Assembly (NCBI GenBank): GCA_023265365.1
Contig: JAHFTY010000006.1
Coordinates: forward strand, 1-47,484
Direction: 5' to 3'
Source: Acidobacteriota bacterium
Lineage (GTDB): Bacteria; Acidobacteriota; Terriglobia; 20CM-2-55-15
DNA length: 47,484 nt
Shown: piece by piece, positions 1 to 47,484 of the stretch
Position numbering within the stretch: position 1 is the first letter of the stretch
Layout of the letters: the number at the start of each line of letters is the position of its first letter
Made by a program: the position numbers and the translations under genes
The notes under the pieces: generated by a model
Seen by the model: the letters and a program-made list of their open reading frames with translations, nothing else
Told to the model about the DNA's origin: nothing
Databases searched by the model: none

Positions 1-204
1 AGCTGTCTCAAACGCTCGTTGAAGATCCGCATCACGGAACCGGCCGAAGACTCCACGCAACTGAACGAAGAATCGCCGGCCATACTGCTGTGTGTCCGCA
101 GGCGGCGATATCTGTTGTTCGCGCTGCGCCTGAATGATCGTCGAACACCAGAACGCAGCCGCGAGACACAGTAAGCGGGACATTTTCCTCGTGGTCCTTG
201 ACAT
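1..204 (-). CDS. Secreted hypothetical protein, N-terminal part only (runs off the window start)
   Basis: Manual translation from ATG at 204 gives MSRTTRKMSRLLCLAAAFWCSTIIQAQREQQ..., open to position 1. Basic N-terminus, hydrophobic core and ...IQA-Q end resemble a signal peptide. Confidence 0.6.
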   Translation of the reverse strand, partial: MSRTTRKMSRLLCLAAAFWCSTIIQAQREQQISPPADTQQYGRRFFVQLRGVFGRFRDADLQRAFETA

Positions 205-217
205 GTCGTTACCTTAA

Positions 218-366
218 CAGCCCGTGGCAGAAGATGGTAATTCTGGGTCAGACATCGGCGCCCATTTTCGGTGGGGTCACACCCTTGCTTTATCAGTTCT
301 TTGGGTCTTGACCCCGAATTGTGAAAATGGGCGCCGAGGTATCTGACCCACTTCTGCCACGGGCTG
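218..366. mobile_element. MITE-like non-autonomous element, copy 1
   Basis: Perfect 16-bp terminal inverted repeats CAGCCCGTGGCAGAAG (218-233) and CTTCTGCCACGGGCTG (351-366), extensive internal palindromy, flanks TTAA and CTTAG, and a near-identical inverted copy at 45573-45720. Confidence 0.75.
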
Positions 367-461
367 CTTAGCAGTTTGACGCAAAAAAGCGGGCCCCGAA
401 GTAAATGTCTTCGTGTAAGAATTCTGGACGTTTGACGGAAAAACCATGAACGGAGTGTCAT

Positions 462-3400
462 TTGAACGTTTACCTTCGAGCGGGCATGATCCTTTCGATC
501 ATGCTGAGCGCAACCCAGAGCAGCCTCGGTCAATCCCCGATCGTCCCCAATGGAATCGGCCTGATTTCCACACACATCAATTCAGCGGGCTTCTTTTACA
601 ACGGCGGAGCCGCAATAACCTTTTCTATCGGGATTCCATCCACGGTCGCCGCTTCGACGGACGCCCGTGGAGGGTTCTATTTCGCGACACCGGAACATCA
701 CCGGGTTTACCGCGTCCTTGACAGCGGCGAAATCTTCGTCGTTGCGGGAAGCACAACGGGCTTCAGCGGAGACGGCGGTCCCGCCCGATCGGCACAACTG
801 TCTTTTCCGAATGCGCTCGCGGTGGATCTGGCGGGAAATATTTATTTGTCCGACAAAGGGAATTCGCGGATTCGAAAAATAGACACGAATGGCGCGATCA
901 GGACCCTCGCTACCGCCGTCAGCAGCCCGGCGGGGCTCGCGGTCGATCTCGCGAACAATCTTTATATCGCGGACAGCGTGGCCAACAAGATCCTGAAAAT
1001 CGCATCGGACGGCACTCTGTCCACTTTTGCGGGTACCGGTTTCACGGGATTCTCGGGCGATGGGGGGCCTGCCGTTGAAGCGTCGTTTTCCGGTCTTGAA
1101 GGATTGGCCACGGATGCGCAGGGAAATGTCTATATAGCCGATTCGATGAATCATCGGATTCGCGTGGTCAGGACTGACGGGATCATCACTACGGTTGCGG
1201 GCACGGGCATCGCCGGGTTTCGCGGCGATGGTGACCCCGCCATCGTGGCGGACCTGAATCAACCCAGAGGCGTCGCTGTGGATGGCTCCGGAAATGTTTT
1301 CATTGCCGACACTGCGAATCACGCCGTTCGCAAAGTGGCGGCAAATGGACTGATCAGCACACTGGCCGGAACCGGCGTCGGCGATTATTACGGCGACAGC
1401 GGACCAGCCGCGAAAGCGCTGCTCAGAAGTCCGGCCGCGGTTTCGGTGGATCGGCGGGGCGTTGCGTACATCGCCGATTCGATTAACGGTCGTATCCGCA
1501 GGATCACGCCCGCCGGCGCCATCTTCACGGCCGCCGGCGGCGGTTCGGTCACCGGCAGCGATTTCCGGCCGCAGAATATCGCGCAGGACGGTTTGGGCAA
1601 TCTGTACATGACGGGGGCCGGCAGCAACACCATTTTCAGAGTGGCGCCCAATGGGGCCGTCGCTGTATTTGCGGGCTCTGCCGCCTCAGGTTACAGCGGG
1701 GACAGCGGGCCTGCCCGGCAGGCGCTGTTTGCGTCACCGGCCGGACTGGCGTTCGACGGCAGCGGCAACCTCTACGTGGCGGACTCGGGAAACAACTGCA
1801 TCCGGCGGATCGGCGCCGGCGGGATGGTCACCACCATCGTCGGGAACGGTGCCGGTGGATTCAGCGGCGATGGCGCCGGAGCCGGCGCGGCGCGATCGGC
1901 GTCCCTGCTTTCGCCGCAGGCAGTCGTCGTCGACAGGAATGGAAACCTGTTCATCGCGGATACCGGAAACCATCGCGTCCGAAGCGTCACGCCCAACGGC
2001 GCGATCAACACTGTCGCCGGCAATGGTCTGACCACGATCCGCGGCGATGGAGCGGCCACGTCGATCTCGCTCAACGCCCCGGCTGGTCTGGCGATCGAAG
2101 CCAATGGCCTGCTGTTGATTTCGGATACTCAGAATCACCGCGTTCGGAGACTGATGGCGGACGGAACCATCCTGACGATTGCCGGTGAAGGCATCGCGGG
2201 GTTCACGGGAGACGGACAGGCGGCAGTCGTGCGAATATCGGCGCCAATGGGGCTGGCCGTCGACTCCGGCGGCAACATCTACATTGCGGACTCCGGCAAT
2301 AACAAGGTCCGCCGAGTCAGTCCGACCGGCTTGATCACGACGGTCGCCGGTACGGGAGCCGCCGGCTATTCGGGAGACTCCGGACAGGGCGTGTTCGCAG
2401 CATTGAATGCTCCCTCCGGAGTCATCTTCGATCCCGGAGGGATTCTATACATCGCCGATACCTTGAATAGCGCCATTCGCAGACTCCCGGCGACATACTC
2501 GTCATCGTTTTCGATTGCGAATGCCGGAGCCGTTTCTTCCGAAACCTCCGGAAACGGCGCCGCGCTTTCGACCGGTTATGCCACCATTCAACCCACAGGT
2601 GGAACGACATCCCCCGCCGGAATGGCGATTTTTGGTTTTCGCGAAAAGGGCGTTCTCGTCTCCGAAGCCAGCGTGCCCGCGGCTGCAGCGCTCCGGTCCG
2701 GAAGGATTTATGCCGAGGTCAACGGACCCGTAAACACCGGACTTGCCGTTGCGAATCCGAACGTGGAGGCCGCGGTCATCCGTTTCTACTTCACGGATGC
2801 GACGGGCGATTTCCGCAATGGAAGTTTCACCATCGCGGGAAATGAGCAGTTTACGGCGTTTCTCAATCAGGCGCCGTTCAATGGCGGATCAGCCGTGAAG
2901 GGAAGTTTTACGTTTGTTTCTTCGGTGCCCGTTGCGGTTACCGCTCTGCGCGGATTCACAAATGAAAGAGGGGAGTTCCTGATCACGACTCTTCCCGTCG
3001 CCGACCTGGACGCTTCGCCAGAATCCGGAACGATCTGGATTCCTCATTTCGCGTCGGGAGGCGGATGGAAAACGCAGGTGGCGCTTGTGAATCCCACCGA
3101 AACCACGCTGGCCGGCGTTGTGCAATTCACGCGGACGAACGGAAACGATGCCGGCCGCATCTCCTATTCGATTCCGCCACGTGCTTCCCAAACGGTGGAC
3201 GCCTCGGGGGCTTCGGCATCCGCAGTGACGGTCGGAACGGCGCGCATTATTCCTTCCGGCGCCTCTTCATCCCCTTCAGCGACGGCGGTATTCTCGTACC
3301 GCACGAACGGTGTCACGGTGAGCGAGGCCGGTGTTCCGTCCGTCGCTCCCTCGCGCGGCTTCCGGCTTTATGCCGAGGCCTCCGGTGATTTCGCCGGGCA

Positions 3401-3863
3401 CGGACCGGGTTCGATTCAAACCGGTCTTGCGATCGCCAACACCACGTCGAGTCCTGTGACAATCACGCTTTCCATCGGCCCTGAGGGCGCATTTGCGTAT
3501 GGTGTGGGATCGTTCACCCTTGCCGCAAGTGCGCAGGTCGCCGTTTTCCTGAATGAAATTGCCGGTTTCGAGGCGTTGCCGAAAGCCCTTCAAAGCGTTG
3601 TTCGTATGCAGGCATCGCAGGAGGTGTCGGTCATCGGCCTTCGGGCCCGCTATAACGAGCGCGGTGATTTGCTGATCACCACGACCGCGCCCGCCGACGA
3701 ACTTTCGCCGGCGTCCGCCGTTCCCATGTATTTTGCGCATTTTGCGGATGCGGGTGGCTACAAGACGCAGTTTGTTCTGTTCAGCGGAAAGACAAACCAG
3801 ACGCCGGCCGGTTTGATGAAACTGTTTTCGAAATACGGAGAGCCGCTGCCCCCATCCAGATAA
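462..3863 (+). CDS. Secreted NHL-repeat (teneurin-like beta-propeller) protein with a duplicated C-terminal beta-sandwich region
   Basis: 1133-aa ORF with a signal-peptide-like start and many P-x-G-[LV]A[VF]D-xx-GN-[IL]YIAD-xxN-xx-[IV]R repeats joined by GFSGDGGPA linkers. The C-terminal ~450 aa has paired motifs NTGLAVANP/QTGLAIANT and PHFASGGGWKTQ/AHFADAGGYKTQ. The start may be TTG 462 or ATG 486. Confidence 0.85.
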   Translation: MNVYLRAGMILSIMLSATQSSLGQSPIVPNGIGLISTHINSAGFFYNGGAAITFSIGIPSTVAASTDARGGFYFATPEHHRVYRVLDSGEIFVVAGSTTGFSGDGGPARSAQLSFPNALAVDLAGNIYLSDKGNSRIRKIDTNGAIRTLATAVSSPAGLAVDLANNLYIADSVANKILKIASDGTLSTFAGTGFTGFSGDGGPAVEASFSGLEGLATDAQGNVYIADSMNHRIRVVRTDGIITTVAGTGIAGFRGDGDPAIVADLNQPRGVAVDGSGNVFIADTANHAVRKVAANGLISTLAGTGVGDYYGDSGPAAKALLRSPAAVSVDRRGVAYIADSINGRIRRITPAGAIFTAAGGGSVTGSDFRPQNIAQDGLGNLYMTGAGSNTIFRVAPNGAVAVFAGSAASGYSGDSGPARQALFASPAGLAFDGSGNLYVADSGNNCIRRIGAGGMVTTIVGNGAGGFSGDGAGAGAARSASLLSPQAVVVDRNGNLFIADTGNHRVRSVTPNGAINTVAGNGLTTIRGDGAATSISLNAPAGLAIEANGLLLISDTQNHRVRRLMADGTILTIAGEGIAGFTGDGQAAVVRISAPMGLAVDSGGNIYIADSGNNKVRRVSPTGLITTVAGTGAAGYSGDSGQGVFAALNAPSGVIFDPGGILYIADTLNSAIRRLPATYSSSFSIANAGAVSSETSGNGAALSTGYATIQPTGGTTSPAGMAIFGFREKGVLVSEASVPAAAALRSGRIYAEVNGPVNTGLAVANPNVEAAVIRFYFTDATGDFRNGSFTIAGNEQFTAFLNQAPFNGGSAVKGSFTFVSSVPVAVTALRGFTNERGEFLITTLPVADLDASPESGTIWIPHFASGGGWKTQVALVNPTETTLAGVVQFTRTNGNDAGRISYSIPPRASQTVDASGASASAVTVGTARIIPSGASSSPSATAVFSYRTNGVTVSEAGVPSVAPSRGFRLYAEASGDFAGHGPGSIQTGLAIANTTSSPVTITLSIGPEGAFAYGVGSFTLAASAQVAVFLNEIAGFEALPKALQSVVRMQASQEVSVIGLRARYNERGDLLITTTAPADELSPASAVPMYFAHFADAGGYKTQFVLFSGKTNQTPAGLMKLFSKYGEPLPPSR

Positions 3864-3876
3864 GACAAATTCGGTG

Positions 3877-5697
3877 TCAGGCACCACTGACACCGGATTT
3901 CAGGACGGGTTTTTTCGTATGGAGTTGCGCGACGTCCTGGAAGGACTTCGCCACGAAGAGGATTTCGGTCTCCTTGAATGGCGGGCCGTACAGAACCACA
4001 CTTTGCGGTGTGCCTGCCGGCGCTCCCTCCGCCGGTTCGCTGAACGAGGTCACGACGTTGACGCCCGGATAGCCTGCGGAATTGGTGTTGCCCGTTCCGC
4101 CGCCGGCCGCGCCTCCGCCACCGCGAGCGCCGCCCCGAGCAGCAGCGGGCGCGTCGGGTGCCCCAGCGCCGCGTCCGCCGCCTCCACGCTGGCCGCCGGC
4201 GCCTCCCGCTGCCGAGAAATAGACGTCGACGCCGGCTGTCGCCTTGGCCAGGTGCATCATCATCATCATTCGAATACGCTGGCTCTGCAGATAATCGACA
4301 ACGCTCATGATCCGCGCCGCTTTGAACCCGTCCCCACGGCCCGGATTCGTCATTTTCGCGACGCCGCCGCTGCGCACCAACTCGTCGAAAAAGGCGCCCT
4401 GTTCATAAGTGAATCCTTCGGCGACCTGAGGCAGGTTATCGGGCGGAATCGCCAGAGGGATGAGCGTCGCGCCCAGTCCCTTGAGAACATCCATCAGTTT
4501 TTGGGCGTTCGGATTTTTCTGTGGACTGTCGAGTCCGGTGACGCCGATCCGGATTTTCTTGAGATCCATTTTTGCGGGATTCCAGTTGAAGGGGATGTCG
4601 GAAACGCTCATGTCGCGTCCATCCGGCCTGGCAACCACGGACATCACCATCGCGCAGTCTTCGGCGTACCGGCACATCGGGCCGAGACGGTCATAGGTCC
4701 ATCCGAGCGTCATGGCGCCATGGCGGCTGATGCGTCCGAAGGTCGGACGCAGGCCCGTGACGCCATTGGTTCCTGAGGGGCTGAGGATCGAGCCCTGCGT
4801 CTCCGTGCCGATCGAAAAGCCGACGCAGCCGGCCGCTGTTGCCGAGCCTGGTCCGGCCGATGATCCGCTTGCGCTCCCGTAGTTCCATGGATTGCGCGTC
4901 ATGCCGCCAAACCAGTTTGCCCCCTGCGCCAGTTCGCCGGAGGTGAGTTTGGCGATCAGCACGGCCCCGCTTTCGCGAAGGATTTCGACGATGCTGGCGT
5001 CGTAATCGAAGACCTGATCCTTATAAGCGCCGGAGCCCCACGTGGTCTTGTATCCCTTCACTGCGATGATGTCCTTGCAGCCCCACGGAATTCCATGCAG
5101 GGGACTCTTCATCCGTCCGGCGGCCAGCGCGGCGTCCGCGGTCTTCGCCTGGCTCATGGCGAGTTCGTCCAGGAACGTAACGGTGTTCAGCAGTTGTCCG
5201 TTGTACCGGTGAAGCCTGTCCAGATACATCCTGGTCAACTCGACAGACGAAACCTGTTTGGTCCGCAGTAACTCCGAAAGGTGCCGGACCGGCCAGAACG
5301 CAACGTCTTCCAGGTTTCCGGGGACTTTCAAGCCAGACACTTTGCCCAGTTCGAAGGGCTGCGGAATCCGGTTCACGACGACGCCCGGAACAATCGCGTT
5401 GATGTGAAAAGGCGGGGAAACGTCATTCGGGATGTGGAATGCGCGCACAGACAACGCGCGGGTCAGGTTCTGGTTGGCGGTGTTGACCATCTGCTTTCGT
5501 TCGTCTTCGGTGAACTCCACTCCACCGATCTTCAGCGAGGTCGATAACATTTCCAGCGTGATCTGTTGGGCGCCGGCGTCCTGCATCTTGCCCCACAGGA
5601 TTCCCGGCACCAGCGTTCCGGCGAGCCCGATGCTCGAGAAGTAAGCCATGAACCGGCGTCTGCTTTCGTCAATACGGATCGTCTTTTTCTTTTTCAT
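3877..5697 (-). CDS. Amidase-signature family protein (GatA-like fold), probably Tat-exported
   Basis: Motifs PLHGIPWGCKD, SGSSAGPGSATAAG and IGTETQGSILSPS, plus an N-terminal SRRRF followed by a hydrophobic stretch. Start reassigned to ATG 5697. Confidence 0.85.
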   Translation of the reverse strand: MKKKKTIRIDESRRRFMAYFSSIGLAGTLVPGILWGKMQDAGAQQITLEMLSTSLKIGGVEFTEDERKQMVNTANQNLTRALSVRAFHIPNDVSPPFHINAIVPGVVVNRIPQPFELGKVSGLKVPGNLEDVAFWPVRHLSELLRTKQVSSVELTRMYLDRLHRYNGQLLNTVTFLDELAMSQAKTADAALAAGRMKSPLHGIPWGCKDIIAVKGYKTTWGSGAYKDQVFDYDASIVEILRESGAVLIAKLTSGELAQGANWFGGMTRNPWNYGSASGSSAGPGSATAAGCVGFSIGTETQGSILSPSGTNGVTGLRPTFGRISRHGAMTLGWTYDRLGPMCRYAEDCAMVMSVVARPDGRDMSVSDIPFNWNPAKMDLKKIRIGVTGLDSPQKNPNAQKLMDVLKGLGATLIPLAIPPDNLPQVAEGFTYEQGAFFDELVRSGGVAKMTNPGRGDGFKAARIMSVVDYLQSQRIRMMMMMHLAKATAGVDVYFSAAGGAGGQRGGGGRGAGAPDAPAAARGGARGGGGAAGGGTGNTNSAGYPGVNVVTSFSEPAEGAPAGTPQSVVLYGPPFKETEILFVAKSFQDVAQLHTKKPVLKSGVSGA

Positions 5698-5816
5698 CAG
5701 GTCACACCCACCTTCCGAACATTTTTGATGCGGCATTCTGGACCAGATCGATGGTTTCGAACAATCCTTATGTACTCGTACGAAACAGCGGTGAATGGGT
5801 TATCCTTGTTGTACCT

Positions 5817-6194
5817 ATGTTGAAACCAGGCGGGACCGTCGATAGTTGGTGCGGCACATGCAAACTCATTTTGGCTCACACCATCGAAGCCATGGTCGGT
5901 GACAAACCGGCCCGAGTTCACTGCAACACGTGCCAGGCACAACACTCATACAAACCGAACAAGCCAGGCACTTCCGCGCGATCGGGGAAGCCACGGCCGA
6001 CCAAATACCAGACGCTTTTGAACGGGAAGGATATGGCGCATGCGAAGCGCTATTCGACCAAAGACAAGTACGAGCCCGGCGACATTCTGGATCATCCCAG
6101 TTTCGGTGTCGGCGTGGCGACGGCTGTCAAAGACGGCACCAAGGTCGAGGTGACGTTCGAGGGCGGCGTGAAGCTGTTGATTCACGGCCGATAG
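5817..6194 (+). CDS. Small zinc-ribbon protein with a C-terminal Tudor/SH3-like (PcrA/UvrD-CTD-like) domain
   Basis: CGTC...HCNTCQAQH cysteine pairs and a C-terminal GDILDHPSFGVGVATAVKDGTKVEVTFEGGVKLL. Start reassigned to ATG 5817. Confidence 0.7.
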   Translation: MLKPGGTVDSWCGTCKLILAHTIEAMVGDKPARVHCNTCQAQHSYKPNKPGTSARSGKPRPTKYQTLLNGKDMAHAKRYSTKDKYEPGDILDHPSFGVGVATAVKDGTKVEVTFEGGVKLLIHGR

Positions 6195-6289
6195 AGTTCC
6201 TGCATCCATCCGTTCTTTCGCAGAACCTCCGAAGTGTCTTTTGTCTGGTCGAATAATCCAGGTCTGACCTGCCTGGCCGGGTGTGTCGA

Positions 6290-6323
6290 AAAGGCCTGCG
6301 GCGGAGTGATGCCGCAGGCCTTT
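6290..6323 (-). terminator. Rho-independent terminator after recA (probably bidirectional)
   Basis: AAAGGCCTGCGGC-8 nt loop-GCCGCAGGCCTTT immediately after the recA stop, with a T-run on the minus strand. Confidence 0.8.
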
Positions 6324-6327
6324 GAAG

Positions 6328-7392
6328 TTATCGGCGCTTGCCGTTTCCGCTTGCGGCGGTCTCGGCGGCGGCAGCCGGAGGAATGGTGGGGACGGCCATG
6401 CCCATGATCTCGCGGAGCGCGAGTTCGATGCGGCCGCGATAGTCATGGTTCTCTTTCAGGAACTGGCGCGCGTTTTCACGACCCTGGCCGAGGCGTTCGC
6501 CCTGGAAGGAGAACCAGGCGCCGCTCTTGTCGACGACGTTTTTGTCCACCGCCATGTCGAGCACTTCGCCTTCGCGCGAAATGCCTTCGCCGTACATGAT
6601 GTCGAACTCGGCCTCCCGGAACGGTGGGGCAACCTTGTTCTTCACGATCTTGGCTTTCGTGCGGCTGCCGACCACTTCATCGCCGTCCTTGATGGACGCG
6701 ATGCGCCGGACGTCGACGCGGACCGAAGCGTAGAACTTCAGCGCGCGGCCGCCGGTGGTGGTTTCGGGATTGCCGAACATGACCCCGATCTTTTCGCGGA
6801 TCTGGTTGATGAAGATGAGGCACGTCTTCGATTTGGAAACGATGCCGGTGAGCTTGCGCAGCGCCTGCGACATCAGCCGGGCCTGCAATCCCATCTGCGC
6901 GTCACCCATTTCACCTTCGAGTTCGGCGCGGGGGACGAGAGCCGCGACCGAGTCGATCACCACGATGTCGACCGCGCCGCTGCGAATAAGGACTTCGGCG
7001 ATTTCCAGAGCCTGTTCGCCGCTGTCGGGCTGCGAGACGAGCAGGTTGTCGATGTCGACGCCCAGTTTTCGCGCATAGTTCGCATCGAGCGCGTGTTCGG
7101 CGTCGATGAAGGCGGCGGTTCCGCCAAGCTTCTGCGCTTCGGCGATCGCGTGAATGGAAAGCGTCGTTTTACCGCTGGATTCCGGTCCGAAGATCTCGAT
7201 CACGCGGCCCCGAGGATAGCCGACGACGCCGAGCGCGGCGTCAAGACCGAGCGATCCGGAGGGCACGGCGTCCATGACGGCGTTAGGATCCACGCCGCCC
7301 ATCCGCATGATGGATCCTTTTCCAAATTGTTTTTCGATTTGCGAGACGGCAAGGTCAAGCGCACGCGTCTTTTCAGTACGTTCTTCAGCCAT
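6328..7392 (-). CDS. recA: Recombinase RecA
   Basis: Motifs [20 protein letters not shown] (Walker A), [12 protein letters not shown] and [12 protein letters not shown]. Confidence 0.99.
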
Positions 7393-7434
7393 TGTTCACC
7401 CCTTGAATTGTGGAAACGCCGGTCGAGCCGGCGG

Positions 7435-8589
7435 CTACTTGGTCCGCTTGGGCGGCGCCGGATACTTCACCAGGCGCAGTTCTTCGCGGATGAGTCCGTT
7501 GAGCTGGTCGGGGCCGGTTGCTTCCTCGGAAAAGCTGCGCACGCGTTTGCGGTAGCGGCCTTCCTTCGGATTGAGGGCTTGAGCCGTCTTGAAACATTCC
7601 TGGGCTTTCTTGAGCCAGTTCATCTCGAGGCAGAGAAGGCCAAGCTGATAGAAAGCTTCGTCGAAATCAGGGTCCAATTCCGTCGCCTTCCGAAGATGAC
7701 CGATCGCACGCTTGTGCTGACCGGAATCGTAATAAACGGCGCCCAGGAGAAAGTGCACCGGGGCGCTCGGCTTCAGCTTGAGGGCGGTGGCGAGATGTTT
7801 CAGGGCCTTTTTCCTGTTGCCGACTTCGGCGAACAGAGAACCGAGCGACGCATGCGCTGCGGAGGAATCACTCTTGAGTCCGACGGCATTCTCAAGCCGG
7901 GTCTGCGCTTCGTGAAGGTCGCCTTTCCGTTGCTGCACCAGGCCCATCAGAAACATGGCTTCGAAATGGGCCGGCCTGGCGTCGAGCACGCGCCGCAGAT
8001 AATCGATCGCGGTCACATACTCTTTGTTCTGGAAACAAACCTCCGCTAACAACAAACCTAATTCGTGGTTGGCAGCATCGTGCTCCAACGCCGTCTTTAG
8101 AAAGTGGATGCTCTCAGGCGCGCGGTCCGCGACCAGCAGGTCATATGATTTTTCGATCCACAAGCTGAACTGTTGACGATCCGAGCCTTTGTAACTCTCC
8201 ATGATGCGCTGCATGCGCGCACTGAGCCGGTCGACTTCTTCCGTTTCGAGGATCCGCGAATCGATGCGTTTCCGCCATTCGGACTCCAGATTGGCGAGAT
8301 CGATACCGGCGGATTCCAGCGAATCCGTCAGCGTTTCGATCATCGTGTGGTCGATGAAGTTCGAGGCCGCAACGCGCTCGATGGTTTCCATCATGGAATC
8401 GACACGTTTCGTCAACGTGTTGATGGAATACTCCAAAGCGCTGATTCGCTCGAGAACGTGTTCCTCCATGAACGGGAGTCCGGCGTCGAACGGAGCCGGT
8501 CCGGAAGGCACCAGCAACCTGGCTCCGCACTTCCAGCAGAATTCCCGATTCAAAGAGTTACGAGTCGTACAGTTCTGACAATGAATCAT
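7435..8589 (-). CDS. Zinc-ribbon / coiled-coil / tetratricopeptide-repeat protein
   Basis: N-terminal CQNC...CWKC, a heptad-like segment, then about six TPR-like units (e.g. AHASLGSLF, AFYQLGLLC, ALELDP-type ends). Confidence 0.8.
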   Translation of the reverse strand: MIHCQNCTTRNSLNREFCWKCGARLLVPSGPAPFDAGLPFMEEHVLERISALEYSINTLTKRVDSMMETIERVAASNFIDHTMIETLTDSLESAGIDLANLESEWRKRIDSRILETEEVDRLSARMQRIMESYKGSDRQQFSLWIEKSYDLLVADRAPESIHFLKTALEHDAANHELGLLLAEVCFQNKEYVTAIDYLRRVLDARPAHFEAMFLMGLVQQRKGDLHEAQTRLENAVGLKSDSSAAHASLGSLFAEVGNRKKALKHLATALKLKPSAPVHFLLGAVYYDSGQHKRAIGHLRKATELDPDFDEAFYQLGLLCLEMNWLKKAQECFKTAQALNPKEGRYRKRVRSFSEEATGPDQLNGLIREELRLVKYPAPPKRTK

Positions 8590-8628
8590 AGATACAGCTT
8601 CCTACTTGGACGGACAAAACGGGTCCCA

Positions 8629-9471
8629 TCAGTAGTGATAAAACCCTCGCCCCGACTTTCTTCCCAGATATCCTGCATCCACCATCTTGATGAGCAGGGG
8701 GCACGCCCGGTACTTCGAGTCTCCGAGCCCTTCGTGGAGCACCTTCATGATGTCGAGGCAGACATCCAGGCCGATCAGGTCGGCGAGTGCCAGGGGACCC
8801 AGAGGATGATTCATGCCGAGCTTCATGACCTGGTCGATTGCTTCGGGGGTTCCCACGCCTTCCATCACGCAGAAGATTGCTTCGTTGATCATCGGCATCA
8901 GGACGCGGTTCGAAACGAATCCCGGATAGTCATTCACTTCGACGGCAGTCTTGCCCATTTTTTCGGCAAGTTCCTTCGTCGTTTGATAGGTCTCGTCCGA
9001 AGTGGCCAACCCGCGCACGATCTCGACCAGCGTCATCACGGGAACCGGATTCATGAAATGCATGCCGATGACTTTGCCGGCGCGCTTCGTTCTCGATGCG
9101 ATCTTCGTGATTGAAATCGAGGATGTGTTGGACGCCAGTATCACGCCGGGTCTTGCGATTTCATCCATTGCCGCAAAAATTTTCGACTTCAAATCGAAAT
9201 TTTCGACGACCGCTTCAACGATGAAATCCGCGTCTGCCATTGCGGCGTTGCCTGTCGTTCCGGTGATCCGCGAAAAAGCCGCGGATTTGTCGGACTCCGT
9301 GATCTTGTTTTTCGCGACTTCCCGTTCCAGATTCTTCGCGATCGTGCTCAGCGCACGGTCGATAAACCGCTGCTCAATATCGAGCAGAATGACATTAAAG
9401 CCTGCTTTTGCCGCAACATGGACGATTCCATTGCCCATCGTCCCGCCGCCGATCACGCCTATTGTTTTCAT
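8629..9471 (-). CDS. hbd: 3-hydroxybutyryl-CoA dehydrogenase
   Basis: Rossmann motif GGGTMGNGI, plus [23 protein letters not shown] and GRKSGRGFY. Confidence 0.95.
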
Positions 9472-10646
9472 CGTTCCACCGCAAGGGCCACTGCATTTCC
9501 ACCGCCGAGACAGAGCGTTGCAATTCCACGCTTCGCGTTCCGCCGCGTCATTTCATGGAGCAGCGTCACCAGAACGCGTGCTCCGCTGGCGCCAATCGGG
9601 TGTCCGAGCGCGACGGCTCCTCCGTTGACATTGACTCGTTCCGGATCCAGTTCCAGTTGTTCCATCACCGCAATCGCCTGCACTGAGAACGCCTCATTGA
9701 GTTCTACGAGGTCCACATCGCTCAGGTTCCAGCCGATCTTTGCGACAAGCTTCCGGACCGCTTTCACCGGAGCCATCATCACCAACGCGGGCTCAATTCC
9801 GCTGACCGCCTGTCCCGCAATCCGCGCGATCGGGGTCCTGCCGAGGGTGTTTGCCCGCTCGGCGGACGTCACCACCAGCGCTGCCGCTCCATCGTTGACT
9901 CCGGGCGCGTTACCCGCCGTTACAGTGCCGTCTTTCTTGAATGCCGGCTTGAGTGCGCGCAGCGTTTCGATTGAAGCGTCGGGCCGGGGCGATTCGTCGG
10001 TATCGAAGATCAGGGGATCTCCTTTTTTCTGCGGTATCGGAACCCCGGTGATTTCATCGTTGAATTTTCCGGCCTTTATGGCGGCAACGGCTTTTCGATG
10101 GCTGCTCAACGCGAACTCGTCCTGGCGCTCGCGCGACACTTTGTATTTGTCCGCGACGATCTCGCCGGTATTGCCCATATGGAAGTTTTCGTATGCGTCC
10201 CACAGCCCGTCGTGAACCATCGAGTCGATCAGGGCTCCATTACCGAGACGGTATCCGTCTCGAGCGTTCGGCAGCAGGTAAGGCGCATTGCTCATGCTCT
10301 CCATTCCGCCTGCAATGACGATTTCGGAATCTCCGGTCTGGATTCCCTGCGCGGCCAGCCCAACCGACTTCAACCCGGATCCGCAGACCTTATTAATGGT
10401 CATTGCGGCGACATCCGGCGGGAGTCCGCCCCGAAGCGCAGCCTGGCGTGCCGGATTTTGTCCGAGTCCGGCCGACACCACGTTGCCCATGATCACTTCA
10501 TCGACGAGCGCCGGATCCAGCCCGGCCCGTTCGACAGCGGCTTTGACGGCGATCGCGCCAAGCTGTGTCGCCGTGATGGATTTCAAAGTACCCTGGAATT
10601 TTCCAATGGGAGTTCGCACTCCACTGATAATGACGACGTCTCTCAT
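9468..10646 (-). CDS. Acetyl-CoA C-acetyltransferase (thiolase)
   Basis: Motifs [20 protein letters not shown] and LCLGGG. 4-bp overlap with hbd. Confidence 0.97.
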
Positions 10647-10674
10647 GAGGGTAAAGTTAGCACAGATAAATGCG

Positions 10675-10740
10675 GAACGGCGGTGATCTGCCGCCGCTAC
10701 ATTCGATCGTTCCTGTAGCGGCGGCAGATCACCGCCGTTC
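10675..10740. repeat. GTAG-type REP doublet (REPIN-like), perfect 27-bp inverted repeat
   Basis: GAACGGCGGTGATCTGCCGCCGCTACA (10675-10701), 12-bp spacer, exact reverse complement (10714-10740). Each arm has its own GGCGG/CCGCC hairpin next to a GTAG/CTAC tetramer. Confidence 0.75.
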
Positions 10741-10754
10741 GATTCTTCCGGAGG

Positions 10755-11864
10755 TTATCGCAGGTTGAAATTCACTTCGATATTCAAGGCGACAGGCACC
10801 GGCACACCGTTCTGTTTCGCCGGGCTGAATTTCCACTGACGCAGCGCTTCGATCGCCTTTTCATCGAGGCCGAATCCGAGACTCCGCACCACTCGAACGA
10901 TCTGAACGGATCCGTCTTTCTGGACGATGGCTTCAAGGACGACCGTGCCCTGGTACCGGGCTTTGCGTGCTTCCTCGGAATACTGCGGATCGACCTTGTG
11001 AATGATCGAAGGAGCGCTCACGCCTCCACCAACTCTGAAGATACCGCCGCCGTATCCTCCGCCTTCGCCAGGCCCGACACCCGGTCCGCTTCCCGAACCA
11101 ACCCCGCGCCCGGTTCCGTTACCAATGCCGCCGCCGCTGCCCGATCCTGAGGACGGCGGTCCGGGAATCCCCTGGGGATCGCCGATGTTCAGCAGGTTCA
11201 AACTCGGCAACTGTGCCAACTGCGGTGCGACGACTGTCGGTTCAACGATCAGCGTGGGATCCGGATTCTTCGGCGGTTCCGGATCCGGCGGAACGAATTG
11301 TTTGTCTGCCGGACGAGGAAGTTTTCCAAGGGACGGCGGAGTGAGTTGGTGCTTTCCGCCGCCGCCGCCGCCGCCCGAGGACGTGTCCAGTTTCGGGAGG
11401 TTCAGAACGAGGGACTCCGGCTGGACCAGCATCACGTTGGTGGCTGTCGCAATTGGCGTTTTTGAAGACGTTGCCCAGGGAATCAGGGCCAGGATGACGA
11501 TGCCGGCATGAACTCCCACCGAGAGGAGACCGGAAAGTCCCGCGTTCTTGTCTTTCGACCAGATCTCGTCGACTTCCACCGGGGTGGCGGTCGTTTCAAT
11601 TTTGCGCGGATGCAGCGTGTCCTGAATGAGTTCTCGCAGACCGGACGCCAGTGAGGTGTATGCGGAAGGCTGCTCCACAAGCTTGCTGAGCGCCGACATG
11701 TCTTTCTCTGCAGTTATTTCAACCCGGGCTTGAGGGTTCCTCCGCTCATCCCGCATTTCACGCAGTTGGCTGACGAGCGAGGAAAACCACGATTCGCCGT
11801 CGGAAATCGAAGTTCCGGTTACGAATACACTTTCGCCTGGCTCGTTGTTTTGTTTAGGTTTCAT
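10755..11864 (-). CDS. Energy transducer TonB-family protein
   Basis: Single TM helix with S-x3-H (LLSVGVHAGIV), Pro/Gly-rich linker, and a TonB C-terminal domain (PQYSEEARKARYQGTVVL...W.FSPA). Confidence 0.9.
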   Translation of the reverse strand: MKPKQNNEPGESVFVTGTSISDGESWFSSLVSQLREMRDERRNPQARVEITAEKDMSALSKLVEQPSAYTSLASGLRELIQDTLHPRKIETTATPVEVDEIWSKDKNAGLSGLLSVGVHAGIVILALIPWATSSKTPIATATNVMLVQPESLVLNLPKLDTSSGGGGGGGKHQLTPPSLGKLPRPADKQFVPPDPEPPKNPDPTLIVEPTVVAPQLAQLPSLNLLNIGDPQGIPGPPSSGSGSGGGIGNGTGRGVGSGSGPGVGPGEGGGYGGGIFRVGGGVSAPSIIHKVDPQYSEEARKARYQGTVVLEAIVQKDGSVQIVRVVRSLGFGLDEKAIEALRQWKFSPAKQNGVPVPVALNIEVNFNLR

Positions 11865-11952
11865 GCCCTTTGTCTGACCTCAGTTGAAATAGCTCCATAA
11901 GACTACCATATTTGCCGGGAGCTAAGGGCAAATCCTCTATAATTCTGAACCG

Positions 11953-12450
11953 ATGGCATCGAAATTCCACGCGCGTTACCCTTACCTGATTCTGATGCTC
12001 GTCACGCTCTGCCTCGACCGCTGGACCAAGTCCATCATTCAGTCCCGATTCTCCCTGAATGAATCGATTTCGGTAATAGACGATTTCTTTAACATTACGT
12101 ATGTAACAAATACCGGCGTGGCCTTTGGAATTTTTTCATCGATCAGTTCACCCACAAAAGCCATGCTCCTCTCCCTCTTTACGGCGGTGGCGGCCGTCGT
12201 TGTGGTCGTGTACAGCCTCCGGAGTCCGGCAGGCGACCGGTTGCTGCAGGTCGCCCTTGCCTCTATTCTCGGCGGCGCGCTGGGCAATCTTTACGACCGG
12301 GTCAGCTATGGCTACGTGATCGACTTCCTGGAGTTCTATTACCGCAGCTACCACTGGCCGTCATTCAACGTTGCCGATTCCGCGATTTCTACCGGAGTCG
12401 TCCTTCTCGCCATCGAGATCGTGCGTAATGAAACTCACGCCCGGACCTGA
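11953..12450 (+). CDS. lspA: Lipoprotein signal peptidase II
   Basis: Motifs NTGVAFG, GGALGNLYDR, VIDF and FNVADSAI, with four hydrophobic segments. Confidence 0.97.
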   Translation: MASKFHARYPYLILMLVTLCLDRWTKSIIQSRFSLNESISVIDDFFNITYVTNTGVAFGIFSSISSPTKAMLLSLFTAVAAVVVVVYSLRSPAGDRLLQVALASILGGALGNLYDRVSYGYVIDFLEFYYRSYHWPSFNVADSAISTGVVLLAIEIVRNETHART

Positions 12451-13345
12451 CGACAAAGGGTTGCGCCTCGACCAGTTTCTCTCGCGGCATCTGGAGTCCG
12501 TCACTCGATCTCAGATTCAACACCTCAACCGGTCGGGATCGGTCCACATTAACGGCCGGCTCGAAAAAGCCGGGTACCGTATTCGAGGAGATGAAACGGT
12601 TGAGATCGAACTGAATACCTCCGAACCGGTTACTCTCACACCAGAGCAAATCCCGCTCCAAATCTACTTTGAGGATGAGGATCTGGCCGTCATCGAAAAG
12701 CCGGCAGGCCTCGTGGTCCATCCCGGCGCCGGAATCCAAAGCGGTACGATCGTTCACGCGCTCCTCTATCACTTTCAGAAGCTCTCGGACTTTGGCGGCG
12801 AAGCTCGTCCGGGAATTGTTCATCGGATTGATAAACGGACTTCCGGGCTTCTCATTGTGGCAAAAAACAATCCCGCCCACGCGTTGCTCGGCCGGGCGTT
12901 TCAGGATCGAGCCGTGGAGAAGAGGTACACCGCTCTGGTGCACGGGAAAGTCGCACGACCATCGGGTACGCTGCAGACACCCATTTCGCGGCATCCTTCG
13001 ATTCGAACCCGGATGGCGGCGCGTGCCGGCCAGGGTCGTCAGGCCTACACCGAGTACCGGTTGATCGAGGGTTTTCGCGCGTTTTCTCTTCTGGACGTCG
13101 GGATCAGGACGGGTCGCACTCATCAAATTCGAGTTCATCTGAGCGCGATGGGCCACCCCGTGGTCGGCGATGATGTGTACGGAGAGAAAGCCCAAAAGGC
13201 CTTCGTCCGGAAGTACGGCAGCCTGGGCCGGTACTTCCTCCACGCGAAGTATCTTCGGTTTACTCATCCCAGGACCGGAGTGGAACTCCAATTCCAATCC
13301 CCGCTCCCGGCAGAGTTGCAGGATTTCCTTTCGCGCATAAGATGA
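12428..13345 (+). CDS. RluA/RluD-family 23S rRNA pseudouridine synthase
   Basis: S4-like RLDQFL start, KPAGLVVHP, catalytic HRID(K) and TGRTHQIRVH. Start reassigned to ATG 12428. Confidence 0.93.
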   Translation: MKLTPGPDDKGLRLDQFLSRHLESVTRSQIQHLNRSGSVHINGRLEKAGYRIRGDETVEIELNTSEPVTLTPEQIPLQIYFEDEDLAVIEKPAGLVVHPGAGIQSGTIVHALLYHFQKLSDFGGEARPGIVHRIDKRTSGLLIVAKNNPAHALLGRAFQDRAVEKRYTALVHGKVARPSGTLQTPISRHPSIRTRMAARAGQGRQAYTEYRLIEGFRAFSLLDVGIRTGRTHQIRVHLSAMGHPVVGDDVYGEKAQKAFVRKYGSLGRYFLHAKYLRFTHPRTGVELQFQSPLPAELQDFLSRIR

Positions 13346-13351
13346 TACCCT
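13343..13351 (+). promoter_or_regulatory. Extended -10 element for rnpB
   Basis: TGA-TACCCT (TGn-TAnnnT) lies 7 nt before the RNase P RNA 5' end. Confidence 0.45.
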
Positions 13352-13358
13352 CTGAAAC

Positions 13359-13718
13359 GGCAGGCAGACGGGTGATCGCTTTCTGAAAAGAGAGAGGAAA
13401 GTCCGAGCTCCACAGGGCAGTGTGCTTCGTAACTCGATGGCCCGTAAGGGACGGAAAGTGCCACAGAAAATATACCGCCCCGATTTTCCAGATCCGGGGT
13501 AAGGGTGAAAAGGTGCGGTAAGAGCGCACCAGCGGTCCGGTAACGGGCCGGCTTGGCAAACCCCACACGGAGCAAGGCCAAATAGGGAAACGACGGACGG
13601 CCCGTCCAGTTTCCGGGTAGGCCGCTCGAGCTTCGGGGAAACCCGGAGCCCAGATGAATGATCGCCGCTTCGTTTCGCAAGAGACGGAGTACAGAACTCG
13701 GCTTATAGTCTGCCTGCC
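13359..13718 (+). ncRNA. rnpB: RNase P RNA (bacterial type A)
   Basis: Conserved GAGGAAAGTCCGAGCTC, GGAAAGTGCCACAGAAA, GGTAAGAGCGCACC, GGCAAACCCCAC-GGAGCAAG and ACAGAACTCGGCTTA. P1 pairing GGCAGGCAGAC / GTCTGCCTGCC. Confidence 0.97.
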
Positions 13719-13791
13719 GCAAGACTCGGTAATAAACCTGCTCTAGGGAGTCTTGAAGAAGAAAAGAATCTGTAGTGAATGTGTCGAATTT

Positions 13792-13874
13792 AACTAACGA
13801 GGCTGCGCTTCAGACCGACATAGGGCAATCGCGGATAGAGCACCACATCGGTCTGAAGCGCAGCCTCGTTAGTT
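13792..13874. repeat. Perfect 27-bp intergenic inverted repeat with 29-bp spacer
   Basis: AACTAACGAGGCTGCGCTTCAGACCGA (13792-13818) and its exact reverse complement (13848-13874). Confidence 0.8.
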
Positions 13875-13896
13875 TTTATCCGGGAGACAACAGGGA

Positions 13897-14862
13897 ATGC
13901 CTAATTACGTCGTGACGGGTGGAGCGGGGTTCATCGGATCGCATATCGTCGAAGAACTTGTTCGCCGCAGCCAAAACGTGAAGATCATCGATAATTTTTC
14001 CACCGGAAAATGCGAAAACCTCGATTCGTTTGGACGTGACGTCGAAGTCATCAATGCCGACATCAGTTTGTCGGACAATCTGGTCAGCATCTTTGCCGGC
14101 GTGGACTACGTGATTCACCAGGCAGCTATTCCATCGGTTCCCAAGTCCATCATCGATCCCCGGACTTCCCACAATGCCAACGTGAACGGAACCTTGAATG
14201 TCCTGATCGCGGCTCGCGACGCGGGTGTCAAGCGCGTGGTCTATGCCTCGTCGTCTTCGTTGTATGGGGACAGCCCGACGCTTCCGAAGCATGAAGAGAT
14301 GATGCCCAATCCACTCTCGCCTTATGGCGCGCAGAAACTTTTCGGCGAGATGTATGGACAGGTGTTCACGAAAGCCTACGGACTCGAGACCGTTGCGCTT
14401 CGCTACTTCAATGTCTTTGGCCCGCGCCAGGATGCCGGCTCACAATACAGCGGAGTACTTGCGAAGTTCATTCCGGCGGTTCTACAAAACCGGCGGCCCG
14501 TGATCTATGGCGATGGCCTTCAGTCGCGCGACTTCACCTTCGTTCAGAACGTCGTCGAAGCGAACCTTCTTGCGTGCGCCGCTCCGGGTGCCGGCGGCGA
14601 GGTGTTCAATATCGCGTGCGGCGATCGCATCACGGTCAACGAGATGTTGGCTGGCATCAACGAGATCCTTGGAAAGAAAATCGAGCCGATCCACGAAGAG
14701 CCTCGAGCCGGCGACATCAAGCATTCGCAGGCGGAAATCAGCAAGGCGAAGACGAAATTGAACTACCAGCCCAGGGTGAGTTTTCTGGAAGGATTGCGGC
14801 GCACCGTCGACTGGTACGCCGCCCATGTCGATTCCGGAGTGAAGCCGGCCGCTACTGTCTGA
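13897..14862 (+). CDS. NAD-dependent nucleotide-sugar epimerase/dehydratase (extended SDR, WbpP/GalE-like)
   Basis: Motifs VTGGAGFIGSH, YASSSS, YxxxK (YGAQK), LRYFNVFGPRQD and GDG.QSRDF. Confidence 0.92.
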   Translation: MPNYVVTGGAGFIGSHIVEELVRRSQNVKIIDNFSTGKCENLDSFGRDVEVINADISLSDNLVSIFAGVDYVIHQAAIPSVPKSIIDPRTSHNANVNGTLNVLIAARDAGVKRVVYASSSSLYGDSPTLPKHEEMMPNPLSPYGAQKLFGEMYGQVFTKAYGLETVALRYFNVFGPRQDAGSQYSGVLAKFIPAVLQNRRPVIYGDGLQSRDFTFVQNVVEANLLACAAPGAGGEVFNIACGDRITVNEMLAGINEILGKKIEPIHEEPRAGDIKHSQAEISKAKTKLNYQPRVSFLEGLRRTVDWYAAHVDSGVKPAATV

Positions 14863-16060
14863 CCGTTATCTCAAGCTCGGAGGTCGCGATCCCGCCCTTT
14901 CCATCGGCTGCGGTCGCGCGGACGGTGTATTTACCCGGTGTCAGGCCGGCCGCCCGGAACATGACCTTATCTCCGGTCCCTTCGACCTTCCCTCCCGTCG
15001 ACGTCCAGGAGTAGGTCAGTGAGTCATTGTCCGCGTCGAAGCCGGTGGCGACGATCGATGCGGATCCGTCGGCCGGGATTTCCGTGTTATCGGCTTCGAG
15101 AGCCAGAACCGGATAGTGGTTGTTGCCTACGGACTTGACCGGTTTTGTATAGCTCAACCCAACCACCAGGCCGGTCCGCTGGCGGTTATTCGGGAACTTC
15201 CGGTCGAACTTCGTGTTGATCGTATACCCCGCGCTAAACGTCAGACCGCGGTCCAGCAGAAGCACGCGAAGGCCTCCCCTCACATCGGAAGGGTTAATGA
15301 CCGTGACGCTTGCCGCGTTTGGCGAACTTGCGCCGACGGCGGTGCTGGTGACGTACTCGAAGATCCCCTGAATGGGATGCGTCGATGGAAACACCAGGCC
15401 CAGTCCGCTTCGAAGCTGGTCCTTCAGCTTGATCGGGCGTGGATCCTTGCCGTCGCGGGTCGCCGTGAATCCCATCGTCGAGTGGAGCAGGAAATCATGG
15501 AACTTCCACGGCATCGCCGACGTGAATATCAGGTCGATACCTCCATCGGTCTGCCCCGTGCCGAGGCCCTTTTTCGGATCGGCAGTTCCGAATTTAACGA
15601 AACCCTTGATCGCCATTCCACCGACGTTATCGGGTTGCCGCCACACGCGATATTTTCCGGAGAGGTAGGCGTCGCCGGGACCCTTCTGGAATCCGGATTC
15701 GGCATAGGGAAATTCCGGATTGAATCCGGTTTGCACGACATTCGATACCTTGACCTGACGCTGAGTTTCGAAGGTTCCCGTCACTGTCAGGCGCGAGATG
15801 ACGCCGATCGAAAACGATACGGGAAAGGTGTTGATGTCGACATCCTTCGGAGTGCGGTCGAGGTTGCTCCAGCCGGCTCCAAATGAAAACTGACCTTTGT
15901 TCAGCGTTTCCACCGAAGGCACAGTGAACAAACCACGATCGCCGGTGAGTGTGGCGCTTTGTTTTTCAATGCGAGTTTGCTTTGCGATTCGTTCGGCATC
16001 CTGCGCGTGAAGTGAGGTTGCCACAGCCAGTAGGAACATTGGGACAAGGAATCGTTTCAT
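14852..16060 (-). CDS. Secreted/outer-membrane hypothetical protein with a C-terminal Ig/PKD-like domain
   Basis: Signal peptide MKRFLVPMFLLAVATSLHA, amphipathic beta-strand-rich body, and C-terminal D(A)DNDSLTYSW...GKYTVRATAADGKGG. Confidence 0.7.
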   Translation of the reverse strand: MKRFLVPMFLLAVATSLHAQDAERIAKQTRIEKQSATLTGDRGLFTVPSVETLNKGQFSFGAGWSNLDRTPKDVDINTFPVSFSIGVISRLTVTGTFETQRQVKVSNVVQTGFNPEFPYAESGFQKGPGDAYLSGKYRVWRQPDNVGGMAIKGFVKFGTADPKKGLGTGQTDGGIDLIFTSAMPWKFHDFLLHSTMGFTATRDGKDPRPIKLKDQLRSGLGLVFPSTHPIQGIFEYVTSTAVGASSPNAASVTVINPSDVRGGLRVLLLDRGLTFSAGYTINTKFDRKFPNNRQRTGLVVGLSYTKPVKSVGNNHYPVLALEADNTEIPADGSASIVATGFDADNDSLTYSWTSTGGKVEGTGDKVMFRAAGLTPGKYTVRATAADGKGGIATSELEITVRQ

Positions 16061-16075
16061 GTACAATCCCGATTT

Positions 16076-18520
16076 ATGCGTACCCTTCTGGGCCTTTTAA
16101 TTGCGGTGCTTGCGAGTGTTTCCACTATCGAACCCGGTGAAACGGACCAGATCTTAGATCAGTTGTTGAAAATCCGTCTAGACAAAAAGCAGATCTACAC
16201 CTTGCGTGACGTGACGATCCGGCGCGATGTCGCGTCGATTTCCTTTAAACGCGGCACGATTGCGTTTCTCGAGCCGGTCATGGGCAAAGTCACGGGCGCC
16301 GTGTTCATCGGGAGCGGGGAGATTGTGGCGATCCCTCCCGATGCGGTCGAGAAACAGCAGATGCACAAGTTCACGGGATCGCCCGTACTGAATGAACCGT
16401 TTGGCGCCGGTTTCTTTCGTTTCACCGACGATACCTATGAAGAAATCGTGAAAGCGTATGAAGAACACGCTCACGAGGACCCCGTCGACGATGATGCATC
16501 GCAGTTCCTGCCGTGGGAGAAGGTGCTGACGGATCGTTCGGGCATTCTGAACTATCGCATCCTCGCCGATTATCTCGGTACGCCCAAGCCCGTTTTTTTC
16601 GCTGAACTGAATGGCGAGCGTTCCGGCTGGTTCGACGTCGTCGTCGATCCTCGAATGGTGGAAGAAGTCGCGTTCCTGAAGGTCCACGAACAGGGAACGG
16701 CCTTCAACGTCGACGTTTGGGCAAGTTTCAATCGCCGCAGCGAATCGCGCGATCTGGAAGCCGCTGCAAAGGAAAACAAGTTCCCGCTCGACGTTCTGTC
16801 CTACGACGTGGACGCCACCATCACCGCATCCGGTCAACTCGATGCGAAGACCACGCTCCGTGCGAAAGCGCGGAGTGACGGCGAGCGTGTCATCAGCATG
16901 GACCTGTCACGGTTTCTGCGAGTGTCTTCGGTGACGACGGGAACGGGAGAAACGGTGCCGTTCTACCAGCACGTCAACATGACCGATGAGGAGATCCGCC
17001 GCACCGGCATCAACGCCGTCGTCCTGGTTTTGCCACGAACCACCGCGGCCGGAGAAGACATCACACTGAAATTTGCCTACGCCGGGGACGTCATCGAGAA
17101 AAAAGGAACCGGCATTTTCTTTGTCGGCGAGCGCGGCCTCTGGTATCCGACGTTCGGGACGACCGACCGCGCCCGGTTCCATCTCGATTTTCACTTTCCG
17201 GCAAAGTACTCGCTCGTCGCAACGGGGAGAAAAATCAGCGAAACCGAAGACGCGGCCATTCGTCACTCGACGTGGGAAAGCGACAAGGACTTTTCCGTCG
17301 CCGGGTTCAACCTTGGGGACTTCACCATTCTTTCCGATGCCTGGGGAACCACACCCGTTTCGGTCAGTGTGAACAACGACGTTGAAACTGTTTTCCAGGA
17401 GGTTGCTGCCCGGCGCGCGATGCAAAAAGAAATGGCCATGCGCGCCGCAACTGCGCTGGGCCGGAGAGGTATGCCTCCGAACAGTCAGACGGTCTCGCCT
17501 GAACCGAATCTCTTCAGCACGAAAGACCTTGGCGAAAACGTCTTGAAGGGAATTCGCGATACTCTGTCTTTTTTTGTCGATGAACTTGGTCCTTACCCTT
17601 ACTCGCAGCTTACGGTTTCGCAGTTCCCGGTGAATTACTCCCAGGGCTGGCCCTCGCTGCTCTACGTTTCGACCCTTTCGTTTTTCACGAAGGATCAGAG
17701 GCAGAAGCTGGGTCTGGATTCGGAATCGGACTTCATGTTTACCGAGTTGATTCGCGCACATGAGCTGGCGCACCAGTGGTTCGGCAACAAAATCGGATGG
17801 AACTCGTACCACGACCAGTGGATCCCCGAAGGCTTTGCCAACTATTTAGGCGCGATGTACATCGAGCACAAGTACAAGGATCAAGGAAAACTTCGTGAGA
17901 TTCTGGACAGCGGCAGACGGCGACTATTCGAGCACGCACCCGATGGAAACACGTACGACAGTCTCGGACCGATCTGGTTGGGGCAACGCCTGAGCACGAC
18001 CGCCGCTCCGGACGGTTACAGCGAGATCACCTACAGCAAAGGAACATGGATCGTTCACATGCTGCGCTCCATGATGAAGTCCGATGGAAAAGATCCCGAT
18101 GCCGCGTTTCTGAAAATGGTCCGCGAATTCCTCACGCAGTTTGATGGAAACAACATGTCGACGTGGGATCTGAAGCGGATTGCGGAAAAGTACATGAACA
18201 AGGCCATGGACGTTCGAAACGACGGGAAGCTCGATTGGTTCTTCGATGACTGGGTCAGGGGAACCGGCATACCCGTCTACACCATGAACTACAAGGTCCT
18301 TCCGGAGTCGAAAGGCGGGTTTGCGGTCGAAGGCCGGATCAGCCAATCGTCCGTTCCGGACACATTTGTGATGCCCGTTCCTGTTTATGCCGACGATCAA
18401 CTGCTCGGCTATGTCGTTGTCGACGACGAGCAGGGTTACTTTCGCTTTGCCGTGAAGAACAAGCCTGCGAGAGTTGCCGTCGATCCGCGGGAAACCATCC
18501 TGGCCATCGTCAAGAATTAA
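16076..18520 (+). CDS. Secreted M1-family (gluzincin) metallo-aminopeptidase
   Basis: HELAH followed by a downstream E (WIPEGFA), YSKG tyrosine, GPYPY and a signal peptide. Confidence 0.85.
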   Translation: MRTLLGLLIAVLASVSTIEPGETDQILDQLLKIRLDKKQIYTLRDVTIRRDVASISFKRGTIAFLEPVMGKVTGAVFIGSGEIVAIPPDAVEKQQMHKFTGSPVLNEPFGAGFFRFTDDTYEEIVKAYEEHAHEDPVDDDASQFLPWEKVLTDRSGILNYRILADYLGTPKPVFFAELNGERSGWFDVVVDPRMVEEVAFLKVHEQGTAFNVDVWASFNRRSESRDLEAAAKENKFPLDVLSYDVDATITASGQLDAKTTLRAKARSDGERVISMDLSRFLRVSSVTTGTGETVPFYQHVNMTDEEIRRTGINAVVLVLPRTTAAGEDITLKFAYAGDVIEKKGTGIFFVGERGLWYPTFGTTDRARFHLDFHFPAKYSLVATGRKISETEDAAIRHSTWESDKDFSVAGFNLGDFTILSDAWGTTPVSVSVNNDVETVFQEVAARRAMQKEMAMRAATALGRRGMPPNSQTVSPEPNLFSTKDLGENVLKGIRDTLSFFVDELGPYPYSQLTVSQFPVNYSQGWPSLLYVSTLSFFTKDQRQKLGLDSESDFMFTELIRAHELAHQWFGNKIGWNSYHDQWIPEGFANYLGAMYIEHKYKDQGKLREILDSGRRRLFEHAPDGNTYDSLGPIWLGQRLSTTAAPDGYSEITYSKGTWIVHMLRSMMKSDGKDPDAAFLKMVREFLTQFDGNNMSTWDLKRIAEKYMNKAMDVRNDGKLDWFFDDWVRGTGIPVYTMNYKVLPESKGGFAVEGRISQSSVPDTFVMPVPVYADDQLLGYVVVDDEQGYFRFAVKNKPARVAVDPRETILAIVKN

Positions 18521-18531
18521 GAACCAAAAAC

Positions 18532-20703
18532 CTAGAAACTCACCAGGTGCGTCAGCTTGAGAATGATCGCGCGGGCCGCGGGAGCCAGGTGCGCCGTGGA
18601 TCTGGTTTCATTGAAAACGACGAACAGGTCGCTCAATGGATGGTGAATGACGTTGAATCTGACGTTCGAGACCACCTCTCGATTCACGCTGTTGTACTGC
18701 ACATACGCGTTGAGGAACATGCGGGTCGAAAACGAGGTGTCCAGCCGAAGCTGAACGAGATTCGTCGCGAAACGAATTCCGGGAAGGTCCACCTTGTCGT
18801 GGCTGTAGTTCAAGCTGGACGCCAGTTTGGCGCTGTAACGGAAACGCCCGCCGGCCGAGAATCCGGATTTTGTTCCATTCCAGAAATTGCCGAAACGGAG
18901 TGCGCCACTGACGGACAGCCGGCGGGCGCGGCTCGAAGAGTAATCCATGTTCCCGTCGCCGAACCGGTATTGGCCCACGGGAATCGAGTAATCGGAACGG
19001 ATACGAAACGGCGTGGACAGAGCTTCCTGATTGAATCGGTAGGTCAGCTTGAAATTGGCGCCGTCCGCAAAGTCGATGTTGAAGGTCGGACTCGCGGTTG
19101 TTGTCTCAACGCCGAACCCCTTCCGTGTGAATCGCGCGTACGGCAGCTCCGCCCGGTACTCGCGAACCCATTTGTATGTGAGTGCCGGACGAATCCGCCG
19201 CGCCGCAGACGCATTTGCAATATGGACGCCGGGGCGCGGGATGAATCCGAGGTCGTCGCGAAAATTCCTGCCGAGCGCGGTGTAACTTGCCGAGAAGCGA
19301 TTCAAGGTCGAGTCGAACATGAAGCCCAGGCGCGAAGCATCGCCACCGCCGACTCCGGTCTTCGCGCTTCGCATCCACAGTCCGTCAATATCCAGAACGC
19401 GGCGTATGTTGAACCGGAGGTCGCCACCTCCTGCGCGGTTTGAGACAGAACCCCTTTCCTTGCCGAGGTAAAACACGCTCGCCGACGAGTTCGACAGAAA
19501 CTCGCGCGCAAATCGGATGACCGAAAGATTGGCGGCCGGCAGATCCGGGAGGCTTCTTCGTTTTTCGATTTCGGTTTGAATATTCATCACACCGATACTG
19601 TTGCGTCCCACTTTCCCGGTGAGGCGGGCGCCGCCGAAGATGGGGACGGGCGTGCCGGTATCGGACAGGCCGATGGTGCGGCTGAAGAAAGGCAGGAAAT
19701 CGGGAGGTCCCGAAGATTGTGCGCCGGCGTTGTTGTTATTCGGAAGCGGAGGGCCCATCTGGAACGTACCCTGGTTTTCGAGAAAGAACTCGCGTTTTTC
19801 CGGGAAGAAGAGGTTGAAGCGTGTCAGGTTCACCTGCTGCTCGTCGGCTTCGACCTGCGAAAAATCGGTGCGGTAGGTCCCATCGAGAACCATGTTGCTG
19901 CCGATTCCGACCTTGACGTCGACACCGCCGTCTCCATCGGATTTCGTTCCGGCTGCGCTTCGCGATGCGCTACCCGTGACAAACGGCTTAACGCGGAGAT
20001 TGCGTCCGGGTTTGACGCCCCGGATGCCTTCGAGAGTGCCGGCATATGAGACTTTGAATTGCGAGAACTGCCGCGGCACCGGTGACCACAACGTGATTTC
20101 GTTCTTCCGCCGAATGAGTCTGAAGATGTTGACTCCCCATGCCTGCTCTTCGGCATCGGAGAATCGCAGACTCTTGAACGGAATCGCGTATTCGACGATC
20201 CACCCGCTGTCGAAGATCGACGCCTTCAGATACCACACCGCATCCCAGTTCTGGTTGTTATTGCGGCCATCGTCGTAGCTTTGCGTGTCCCGCTGGGCGC
20301 CCATCGGGTTCGTCTGAAATCCGTAGGAGTTTCTCCTGTCGTGGAACGTATCCAGAACAAGCACAAACAGATCGCCGTCGCGGGCGTTGAAGTCGCGTTT
20401 CAACTCGTTGATGATCAGCCTTTGCGGCTCATCGTCGTAAAGCGTGGCCCCGACGTACAGGTTGTCGTCATCGTAGAGGAATCGCACCTCGCTCTTCTCG
20501 GTTGTGGGAGCACCTTCTTTGGGCTGCTGCTGGGTGAAACCGGCGGCGGGTTCGGCTGTTTTCCAGACGGATTCGTTGAGCTTTCCGTCGATGACGATCT
20601 GATGACCGGGTATGCGGACCGCCTGGACACGACGAGCAGGATCCTGTGCGTGCAGGTCCAACGCAAGGGCGAACCCGATCAGGACGGGAATCAGCCGGCG
20701 CAA
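18532..20703 (-). CDS. CBM9-like domain / DUF5916-type outer-membrane protein
   Basis: IDGKLNESVW, YDDDNLYV, WDAVW and W.VE.AIPFKSLRF (CBM9/DOMON-like), plus DFSQVEAD...NLTRF.LFFPEKR.FFLE and a C-terminal Phe. Confidence 0.8.
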   Translation of the reverse strand: MRRLIPVLIGFALALDLHAQDPARRVQAVRIPGHQIVIDGKLNESVWKTAEPAAGFTQQQPKEGAPTTEKSEVRFLYDDDNLYVGATLYDDEPQRLIINELKRDFNARDGDLFVLVLDTFHDRRNSYGFQTNPMGAQRDTQSYDDGRNNNQNWDAVWYLKASIFDSGWIVEYAIPFKSLRFSDAEEQAWGVNIFRLIRRKNEITLWSPVPRQFSQFKVSYAGTLEGIRGVKPGRNLRVKPFVTGSASRSAAGTKSDGDGGVDVKVGIGSNMVLDGTYRTDFSQVEADEQQVNLTRFNLFFPEKREFFLENQGTFQMGPPLPNNNNAGAQSSGPPDFLPFFSRTIGLSDTGTPVPIFGGARLTGKVGRNSIGVMNIQTEIEKRRSLPDLPAANLSVIRFAREFLSNSSASVFYLGKERGSVSNRAGGGDLRFNIRRVLDIDGLWMRSAKTGVGGGDASRLGFMFDSTLNRFSASYTALGRNFRDDLGFIPRPGVHIANASAARRIRPALTYKWVREYRAELPYARFTRKGFGVETTTASPTFNIDFADGANFKLTYRFNQEALSTPFRIRSDYSIPVGQYRFGDGNMDYSSSRARRLSVSGALRFGNFWNGTKSGFSAGGRFRYSAKLASSLNYSHDKVDLPGIRFATNLVQLRLDTSFSTRMFLNAYVQYNSVNREVVSNVRFNVIHHPLSDLFVVFNETRSTAHLAPAARAIILKLTHLVSF

Positions 20704-20704
20704 G

Positions 20705-23188
20705 CTAGAAGTTGAAACGCAGTCCCGCCTCGATTTCGCGCGGGTTGCGGGCGTTGAACGAACGGCCGAAGTACGGCGACGTCATCACACCCGATGGAGT
20801 TCCGTAGTTCGTTCGATTGAAGGCGTTGTTCATGTTCGCGAACAGATTCAGATTCGTGCCGCTGCCCTTGAGCCCTTTTCTTTCGCCGAAGAAAATCGCT
20901 TTCGAGATATTGAAGTTGAAGCTCACGAAATTCGGACTGTTCGCACTGTTGCGCGCGCCACCGGCGGGCCTGTCGTTGGTCTGGCCATCCTGGTTGTCGT
21001 CGGCGCCGGTCGTAATGTTGTAGGGCTGTCCGCCGTTACGCACCATGCTGCCGGTGAGGAACACTCCAAGTGGAAGCTGCGCATTGATCGTCGTATTGAG
21101 GTTGTAGGGTTGCCGCCAGCCGGCGCGTCCCCAATCGGCGCGGAGATCGTAATTGTCGGCCGGGAGATTCCACCAGCCTTCGGAGTCCGTATAGGTGCTG
21201 CCCGTACTGTAAGACGCGTTCAGGTTGAAAATGCTGAAGCGCTGTCGGGCGGAAAGCCGCAACGTCTGAGAGTTCGACAACGCGGTGGATTCCAGATTCA
21301 AGACGTTCCCGCGGGTGGGATCGGGATTCTGGGTTTGCCCGCGGAACGGTGCATTCAGATTACGAGTGCGGAGTTGACGCACGCCGCGGTTCCGGTCATA
21401 GCTGACGCTGAGGAAGAGGTTGTTCTTGAACGTCTTCTCGACCGAAATCTGCGCCACGATGTTGTACGGCGTTGTGAGGTCCCGGTCGGTCACACGAATC
21501 GAAGAAGGCGGGACCACGGTCACATCGCCCGATTGAAAAGGGTCCGGCCACGAGGGGTTGTTGACCACGATTTCGTACTGGCGCGATCCGTCGAACCGGC
21601 GTTGCTGCTGAATGATATCGTTCTGGATCCGCTGATAAAACACACCGGATCCCCCGCGAATCACAAGGGACCTGCCCATCGCATAGGCAAAGCCAAAACG
21701 CGGCGCAATGTTATTGCGATCCGCGATGTTGGTCTGCCAGTCGTAGCGGCCGCCGGCCATGAGGGTGAGCCGCTGGTTGACCTTGAAGTCGTTCTGCATG
21801 AATGCGGACATTTCGAGTTGATTCAGATCCAGGACCGGGTTTCCCCGGGTGATCCGATAGGTAATGGGACGGCCGGCCACGTAGTCCTGAAGATTCGAGA
21901 AGGTGAAGGTTCCCGCGTAATTCTGAATCGAGTAATTGTGGTTCGTCCGGTACGAGCCGTCGATTCCCGCTTTGAGCGTCCACGCCGAACCCATACGCGT
22001 CAGGAGGTTTGAGAAATTGTATTCCCGGGCCTGGTTGTCCGTCTTGTCCTGCGCGCCGCCGGCGCGGAAGGCGTCCAGGACGTTGACCGCCACTTTCTCC
22101 GAAAGGGGCTTCGTGCGGAAATGCCTCCGCTGGATTTCGAATGAGGTTTCATACAGCGTCTGCTCGGAGATTACGGAGAACTGGCGGACCCCGAAATTCG
22201 AGTTGCTTCCCAGAGAACTGGAGGCGCGCTCGGGAAGCGTAAAACCTCCGACGAACTGATTCTTCTGACTGTTTGTGCCGTAGCGTGTGTTGAAAATGAG
22301 GGAATGCTTTTCCGTGAGCTGAAGCGTGCCGCTAATGCCAGCAGACCGGTTGGTGTTGGGATGCACGATCCCCAACTCGAACACACCATCGGGTTGGATG
22401 GCATGCACGGTATCCACGTTCTGGGACTCGTTGTTGTGACCGGAGAAATTGATCGTTAAACGATTGCGAATCAATGGTCCGCTGAAGTTCCCGCTGACCT
22501 GGCGCTCCTGGTAAGGCGGCTTGTTGCTCGCAAAGGGATTACGCGCATTCAGTGTTTCGTCCTGCAGGTTCACGGATCCCTGTCCGTGAAATGCGCCGCT
22601 GCCGCCGCGCTCGATGACTTCCGGGCCGCGGTTTCCGCCACCGCCGCCACCCATCATCATTCCCATTCCGCCCCGAAAGAATCCTTCTTCGGCGGTGAAA
22701 TTGTTGTTGTTGATACGGATGAACTGGGTCTGCTGCTTTTGCCGATCCTGAGACTTGGCGAGCGCGCTTTTTGCGATTGTCTTCTCCGACTCATGGCGTT
22801 CCCAGAGGGCAAGCTGTTCGACAGTCAGGTATTCTCGAAGCCGCTTGCTGAACTCGGTCTGCATCCACTGAATCGCCGCGACTGCGCGGTCCATCTGCTG
22901 TCCCTGGACAGGCCCGCCGCGGAAATCCATCGTTTCGCCGAAAAGCTGCTCGGAGGCCTGACGTCTGTCCTCGGTCATCAGCGCGATGCTTTTTTCCTGT
23001 TCGTCCGTGAACGGCCGGCCGGCCTCCCTGAGAAGAGCCTTAACTTCTTCGCGAAGATCGTCCAGCGGATTGGATGAGGTTGAACTCGAACCCTGCTGGG
23101 CGGACAGAAGAACGGGTGCCAGAAAAACGATGGCAATGAAGACGGTTGCAAGAATCCGGAATCTCACGAAGATGTTCACTCTCCTCAC
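20705..23188 (-). CDS. TonB-dependent-receptor-like (Oar-type) beta-barrel protein
   Basis: Signal peptide, motifs LNARNPF, SGPLI.N.L, F.QNDFKV..RLTL..G.RY and PRFGFAY, ending PREIEAGLRFNF. Confidence 0.8.
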   Translation of the reverse strand: MRRVNIFVRFRILATVFIAIVFLAPVLLSAQQGSSSTSSNPLDDLREEVKALLREAGRPFTDEQEKSIALMTEDRRQASEQLFGETMDFRGGPVQGQQMDRAVAAIQWMQTEFSKRLREYLTVEQLALWERHESEKTIAKSALAKSQDRQKQQTQFIRINNNNFTAEEGFFRGGMGMMMGGGGGGNRGPEVIERGGSGAFHGQGSVNLQDETLNARNPFASNKPPYQERQVSGNFSGPLIRNRLTINFSGHNNESQNVDTVHAIQPDGVFELGIVHPNTNRSAGISGTLQLTEKHSLIFNTRYGTNSQKNQFVGGFTLPERASSSLGSNSNFGVRQFSVISEQTLYETSFEIQRRHFRTKPLSEKVAVNVLDAFRAGGAQDKTDNQAREYNFSNLLTRMGSAWTLKAGIDGSYRTNHNYSIQNYAGTFTFSNLQDYVAGRPITYRITRGNPVLDLNQLEMSAFMQNDFKVNQRLTLMAGGRYDWQTNIADRNNIAPRFGFAYAMGRSLVIRGGSGVFYQRIQNDIIQQQRRFDGSRQYEIVVNNPSWPDPFQSGDVTVVPPSSIRVTDRDLTTPYNIVAQISVEKTFKNNLFLSVSYDRNRGVRQLRTRNLNAPFRGQTQNPDPTRGNVLNLESTALSNSQTLRLSARQRFSIFNLNASYSTGSTYTDSEGWWNLPADNYDLRADWGRAGWRQPYNLNTTINAQLPLGVFLTGSMVRNGGQPYNITTGADDNQDGQTNDRPAGGARNSANSPNFVSFNFNISKAIFFGERKGLKGSGTNLNLFANMNNAFNRTNYGTPSGVMTSPYFGRSFNARNPREIEAGLRFNF

Positions 23189-23261
23189 TCAAACGGCGCT
23201 TCAGTTTACACGTTTTGGACCCGTTTTTGTTGCAGTATAGCGAATTCGCCGGGCGGCAAAT

Positions 23262-23408
23262 TCAGCTTCCCTTTTTGTCTTCAGTAGTGCGCGCGTCCCG
23301 GCGCGGATTGGGTTTCGCTCAGGTCGGAACGCCGAGCCGCGGGAGGATCCAATACTGAAGTGCGAACCAGACTGCCAGAAACAGTCCAAAGGTAATCATG
23401 GAGTTCAT
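23262..23408 (-). CDS. Small membrane protein, probable selenoprotein (48 aa if UGA30 is read as Sec; 29 aa otherwise)
   Basis: Manual translation MNSMITFGLFLAVWFALQYWILPRLGVPT-[TGA 23321-23319]-AKPNPRRDARTTEDKKGS-stop. AAGGGG RBS, start 12 bp after the prmC stop, one TM helix, hairpin 13 nt after the UGA. Confidence 0.65.
23290..23305 (-). promoter_or_regulatory. Candidate bacterial SECIS hairpin
   Basis: Minus-strand CGCGC-CGGGAC-GCGCG, 13 nt downstream of the in-frame UGA, with a G-rich apical loop. Confidence 0.5.
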
Positions 23409-23420
23409 TTCAAGCCCCTT

Positions 23421-24254
23421 TCAAAGCGGTTTCTGCGCGACGACAGCCCTGGGAATCCCCTGCAGATCCCTCCGGGTCGGAAGCGCGTTCCAGCTTCCGT
23501 CAATCAGTGACAGTACCGATTCTTCCATCGCAAATCCAATTTCCATGATCAGTCTCCCCCCCGGCTTCAACAGGTTGATGGCCGATTGAATCAGACGTCG
23601 ATAGATGGCGAGGTCGTCTCCCGGATCGAACAGGGCGACATGCGGCTCGTGGTCGCGAACTTCGCGCTGAAGGCTGCCGGCGTCCCGCCTGGGAACGTAT
23701 GGCGGGTTGCTGACGACGAAGTCGAAATGATCGGAAACGGCGTCCAGAACGTCCATGCAGACGAATGCCACACACGCGCCCAGGCGTTGCGCGTTCTGTT
23801 TTGCCGTCTGAAGAGCGGCTTCCGAGATGTCGGCCGCGAAGACGGATGAATGTGGAAGTTCGAGAGCCAGCGTCGTTCCAATGCAGCCCGAACCGGTGCC
23901 GACGTCGATGATGCGGGTGTTTGGAGAGTGTCCGGTCTCGAGCACGGCTTCGATGATGTGTTCCGTCTCAGGGCGGGGGATCAGCACCGACGGGTTGACG
24001 AGGAAGTCGCGTCCGTAAAACTCCTGATGTCCAACGATGTATTGGACAGGGACGCCGCTGATGCGCTCGCCGATGGCGTTCTCGATCTTTTCGCAGATCG
24101 CCGGCGGCAGCGGTTCGTCGTCGTGTGAATAGAGATAGGTTTTGTCGACGTTCAGGAAATGGGAAAAGAGGACTTCGGCGCAACGCCGGGGATGAGGGAC
24201 GCGTTGGAGTTCGAGCCGGTGGCTGGCGTCGAGAAGGGCTTCCCGGATTGTCAC
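23421..24254 (-). CDS. prmC: Release factor glutamine methyltransferase
   Basis: Motifs [23 protein letters not shown] and SNPPY. Directly after prfA. Confidence 0.97.
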
Positions 24255-25342
24255 GCCACGAGTTCTTTTTTGAGCCGCTCCGCTTGATAGTAGGACGTCA
24301 GCGCTTCGACGATTTCACCGAGGTCGCCGTTCATGACGGAGTCGAGCCGATGAAGCGTGAGACCGATACGATGATCGGTGACTCGATTCTGCGGGTAGTT
24401 GTACGTTCGGATCTTTTCGCTGCGGTCGCCCGTTCCGACCTGCGACCGGCGTTCGTCCGCGAGCGCCTTCTGCTGCTTCTCCATTTCGATCTCGTACAAC
24501 CGCGATCGGAGAACGCGCAGCGCCTTCGCGAAGTTCTTGATTTGCGACTTCTCGTCCTGACAGGAAACCACAAGACCCGTAGGAATATGGGTCAGCCGAA
24601 TCGCGGAATACGTCGTGTTGACCGACTGCCCGCCGGGGCCTGACGAGCAGAAAGTGTCCTTGCGCACGTCATTCATGTTGATCTCGACTTCCACCTCCTC
24701 GGCTTCCGGCAGAACGGCAACGGTAATGGCCGAAGTGTGAATTCGTCCGCTGGCTTCGGTCGCGGGCACGCGCTGTACGCGATGCACACCGCTTTCATAC
24801 TTCAACCGGCTGTACGCGCCCTTACCTTCGATCAAAGCGATGACTTCCTTCAAGCCGCCGATGCCGGTATGGCTCGATGACATGATCTCCACCCGCCCTC
24901 CCTGAGCTTCGGCGAACCGCGTGTACATTCGGAACATGTCGGCCGTAAACAGTGCGGCTTCGTCTCCACCGGTTCCGGCCCGGATTTCGAGGATAACGTT
25001 GCGTTCGTCGTTGGGATCTTTGGGAAGGAGCAGAATCTTCAGGTCGGCTTCGCACTTCGCCAGACGTTCTTCAAGCGCGGCGAGCTCGTCCTCGGCCATC
25101 TTTTTCATGTCGGCATCCGCGCCCACCTCGCCAAGCATGGCGCGGGTGTCCGCGATGCCGCGTTCGAGGTCCTTGTATTCGCGGAACCGGTTCACGATCT
25201 CGCTGAGGTCGCTGTGTGCCTTTGCGGTCTTCTGGTATCGCTTGCTGTCCGAAACGACCTCAGGACTCGCCAGTTCCTGGTTGAGTTCTTCGTAACGCGT
25301 TTCCACGCTGCGAAGTTTGTCCAGCAGGAGGTTTACGCTCAT
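24251..25342 (-). CDS. prfA: Peptide chain release factor 1
   Basis: Motifs [28 protein letters not shown] and RSEKIRTYN. Confidence 0.98.
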
Positions 25343-26289
25343 ACGGTCAGTGCTTCTTCAAGGGCGCGGATTGCGATTTCAAGCTGAGCCTTGTCGGGCT
25401 CTTTCGTCGTAATTTTCTGCAGAAGAAGTCCCGGCATCGTGACGAAACGGAGGATGTTCTTCGGATGTTTCGCGGAATATCGAATGATCTCGTACGAAAT
25501 CCCGGCGACCAGCGGCAGCAGGACGATTCTGGAAAGCAGTTTCGCGCCGATCGAGTCGAAATGGGCGACTGAAAAGACAACGATGCTGACGGTCATGACG
25601 ACCAGAAGGAAGCTGGTGCCGCAGCGCGGATGCAAAGTCGAGTACTTCGAAGCGTTTTCGACGGCCAGTGTTTCGCGGGCTTCGAAGTTGTAAACGGTCT
25701 TGTGCTCGGCGCCATGATACTGGAACACTCGCCGCATATCGTTCATCAGCGAGACCATGGTCAGGAATCCGAGAAACACGATCACCCGGAAGAAACCGTC
25801 GACCAGGTTGAACAGCAGTGAACTCTGAAAACCGGTCTCGGCCTGAATGAAACGAGTCAGAAACAGCGGAAGAACGACAAACATCAGGACGTTGACACCC
25901 AGCGCCAGAACGAGATTGCCGGCGATGAGAGTGTTCGACGTCTTCCTGGCGTCGGCCGCGTTCCCCTGCTTTTCCCCTTCGCCGGCGATGGCTTCTTCGG
26001 CCGAAAAACGAAGGGCCTTGATGCCGAGAACCAGAGCCTGTCCCAGCACGCCGACGCCGCGGAGCACGGGGAGTTTGAATGCTTTCCACTTTTCGCCGAC
26101 GGTGAGGAGGGCGTCTTTGATGACGCGCACCGTGCCATCCTGGCGGCGGACCGCCACGGAGTAGCCTTTCGGGGATCGCATCATCACACCTTCAATGACG
26201 GCCTGGCCGCCAACAAGGATGTCGTCGTTGGAACTGCTCAAGGCCCAGTTCGTGGCTGTCAGGGCGAGACTAAGGAGATAGCGGAGCAT
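25339..26289 (-). CDS. DUF1385 membrane protein (YqhQ-like)
   Basis: Motifs [20 protein letters not shown] and HPRCGTSF, in the usual position between rpmE and prfA. The true start may be TTG 26241. Confidence 0.9.
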
Positions 26290-26490
26290 TTAGTTTTTGG
26301 AGTACTTTCTGTTGAATCTTTCGACGCGTCCGGCAGTGTCCACAAGTTTCTGCTTGCCGGTGAAGAAGGGATGGCACTTCGAGCAGATTTCGAGATGGAT
26401 CTCGGGCTTGGTCGAGCGGGTCTTGAACGTCTCTCCGCAAGCGCATTTTACGGTTGCTTCGATGTACTTCGGATGGATGTTTGCCTTCAT
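26290..26490 (-). CDS. rpmE: 50S ribosomal protein L31 (zinc-binding form)
   Basis: MKANIHPKY...CACG...[23 protein letters not shown], with an AGGAGG RBS before ATG 26490 and TATAAT upstream at 26518-26513. Confidence 0.98.
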
Positions 26491-26719
26491 TGAGCCTCCT
26501 GTCAAACGAGCAATTATAAGGCAAAAGACGTTTCCGCCCAGCGGGTAATTCGACGGGGATTCCGGAATTCGGTTTCCGGAATCCCGATTTTGGCGGAATT
26601 ACGCCGCAAATTGAAATCTGCCTTCCGAAATCCGGATTGCGGGCCGGTCGTGGTTGCAAACGCCTTTGAAATCCGATACCTTAGCAGTTTTGCAAATGTA
26701 CCCAGGAGGAAACTAGAAG

Positions 26720-28432
26720 ATGGTTAATGAACCCGGAAAATTGGCGATTGCCAGCCAATTTGCTCTTTCAAAAGGAGAGGAGGAAAGCTACGAGCAGCTC
26801 TTAGATCAGTACACTGGCCGCCGCTTCGCCGAAGGCGAGGTCATGAAGGGCACTGTTCTGAAGATTACGAGCACCGACGTCGTTGTCGATGTCGGCTACA
26901 AATCTGAAGGCGTAATCCCCGTCCACCAGTTCATCGATGGCGCCGGTAACTGCACCGTCAAGATCGGTGATGTTATCGATGTGTTGCTGGAAGACACCGA
27001 GGACTACGACGGTCACATTGTCCTGTCGAAGGAAAAAGCAGAGAAGGTCAAAGTCTGGGAAGACGTCGAACGGGCCTATAACGAAAATACGATCATCAAA
27101 GGCCGCGTTGTTGAACGCATCAAGGGTGGTCTCTCCGTGGACATCGGGATCCGCGCCTTTTTGCCCGGATCTCAGATCGATGTCCGTCCGGTCAAGAATC
27201 TCGACGCCCTGAAAGGCAAAGAGATCGAATGCCGGGTGATCAAGCTGAACCGAAAGCGCGGCAATATCGTTTTGTCCCGCAAGATCGTTCTGGAATCCGA
27301 GCAGCAGCGCAAAAAGGCGTTTACTCTCGAAGTTCTGAAAGAAGACGCCGAAGTTCGGGGAACCGTGAAGAACATTACGGATTACGGCGTGTTCATCGAC
27401 CTCGGCGGGATCGATGGACTGCTTCATGTCACGGATCTGTCCTGGGGCCGTGTGAACCACCCATCCGAAATGTTCAACGTCGGCGATGAGATCACCGTGA
27501 AGGTGCTCAAATACGACAAAGACAAGGAACGCGTCTCGCTCGGTTATAAGCAACTCACACCGGATCCATGGTCTCTGGTCCGTGCGCAGTACCCGATTGG
27601 CGCCCGCGTCGCCGGCAAGGTGGTGAACCTGACCGATTACGGCGCTTTTGTCGAGTTGGAGGCTGGAGTCGAAGGCCTGATTCACGTTTCCGAAATGTCG
27701 TGGAGCAAGCGCGTCAAACACCCCTCCAAGCTGCTCAACGTCGGACAGGAAGTGGAAGCGGTCGTCCTCGATGTCGACATGGAGAATCGCCGGATTTCGC
27801 TCGGGCTCAAGCAGACCGAACCGGATCCATGGACGACGCTGACGGAACGATACACGATCGGTTCGGTCATTGGCGGAAGGGTCCGCAACCTGACGGATTT
27901 CGGCGCATTTATCGAGGTCGAAGACGGAATTGACGGTCTGGTCCACGTGTCGGATATTTCACCGCGCCGCATCAAGCATCCTTCCGAAGTCTTGAAGAAA
28001 GGCGAGAAGGTCGAAGCCGTGATCCTCAATATCGACACCGAGAATCACCGGTTGTCACTCGGCATCAAGCAACTCCAGCCCGACATCTGGGAGCAGTTCT
28101 TCACGAACCACCACGTTGGCGATTCGGTGAAGGGCAGGGTCGTCCGTCACGCCCCGTTCGGAGTCTTCGTCGAACTGGACGAAGGCATCGAAGGGCTCTG
28201 CCATGTTTCGGAGATCGACGACGACAAGCGCAACAACGCCGAAGCTTATTTCGTGGTCGGTGCCGAGGCGGAGCTAAAGATCATCAAGCTCAGTCCAACG
28301 GAACGGAAAATCGGTTTGAGCCAGAAAGCCATGGCCGAAGACGCCGAGCGGCGGGAATACGATTCCTATCGCGAGAACGCCGATGGCAGCGCCACGCTGG
28401 CCGACATTTTTCACGCCAAAGACAACAGTTAG
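26720..28432 (+). CDS. rpsA: 30S ribosomal protein S1
   Basis: Six S1-like repeats (e.g. TDYGVFIDLGGIDGLLHVTDLSW, TDYGAFVELEAGVEGLIHVSEMSW) and an AGGAGG RBS. Confidence 0.98.
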   Translation: MVNEPGKLAIASQFALSKGEEESYEQLLDQYTGRRFAEGEVMKGTVLKITSTDVVVDVGYKSEGVIPVHQFIDGAGNCTVKIGDVIDVLLEDTEDYDGHIVLSKEKAEKVKVWEDVERAYNENTIIKGRVVERIKGGLSVDIGIRAFLPGSQIDVRPVKNLDALKGKEIECRVIKLNRKRGNIVLSRKIVLESEQQRKKAFTLEVLKEDAEVRGTVKNITDYGVFIDLGGIDGLLHVTDLSWGRVNHPSEMFNVGDEITVKVLKYDKDKERVSLGYKQLTPDPWSLVRAQYPIGARVAGKVVNLTDYGAFVELEAGVEGLIHVSEMSWSKRVKHPSKLLNVGQEVEAVVLDVDMENRRISLGLKQTEPDPWTTLTERYTIGSVIGGRVRNLTDFGAFIEVEDGIDGLVHVSDISPRRIKHPSEVLKKGEKVEAVILNIDTENHRLSLGIKQLQPDIWEQFFTNHHVGDSVKGRVVRHAPFGVFVELDEGIEGLCHVSEIDDDKRNNAEAYFVVGAEAELKIIKLSPTERKIGLSQKAMAEDAERREYDSYRENADGSATLADIFHAKDNS

Positions 28433-28434
28433 GA

Positions 28435-28518
28435 GATTGCGAATTGCGGATTTCGAATTGCGAACTTAGAGCAGCCAGCGTCCTGCTTCACGCAACGCGA
28501 AATCCGTAATTCGGATTT
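28435..28518. repeat. Degenerate heptamer tandem array with an inverted partner array
   Basis: GATTGCG AATTGCG GATTTCG AATTGCG followed by CGCAACG CGAAATC CGTAATT CGGATTT between rpsA and sppA. Confidence 0.6.
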
Positions 28519-28526
28519 GCCGCCTG

Positions 28527-29426
28527 ATGCCCACAAGCAACCGCACACTCATCTGGCTCCTCCTCGGCGGAGGAGCCTTTGTGCTTTTAGCGATCACTTT
28601 TCTGGCCGTACTGATCACGGTTGGGAGTGGGGACGCCGCGGAATTCGGGTTCAGCGATCGAGTTCAGATCGTCGATCTTGAAGGCGAAATCGTTGACTCG
28701 CGTGACGTCATTGCCCAACTCAAACGCTACGAAGACTCCAATACCGTTCGCGCCATTCTCCTGAACATCGATTCTCCAGGCGGCGGGGTGGCGGTTTCGC
28801 AGGAACTCTACACGGAAATCAAGAGGCTTCGCGAAAAGAAGGACAAGACGATCGTCGCCTACATGTCCTCAACAGGCGCTTCCGGTGCGTATTACGTCGC
28901 GTGCGCCGCCAACAAGATCGTCGCCAATCCCGGGACGGTGGTGGGCAGCATCGGCGTCATTGCCGAATGGATTAACTACGGCGATCTGATGGAATGGGCC
29001 AAGCTCAAGGAAGTGGTTTTCAAAACAGGCGAGTTCAAGGACACGGGGTCGGCGACCCGGCCCCTGACCGACAGAGAAAAGACATATTTCCAATCGCTTA
29101 TCGACGATATGTACATACAATTCGTAGAAGCGGTGGCCAAAGGCCGGGGCCTGGAAATCCAGGACGTTCGCTCGATGGCTGACGGCAGAGTCTTCACGGG
29201 AAGAGATGCCAGGGAAAAGAAGCTGGTCGATGAAATCGGGAACTTCCAGGATGCGGTCGATCTGACTGCGAAACTGGCGGGGATATCGGGAAAACCCCAT
29301 TTGATTCAGACCGGAAGGCAAAGGGTTACACTGTTGGATGTGCTGACGAGCGATCTGTCGCGGATCATGCCGTTTCAAGGCAAGGCTCTAAAATCGCAGA
29401 TTCGCTTTCAATATCTTTGGAAGTAG
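28527..29426 (+). CDS. sppA: Signal peptide peptidase SppA (S49, short form)
   Basis: Motifs IDSPGG, ASGAYY, GSIGV and DGRVFTG, with an N-terminal TM helix. Confidence 0.93.
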   Translation: MPTSNRTLIWLLLGGGAFVLLAITFLAVLITVGSGDAAEFGFSDRVQIVDLEGEIVDSRDVIAQLKRYEDSNTVRAILLNIDSPGGGVAVSQELYTEIKRLREKKDKTIVAYMSSTGASGAYYVACAANKIVANPGTVVGSIGVIAEWINYGDLMEWAKLKEVVFKTGEFKDTGSATRPLTDREKTYFQSLIDDMYIQFVEAVAKGRGLEIQDVRSMADGRVFTGRDAREKKLVDEIGNFQDAVDLTAKLAGISGKPHLIQTGRQRVTLLDVLTSDLSRIMPFQGKALKSQIRFQYLWK

Positions 29427-29487
29427 CGTGTCGCGGCGCTCGATGAGCGTCTTCAACGAATGCCGGCGGTTACGGACCGCCCTACAG
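29423..29487. repeat. Degenerate GTAG-type REP doublet
   Basis: Right unit GGCGGT-TACGG-ACCGCC-CTACAG (29465-29487). The left unit is decayed: GTAG...GGCGCTC-GAT-GAGCGTC. Same architecture as 10675-10740. Confidence 0.5.
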
Positions 29488-29500
29488 GGGTAAGGAGAAG

Positions 29501-29842
29501 ATGACAAAAGCAGACCTGGTCGAAGAAGTAGCCAAAGTGACAGAACTGACCCGAAAGGACTCCGAGGTCATTGTCGATACGTTGTTTGAAAGCGTAATCA
29601 AAGCTCTCCGAACCGGCGACAAACTCGAAGTCCGCGGATTCGGCAGTTTCCGCGTTCGACAGCGCAACGCTCGTGTGGGCCGCAACCCCAAGACCGGCGA
29701 CAAGGTTGAAGTGCCGGCAAAACGCGTCCCTTATTTCAAGCCGAGCAAAGAACTCAAGGACCTCATCAACGATGGAACCGAAGCGGCTGCGGCGCCAGCG
29801 GCACCCGTTGCAGGATCGGACGCCGGCACTCCGCCCGCGTAA
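29501..29842 (+). CDS. ihfB: Integration host factor beta / HU-family DNA-binding protein
   Basis: MTKADLVEEV, EVRGFGSF, GRNPKTG and PYFKPSKEL, in the rpsA-sppA-ihfB context. Ala/Pro-rich tail. Confidence 0.85.
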   Translation: MTKADLVEEVAKVTELTRKDSEVIVDTLFESVIKALRTGDKLEVRGFGSFRVRQRNARVGRNPKTGDKVEVPAKRVPYFKPSKELKDLINDGTEAAAAPAAPVAGSDAGTPPA

Positions 29843-29843
29843 C

Positions 29844-30332
29844 ATGGATTTCATCTGGAGTCCCTGGCGCTACACGTACATGGCGTCAGCCGGGAAGGCC
29901 GGTGATCCGGCCTCCTGCGTTTTCTGCATTGGCGAGGATTCGACCGGGGACGAAGGGCGGCTGGTTCTTCATCGCGGCCTTCACAATTTCGTCATTCTGA
30001 ACCTGTTTCCCTATACATCCGGCCATTTGATGGTGATGCCTTATGCGCACCTCCGCTCCGTTGTCCACGCCTCCGCCGACCAGACCGCCGAAATGATGGA
30101 ACTCACCAAACGCGCCATCGCGGTGTTGACGGCCGTCTACAATCCCGAAGGCTTCAACGTGGGCATGAACCTCGGACACGTTGCCGGGGCCGGCGTCCGG
30201 GATCATTTTCATCTGCACGTTGTTCCGAGATGGGCCGGCGACAGCAACTTCATGACGATCACCGGAGAGACGAGGGTTCTGCCCGAGGAGTTGTCCACGA
30301 CGTACCGGAAACTGAAAAGCAGTTTTTTATAA
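29844..30332 (+). CDS. HIT-family hydrolase (Ap4A phosphorylase-like)
   Basis: W.PWR..Y, CVFC, NLFPYTSGHLM and HFHLHVVPRW.GD.NFM. Start ATG 29844. Confidence 0.9.
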   Translation: MDFIWSPWRYTYMASAGKAGDPASCVFCIGEDSTGDEGRLVLHRGLHNFVILNLFPYTSGHLMVMPYAHLRSVVHASADQTAEMMELTKRAIAVLTAVYNPEGFNVGMNLGHVAGAGVRDHFHLHVVPRWAGDSNFMTITGETRVLPEELSTTYRKLKSSFL

Positions 30333-30782
30333 GATCTTTTTCGCCATCAGGTAGGCGTCGTTTCCATTGGAGTAGTAGTGGGGTAACAGATGCACCACTT
30401 CGAATCCGCTCTTGACATAGAAACCGACGGCATCCCGGTTGTTCACGTCGACCTGCAGTTCGCAGCGTCTGACCTCGTTGTTGCGGAGCATCTCTTCTGA
30501 AGCGTTCAACAACTGTGATCCGATTCCCCGGCGCCGATTCTCAGCGAGCACGTCCAGCGTTACAACAGTCGCGGTTCGCTTGCGGCGATGGATTTCCAGC
30601 AGGATGAATCCGGCAATCCTGCCGTCAATTTCCGCCACGAGCGTTGCGGCTCCGTCGCGGTTCATGTAGTAGGCGAGTTCCCGGGAGTCGTAAGCGATAC
30701 CTGGCTCGAAACTCGCCTTGTCGATGCTCAAAAGCGTTGGAAAATCGGTGCCGGCAGCGTGCCGGATAAGACTTTTCGACAT
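30327..30782 (-). CDS. GNAT N-acetyltransferase (RimI-like)
   Basis: Acetyl-CoA motif RRRGIGSQLL, plus LQVDVNN..AVGFY.K.GF and YYSNG.DA..M.K. Confidence 0.88.
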   Translation of the reverse strand: MSKSLIRHAAGTDFPTLLSIDKASFEPGIAYDSRELAYYMNRDGAATLVAEIDGRIAGFILLEIHRRKRTATVVTLDVLAENRRRGIGSQLLNASEEMLRNNEVRRCELQVDVNNRDAVGFYVKSGFEVVHLLPHYYSNGNDAYLMAKKIL

Positions 30783-30819
30783 TGAAGAAACCGAAGTTCG
30801 CCTTTATGATACAGCAATT

Positions 30820-31065
30820 ATGCCCCGCTGCCTTCACATCTACGCGTCGGGCTTCCAGTGTATCGATGACTCCGTCGAGGCGACAGAGTTTTGCGACGTT
30901 CATCAGAAAGTGGTCGAGTTTGAACGCCTCGAAGACTCGCCGGTCCGCAAACTGTTCTTCCGGCTGATCGCGCTTGTTCTGCTGCTGCTCTTTCTGATCC
31001 CCGTTTTCTACACCCTCCGGAACCTCTACATTGGCCCCCCGGCGAAAGCGCAGGAGGCCTGGTGA
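30820..31065 (+). CDS. Small membrane protein with an N-terminal CCCH-type zinc motif
   Basis: From ATG 30820: C-x9-C-x10-C-x2-H then one TM helix. Its stop overlaps the start of the next gene (GTGA). Confidence 0.6.
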   Translation: MPRCLHIYASGFQCIDDSVEATEFCDVHQKVVEFERLEDSPVRKLFFRLIALVLLLLFLIPVFYTLRNLYIGPPAKAQEAW

Positions 31066-31847
31066 GGCGTTTCTGGACCGCCGGCCTGCTGCTCGTGCTC
31101 GTGATGCTTGGCACCGTTTTCGCACAGCAGGAATTGAATTTTCTGGGTCGGTACGATGACGTCCGATTTATCCGTCAGGACAAAAGCGATACGAATCAGA
31201 TCGTTTTCGCGCGACTGATCTACAACGGCAGGATCCTCGGGTACTACAAAAACTGGTACACGGATTATCCCAAAGGCGACGAGCAGTTGATCATGGGGAT
31301 CAAGCGGCTGACCAATCTGAACATCGCCGATCACGAACGTGCGATTCCCCTCAACGATCCGGACCTTTTCAAGTATCCCTTCATTTATTCGAGCGAAGTC
31401 GGGCAGTTGAAGTTCAACGACCAGGACGCAGCCATCATGAGAGAGTACCTGTCGCGAGGCGGCTTCTGGATGGTGGATGACTTCTGGGGAAGCTTCGAGA
31501 TGGAGAACTTCACTCAAACGATGAAGAAGGTGCTTCCCGGCTCGGAGATCAAAGACATTCCAATGGATCACCCGGTCTTCCACCTGTTTTACGATATCGA
31601 TAAGGTCATCCAGGTTCCGAGCCTGGCGTACACGATCAACGGTGGAATCACTTATGAGCAGGATGGCTTCGTCGGGGAATGCAAGGGGATCTGGGACGAC
31701 CATGGAAGGCTCGTTGTGGTGATTAATCACAACACCGATCTTGGTGACGCCTACGAGTGGGCCGATGAGCCGAAGTACCCGAATTACTTCTCGAGTTACG
31801 CTTACCGGGTCGCCATCAACACTATTCTTTACTCACTGACGCATTGA
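31062..31847 (+). CDS. DUF4159-domain secreted protein
   Basis: Signal peptide, W.TDYP..D, LF.YPFIY, REYL.RGGF..VDDFWG and NTDLGDAYE. Confidence 0.8.
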   Translation: MRRFWTAGLLLVLVMLGTVFAQQELNFLGRYDDVRFIRQDKSDTNQIVFARLIYNGRILGYYKNWYTDYPKGDEQLIMGIKRLTNLNIADHERAIPLNDPDLFKYPFIYSSEVGQLKFNDQDAAIMREYLSRGGFWMVDDFWGSFEMENFTQTMKKVLPGSEIKDIPMDHPVFHLFYDIDKVIQVPSLAYTINGGITYEQDGFVGECKGIWDDHGRLVVVINHNTDLGDAYEWADEPKYPNYFSSYAYRVAINTILYSLTH

Positions 31848-32416
31848 TCGCCGCCATCGTTCTCGCTGCAGGAAAATCGGAAAGGATGGGCCGACCCAAA
31901 GCCCTGCTCCTTTTTGGCGGTCGGACGTTTCTCGAGAACATCCTCGATAACATTTCTGCCGCATCCGTCGAGTACACCGTTGTTGTGCTGGGGCATCATC
32001 GTGACGAAATCGTCGCCGCCGTACAGGTCGAAAACCCGGTATTTAACCCGGACTACGAACTGGGGATGACGACGTCGATGAAGGCCGGAATCCGGGCTCT
32101 GCCCGGACAGGCGAAAGGCGCGTTTGTTTTTCTGGTCGATCATCCACTCACGCGAACCACGACAATCGAGGCACTGGCTCGGCATTTTCGGCCCGGACAT
32201 ATTGTCCTTCCGACCTTCGATGGCAGGCGGGGACATCCGGTTCTCTTCTCGCGGGAGGTGCTGGAAGAGATTTTGTCCTTGCCCGCATCTCTGGGCGCAA
32301 ACACGATCGTGTGGAAGGATCCATCGCGGATTATCGAGGTTCCCGTGGAAGATGCCGGAATCCGAATCGACATCGATACGCCGGAACAGTTCAAGCAACT
32401 TCGTCGAAAGGAATGA
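31844..32416 (+). CDS. MocA/YgfJ-like nucleotidyltransferase (NTP_transf_3)
   Basis: Motifs LAAGKSERMG.PK.LL, LVDHP, GHPVLF and DIDTPE. Confidence 0.88.
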   Translation: MIAAIVLAAGKSERMGRPKALLLFGGRTFLENILDNISAASVEYTVVVLGHHRDEIVAAVQVENPVFNPDYELGMTTSMKAGIRALPGQAKGAFVFLVDHPLTRTTTIEALARHFRPGHIVLPTFDGRRGHPVLFSREVLEEILSLPASLGANTIVWKDPSRIIEVPVEDAGIRIDIDTPEQFKQLRRKE

Positions 32417-34041
32417 GGATGACCCCGTTTACCAGTTTCAGGCATGGCGATCGCCCGGCCGCGTCCGCGCAGGGAGGACGATCGCCCGTGCTCGCCATGA
32501 ACGGCATGGTCGCAACCAGCCAACCGCTCGCGTCTGCGGCCGCGCTTCGAGTACTTCAGGACGGAGGAACCGCCGCCGATGCGGCAATTACCGCGGCGGC
32601 GGTGTTGAATGTCGTCGAACCCATGATGACCGGCATCGGCGGTGATGTCTTCGCCATTGTCATGGCGAAAGGAGAGGCGGGCCCAGTCGCTCTGAACGCC
32701 AGCGGATGGTGCGGCTCGAAAGGATCCATCGATTTCTTTCAGACGAGGGGTCTTGATCAGATTCCAACTTCAGGAATGCACTCGGTCTCGATTCCCGGCG
32801 CCATCGCCGGTTGGTTCAAGCTCCACTCCAGATACGGTACGCTGCCGATTTCCCGTCTGCTCGAGCCCGCGATTGCCTATGCCGAGGAAGGATTCGCCGT
32901 CTCCGAAATCATCGCTGCGCAATGGAAACGCTCCGAGGCTTTGCTGCAACGGACCCGGGATGCGGCATCAACTTTTCTTAAAGACGGCAAGGCTCCATAT
33001 CATGGCGAGATCTTCAGAAATCCCCGTCTGGCACGATCATTAAGACTGATCGCTGAGGAGGGTCGCGACGCATTTTACAGAGGCGAACTGGCCCGGAAAC
33101 TGGTTCGGTTTTCCGAAGCGAACGACGGTTTGCTCACGGCGGCCGATTTTGAGGAGTTCGACGCCCAATGGACGGAACCCTCGCACACGAACTATCGAGG
33201 ATACGAACTATACGAAATTGGGGAGAACACCCAGGGCACCACCGCACTGGAAATGCTGAACATCCTTGAAGGATTCGACCTTAGGTCCTTCGGACACAAT
33301 ACCGCCGATCACGTCCATTTCATGGTTGAGGCGAAGAAACTCGCGTTCGCGGACCGGGATGCCTACATCTGCGATCCCCGGAAATCGAAAACGCCTCTGA
33401 GCCGGCTGATTGCGAAGGACTATGCCACCTCGCGCCGGAAAGGGATTCAGGCGCGCCATGCGATGCCCGCGGCCTTACCTGGAGTTCCGGAAGAAGGAGA
33501 CACGGTGTATCTCACCGTGGTCGACAAGGATCGAAACGTTGTTTCCTTCATTAACAGCATTTTTGGACACTTCGGCTCCGGGATGGTCGCCGGCGATACG
33601 GGAATCGTCCTGCAGAATCGCGGCTCCCTGTTTGAATTAAACCCGAACCATCCCAATCGGATCGAACCCCGGAAGCGGCCGTTCCATACATTGATTCCCG
33701 CTCTGGTACTCAGGGATGGAAAACCGTTCTTTTCATTCGGGGTGATGGGCGGAGATATGCAGCCGCAAGGCCACGCGCAGGTCCTGATCAACGTCGTCGA
33801 CTTTGGAATGGACGCTCAACAGGCCGGTGAAGCTGCGCGGTTTCGTCACTCGGTGCAGGGGTTGGCGTTGGAATCGGGGTTTGGCAGTGCGGTTCGATAT
33901 GAGCTTTCCGAGAGAGGGCATGCGGTGATCAGCTCGGTGGATGCGTTCGGAGGTTATCAGGGAATCATGATCGATCCGTCTACCGGGGTCCTGATGGGCG
34001 GCTCGGACGTCCGGAAAGACGGCCTCGCGATCGGTTGGTAA
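32413..34041 (+). CDS. ggt: Gamma-glutamyltransferase (cytoplasmic type)
   Basis: Motifs GMVATSQPLA, EPMMTGIGGD, autocleavage D-T(VY), LQNRG, KRPFHTLIP and GGDMQPQG. Start is ATG 32413 or 32419. Confidence 0.93.
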   Translation: MRMTPFTSFRHGDRPAASAQGGRSPVLAMNGMVATSQPLASAAALRVLQDGGTAADAAITAAAVLNVVEPMMTGIGGDVFAIVMAKGEAGPVALNASGWCGSKGSIDFFQTRGLDQIPTSGMHSVSIPGAIAGWFKLHSRYGTLPISRLLEPAIAYAEEGFAVSEIIAAQWKRSEALLQRTRDAASTFLKDGKAPYHGEIFRNPRLARSLRLIAEEGRDAFYRGELARKLVRFSEANDGLLTAADFEEFDAQWTEPSHTNYRGYELYEIGENTQGTTALEMLNILEGFDLRSFGHNTADHVHFMVEAKKLAFADRDAYICDPRKSKTPLSRLIAKDYATSRRKGIQARHAMPAALPGVPEEGDTVYLTVVDKDRNVVSFINSIFGHFGSGMVAGDTGIVLQNRGSLFELNPNHPNRIEPRKRPFHTLIPALVLRDGKPFFSFGVMGGDMQPQGHAQVLINVVDFGMDAQQAGEAARFRHSVQGLALESGFGSAVRYELSERGHAVISSVDAFGGYQGIMIDPSTGVLMGGSDVRKDGLAIGW

Positions 34042-34100
34042 TTCCTGTATATTATGGTTCCTGAATCATTTCTCTCACCTTTGGAGGTTGAACAAAATCA

Positions 34101-34292
34101 ATGGCATCAGGCGGTAAACTTAGTAAGACGGCACGTGCATCTCTTGGAAAAGACAAGAGCCAGATCGAACAGGGAAAGCCCTGTCCGCAGTGCACGACCC
34201 CGATGGTCGCCACGCGCGTCATCAAATCCGCGGGAATGCCGGGCGGAATGTATTGGGTTTGTCCAAAGGACGAATACCGCGTCAAGACATAA
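34101..34292 (+). CDS. Small basic zinc-ribbon-like protein
   Basis: 63 aa with a GGAGG RBS, CPQC...WVCPKD and a Lys/Arg-rich N-terminus. Confidence 0.65.
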   Translation: MASGGKLSKTARASLGKDKSQIEQGKPCPQCTTPMVATRVIKSAGMPGGMYWVCPKDEYRVKT

Positions 34293-34371
34293 ACCGGATT
34301 TTTTCGGAAAGAGCCCGCTTGTGTCAAACCTGTCATTTTGTTAAAGATATGTCGGCTCAAATTCCACTTGC

Positions 34372-34608
34372 ATGAGCAATCAACCACAGCGAGCTATGGA
34401 CTCAGATTTTCTAGACGGCATTGACGACCAGTTCCAGCGCCTGATGAAACTTCACGGCAACGGTAAACGGAATGGCCGGTCCAATGGCCGGTCCAACGGA
34501 GACGACCGGCTCATCCTGCAGATCGTCGAGAATCTTGAGGGGCTATCACGGACCCAGAAGGAACAGGTTCTCGTTTTCGTTGAATCGCTCAGACAGAAGG
34601 CTGAGTAA
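34372..34608 (+). CDS. Small hypothetical protein
   Basis: 78-aa ORF whose stop overlaps the next start (TAATG). Contains a 12-bp tandem duplication encoding NGRS-NGRS and a C-terminal helix pair. Confidence 0.55.
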   Translation: MSNQPQRAMDSDFLDGIDDQFQRLMKLHGNGKRNGRSNGRSNGDDRLILQIVENLEGLSRTQKEQVLVFVESLRQKAE

Positions 34609-34985
34609 TGGCTGACGTGCCGAAGCCGCAGTCGCGGCGGCTCGTCCTTTTGGTTTGGATCCTGGTCGCCATCTTCTATTTCTACCTCTCGTTCGATTAC
34701 ATCCGCGTTTCCACAAAAGACCGAAACCTGGGCGAATATCTGGATTACGTCATCCAACTCGCTGCGAACGAACACCGGCCGGCCAAAGAAATCCGGGACC
34801 TGATTCTCGTTAAAGGGGAAGAACTCGGGCTTCCGCTCTCCGGCGATCAGGTGGTGATTCGGGGGAGCGGGCAGACGCTCAATGTCATCATCGAGTACAC
34901 CGCGGATATCGAGATCCCGATATTTGAGCGTGTGATCTACCGGAAGAAGTTCCACCACGAAGTGAAGTACCACTCGCCCGGGTGA
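34608..34985 (+). CDS. Single-pass membrane hypothetical protein
   Basis: N-terminal TM helix (LVLLVWILVAIFYFYL) followed by an alpha/beta domain of about 95 aa. Confidence 0.65.
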   Translation: MADVPKPQSRRLVLLVWILVAIFYFYLSFDYIRVSTKDRNLGEYLDYVIQLAANEHRPAKEIRDLILVKGEELGLPLSGDQVVIRGSGQTLNVIIEYTADIEIPIFERVIYRKKFHHEVKYHSPG

Positions 34986-35002
34986 TTCCGGATTCCGGGA
35001 TC

Positions 35003-35467
35003 TTACTTTTCGCCCAGCGCGGCAAACACTTCCTTATAGATGCGGTACATCGCCTGGAACTCCGTCCAGGACTTCTTCAGGATCGCCGTGAAGTTCGGAA
35101 GGTCGGTCGTATTGACTACCAGTCGAACGCTCTGGCCGAATGCCTGCATGGCGTCGAGCGTTTTAAACCCGCTGCCGATCAGCACCACCATGGAATATCG
35201 CCGTTGCGCCATGGACAGGGGCGACAGATAGTTCAGAACGGCGTTCGATTTAAGTGAGCTGCCGGCGAAGTTGTCCTGAATCACGATGATGTCGTACGGA
35301 TTGTAACGCGTCCGTTCGATGGCAATCTCGCCGGTTTCGGCGGTGTGGAATTTGAAGTTCAGATCCCGCAGGGTTGCCCGCACGACTTCTCCGACATTGG
35401 GATCCGTGCAGATAAGCGAAGTCAGGTCGCCGACTTCAAAGAAATCCATTTTTTCGGTAGAGCTCAT
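35003..35467 (-). CDS. Hypothetical protein with a degenerate receiver-like fold, co-transcribed with the PilT/PilU genes
   Basis: 4-bp overlap with the upstream ATPase gene. Beta-alpha pattern (SLICTD..., YDIIVIQD) and motifs RRYSMVVLIG..FKTLD.MQAF. Confidence 0.65.
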   Translation of the reverse strand: MSSTEKMDFFEVGDLTSLICTDPNVGEVVRATLRDLNFKFHTAETGEIAIERTRYNPYDIIVIQDNFAGSSLKSNAVLNYLSPLSMAQRRYSMVVLIGSGFKTLDAMQAFGQSVRLVVNTTDLPNFTAILKKSWTEFQAMYRIYKEVFAALGEK

Positions 35468-36630
35468 TTTTTCTTCCCGTAATCCGAGTCCAGACTGAGA
35501 CCGGTGAGCGTTGTGGTGGACTGACCCCTCAGTTTCTTGATTTTGTCGATGCCGCGAGACATGACGCCCTTGTTTGAGCAGTAGAGAAGAGCGGTCTCTT
35601 CGGTGATCTGTTCGTGTTCGTAAAGTTCCATGATCGCCATATCAAAGGTCTTCCAACCGAAGGTCGACGACGCTTCGATGATTTCGTAAAACGTTTTGCC
35701 CTCGGACTCGCCGTGCTCGATGCAGTCCTTCACGCGCAGGTTGCTTCCCATGATTTCGAGCGCGGCCACGCGTCCTCCGCCGACTTTGGGCAGGAGCCGC
35801 TGAGAAACGACCCAACGAAGCGTTTCGGCGAGGCGGATCCGGATCTGTTTTTCTTCCGACTGATCGAACATGCCCACGATACGGTTGATCGTCTGTCCGG
35901 CATTGATCGTGTGCAGCGTGCTCATGACGAGGTGACCCGTCTCTGCCGCCGACATGCCGATTTCGACCGTCTCGCGGTCCCGCATTTCGCCGACCAGAAT
36001 GATCTTCGGCGCCTGCCGTAACGCGGCGCGAAGGCCGGATGCGAAGGAGACGAAGTCGTTACCCATTTCGCGCTGATTGAAGGTCGCCTTTTTCTGCGGG
36101 TGAACGAACTCGACCGGATCTTCGAGGGTGACGATATGGATCGACTTCGTGAGATTCAACTCGTTGAGCAGTGCAGCCAGGGTCGTCGATTTACCGGAAC
36201 CCGTGGCGCCGGTGACGAGCACAAGGCCCGTTTTTTCCTTCGCGATCGTGCCGAACACGGCCGGCATGTTCATCTGCTCGAGGGTCGGGATCTCGGTTGA
36301 GAGTCTTCTCAGAATGATGGTGTAGTGGCCCCGCTGCGTGAAAATATTCACGCGGAAACGGGCTTTCTGCCCGAGCGAGTAGGAGCAGTCGCAGGAGCCG
36401 TTCTTCAACAGGTCTTCGGTGAGACGGCGGTTGTTATTGATGATGGTCATCGCGATCGTCTCTGTCTGGAACGGCGTCAGCCGTTCGACCGCAGGTTCGA
36501 TGGCGACCAAAACGAGTTCACCGGACGACTCCACCTGGAGCGGCTTGTCGGCAGTGATATTCAGATCCGACACGTTCTTGTGCGAATCGAGCATCGTGCC
36601 GAGGATGTAATCGAGTTCTGCCTTGGTCAT
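35464..36630 (-). CDS. PilT/PilU-family type IV pilus retraction ATPase (second paralog)
   Basis: Motifs GATGSGKSTT, TLEDPVE, ALRQAPKIILVGEMRD and GHLVMSTLHT. Confidence 0.93.
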   Translation of the reverse strand: MTKAELDYILGTMLDSHKNVSDLNITADKPLQVESSGELVLVAIEPAVERLTPFQTETIAMTIINNNRRLTEDLLKNGSCDCSYSLGQKARFRVNIFTQRGHYTIILRRLSTEIPTLEQMNMPAVFGTIAKEKTGLVLVTGATGSGKSTTLAALLNELNLTKSIHIVTLEDPVEFVHPQKKATFNQREMGNDFVSFASGLRAALRQAPKIILVGEMRDRETVEIGMSAAETGHLVMSTLHTINAGQTINRIVGMFDQSEEKQIRIRLAETLRWVVSQRLLPKVGGGRVAALEIMGSNLRVKDCIEHGESEGKTFYEIIEASSTFGWKTFDMAIMELYEHEQITEETALLYCSNKGVMSRGIDKIKKLRGQSTTTLTGLSLDSDYGKKK

Positions 36631-36681
36631 TGTCCTTTACCTTAGATCCGCAATTTCGAGATTCGAGATCCTCAAATCCCC

Positions 36682-37758
36682 CTATTCCCACTCTTCAGGC
36701 GGGTTTTTCAGGAACGGTCTGAACTTGTTCTTGTCGATGCATCGGGTATAGGCATCTTCTGCGCTGATCATCTTCTTGTTCAGCGCATCCATGATCGCGT
36801 CGTCGAGCGTCTGCATTCCGTACTTCTTGCCCACCTGCAACATGCCCGGAATCTGGAACGTCTTCGCTTCACGGATCAGGTTGGCGATCGCCGGCGTCAC
36901 CACCAGAATTTCCAGCGCGGCCATTCGGCCTTTGACATCGATGCGCTTGAAGAGGTTTTGCGCGACGACGCCCTTCAACGCTTCGGAAAGTGTGTTGCGA
37001 ATCTGGTTCTGCTGCGCGGCCGGAAATACGTCAATGACACGGTCAATGGTCTTGGCGGCGCTGGGCGTATGCAACGTGCCGAACACCAGATGTCCGGTGG
37101 CTGCGGCCGTGATCGCGAGTTCGATCGTTTCCAGATCGCGCATTTCGCCGACGAGGATGATGTCCGGGTCTTCGCGGAGCGCTCCGCGGAGCGCGGATGA
37201 GAACGATTTTGTGTGGAGTCCGACCTCGCGGTGGTTCACAAGGCAGCTTTGGCTCTGGTGAACGAATTCAATGGGATCTTCAACCGTGATGATGTGATCC
37301 TGCCGCGTCTTGTTGGCATGGTCGACAATCGCCGCCAGGGTCGTCGATTTGCCGGATCCGGTCGGACCCGTCACCAGCACGAGGCCCTTCTTCAGGGCGG
37401 CAAACTTCCGCATGATCGGCGGCAGTCCAAGTTGATCGCACGTCAGGACCTTCGATGGAATTTCGCGGAACACCGCCGCGCATCCGTACTTTTGATTGAA
37501 GAAGTTGGCGCGGTAACGCGCGACTCCTGGAATTTCGTAGCCGAAGTCCACGTCGCCGGTTTCTTCAAAAACCTTCACCTTGTATTCCGGCGCGATCTCG
37601 TAAAGCATCTCCTTGAGTTTGTCGTTCTCGAGAGCCGGAAACGTCAGACGCTCCAGTTCTCCACGGACCCTGACGATCGGCTGCGATCCCGAAGCCAGGT
37701 GCAAGTCCGAAGCACCGTGCTCGTGCATGAAATTGAAAAACGCGTCTAGTTGCGCCAT
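36682..37758 (-). CDS. pilT: Twitching-motility retraction ATPase PilT
   Basis: Motifs ASDLHL, GPTGSGKSTT, ALREDPDIILVGEMRD, AIANLIRE and GMQTLD, with a GGAGGAG RBS before ATG 37758. Confidence 0.93.
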   Translation of the reverse strand: MAQLDAFFNFMHEHGASDLHLASGSQPIVRVRGELERLTFPALENDKLKEMLYEIAPEYKVKVFEETGDVDFGYEIPGVARYRANFFNQKYGCAAVFREIPSKVLTCDQLGLPPIMRKFAALKKGLVLVTGPTGSGKSTTLAAIVDHANKTRQDHIITVEDPIEFVHQSQSCLVNHREVGLHTKSFSSALRGALREDPDIILVGEMRDLETIELAITAAATGHLVFGTLHTPSAAKTIDRVIDVFPAAQQNQIRNTLSEALKGVVAQNLFKRIDVKGRMAALEILVVTPAIANLIREAKTFQIPGMLQVGKKYGMQTLDDAIMDALNKKMISAEDAYTRCIDKNKFRPFLKNPPEEWE

Positions 37759-37795
37759 GTCTCCTCCGGTCGGGCTATTATATATACCGGCCTTT

Positions 37796-38257
37796 ATGAA
37801 ACAACTGCCTGCTGGCCTTCCAGCTCCCGATTTTGAACTTCCCACTCTGGATGGAGGTGCGTTCCACCTCAGCCAGGCGCTCAGCGGCGGCCCGGTCGTC
37901 CTGGCGTTTTATAAAGCGGCCTGTCCGACGTGCCAGTTCACCTTTCCGTATCTTCAGAAAAGCGGGAACTCCCGAATCTGGGCCATTTCGCAGGATGAAC
38001 CGGAGGAAACGCGGGCTTTTTTGAAGCACTTCGGGATTGCGTTGCCGGTGCTGATCGACCCGCATCCATACGAGGTTTCCCGGGAGTACGGCGTCGAGTA
38101 CGTGCCTGCCGTATTCATCATCGGGCAGGATGGAGTCATCCGGACCAGCGATTACGGGTTTTCGAAGGACACGCTATCGAAGATTGCCGGACACGAGATG
38201 TTTCCTTCGGACGATGGCATTCCGGCGACGCGGCCCGGTTGACGCTCTAAAAACTGA
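37796..38257 (+). CDS. AhpC/TSA-TlpA-like redoxin, probable C-terminal selenocysteine
   Basis: From ATG 37796: APDFEL, FYKAACPTCQ (CxxC) and YGVEYVP, ending ...IPATRPG-[TGA 38240-38242]-RSKN-TGA. Ends at 38242 if not recoded. Confidence 0.8.
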
Positions 38258-38258
38258 T

Positions 38259-38271
38259 CGCCCGTGGGGCG
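38259..38271 (+). promoter_or_regulatory. Candidate SECIS hairpin (alternatively a weak terminator)
   Basis: CGCCC-GTG-GGGCG begins 16 nt after the first TGA and has no T-tract. Confidence 0.4.
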
Positions 38272-38274
38272 GAA

Positions 38275-38619
38275 TTATTGCTTCTTGCTTTGTTTCTCTT
38301 TGCAATCCACGCAAACACGCGTCCATGGAACGGCGTCGAGCCGGACATTGGGGATCTCATTCTCGCAATCCGTGCAGATGCCGTAGGTCCCCTGGTCCAT
38401 ACGATGGATGGCTTCCTCGATCGCACGCAGGAGTTTCGAGTCGGTCTGTTTCAGGGCAAGGCGCACGTGTAAGTCGCTCTCCTGACTGGAATGGTCGATC
38501 CAGTCGCCGCTTTTTGAGCCCGGCTCGATGGCGGGAGTGCGCGCGGGTGCCGCGTTTTGGAGTTCGTCACGCTTGGCTTCAAGAATGTCTCGATACTTCT
38601 TCAGATCTGTGGGAGTCAT
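38275..38619 (-). CDS. DksA/TraR C4 zinc-finger protein
   Basis: Coiled coil with DWID tip, AIHRMDQGTYGICTDC and RLDAVPWTRVCVDC. Confidence 0.9.
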   Translation of the reverse strand: MTPTDLKKYRDILEAKRDELQNAAPARTPAIEPGSKSGDWIDHSSQESDLHVRLALKQTDSKLLRAIEEAIHRMDQGTYGICTDCENEIPNVRLDAVPWTRVCVDCKEKQSKKQ

Positions 38620-38667
38620 GTGTTAGATGTCCGGTGCGAATTTCTGAGCTCTTCCAAACCGCCGATT

Positions 38668-39213
38668 CTAGCACCAGGAACGTAGCTGTGCAAAGACGAG
38701 GTCTCGAACCGTGAGCAGGTCGTACTGGGCGATCAGCCGGTCATCCGTTTCCGATAGCCAGAGCCGTATCTGGTCCGTCAGGACTTTCTCGATCTCGGCG
38801 GTATCGTCTATCCGGTAGTTTTCCTTCAACTGCCGGATCACGGCCGCGTTCTCCGGTAACGCGAAGAACTCGGGAACATAGCCTGGAGCGGCCAGCCGGA
38901 TTTCCTGCAGCCGGCCGGCCTGTGCGGCCAGTTGGCTGCGTTCGCGCCATGGTTGAATCTTCGCATCGACGACCTCTTCGATTCGGCCGCGAATGATGTT
39001 GGAGAAAAGCTCCTCATTGGACGCTTTCTCCATGGCGGATCGGACAGCCGCAATCAACTGGGCTTCCTGATCCGGCGTCAGAGTGAAGTCATATGGGAGC
39101 AATTGGGTCCGGGTATACGTTTCCAGATCTTCATACCGCGAAAGGCGCTCGGGAGAGGGCTCGTCGCCGGGTTTCCAGAATCTCCGAAAAAACTGTCTGC
39201 GGGACAGGGCCAT
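38668..39213 (-). CDS. Hypothetical helical protein
   Basis: Open frame with typical codon usage. Start reassigned to ATG 39213, 7 nt after an extended -10 element. Confidence 0.6.
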   Translation of the reverse strand: MALSRRQFFRRFWKPGDEPSPERLSRYEDLETYTRTQLLPYDFTLTPDQEAQLIAAVRSAMEKASNEELFSNIIRGRIEEVVDAKIQPWRERSQLAAQAGRLQEIRLAAPGYVPEFFALPENAAVIRQLKENYRIDDTAEIEKVLTDQIRLWLSETDDRLIAQYDLLTVRDLVFAQLRSWC

Positions 39214-39320
39214 GGGCCCAAACATAGCACAACCGGCCTGCTATAATCCGGGATTCACACTATGAACATATCCAACTTCGCCGAGCTGAATCTGAGCCAC
39301 GCCCCGGGCTGCTGACACGT

Positions 39321-40109
39321 ATGTACCAGACCATCATCTTCAATACGCAGGGTTCGATTGGAGTTCTCAGGCTCAACCGTCCCGAAAAGCTGAATGCCTT
39401 CGGCGGCCCCATTCGAGACGAGATTCTCGATGTATTGGGAAAAATCCGGGATGACCAAACCATCCGCGTCCTTGTCGTGACGGGTGAAGGCCGCGGGTTC
39501 AGTGCGGGCGGCGATATCGATCACCTGAAGCAGTTGCGTGAAAACCGGGACGAAGAAGGGTTCAAGCTGGTTTTGGGCAAGGGCCAGCAGATCACTCGAA
39601 CCATGCGCGCTCTCCCAAAGCCGGTGATTGCTGCCGTGAATGGCGCGTGCGCTGGGGCCGGATTCAGCTTCGCGCTCGGATGTGACATCCGTATCGCGTC
39701 GGACAGGGCGACTTTCGGTCCGAGCTTCGCGCGAATCGGGCTTCATCCGGATTGGGGCGGGAGCTGGTTCCTTCCGAAGCTGATCGGAAGTGCGAAGGCC
39801 TGCGAACTGGTCTTCACCGGGAGCATGGTTCCGGCGGTCGAAGCGGAAAGGATCGGCCTGGTGAATCGCGTCGTCCCCCACGATGACTTGATGCCCGTCG
39901 TCATGGACCTTGCAACAACGATGTCGCTCAACCCTCCAGGCGTCCTGAGACTTGCGAAAGAGTCGATCTATCGAAGTCTCAGCTCCGATCTTGAGACCGC
40001 GTTCGCCCGCGAGACACAGGTCCAGACGGAGTGTTTCCACAGCGAAGATTTTCTCGAAGGCGTGACTGCGTTCACGGAGAAACGAAAACCTCAATTCAAA
40101 GGGCGCTAA
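39321..40109 (+). CDS. Enoyl-CoA hydratase/isomerase (PaaG-like)
   Basis: Motifs LNRPEKLNA, FSAGGD, PVIAAVNGACAGAG, IGLHPDWG and AFTEKRKPQFKG. Confidence 0.92.
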   Translation: MYQTIIFNTQGSIGVLRLNRPEKLNAFGGPIRDEILDVLGKIRDDQTIRVLVVTGEGRGFSAGGDIDHLKQLRENRDEEGFKLVLGKGQQITRTMRALPKPVIAAVNGACAGAGFSFALGCDIRIASDRATFGPSFARIGLHPDWGGSWFLPKLIGSAKACELVFTGSMVPAVEAERIGLVNRVVPHDDLMPVVMDLATTMSLNPPGVLRLAKESIYRSLSSDLETAFARETQVQTECFHSEDFLEGVTAFTEKRKPQFKGR

Positions 40110-40112
40110 TCC

Positions 40113-40613
40113 ATGCGATCGTCTGTCTTGTTGATATCTCTGGCTCTCCTGTTGAGTTCCTGCAACCAGAACATGCAGCCCGGTAACGGTGAACTGCTGA
40201 GCGATTCCAAACCTCCCGCCAAGGCGAGCAACCCGCGCCCCCTGGCCAGTGAGGATGGCGAGATGAAAATACCGCCATTCGTGAAGGCGTACTTCATGCA
40301 TCAGTTTGTGGAGGCGCTCTACAGCACGCCGAAGAACTTCAACCCGAATCCGGACTGGTCGTCGCCGCTGAAGGACCCGGAGAACGGCCGCGTGTGGTGC
40401 ACGGACTGTCACGTTTCGGGGCAGGTCGACTTCGCGAAGATCCCGAAGCGCAAGATGCCGATGAACGAAGACCTCGAGAAGAACAAGGGGTTCATGGCCG
40501 ACCTGATGAAGAAGTGGGTCGCCCGGTTGAATAGCGATGACTTCGGAGCCAAAGGGAAACTGAAGCAGCCGGTGACATGCCTGACCTGCCACGCGACGAA
40601 TCCCGCGCCATAG
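40113..40613 (+). CDS. Diheme c-type cytochrome lipoprotein
   Basis: Lipobox LLSSC, two CxxCH motifs (CTDCH, CLTCH) and Met residues in the preceding helices. Confidence 0.8.
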   Translation: MRSSVLLISLALLLSSCNQNMQPGNGELLSDSKPPAKASNPRPLASEDGEMKIPPFVKAYFMHQFVEALYSTPKNFNPNPDWSSPLKDPENGRVWCTDCHVSGQVDFAKIPKRKMPMNEDLEKNKGFMADLMKKWVARLNSDDFGAKGKLKQPVTCLTCHATNPAP

Positions 40614-40629
40614 GGCGCCTGTTGTTCGT

Positions 40630-41907
40630 CTACACCACGGTCCCGTCGGGAAGGACGCCATTCTTCGGAACGATGACGATCCCGTCGCGGATGTAGTACC
40701 CCGGGCCATCGAAGTTGGCGATGTGCAGATCGTTCAGCACCCGGACGTTCGCGCCGATGTGGGCGTTCTTGTCGATGATGGCGTTCTTGATGACCGAACC
40801 CGCGCCGATGCCGATATCCGGGATCCCAAGTTGCCGGTTGTAATCGTGATCTTCCTCGTCTTCGTAGTAGTCCGCACCCATGACGAGCGTCCGTTCGAGG
40901 ACGACGTTTTCCCCGACCAGGCTTCGAATGCCCACAATCGAATTGAAGATTCGGGCGCCTTTCAAAACCGACCCTTCCGCAATGATCGCCGCGCGAACTT
41001 CGCATTGCTCCACCCGGGATGGAGGGAGGAATCGGGGACGCGTGAAAATCGGAGCGGCCATGTCGTGAAAATCGAAGTGAGGATCGCTGCTCGTGAGGTT
41101 GATGTTCGCCTTGTAGAACTCCATGATCGTTCCAAGATCTTCCCAATAGCCGTCGAACAGATGTCCATAGACGTCGTACTGTTCGATGGCTTTGGGAATC
41201 ACCTGGTATCCGAAGTCGATCATCGAAGGGTCCGCAAGAAGATCGATGAGGACGCTCCTTTTAAAAAGATAAATCCCCATCGACGCCAGATAGGGCCTGT
41301 CCGGAGCCCCCGTGTCGGTCCGCATTTCGTGGAGCGCGCTTCCCCTTGGTTTTTCACGGAACTGCCCGATCTTTCCATTCGGACCGAGCTTCAATAAGCC
41401 AAAGGACGACCCCATCTCCTCACTTTTTGGGATCACGCATACCGTCACGTCAGCGCCGCGTCTCCAGTGGGATTCGAGAAGGTCGTGGAAGTTCATGCGA
41501 TAGAGTTGATCGCCCGCAAGGATCAACTGGTAGTCGTCGTCGCGCCCGCTGAAGCGATGCAGGTGCTGGCGAACCGCATCGGCCGTTCCCTGGAACCAGT
41601 TCTGGTTCGAGACTGTCTGCTCGGCAGCCAGCACTTCGATGAAGCCTTCGCCGAACGGATCGAAACGATAGCTGTTCGTGACGTGGTGGTTGAGCGACGC
41701 GGAATTGAACTGCGTCAGCACGAATATTTTCTTCAGGCCCGAGTTCAGGCAATTGCTGATCGGGATATCGATCAACCGGTACTTGCCTCCGAGGGGAACC
41801 GCCGGTTTCGATCGATCCTGGGTGAGAGGAAACAGCCGCTTTCCCGCGCCACCCGCGAGAATGATCGACAGTACGTGCGACGAATTGTGGCGGTCTTTGC
41901 GAACCAT
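40630..41907 (-). CDS. glgC: Glucose-1-phosphate adenylyltransferase
   Basis: Motifs ILAGGAGKRLFPLT, KPAVPLGGKYRLID, WFQGTADAV and ASMGIY. Start reassigned to ATG 41907. Confidence 0.96.
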   Translation of the reverse strand: MVRKDRHNSSHVLSIILAGGAGKRLFPLTQDRSKPAVPLGGKYRLIDIPISNCLNSGLKKIFVLTQFNSASLNHHVTNSYRFDPFGEGFIEVLAAEQTVSNQNWFQGTADAVRQHLHRFSGRDDDYQLILAGDQLYRMNFHDLLESHWRRGADVTVCVIPKSEEMGSSFGLLKLGPNGKIGQFREKPRGSALHEMRTDTGAPDRPYLASMGIYLFKRSVLIDLLADPSMIDFGYQVIPKAIEQYDVYGHLFDGYWEDLGTIMEFYKANINLTSSDPHFDFHDMAAPIFTRPRFLPPSRVEQCEVRAAIIAEGSVLKGARIFNSIVGIRSLVGENVVLERTLVMGADYYEDEEDHDYNRQLGIPDIGIGAGSVIKNAIIDKNAHIGANVRVLNDLHIANFDGPGYYIRDGIVIVPKNGVLPDGTVV

Positions 41908-42033
41908 ATGCGAAGAATGCCTCGAATTTTTCCATGATACACTACGCGCTGCCGGGAAAATCGAGCCACGGATTTGACGGACGGCGCCGATGATGGAATC
42001 CACGGCCAACCTGTAGTCCGCCGGCACCTGAAC

Positions 42034-42897
42034 ATGCCTGAGTTTCTCCGACAAACCTTCGGCCTGACCTACGCTCCCGTCATTATTCCTCTTCTGCACA
42101 TCGGCTCGATGCTCTTCTTTGCCTGGCTCGTGCTGAAGCTCATCGACTCCGCGTTGTCGCGCCTGCGCCTGCTCATTCCTCCCGGCGATGTGCTGGGCGT
42201 TCCTCGCGCCGAACAGCGAGCGGAAACGCTAAGGCACATCGTTCGCAGCGTGGCGAAGTTCATGCTGATCGTCTTCGTCGGACTGACGATCAGCAGCGAA
42301 CTGGGTTTCGACATCGCTCCCATCCTCGCCAGTGTCGGAATTGCCGGGGTGGCGATCGGGTTCGGCGCGCAAAGTCTCGTGAAAGACGTCATCGCGGGAT
42401 TCTTCATTCTCCTCGAGGATCAGTACGGAGTCGGTGATGTGATCAAAGTCGGGGAACATTCCGGAGTCGTCGAGCGCATGTCATTACGTGCGACCGTGCT
42501 CCGGAATCTGCAGGGACAGGTTCACGTCATCCCGAACGGCACCATTCAAACCGTTTCGGTGCTCACCAAAGAATGGGCGCGGGCCGTCGTCGATGTGACG
42601 GTGGGATACGGCGAGAGTCTGGACACCGTGTTTGGAGTGCTCGATGAGATCGGGGAATCGCTTCATCGGGACTGGCCGGATCGGTTGACCGAGAAGCCCG
42701 TCATTCTTGGGATTGAACAACTCGGACCGGATGGCGTTGTGATTCGGTGCGCGGTGAAGACACCGCCGATGAAGCAGTGGGAAGTGACTCGAGAGTGGCG
42801 GCGCCGAATCAAGGAGGCGTTTGAGCGGCAGGGAATCGAATGGCCGGTCCCGCAGCGGACGCTATTGATCCAGCCGGAAAAGAACCGCGAGGGCTAA
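42034..42897 (+). CDS. Small-conductance mechanosensitive channel (YkuT/YbiO-like)
   Basis: Motifs GIAGVAIGFGAQSLVKD, EDQYGVGD, SGVVE and IPNG. Start ATG 42034. Confidence 0.92.
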   Translation: MPEFLRQTFGLTYAPVIIPLLHIGSMLFFAWLVLKLIDSALSRLRLLIPPGDVLGVPRAEQRAETLRHIVRSVAKFMLIVFVGLTISSELGFDIAPILASVGIAGVAIGFGAQSLVKDVIAGFFILLEDQYGVGDVIKVGEHSGVVERMSLRATVLRNLQGQVHVIPNGTIQTVSVLTKEWARAVVDVTVGYGESLDTVFGVLDEIGESLHRDWPDRLTEKPVILGIEQLGPDGVVIRCAVKTPPMKQWEVTREWRRRIKEAFERQGIEWPVPQRTLLIQPEKNREG

Positions 42898-42902
42898 CGA
42901 TC

Positions 42903-42930
42903 GAAAGGGCAGCCGGACGGCTGCCCTTTC
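42903..42930. terminator. Bidirectional Rho-independent terminator
   Basis: GAAAGGGCAGCC-GGAC-GGCTGCCCTTTC between convergent genes. Confidence 0.8.
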
Positions 42931-42958
42931 TCTGGTTTTGATGATCGTTGCGATACGT

Positions 42959-44008
42959 TTACGGTTGGGCCGCGAGCCACTGTTTCCGTTCGGCAATCTT
43001 CGCGTCGAGTCCGCTCATGTCCCCGCTGTTCTTGGTATTCCACAAGCGGTCGAGTTGCGTTTTTGCAGGAGCCTGGGTCGTGCCGCCGGCGGCGACCGAG
43101 GTGGCCAGGGTGTCGATGGCCTGATCGCGTTTGGCTCGCAGGTTCTGTTCGAGGGCGGAGCTTTGAGCCTTCAATTCATCGATCTGAATCTGATCGGCTT
43201 TCGCGCCGATCGCGTCATTGGTCGCCTTGACCGCACTCTGGTAATTCTTCGTGATGTCGACCGCCTGCTGGTTGTACACCAGGCCCAACAGGTACCAGGC
43301 GCCGCCGTCTTTCGGGGTCGCCTTGGTGGCGGCGAGACAGTCCTCTTCGGCTTTCGGGTAGTCCTGGTTGTTAAAGGCAATGCTGCATAGGGTGGTGTGC
43401 AGCGTCCCCTCGATACCGGACTTCTGCTTCGCCCAGTCGGCTTCCGAGAGCCCGACCGATTTCGGATCCAGCTTCGCGACCAGCGTCAGCGCCTTGGTCG
43501 CGAAACCCTTGGCCTTTTCCAAACCGGCCTTGTCGCTTGGCGTGGCTGCCGGAATTGTGCTCGACAGCGTGATCAGAGTGTTGAGATCGTCGGGAGCCAG
43601 ACTCAGCACTTTTTCCCCGAATGCGATGGTTTGAGCCGCATTGTTGCTCTGCTGGGCCGCCTGCATTCCCTGCGCGTACATCGTGGCCTTGTTTGCCGCG
43701 GACATACCCGGAAACATCTGATCGACCTTGCCGGTCAGTTCCAGGACTTTCGCCCAGTTACTGAGTTTGCCGTGGTTGCTGACGGTTTGCCGGAATACGG
43801 GCTCGGCATATTGGGATGCCGGAAAATCCTTGATGAACTTCTCTCCCGCTTCGGCTTTCGTCTTCGGGTCCGTTTGCGGAATGTTGTAGTACGCCGTGTA
43901 TGCGCCGGCATCGTTCTGGGCCGGCGCCGCCCGTGGCCCTGCAAAGGTGGGGACTGCCAGTGCTGCCAGGAGCAGGAAAGAGCAACCCAAATATGCGGTT
44001 TTTTTCAT
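42959..44008 (-). CDS. Secreted TPR-like all-helical protein
   Basis: Signal peptide, F...FP.S.Y motif, TPR-like units (AWYLLGLVY) and a GAGGAGG RBS. Confidence 0.75.
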   Translation of the reverse strand: MKKTAYLGCSFLLLAALAVPTFAGPRAAPAQNDAGAYTAYYNIPQTDPKTKAEAGEKFIKDFPASQYAEPVFRQTVSNHGKLSNWAKVLELTGKVDQMFPGMSAANKATMYAQGMQAAQQSNNAAQTIAFGEKVLSLAPDDLNTLITLSSTIPAATPSDKAGLEKAKGFATKALTLVAKLDPKSVGLSEADWAKQKSGIEGTLHTTLCSIAFNNQDYPKAEEDCLAATKATPKDGGAWYLLGLVYNQQAVDITKNYQSAVKATNDAIGAKADQIQIDELKAQSSALEQNLRAKRDQAIDTLATSVAAGGTTQAPAKTQLDRLWNTKNSGDMSGLDAKIAERKQWLAAQP

Positions 44009-44122
44009 TGAAAACTAACCTCCTCACAAATCGAAGGATTTGCCCCCGAATTGAGTGCGAAACTCGAAAATGTTCTTCAAAAGCGATAGGCCGTTACCAC
44101 GAGGCTTTCCGGCAATCGGTGG

Positions 44123-44151
44123 ATCATACTCAAACCTGTAGCCGCATGCAA
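44123..44151 (-). promoter_or_regulatory. Sigma70-type promoter of the TPR-like gene
   Basis: Minus strand TTGCAT-17 bp-TATGAT, giving a 5' UTR of about 105 nt. Confidence 0.6.
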
Positions 44152-44201
44152 CGAGAAGAGATAGCGAATTTTGAATTGCGAACTTTCAAATCCGATAATC
44201 C

Positions 44202-45518
<1,317 letters not shown>

Positions 45519-45572
45519 TAATTCCTCCCTATTTGGACCGATTGACGGCGAGCCGGCACAGGCCGGCGCCGG

Positions 45573-45720
45573 CAAGCCGTGGCAGAAGTGGGCCAGATAC
45601 CTCGCCGCCGATTTTCACAATTCGGGGTCAAACCCAAAGAACTGATAAAGCAGGTCTGACCCCACCGAAAATGGGCGCCGAGGTGTCTGACCCAGAATGA
45701 CCTTCTTCTGCCACGGGCTG
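45573..45720. mobile_element. MITE-like element, copy 2 (inverted relative to copy 1)
   Basis: Its reverse complement aligns along the full length with 218-366, with scattered substitutions and small indels. The right TIR CTTCTGCCACGGGCTG abuts CTAG, which contains the sdhB stop. The left TIR is slightly decayed. Confidence 0.75.
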
Positions 45721-46494
45721 CTAGGCACTTTCGTTTCTAAACGCGTCGCCCCGCTGAGTCCAGCTTGCCTTGATGAAGTCACGGTTCATTCGAGCAATGA
45801 CTTCGAGTTTGATTTCCTTGGGGCACACCGCTTCGCATTCGCCGATGTTGGTACAGCTGCCGAACCCTTCCGTCCTGACTTGAGCTGCCATATTCAGCGC
45901 CCGGTCGTATCGTTCGGGCTGGCCTTGCGGGAGCAGACCGAGATGCGCAATCTTGGCGCCGGTAAACAATGCTGCGGCGGCATTCGGGCACGCTGCAACG
46001 CACGCGCCGCAACCGATGCAGGCCGCCGCGTCCATGGCCAGATCGGCGTTCTCCTTGGGCACGGGAATGCAATTGGCGTCCTGTGGCGAACCGGCGGCCA
46101 CCGAAATGAAACCGCCGCTGGCAATGATGCGATCGAACGCGCTGCGGTCCACGACCAGGTCTTTGACCGCGGGAAACGCGGAAGCGCGCCACGGTTCGAG
46201 ATAAAGTTCGTCGCCATCCTTGAAATGCCGCATATGAAGCTGACACACCGTGGTCCCCGGCTGAGGGCCGTGCGCCACGCCGTTGATCATGAATCCGCAC
46301 GAGCCGCAGATGCCTTCGCGGCAGTCGTGATCGAACGCAACCGGTTCTTCCCCCTTCGCAATCAGTTCTTCGTTCAGCACGTCCAGCATTTCCAGGAACG
46401 ACATGTGTGTGCTCACCTGCTTGTGTTCGTACCGGACCATCTGGCCCGCGTGCGCGGGGCTTTTCTGTCTCCACACGTGAAGGATAAGTCTCAT
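45721..46494 (-). CDS. sdhB: Succinate dehydrogenase/fumarate reductase iron-sulfur subunit
   Basis: Motifs [22 protein letters not shown] and [13 protein letters not shown]. Confidence 0.95.
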
Positions 46495-46495
46495 C

Positions 46496-47484
46496 TTATT
46501 TGTAGCTCCGTTGCGTTGGATGAACGTACTCGAATTCCAGCGGCTCTTTGTTCAGCACCGGAGCCCTTCCGTCGCCGGCATACTCCCAGGCGCCAACGTA
46601 GCTGTAGCGCTCGTCGTCCCGCTTCGCTTCTCCATCCGGTGTTTGAAACTCCTCCCGGAAATGGCCGCCGCACGATTCGTTGCGGTGGAGGGCGTCCATG
46701 CACATCAATTCGCCGAACTCCAGGAAGTCCGCCACCCGTCCGGCATTTTCGAGCGACTGATTCAGTTCTTCGCCGCCGCCCAGAACGTTCACGTTCTTCC
46801 AGAACTCTTCGCGCAGTTCAGGGATCTGTTTCAGAGCGCGCTTCAGCCCGGCTTCGTGTCGAGCCATGCCGCATTCATCCCAAAGCAGTTTGCCGAGTTC
46901 TCTGTGGAATGAAGTGACGGTTCTCTTTCCCTTTATGCTCAAGAATCGGTTCGTACGTTCCATCACGCCCCGCTCCGCATCCTTGACCGCAGGGTGATTC
47001 GAGTCCACCTTTTCGAATTTCGTCTGGGCGAGATAGTCGCCGATCGTATACGGCAGAACGAAATAGCCGTCGGCCAGACCTTGCATCAGTGCGCTGGCGC
47101 CGAGCCGGTTGGCGCCGTGATCGGAGAAGTTTGCCTCGCCGATCGAATACAGGCCGGGGACGGTGGTCATCAGGTTGTAGTCCACCCAGAGTCCGCCCAT
47201 CGTGTAATGAATGGCGGGATAAATCCGCATCGGCGCTTCGTAGGGATTCTCACCGGTAATGCGCTCGTACATGTCGAAGAGGTTTCCGTATCTTTCTTTG
47301 ACGCCGTTCCTGGTCAGGCGCTTGATCGCGTCCGCAAAATCGAGGTAGACGCCGAGACCCGTTCCCACGCCGCGTCCTTCGTCGCAAACCTGCTTCGCGT
47401 TTCGCGATGCCACGTCGCGGGGAACGAGATTCCCGAAACTGGGATACTTCCGCTCGAGGTAGTAGTCGCGTTCGTCATCCGGAA
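46496..47484 (-). CDS. sdhA: Succinate dehydrogenase/fumarate reductase flavoprotein subunit, C-terminal part (continues beyond the window)
   Basis: Motifs [28 protein letters not shown] and ESCGGHFR. Adjacent to sdhB. Confidence 0.95.

Follow-up and report, generated by a model that had tools for sequence, protein, structure and literature searches.

The window, i.e., the whole analyzed stretch of 47,484 nucleotides from an Acidobacteriota bacterium, carries on its minus strand directly behind prmC a small gene with an in-frame TGA, which is followed by a GC-rich hairpin. The locus is composed of the following features, given in the direction of the minus strand:

23423-23421, minus strand: stop codon of prmC, read from the sequence
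23415..23420, minus strand: Shine-Dalgarno (SD)-like AAGGGG, 6 nt ahead of the ATG and abutting the prmC stop codon
23408-06, minus strand: ATG start codon, read from the sequence
23322..23408, minus strand: first 29 codons (MNSMITFGLFLAVWFALQYWILPRLGVPT), with a predicted transmembrane (TM) helix at residues 3-24 and the juxtamembrane motif W-I-L-P-R-L-G-V-P-T
23319..23321, minus strand: in-frame TGA, proposed selenocysteine (Sec) residue 30; TGA in all stop-bearing relatives and TGC/TGT in others
23290..23305, minus strand: bSECIS-like hairpin CGCGC-CGGGAC-GCGCG, beginning 13 nt past the TGA, with its loop 18 nt past it
23305-01, 23300-23295 and 23294-90, minus strand: parts of this hairpin, i.e., CGCGC, the loop CGGGAC and GCGCG, respectively
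23265..23318, minus strand: 18 sense codons past the UGA (AKPNPRRDARTTEDKKGS), with the conserved A-x-P-x-P followed by a charged, predicted disordered tail
23262..23264, minus strand: terminal stop TGA of the 48-codon frame, read from the sequence

The preliminary description of this DNA had reported a small minus-strand frame with a ribosome binding site, an ATG at 23408, 29 codons including one TM helix, a TGA and 18 further open codons, as well as a GC-rich hairpin of 5 bp (CGCGC-CGGGAC-GCGCG) 13 nt after the UGA, and both were recovered as described. The ORF listing of the window contains the 29-residue part alone (23319..23408). AlphaFold2 with the family alignment places a helix at residues 3-24 (pLDDT 86-89), with which the hydropathy of the small protein is consistent, while the tail is modeled at low confidence (pLDDT 54-67). 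The neighbors of the gene in the window, prmC and an outer-membrane barrel protein, are uninformative with respect to a redox function.

Most likely, the small protein belongs to a family that is large across bacteria and whose members were skipped or shortened by annotation. A profile built from five members was searched over 401 genomes of the phylum (E ≤ 1e-5) and matched in 111 of them; in 110 the match contains a TGA and in one it is free of any stop. The TGA-bearing loci of this sample were read individually in 109 of 110 cases and 80 named loci from other phyla were added. In a representative library the relatives amount to 2448 cluster representatives (E ≤ 1e-3), and a single-protein query within the window's own family found the gene, among 25 genomes, in the window genome (G000) and in G011 only; the distribution is patchy. 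About a third of the sampled Sec-using Acidobacteriota are carriers; further carriers are found in Planctomycetota, Myxococcota/Desulfobacterota, Gemmatimonadota, Spirochaetota and others. A cultured carrier of the TGA form is Tundrisphaera lichenicola P12 (locus L147). As judged from the aligned sequences, the family is characterized by proteins of ~45-90 residues with an acidic N-terminus and one predicted TM helix, in which the motif W-[VI]-L-P-x-[LF]-G-[VI]-x-T-[U/C] leads into a tail that is charged and disordered. Residues L22, P23, G26 and T29 are invariant in a 47-sequence alignment (A2) and an SD-like 4-mer precedes the chosen start in 153/190 members. The N-terminal flank of the helix contains on average 0.22 K+R and 0.93 D+E, the C-terminal flank 3.1 K+R; by the positive-inside rule, the sole argument used for this placement, the LPxLGxxT-U/C motif would be located at the cytoplasmic face of the membrane.

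Neither the Sec form nor the Cys forms gave a match in Pfam-A or NCBIfam 20.0, even at E ≤ 10, and a motif search of the available literature gave nothing of relevance. The architecture of a single TM helix followed by LPxLGxxT-U is absent from the 119-family table of a 2026 selenoprotein inventory (PMC13188914, Table 1), although supplementary tables of selenoproteome papers may contain the family with a provisional designation. Database names of the relatives are all 'hypothetical protein', bar one label 'YdcZ (DUF606 family)', and public gene calls routinely give 29-residue forms. The family is most likely new relative to Pfam, NCBIfam and the inventory as given in Table 1 of PMC13188914.

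When the codon behind the motif is tabulated, as the preliminary description had proposed, TGA is found to be kept. In all 109 loci read, TGA lies directly 3' of the ...G-x-x-T motif, and among the distinct relatives, which comprise 150 TGA and 42 TGY (TGC/TGT) forms, the stop at this site is TGA in 150/150 stop-bearing ones and never TAA or TAG. At their true ends, these genes use all three stop codons (TGA 79, TAG 42, TAA 27; n = 148). Cys-containing relatives in other phyla, which the preliminary description had mentioned, do exist: the 42 TGY forms read on into the same downstream sequence, resulting in the shared motif U/C-MSGA-C. In the genome G394 the codon is TGT, again with MSGAC behind it, and neither SelA nor a tRNA-Sec above the cut-off was found there. 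Among 44 library proteins read, 34 have Cys at the UGA position and then MSGAC, while the remaining 10 show W, G, S or R instead. Past the TGA the frame stays open for at least 15 codons (median 26); an open frame shorter than 12 codons occurs in 0/148 cases in frame vs. 24-26% in the other two frames. A resolving second Cys (U-x4-C) is present in 125/150 TGA forms, encoded by TGC in 88 and by TGT in 37 cases. The sequence behind the TGA shows conservation of the coding type.

The window copy represents a minority subtype (U-A-x-P-x-P) in whose tail there is no Cys, so that a redox cycle would depend on a thiol from elsewhere or on another copy of the protein. This subtype (U-x-x-P-x-P) was found in 17 distinct genomes, all of which have the TGA and an open downstream frame. 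In codons +1, +3 and +5 of this subtype the first two positions hardly vary (entropy 0, apart from 0.52 bits for the second position of codon +1), and the third position shows 0.7-1.6 bits. The hairpin starts 13-17 nt from the U of the UGA in 17/17 members, with differing stems. That the window copy is a frameshifted, degenerate U-x4-C form was rejected in view of the 16 further U-x-x-P-x-P members.

Taken singly, the hairpin of the window is at chance level, and its significance stems from the comparison with relatives. A 76-nt stretch of the window folds no better than its shuffles (z = +1.6; 195/200 shuffles at least equal), the 5-bp hairpin of -7.3 kcal/mol, which ranks among the weakest of the family, is equalled by 6.5% of dinucleotide shuffles and Rfam gave no relevant match for 23150-23450. 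Among the relatives, the perfect hairpins of the 90 TGA forms reach a median energy of -9.8 kcal/mol; 72% of them lie at -8 or lower, and in 87/90 the loop, mostly GUC, GGA or GGUC, starts 19-27 nt from the U of the UGA. For the 42 TGY forms the median is -4.2, 12% lie at -8 or lower and the hairpin positions scatter (Mann-Whitney p = 6e-12, a value that, like the Fisher p-values, overstates independence because the genomes are kin). Covariation was assessed for a fixed 8-bp helix on an ungapped alignment with 500 shuffles and slid controls: 59.6% of the cells pair vs. 43.6% in the shuffles, none of the 500 shuffles being as high, and the covariation score is 0.371 vs. 0.176 in shuffles and 0.136-0.262 in slid controls. 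The downstream hairpin of the preliminary description is conserved, fixed in position and covarying in the TGA forms and missing from the Cys forms. A covariance model (R1) of the 90 TGA forms, mainly of the majority subtype, recognizes this majority subtype well and gives the window element only 16.1 bits (E = 0.37), about equal to Cys forms; R1 is thus unhelpful as a test of the window subtype, the hairpin of which occupies another register. According to the bSECIS model as outlined in PMC13188914 (section 5), the apical loop is positioned 16-37 nt from the UGA with a G within the first two loop positions. The family agrees with this outline in its spacing and in the placement of the loop G, and so does the window element with its 5-bp stem, in which the loop CGGGAC starts 18 nt past the UGA with G at position 2. 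The hairpin was also considered as an intrinsic terminator of the prfA-prmC operon, a possibility that was rejected: no terminator-like site was found on the minus strand at the window locus and a T-run follows 0/90 family hairpins. On the plus strand one terminator-like match lies on the same palindrome, which is the chance level (0.8 expected).

The co-occurrence with Sec genes, put forward as a check in the preliminary description, holds for SelA or tRNA-Sec, at least one of which is present in all 110 TGA genomes. The window genome encodes a tRNA-Sec (69.6 bits; called SeC with anticodon tca by ARAGORN), selA, selB and an fdhA that contains a single in-frame TGA. In this assembly of 362 contigs selD was found neither by the family model nor with the SelD protein of a relative; it is present in 17/20 relatives. 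Across the phylum sample SelA occurs in 108/110 TGA genomes vs. 193/291 other genomes, and the two TGA genomes without SelA have a tRNA-Sec of 70.7 and 71.6 bits.

The product of the small gene is likely a single-pass membrane protein of 48 residues, with the UGA at 23321-23319 decoded as Sec. For this reading, already proposed in the preliminary description, speak the conservation of the TGA, the Cys homologues, the coding-type conservation past the UGA, the hairpin and the co-occurrence with SelA/tRNA-Sec, which together make a strong comparative case. If instead the UGA were a plain stop at this locus, a membrane peptide of 29 residues would result, with the frame and the hairpin behind it being relics of a selenoprotein ancestor or having another role in the mRNA. 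This would agree with the weakness of the 5-bp hairpin and of the fold of its surroundings when compared to shuffles, with the low R1 score, with the missing selD and the tail without second Cys, and with the 29-residue forms that are routine among public gene calls. However, a relic would decay, while the 17-genome subtype keeps the TGA, an open frame with variation at third positions only and a placed hairpin; the genome retains tRNA-Sec, selA, selB and a Sec-type fdhA, and neither T-runs behind the 90 hairpins nor a minus-strand terminator at the window locus were found. We regard a plain stop as improbable.

Even less probable, and by a wide step, is that the UGA is read through as a standard amino acid, either by near-cognate Trp or Cys decoding or under a reassigned code. 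In its favor are database entries with W, G, S or R in place of the UGA (10/44 read), W and G being what TGA gives under genetic codes 4 and 25. The W and G entries are most simply explained by gene calling under codes other than the standard one. As the family genes (79/148) as well as neighbors such as prmC most often or also end in TGA, the code is not reassigned, and the TGA forms track SelA/tRNA-Sec and bear a SECIS-type hairpin that is missing from the Cys forms. That the frame is merely a chance opening in GC-rich intergenic DNA could be suspected from its shortness, the lack of a family library match and a hairpin that is not significant by itself. This was refuted by the conservation, with homologues in 111/401 genomes of the phylum and 2448 cluster representatives globally, four invariant residues and an SD-like motif in 153/190 members, and it has next to no probability left.

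For the preferred reading, the decoding of the UGA as Sec, a sequence of steps can be proposed based on the standard bacterial Sec pathway. As the gap between prmC and the small gene is only 12 nt, the latter is probably co-transcribed with prmC. The ribosome would initiate at the ATG at 23408, and the stem-loop 23305-23290 would recruit SelB loaded with Sec-tRNA(Sec) at the UGA. Sec would be inserted and 18 more codons would then be translated up to the TGA at 23264. Partial termination at the UGA is likely and would yield a 29-residue by-product.

The analysis of genomic neighbors was confined to the closest large ORF on either side, scanned against Pfam; many of these ORFs have no Pfam match. 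An all-against-all clustering of the flanking ORFs was dropped, as spurious GC-rich frames dominated it. Sequencing data added only identical DNA contigs of a second study, with no match in an RNA run, an outcome that is uninformative with respect to expression. The link between UGA recoding and termination control via RF1 and PrmC, on which the preliminary description had speculated, was rejected: prfA, prmC or the outer-membrane barrel gene lies beside the small gene in 0/130 other family loci with ~1.5 kb of flank, the adjacency being unique to the window's own locus. There is no universal partner among the neighbors. A thioredoxin is encoded within ~1.5 kb at 18/131 family loci from several phyla, and fusions of the type TM-CxxxxC-linker-thioredoxin were observed in 3/3 homologues from a search for longer proteins and additionally in P0126 and L163. 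Further recurrent neighbors are a DsbD_TM-thioredoxin protein, a metallo-beta-lactamase-rhodanese protein with TauE, ArsR-type regulators, Usp, DUF302, OsmC and AhpC. Because thioredoxin neighbors and fusions recur, a thioredoxin-coupled membrane redox peptide is suggested, i.e., less certainly than the decoding itself, a redox-active (seleno)thiol tethered to the membrane, which thioredoxin would keep reduced and which would serve under thiol, reactive-sulfur or oxidative stress. Members with U/C-x4-C could cycle between the selenol/thiol pair and a selenenylsulfide.

Alternatively, the U/C-x4-C pair might bind a soft metal or metalloid (Hg, Cu, As, Se, Te), acting as membrane-side chaperone or sensor for efflux or export and not in a thioredoxin relay. 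Neighbors of the ArsR family (6 loci), HlyD/CusB-type adaptors (3) and TauE anion exporters (9), together with one cation-efflux and one AcrB protein, point in this direction, although some ArsR-type regulators are persulfide sensors. Mercury-transport membrane selenoproteins are also among the families in Table 1 of PMC13188914. On the other hand, thioredoxin is the sole fusion partner found (the three longer homologues, P0126 and L163) and the window subtype offers one chalcogen ligand only. A metal-binding role is considered rather unlikely.

Among known selenoproteins, the eukaryotic SELENOK and SELENOS are single-pass proteins of the ER membrane with one TM anchor and a disordered cytosolic segment rich in Pro, Gly and charged residues, which contains the Sec. 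In SELENOS the Sec is paired with a Cys close by, the Sec of SELENOK stands alone, and both proteins are tied to the thioredoxin system; both have the Sec at the extreme C-terminus and use a eukaryotic SECIS in the 3'-UTR. The Sec-Cys pair vs. the lone Sec parallels the U-x4-C and lone-U subtypes described here, whereas the bacterial proteins are about half the size, have the putative Sec at the membrane interface and carry the SECIS inside the coding tail. The likeness is an analogy and not a membership, and a sequence relationship is not expected. The candidate SECIS would be compact enough to encode most of the conserved tail residues. With bSECIS genes of the fdhF/fdhA type the family shares the in-frame UGA, the stem-loop at a fixed short distance with G(G/U) opening a small apical loop, the existence of Cys orthologues and a dependence on selA, selB and selC, which is predicted here; the GGUC/GUC loops of the majority subtype resemble that of fdhF. 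In contrast to these genes, the coding region past the UGA comprises just 15-30 codons, so that the SECIS fills much of the tail and dictates its residues (G/E-S-R, or P-R-R in the window subtype). The YgaP-like TM domain (DUF2892, PF11127) is a small membrane domain ending in a ...LG-x-x-T-C-like stretch. In L164 a gene with this domain lies directly upstream of a family member; membership in PF11127 was rejected, as there was no Pfam match and a profile comparison with the L164 protein gave 0.8% probability over 9 columns.

The small or membrane-bound prokaryotic selenoproteins given in Table 1 of PMC13188914 include KCU-star/DUF466, a dual-CXXC small protein, a putative mercuric transport protein, TsoB (motif UxxxxU) and TsoA (motif LULAxC). 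As far as this table goes, these have in common with the family described here that Sec is part of a Cys/Sec pair motif, and TsoB furthermore shares the x4 spacing as well as rhodanese and DsbD-like parts, i.e., families that also neighbor members here (PMC13188914). They differ in that their NCBIfam/Pfam models miss the window protein and its Cys homologues (E ≤ 10).

Physiologically, it is tentatively suggested that these proteins form an unrecognized selenoprotein family, very common in soil and sediment, that is the bacterial counterpart of SELENOK/SELENOS: a peptide of ~50 residues that would hold a selenol at the cytoplasmic membrane surface, be recycled by thioredoxin and guard the membrane or its transporters against persulfide, sulfite or peroxide stress. 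If real, this selenoprotein family would be widespread and missing both from the libraries and, as far as Table 1 of PMC13188914 goes, from the inventory of 119 families, and its members would be among the smallest bacterial selenoproteins, membrane-anchored and with Sec at the bilayer surface. As gene callers skip the family or give a 29-residue stub, the selenoproteome counts of Acidobacteriota and several other phyla would then be too low. The short module of a UGA plus hairpin with its many covarying natural variants constitutes a data set on the minimal requirements of a bacterial SECIS, and the natural thioredoxin fusions point to an undescribed thiol/selenol relay on the membrane side.

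The small gene behind prmC comprises the following elements, as read from the sequence of the window.

23423-23421, minus strand: end of prmC
23420-23415, minus strand: AAGGGG, upstream of the small gene
23408, minus strand: ATG of the small gene, start of the 29 codons MNSMITFGLFLAVWFALQYWILPRLGVPT
23321-23319, minus strand: in-frame TGA after codon 29
Past this first TGA, minus strand: 18 further open codons, AKPNPRRDARTTEDKKGS
23305-23290, minus strand: hairpin CGCGC-CGGGAC-GCGCG, 13 nt past the first TGA
23264-23262, minus strand: TGA closing the read-on frame

Upstream on the minus strand lie DUF1385, prfA (PCRF and RF-1 domains) and prmC, and downstream on the same strand follows the gene of an OMP_b-brl_4 barrel protein of 827 aa. 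The DUF1385 gene (25339-26289, minus) is located directly upstream of prfA-prmC and overlaps prfA by 4 nt. AlphaFold2, run with the family alignment, predicts a single helix in the window peptide (residues 3-24, pLDDT 86-89), followed by a tail with little predicted order, and Pfam, NCBIfam and Rfam gave no match at the small gene. The preliminary description of the ORF, its TGA and its hairpin was accurate. Viewed in isolation, ORF and hairpin are not compelling; hairpins as good as this one (5 bp, -7.3 kcal/mol) arise in 6.5% of dinucleotide shuffles, and the folding of a 76-nt stretch of the window does not beat that of shuffled sequence (z +1.6).

The TGA is kept in relatives. With the 48-aa read-through protein as query, a six-frame search of 41 related genomes turned up four copies whose in-frame TGA occupies the same position, in every case after L-P-[RK]-[LF]-G-[VI]-[PS]-T. 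A profile built from these and the window sequence (five sequences) matched in 111 of 401 sampled Acidobacteriota genomes (E<=1e-5); a TGA falls within the match in 110 of them, genome G394 alone being without a stop, and it stands immediately past the motif in all 109 loci read of these 110 (G390 was left out). The assignment of the sample to Acidobacteriota is backed by locus L062, whose protein is identical to that of the named Acidobacteria record L161, and by concordant database names. A wider pattern scan, with one genome per species and the Cys-form alignment as query (348 relatives, 80 loci kept), recovered loci from Planctomycetota, including the isolate Tundrisphaera lichenicola P12, Acidobacteriota, Gemmatimonadaceae, Spirochaetota, Deltaproteobacteria, Myxococcales, Desulfobacterota-type MAGs, Calditrichaceae and Candidate division LCP-89, with TGA in 40 and TGC or TGT in 42. 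Tallied over the whole de-duplicated set, the codon at this position is TGA in 150 distinct forms and TGY in 42, and TAA or TAG occurs in none of them, while the terminal stops of the same family genes are TGA (79), TAG (42) and TAA (27). In a single-protein search, the small gene was found in only two of 25 genomes of the window's own taxonomic family, G000 (the window's genome) and G011. In genome G266 it adjoins a DDE transposase (locus L072). Loss or transfer may account for this uneven distribution.

The stretch downstream of the UGA is judged, on comparative grounds, to be translated. From the TGA to the following stop, the in-frame run measures 26 codons at the median and 15 at the least, and it falls below 12 codons in none of 148 TGA forms, whereas the other two frames stop within 12 codons in 24% and 26%. 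Most forms (125 of 150) belong to a U-x4-C subtype, typically U-M-S-x-[SA]-C, whose second Cys codon is TGC in 88 and TGT in 37. The window copy belongs to a U-[AG]-x-P-x-P subtype with 17 members, all from the phylum sample, and the eight odd forms that remain either place the Cys at +4 or +6 or lack one close by. Among the 17 members of the window's subtype, positions 1 and 2 of codons +1, +3 and +5 are near-invariant (entropy 0; 0.52 bits at position 2 of +1) and position 3 varies with 0.7-1.6 bits, a pattern matching that of the three codons preceding the UGA. The window copy is a regular member of this subtype, and its reading as a frameshifted, decayed U-x4-C form was not borne out.

Relatives continuing P-T-C in other phyla, which the preliminary description had mentioned, do exist, as the 42 TGY forms and the Cys at the Sec position in 34 of 44 library proteins read (continuing ...P-T-C-M-S-G-A-C...) attest. 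G394 carries TGT at the Sec position followed by M-S-G-A-C as in other members; the hairpin is absent at the corresponding place, and the genome has neither SelA nor a tRNA-Sec above the family cut-off. The library proteins come from an exhaustive profile search over 1.84 billion cluster representatives, in which 2448 proteins reached E<=1e-3 and 132 also passed E<=1e-10. The other ten of the 44 carry W (six) or G, S or R (one each), or end as a 29-aa stub (one); such stubs are numerous in a word-indexed search, whose entries are all named 'hypothetical protein' except for one JGI label, 'YdcZ (DUF606 family)'. TGA translates to W under genetic code 4 and to G under code 25. Among public gene calls, the Sec position is filled by W or G in P0005, P0015, P0032, P0038, P0040, P0097 and P0134. 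The W and G entries look like read-through selenoprotein forms given the wrong residue, as if code 4 or 25 had been used.

The hairpin separates TGA from TGY forms. With one stem-loop per sequence, the best perfect one behind the Sec/Cys codon, the median energy was -9.8 kcal/mol for TGA forms (n=90) vs -4.2 kcal/mol for TGY forms (n=42), and 72% vs 12% had hairpins of -8 kcal/mol or lower (Mann-Whitney p=6e-12, which overstates independence because the sequences are related); GC content is about 60% in both. In 87 of 90 TGA forms the loop begins at 19-27 nt from the U of the UGA (at 26 nt in 37), while TGY positions are scattered. Stems of TGA forms are mostly 6-8 bp, and the loops are GUC (28), GGA (10), GGUC (8) or otherwise G-rich. 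The covariation check on the hairpin was positive for the family: a fixed 8-bp helix imposed on an ungapped 57-column alignment pairs in 59.6% of cells vs 43.6% in shuffles (reached by 0 of 500) and scores 0.371 for covariation vs 0.176 in shuffles and 0.136-0.262 with the partner slid by 1-3 columns, with two-sided changes in all eight pairs. In the majority subtype the tail residues [GE]-S-R are the stem-apex codons, where GGG-TCC-CGN vs GAG-TCT-CGN forms a compensatory pair. In the window's subtype, P-R-R is encoded by the 5' arm (CCG-CGC-CGG); all 17 hairpins begin 13-17 nt from the U of the UGA with a median of -11.1 kcal/mol, and their stems differ (CGCGC, CCGCGC, CCCGGC, CCGAC, CCGGC, CCCGCC and others).

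The possibility that these hairpins are intrinsic terminators was ruled out, since none of the 90 TGA-form hairpins is followed by a T-run. The consensus bSECIS, as worded in the bSECIS passage of a 2026 review (PMC13188914), places its apical loop at 16-37 nt from the UGA and has a G as first or second loop nucleotide; family spacing and loop G agree with this passage, and the window loop CGGGAC, starting 18 nt after the UGA, falls within its rules. The window hairpin is among the weakest of the set, with 16.1 bits under a covariance model built mostly from the other subtype. On the plus strand (23288-23305) the same palindrome followed by GATTGGGTTT looks terminator-like (one site found, with a chance expectation of 0.8), and no gene on that strand runs into it.

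Across the sample, the small gene goes together with SelA or tRNA-Sec. The window's genome encodes selA, selB and a tRNA-Sec (69.6 bits; SeC with anticodon tca by ARAGORN), and a formate dehydrogenase alpha subunit with one in-frame TGA (contig C205:697-3627, minus; 979.8 bits, above the curated cut-off), which by its sequence is a canonical selenoprotein. selD was not found in the whole assembly with either the TIGR00476 model or a relative's SelD protein, the best weak match lying on contig C103; it is above cut-off in 17 of 20 relatives, with an in-frame TGA in 15 of those 17. An assembly gap in the 362 contigs is the simplest reading. SelA is present in 301 of the 401 sampled genomes, namely in 108 of 110 TGA-bearing genomes vs 193 of 291 others, tallies that include the unpublished-flagged G063, G086 and G189, all SelA-positive and without the small gene. 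Both SelA-less TGA carriers, G266 and G364, have a tRNA-Sec at 70-72 bits. In another taxonomic family (f9), 11 of the 33 genomes have SelA, and the five that carry the small gene are all within those 11.

The computational criteria applied, selD apart, bore out the selenoprotein reading of the window ORF. The family is almost certainly a true Sec/Cys family, and the window copy itself is probably decoded as Sec; its own caveats are the weak hairpin, the missing resolving Cys and the selD not found in the assembly. Neither Sec nor Cys forms match Pfam-A or NCBIfam 20.0, even at E<=10, and the ESM Atlas neighbour is an unnamed 'hypothetical protein' cluster. Table 1 of the May 2026 review, as accessible (PMC13188914), lists 119 prokaryotic selenoprotein families with motifs, and the architecture and motif of the family are absent from it, as the family is from the new families in the accessible text of the deep-Sep paper. 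Full-text literature on the motif or on small single-TM bacterial selenoproteins yielded nothing relevant. The family may carry a provisional listing in a supplementary table. Membership in the YgaP-like TM family was rejected. The family is filed as a new one of a well-known kind, with canonical SelB/bSECIS recoding. We take SELENOK and SELENOS, two membrane selenoproteins of eukaryotes, as its likely closest functional analogy.

On average the N-terminal flank has 0.22 K+R and 0.93 D+E and the 25 residues past the helix have 3.1 K+R, which by the positive-inside rule would place the U/C motif and tail in the cytoplasm. Gene context, surveyed as the nearest large ORF on each side and thioredoxin by tblastn, is variable. 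The link to RF1/PrmC and translation termination that had been thought conceivable is not supported and appears coincidental, because prfA/prmC adjoin the small gene at the window alone (0 of 130 other flanked loci). In 18 of 131 loci (Acidobacteriota, Planctomycetota, LCP-89, delta/myxobacterial MAGs) thioredoxin lies no more than about 1.5 kb away, and a DsbD_TM-thioredoxin protein is directly downstream in five. In delta/myxobacterial MAGs (L095, L097, L098, L106, L120, L125) thioredoxin, small Cys peptide and DsbD_TM-thioredoxin fusion follow one another in that order on a single strand. A metallo-beta-lactamase-rhodanese protein is upstream in six Planctomycetota loci (L093, L105, L107, L110, L129, L138), four of them with TauE/SafE downstream (L093, L107, L129, L138); the order metallo-beta-lactamase-rhodanese, small Cys/Sec peptide, TauE/SafE exporter is conserved. 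The domain pair is presumably that of persulfide dioxygenase-rhodanese fusions, and the arrangement looks like a sulfide/sulfite-handling cluster. Further neighbours are TauE (five further loci), ArsR-type regulators (six), Usp (seven), DUF302 (three), OsmC (two), AhpC/Redoxin and cytochrome c peroxidase (one each), cytochrome bd subunit I (four), anti-sigma/ECF sigma pairs (six) and HlyD-type adaptors (three).

Fusions join the peptide to thioredoxin itself. All three homologues from a longer-protein search (P0263-P0265) consist of a TM, L-P-R-F-G-I-x-T-C-M-S-G-x-C, then a linker about 45 aa long and a thioredoxin with WCGPC; P0126 has the same layout, its thioredoxin part above the TIGR01068 cut-off, and in L163 (1480-1884) the small peptide frame continues into thioredoxin. 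These CxxxxC peptide-TrxA-type fusions come from Planctomycetota-type and metagenome records. Binding of a metal or metalloid by the peptide is a live alternative, as is an accessory-subunit role in an exporter or oxidase. The best reading, a tentative one, is that the peptide may be a membrane-tethered (seleno)thiol cycling with thioredoxin in responses to thiol, reactive-sulfur or oxidative stress. The window copy, having a lone Sec and a tail without Cys, would need an outside thiol or pairing with a second copy.
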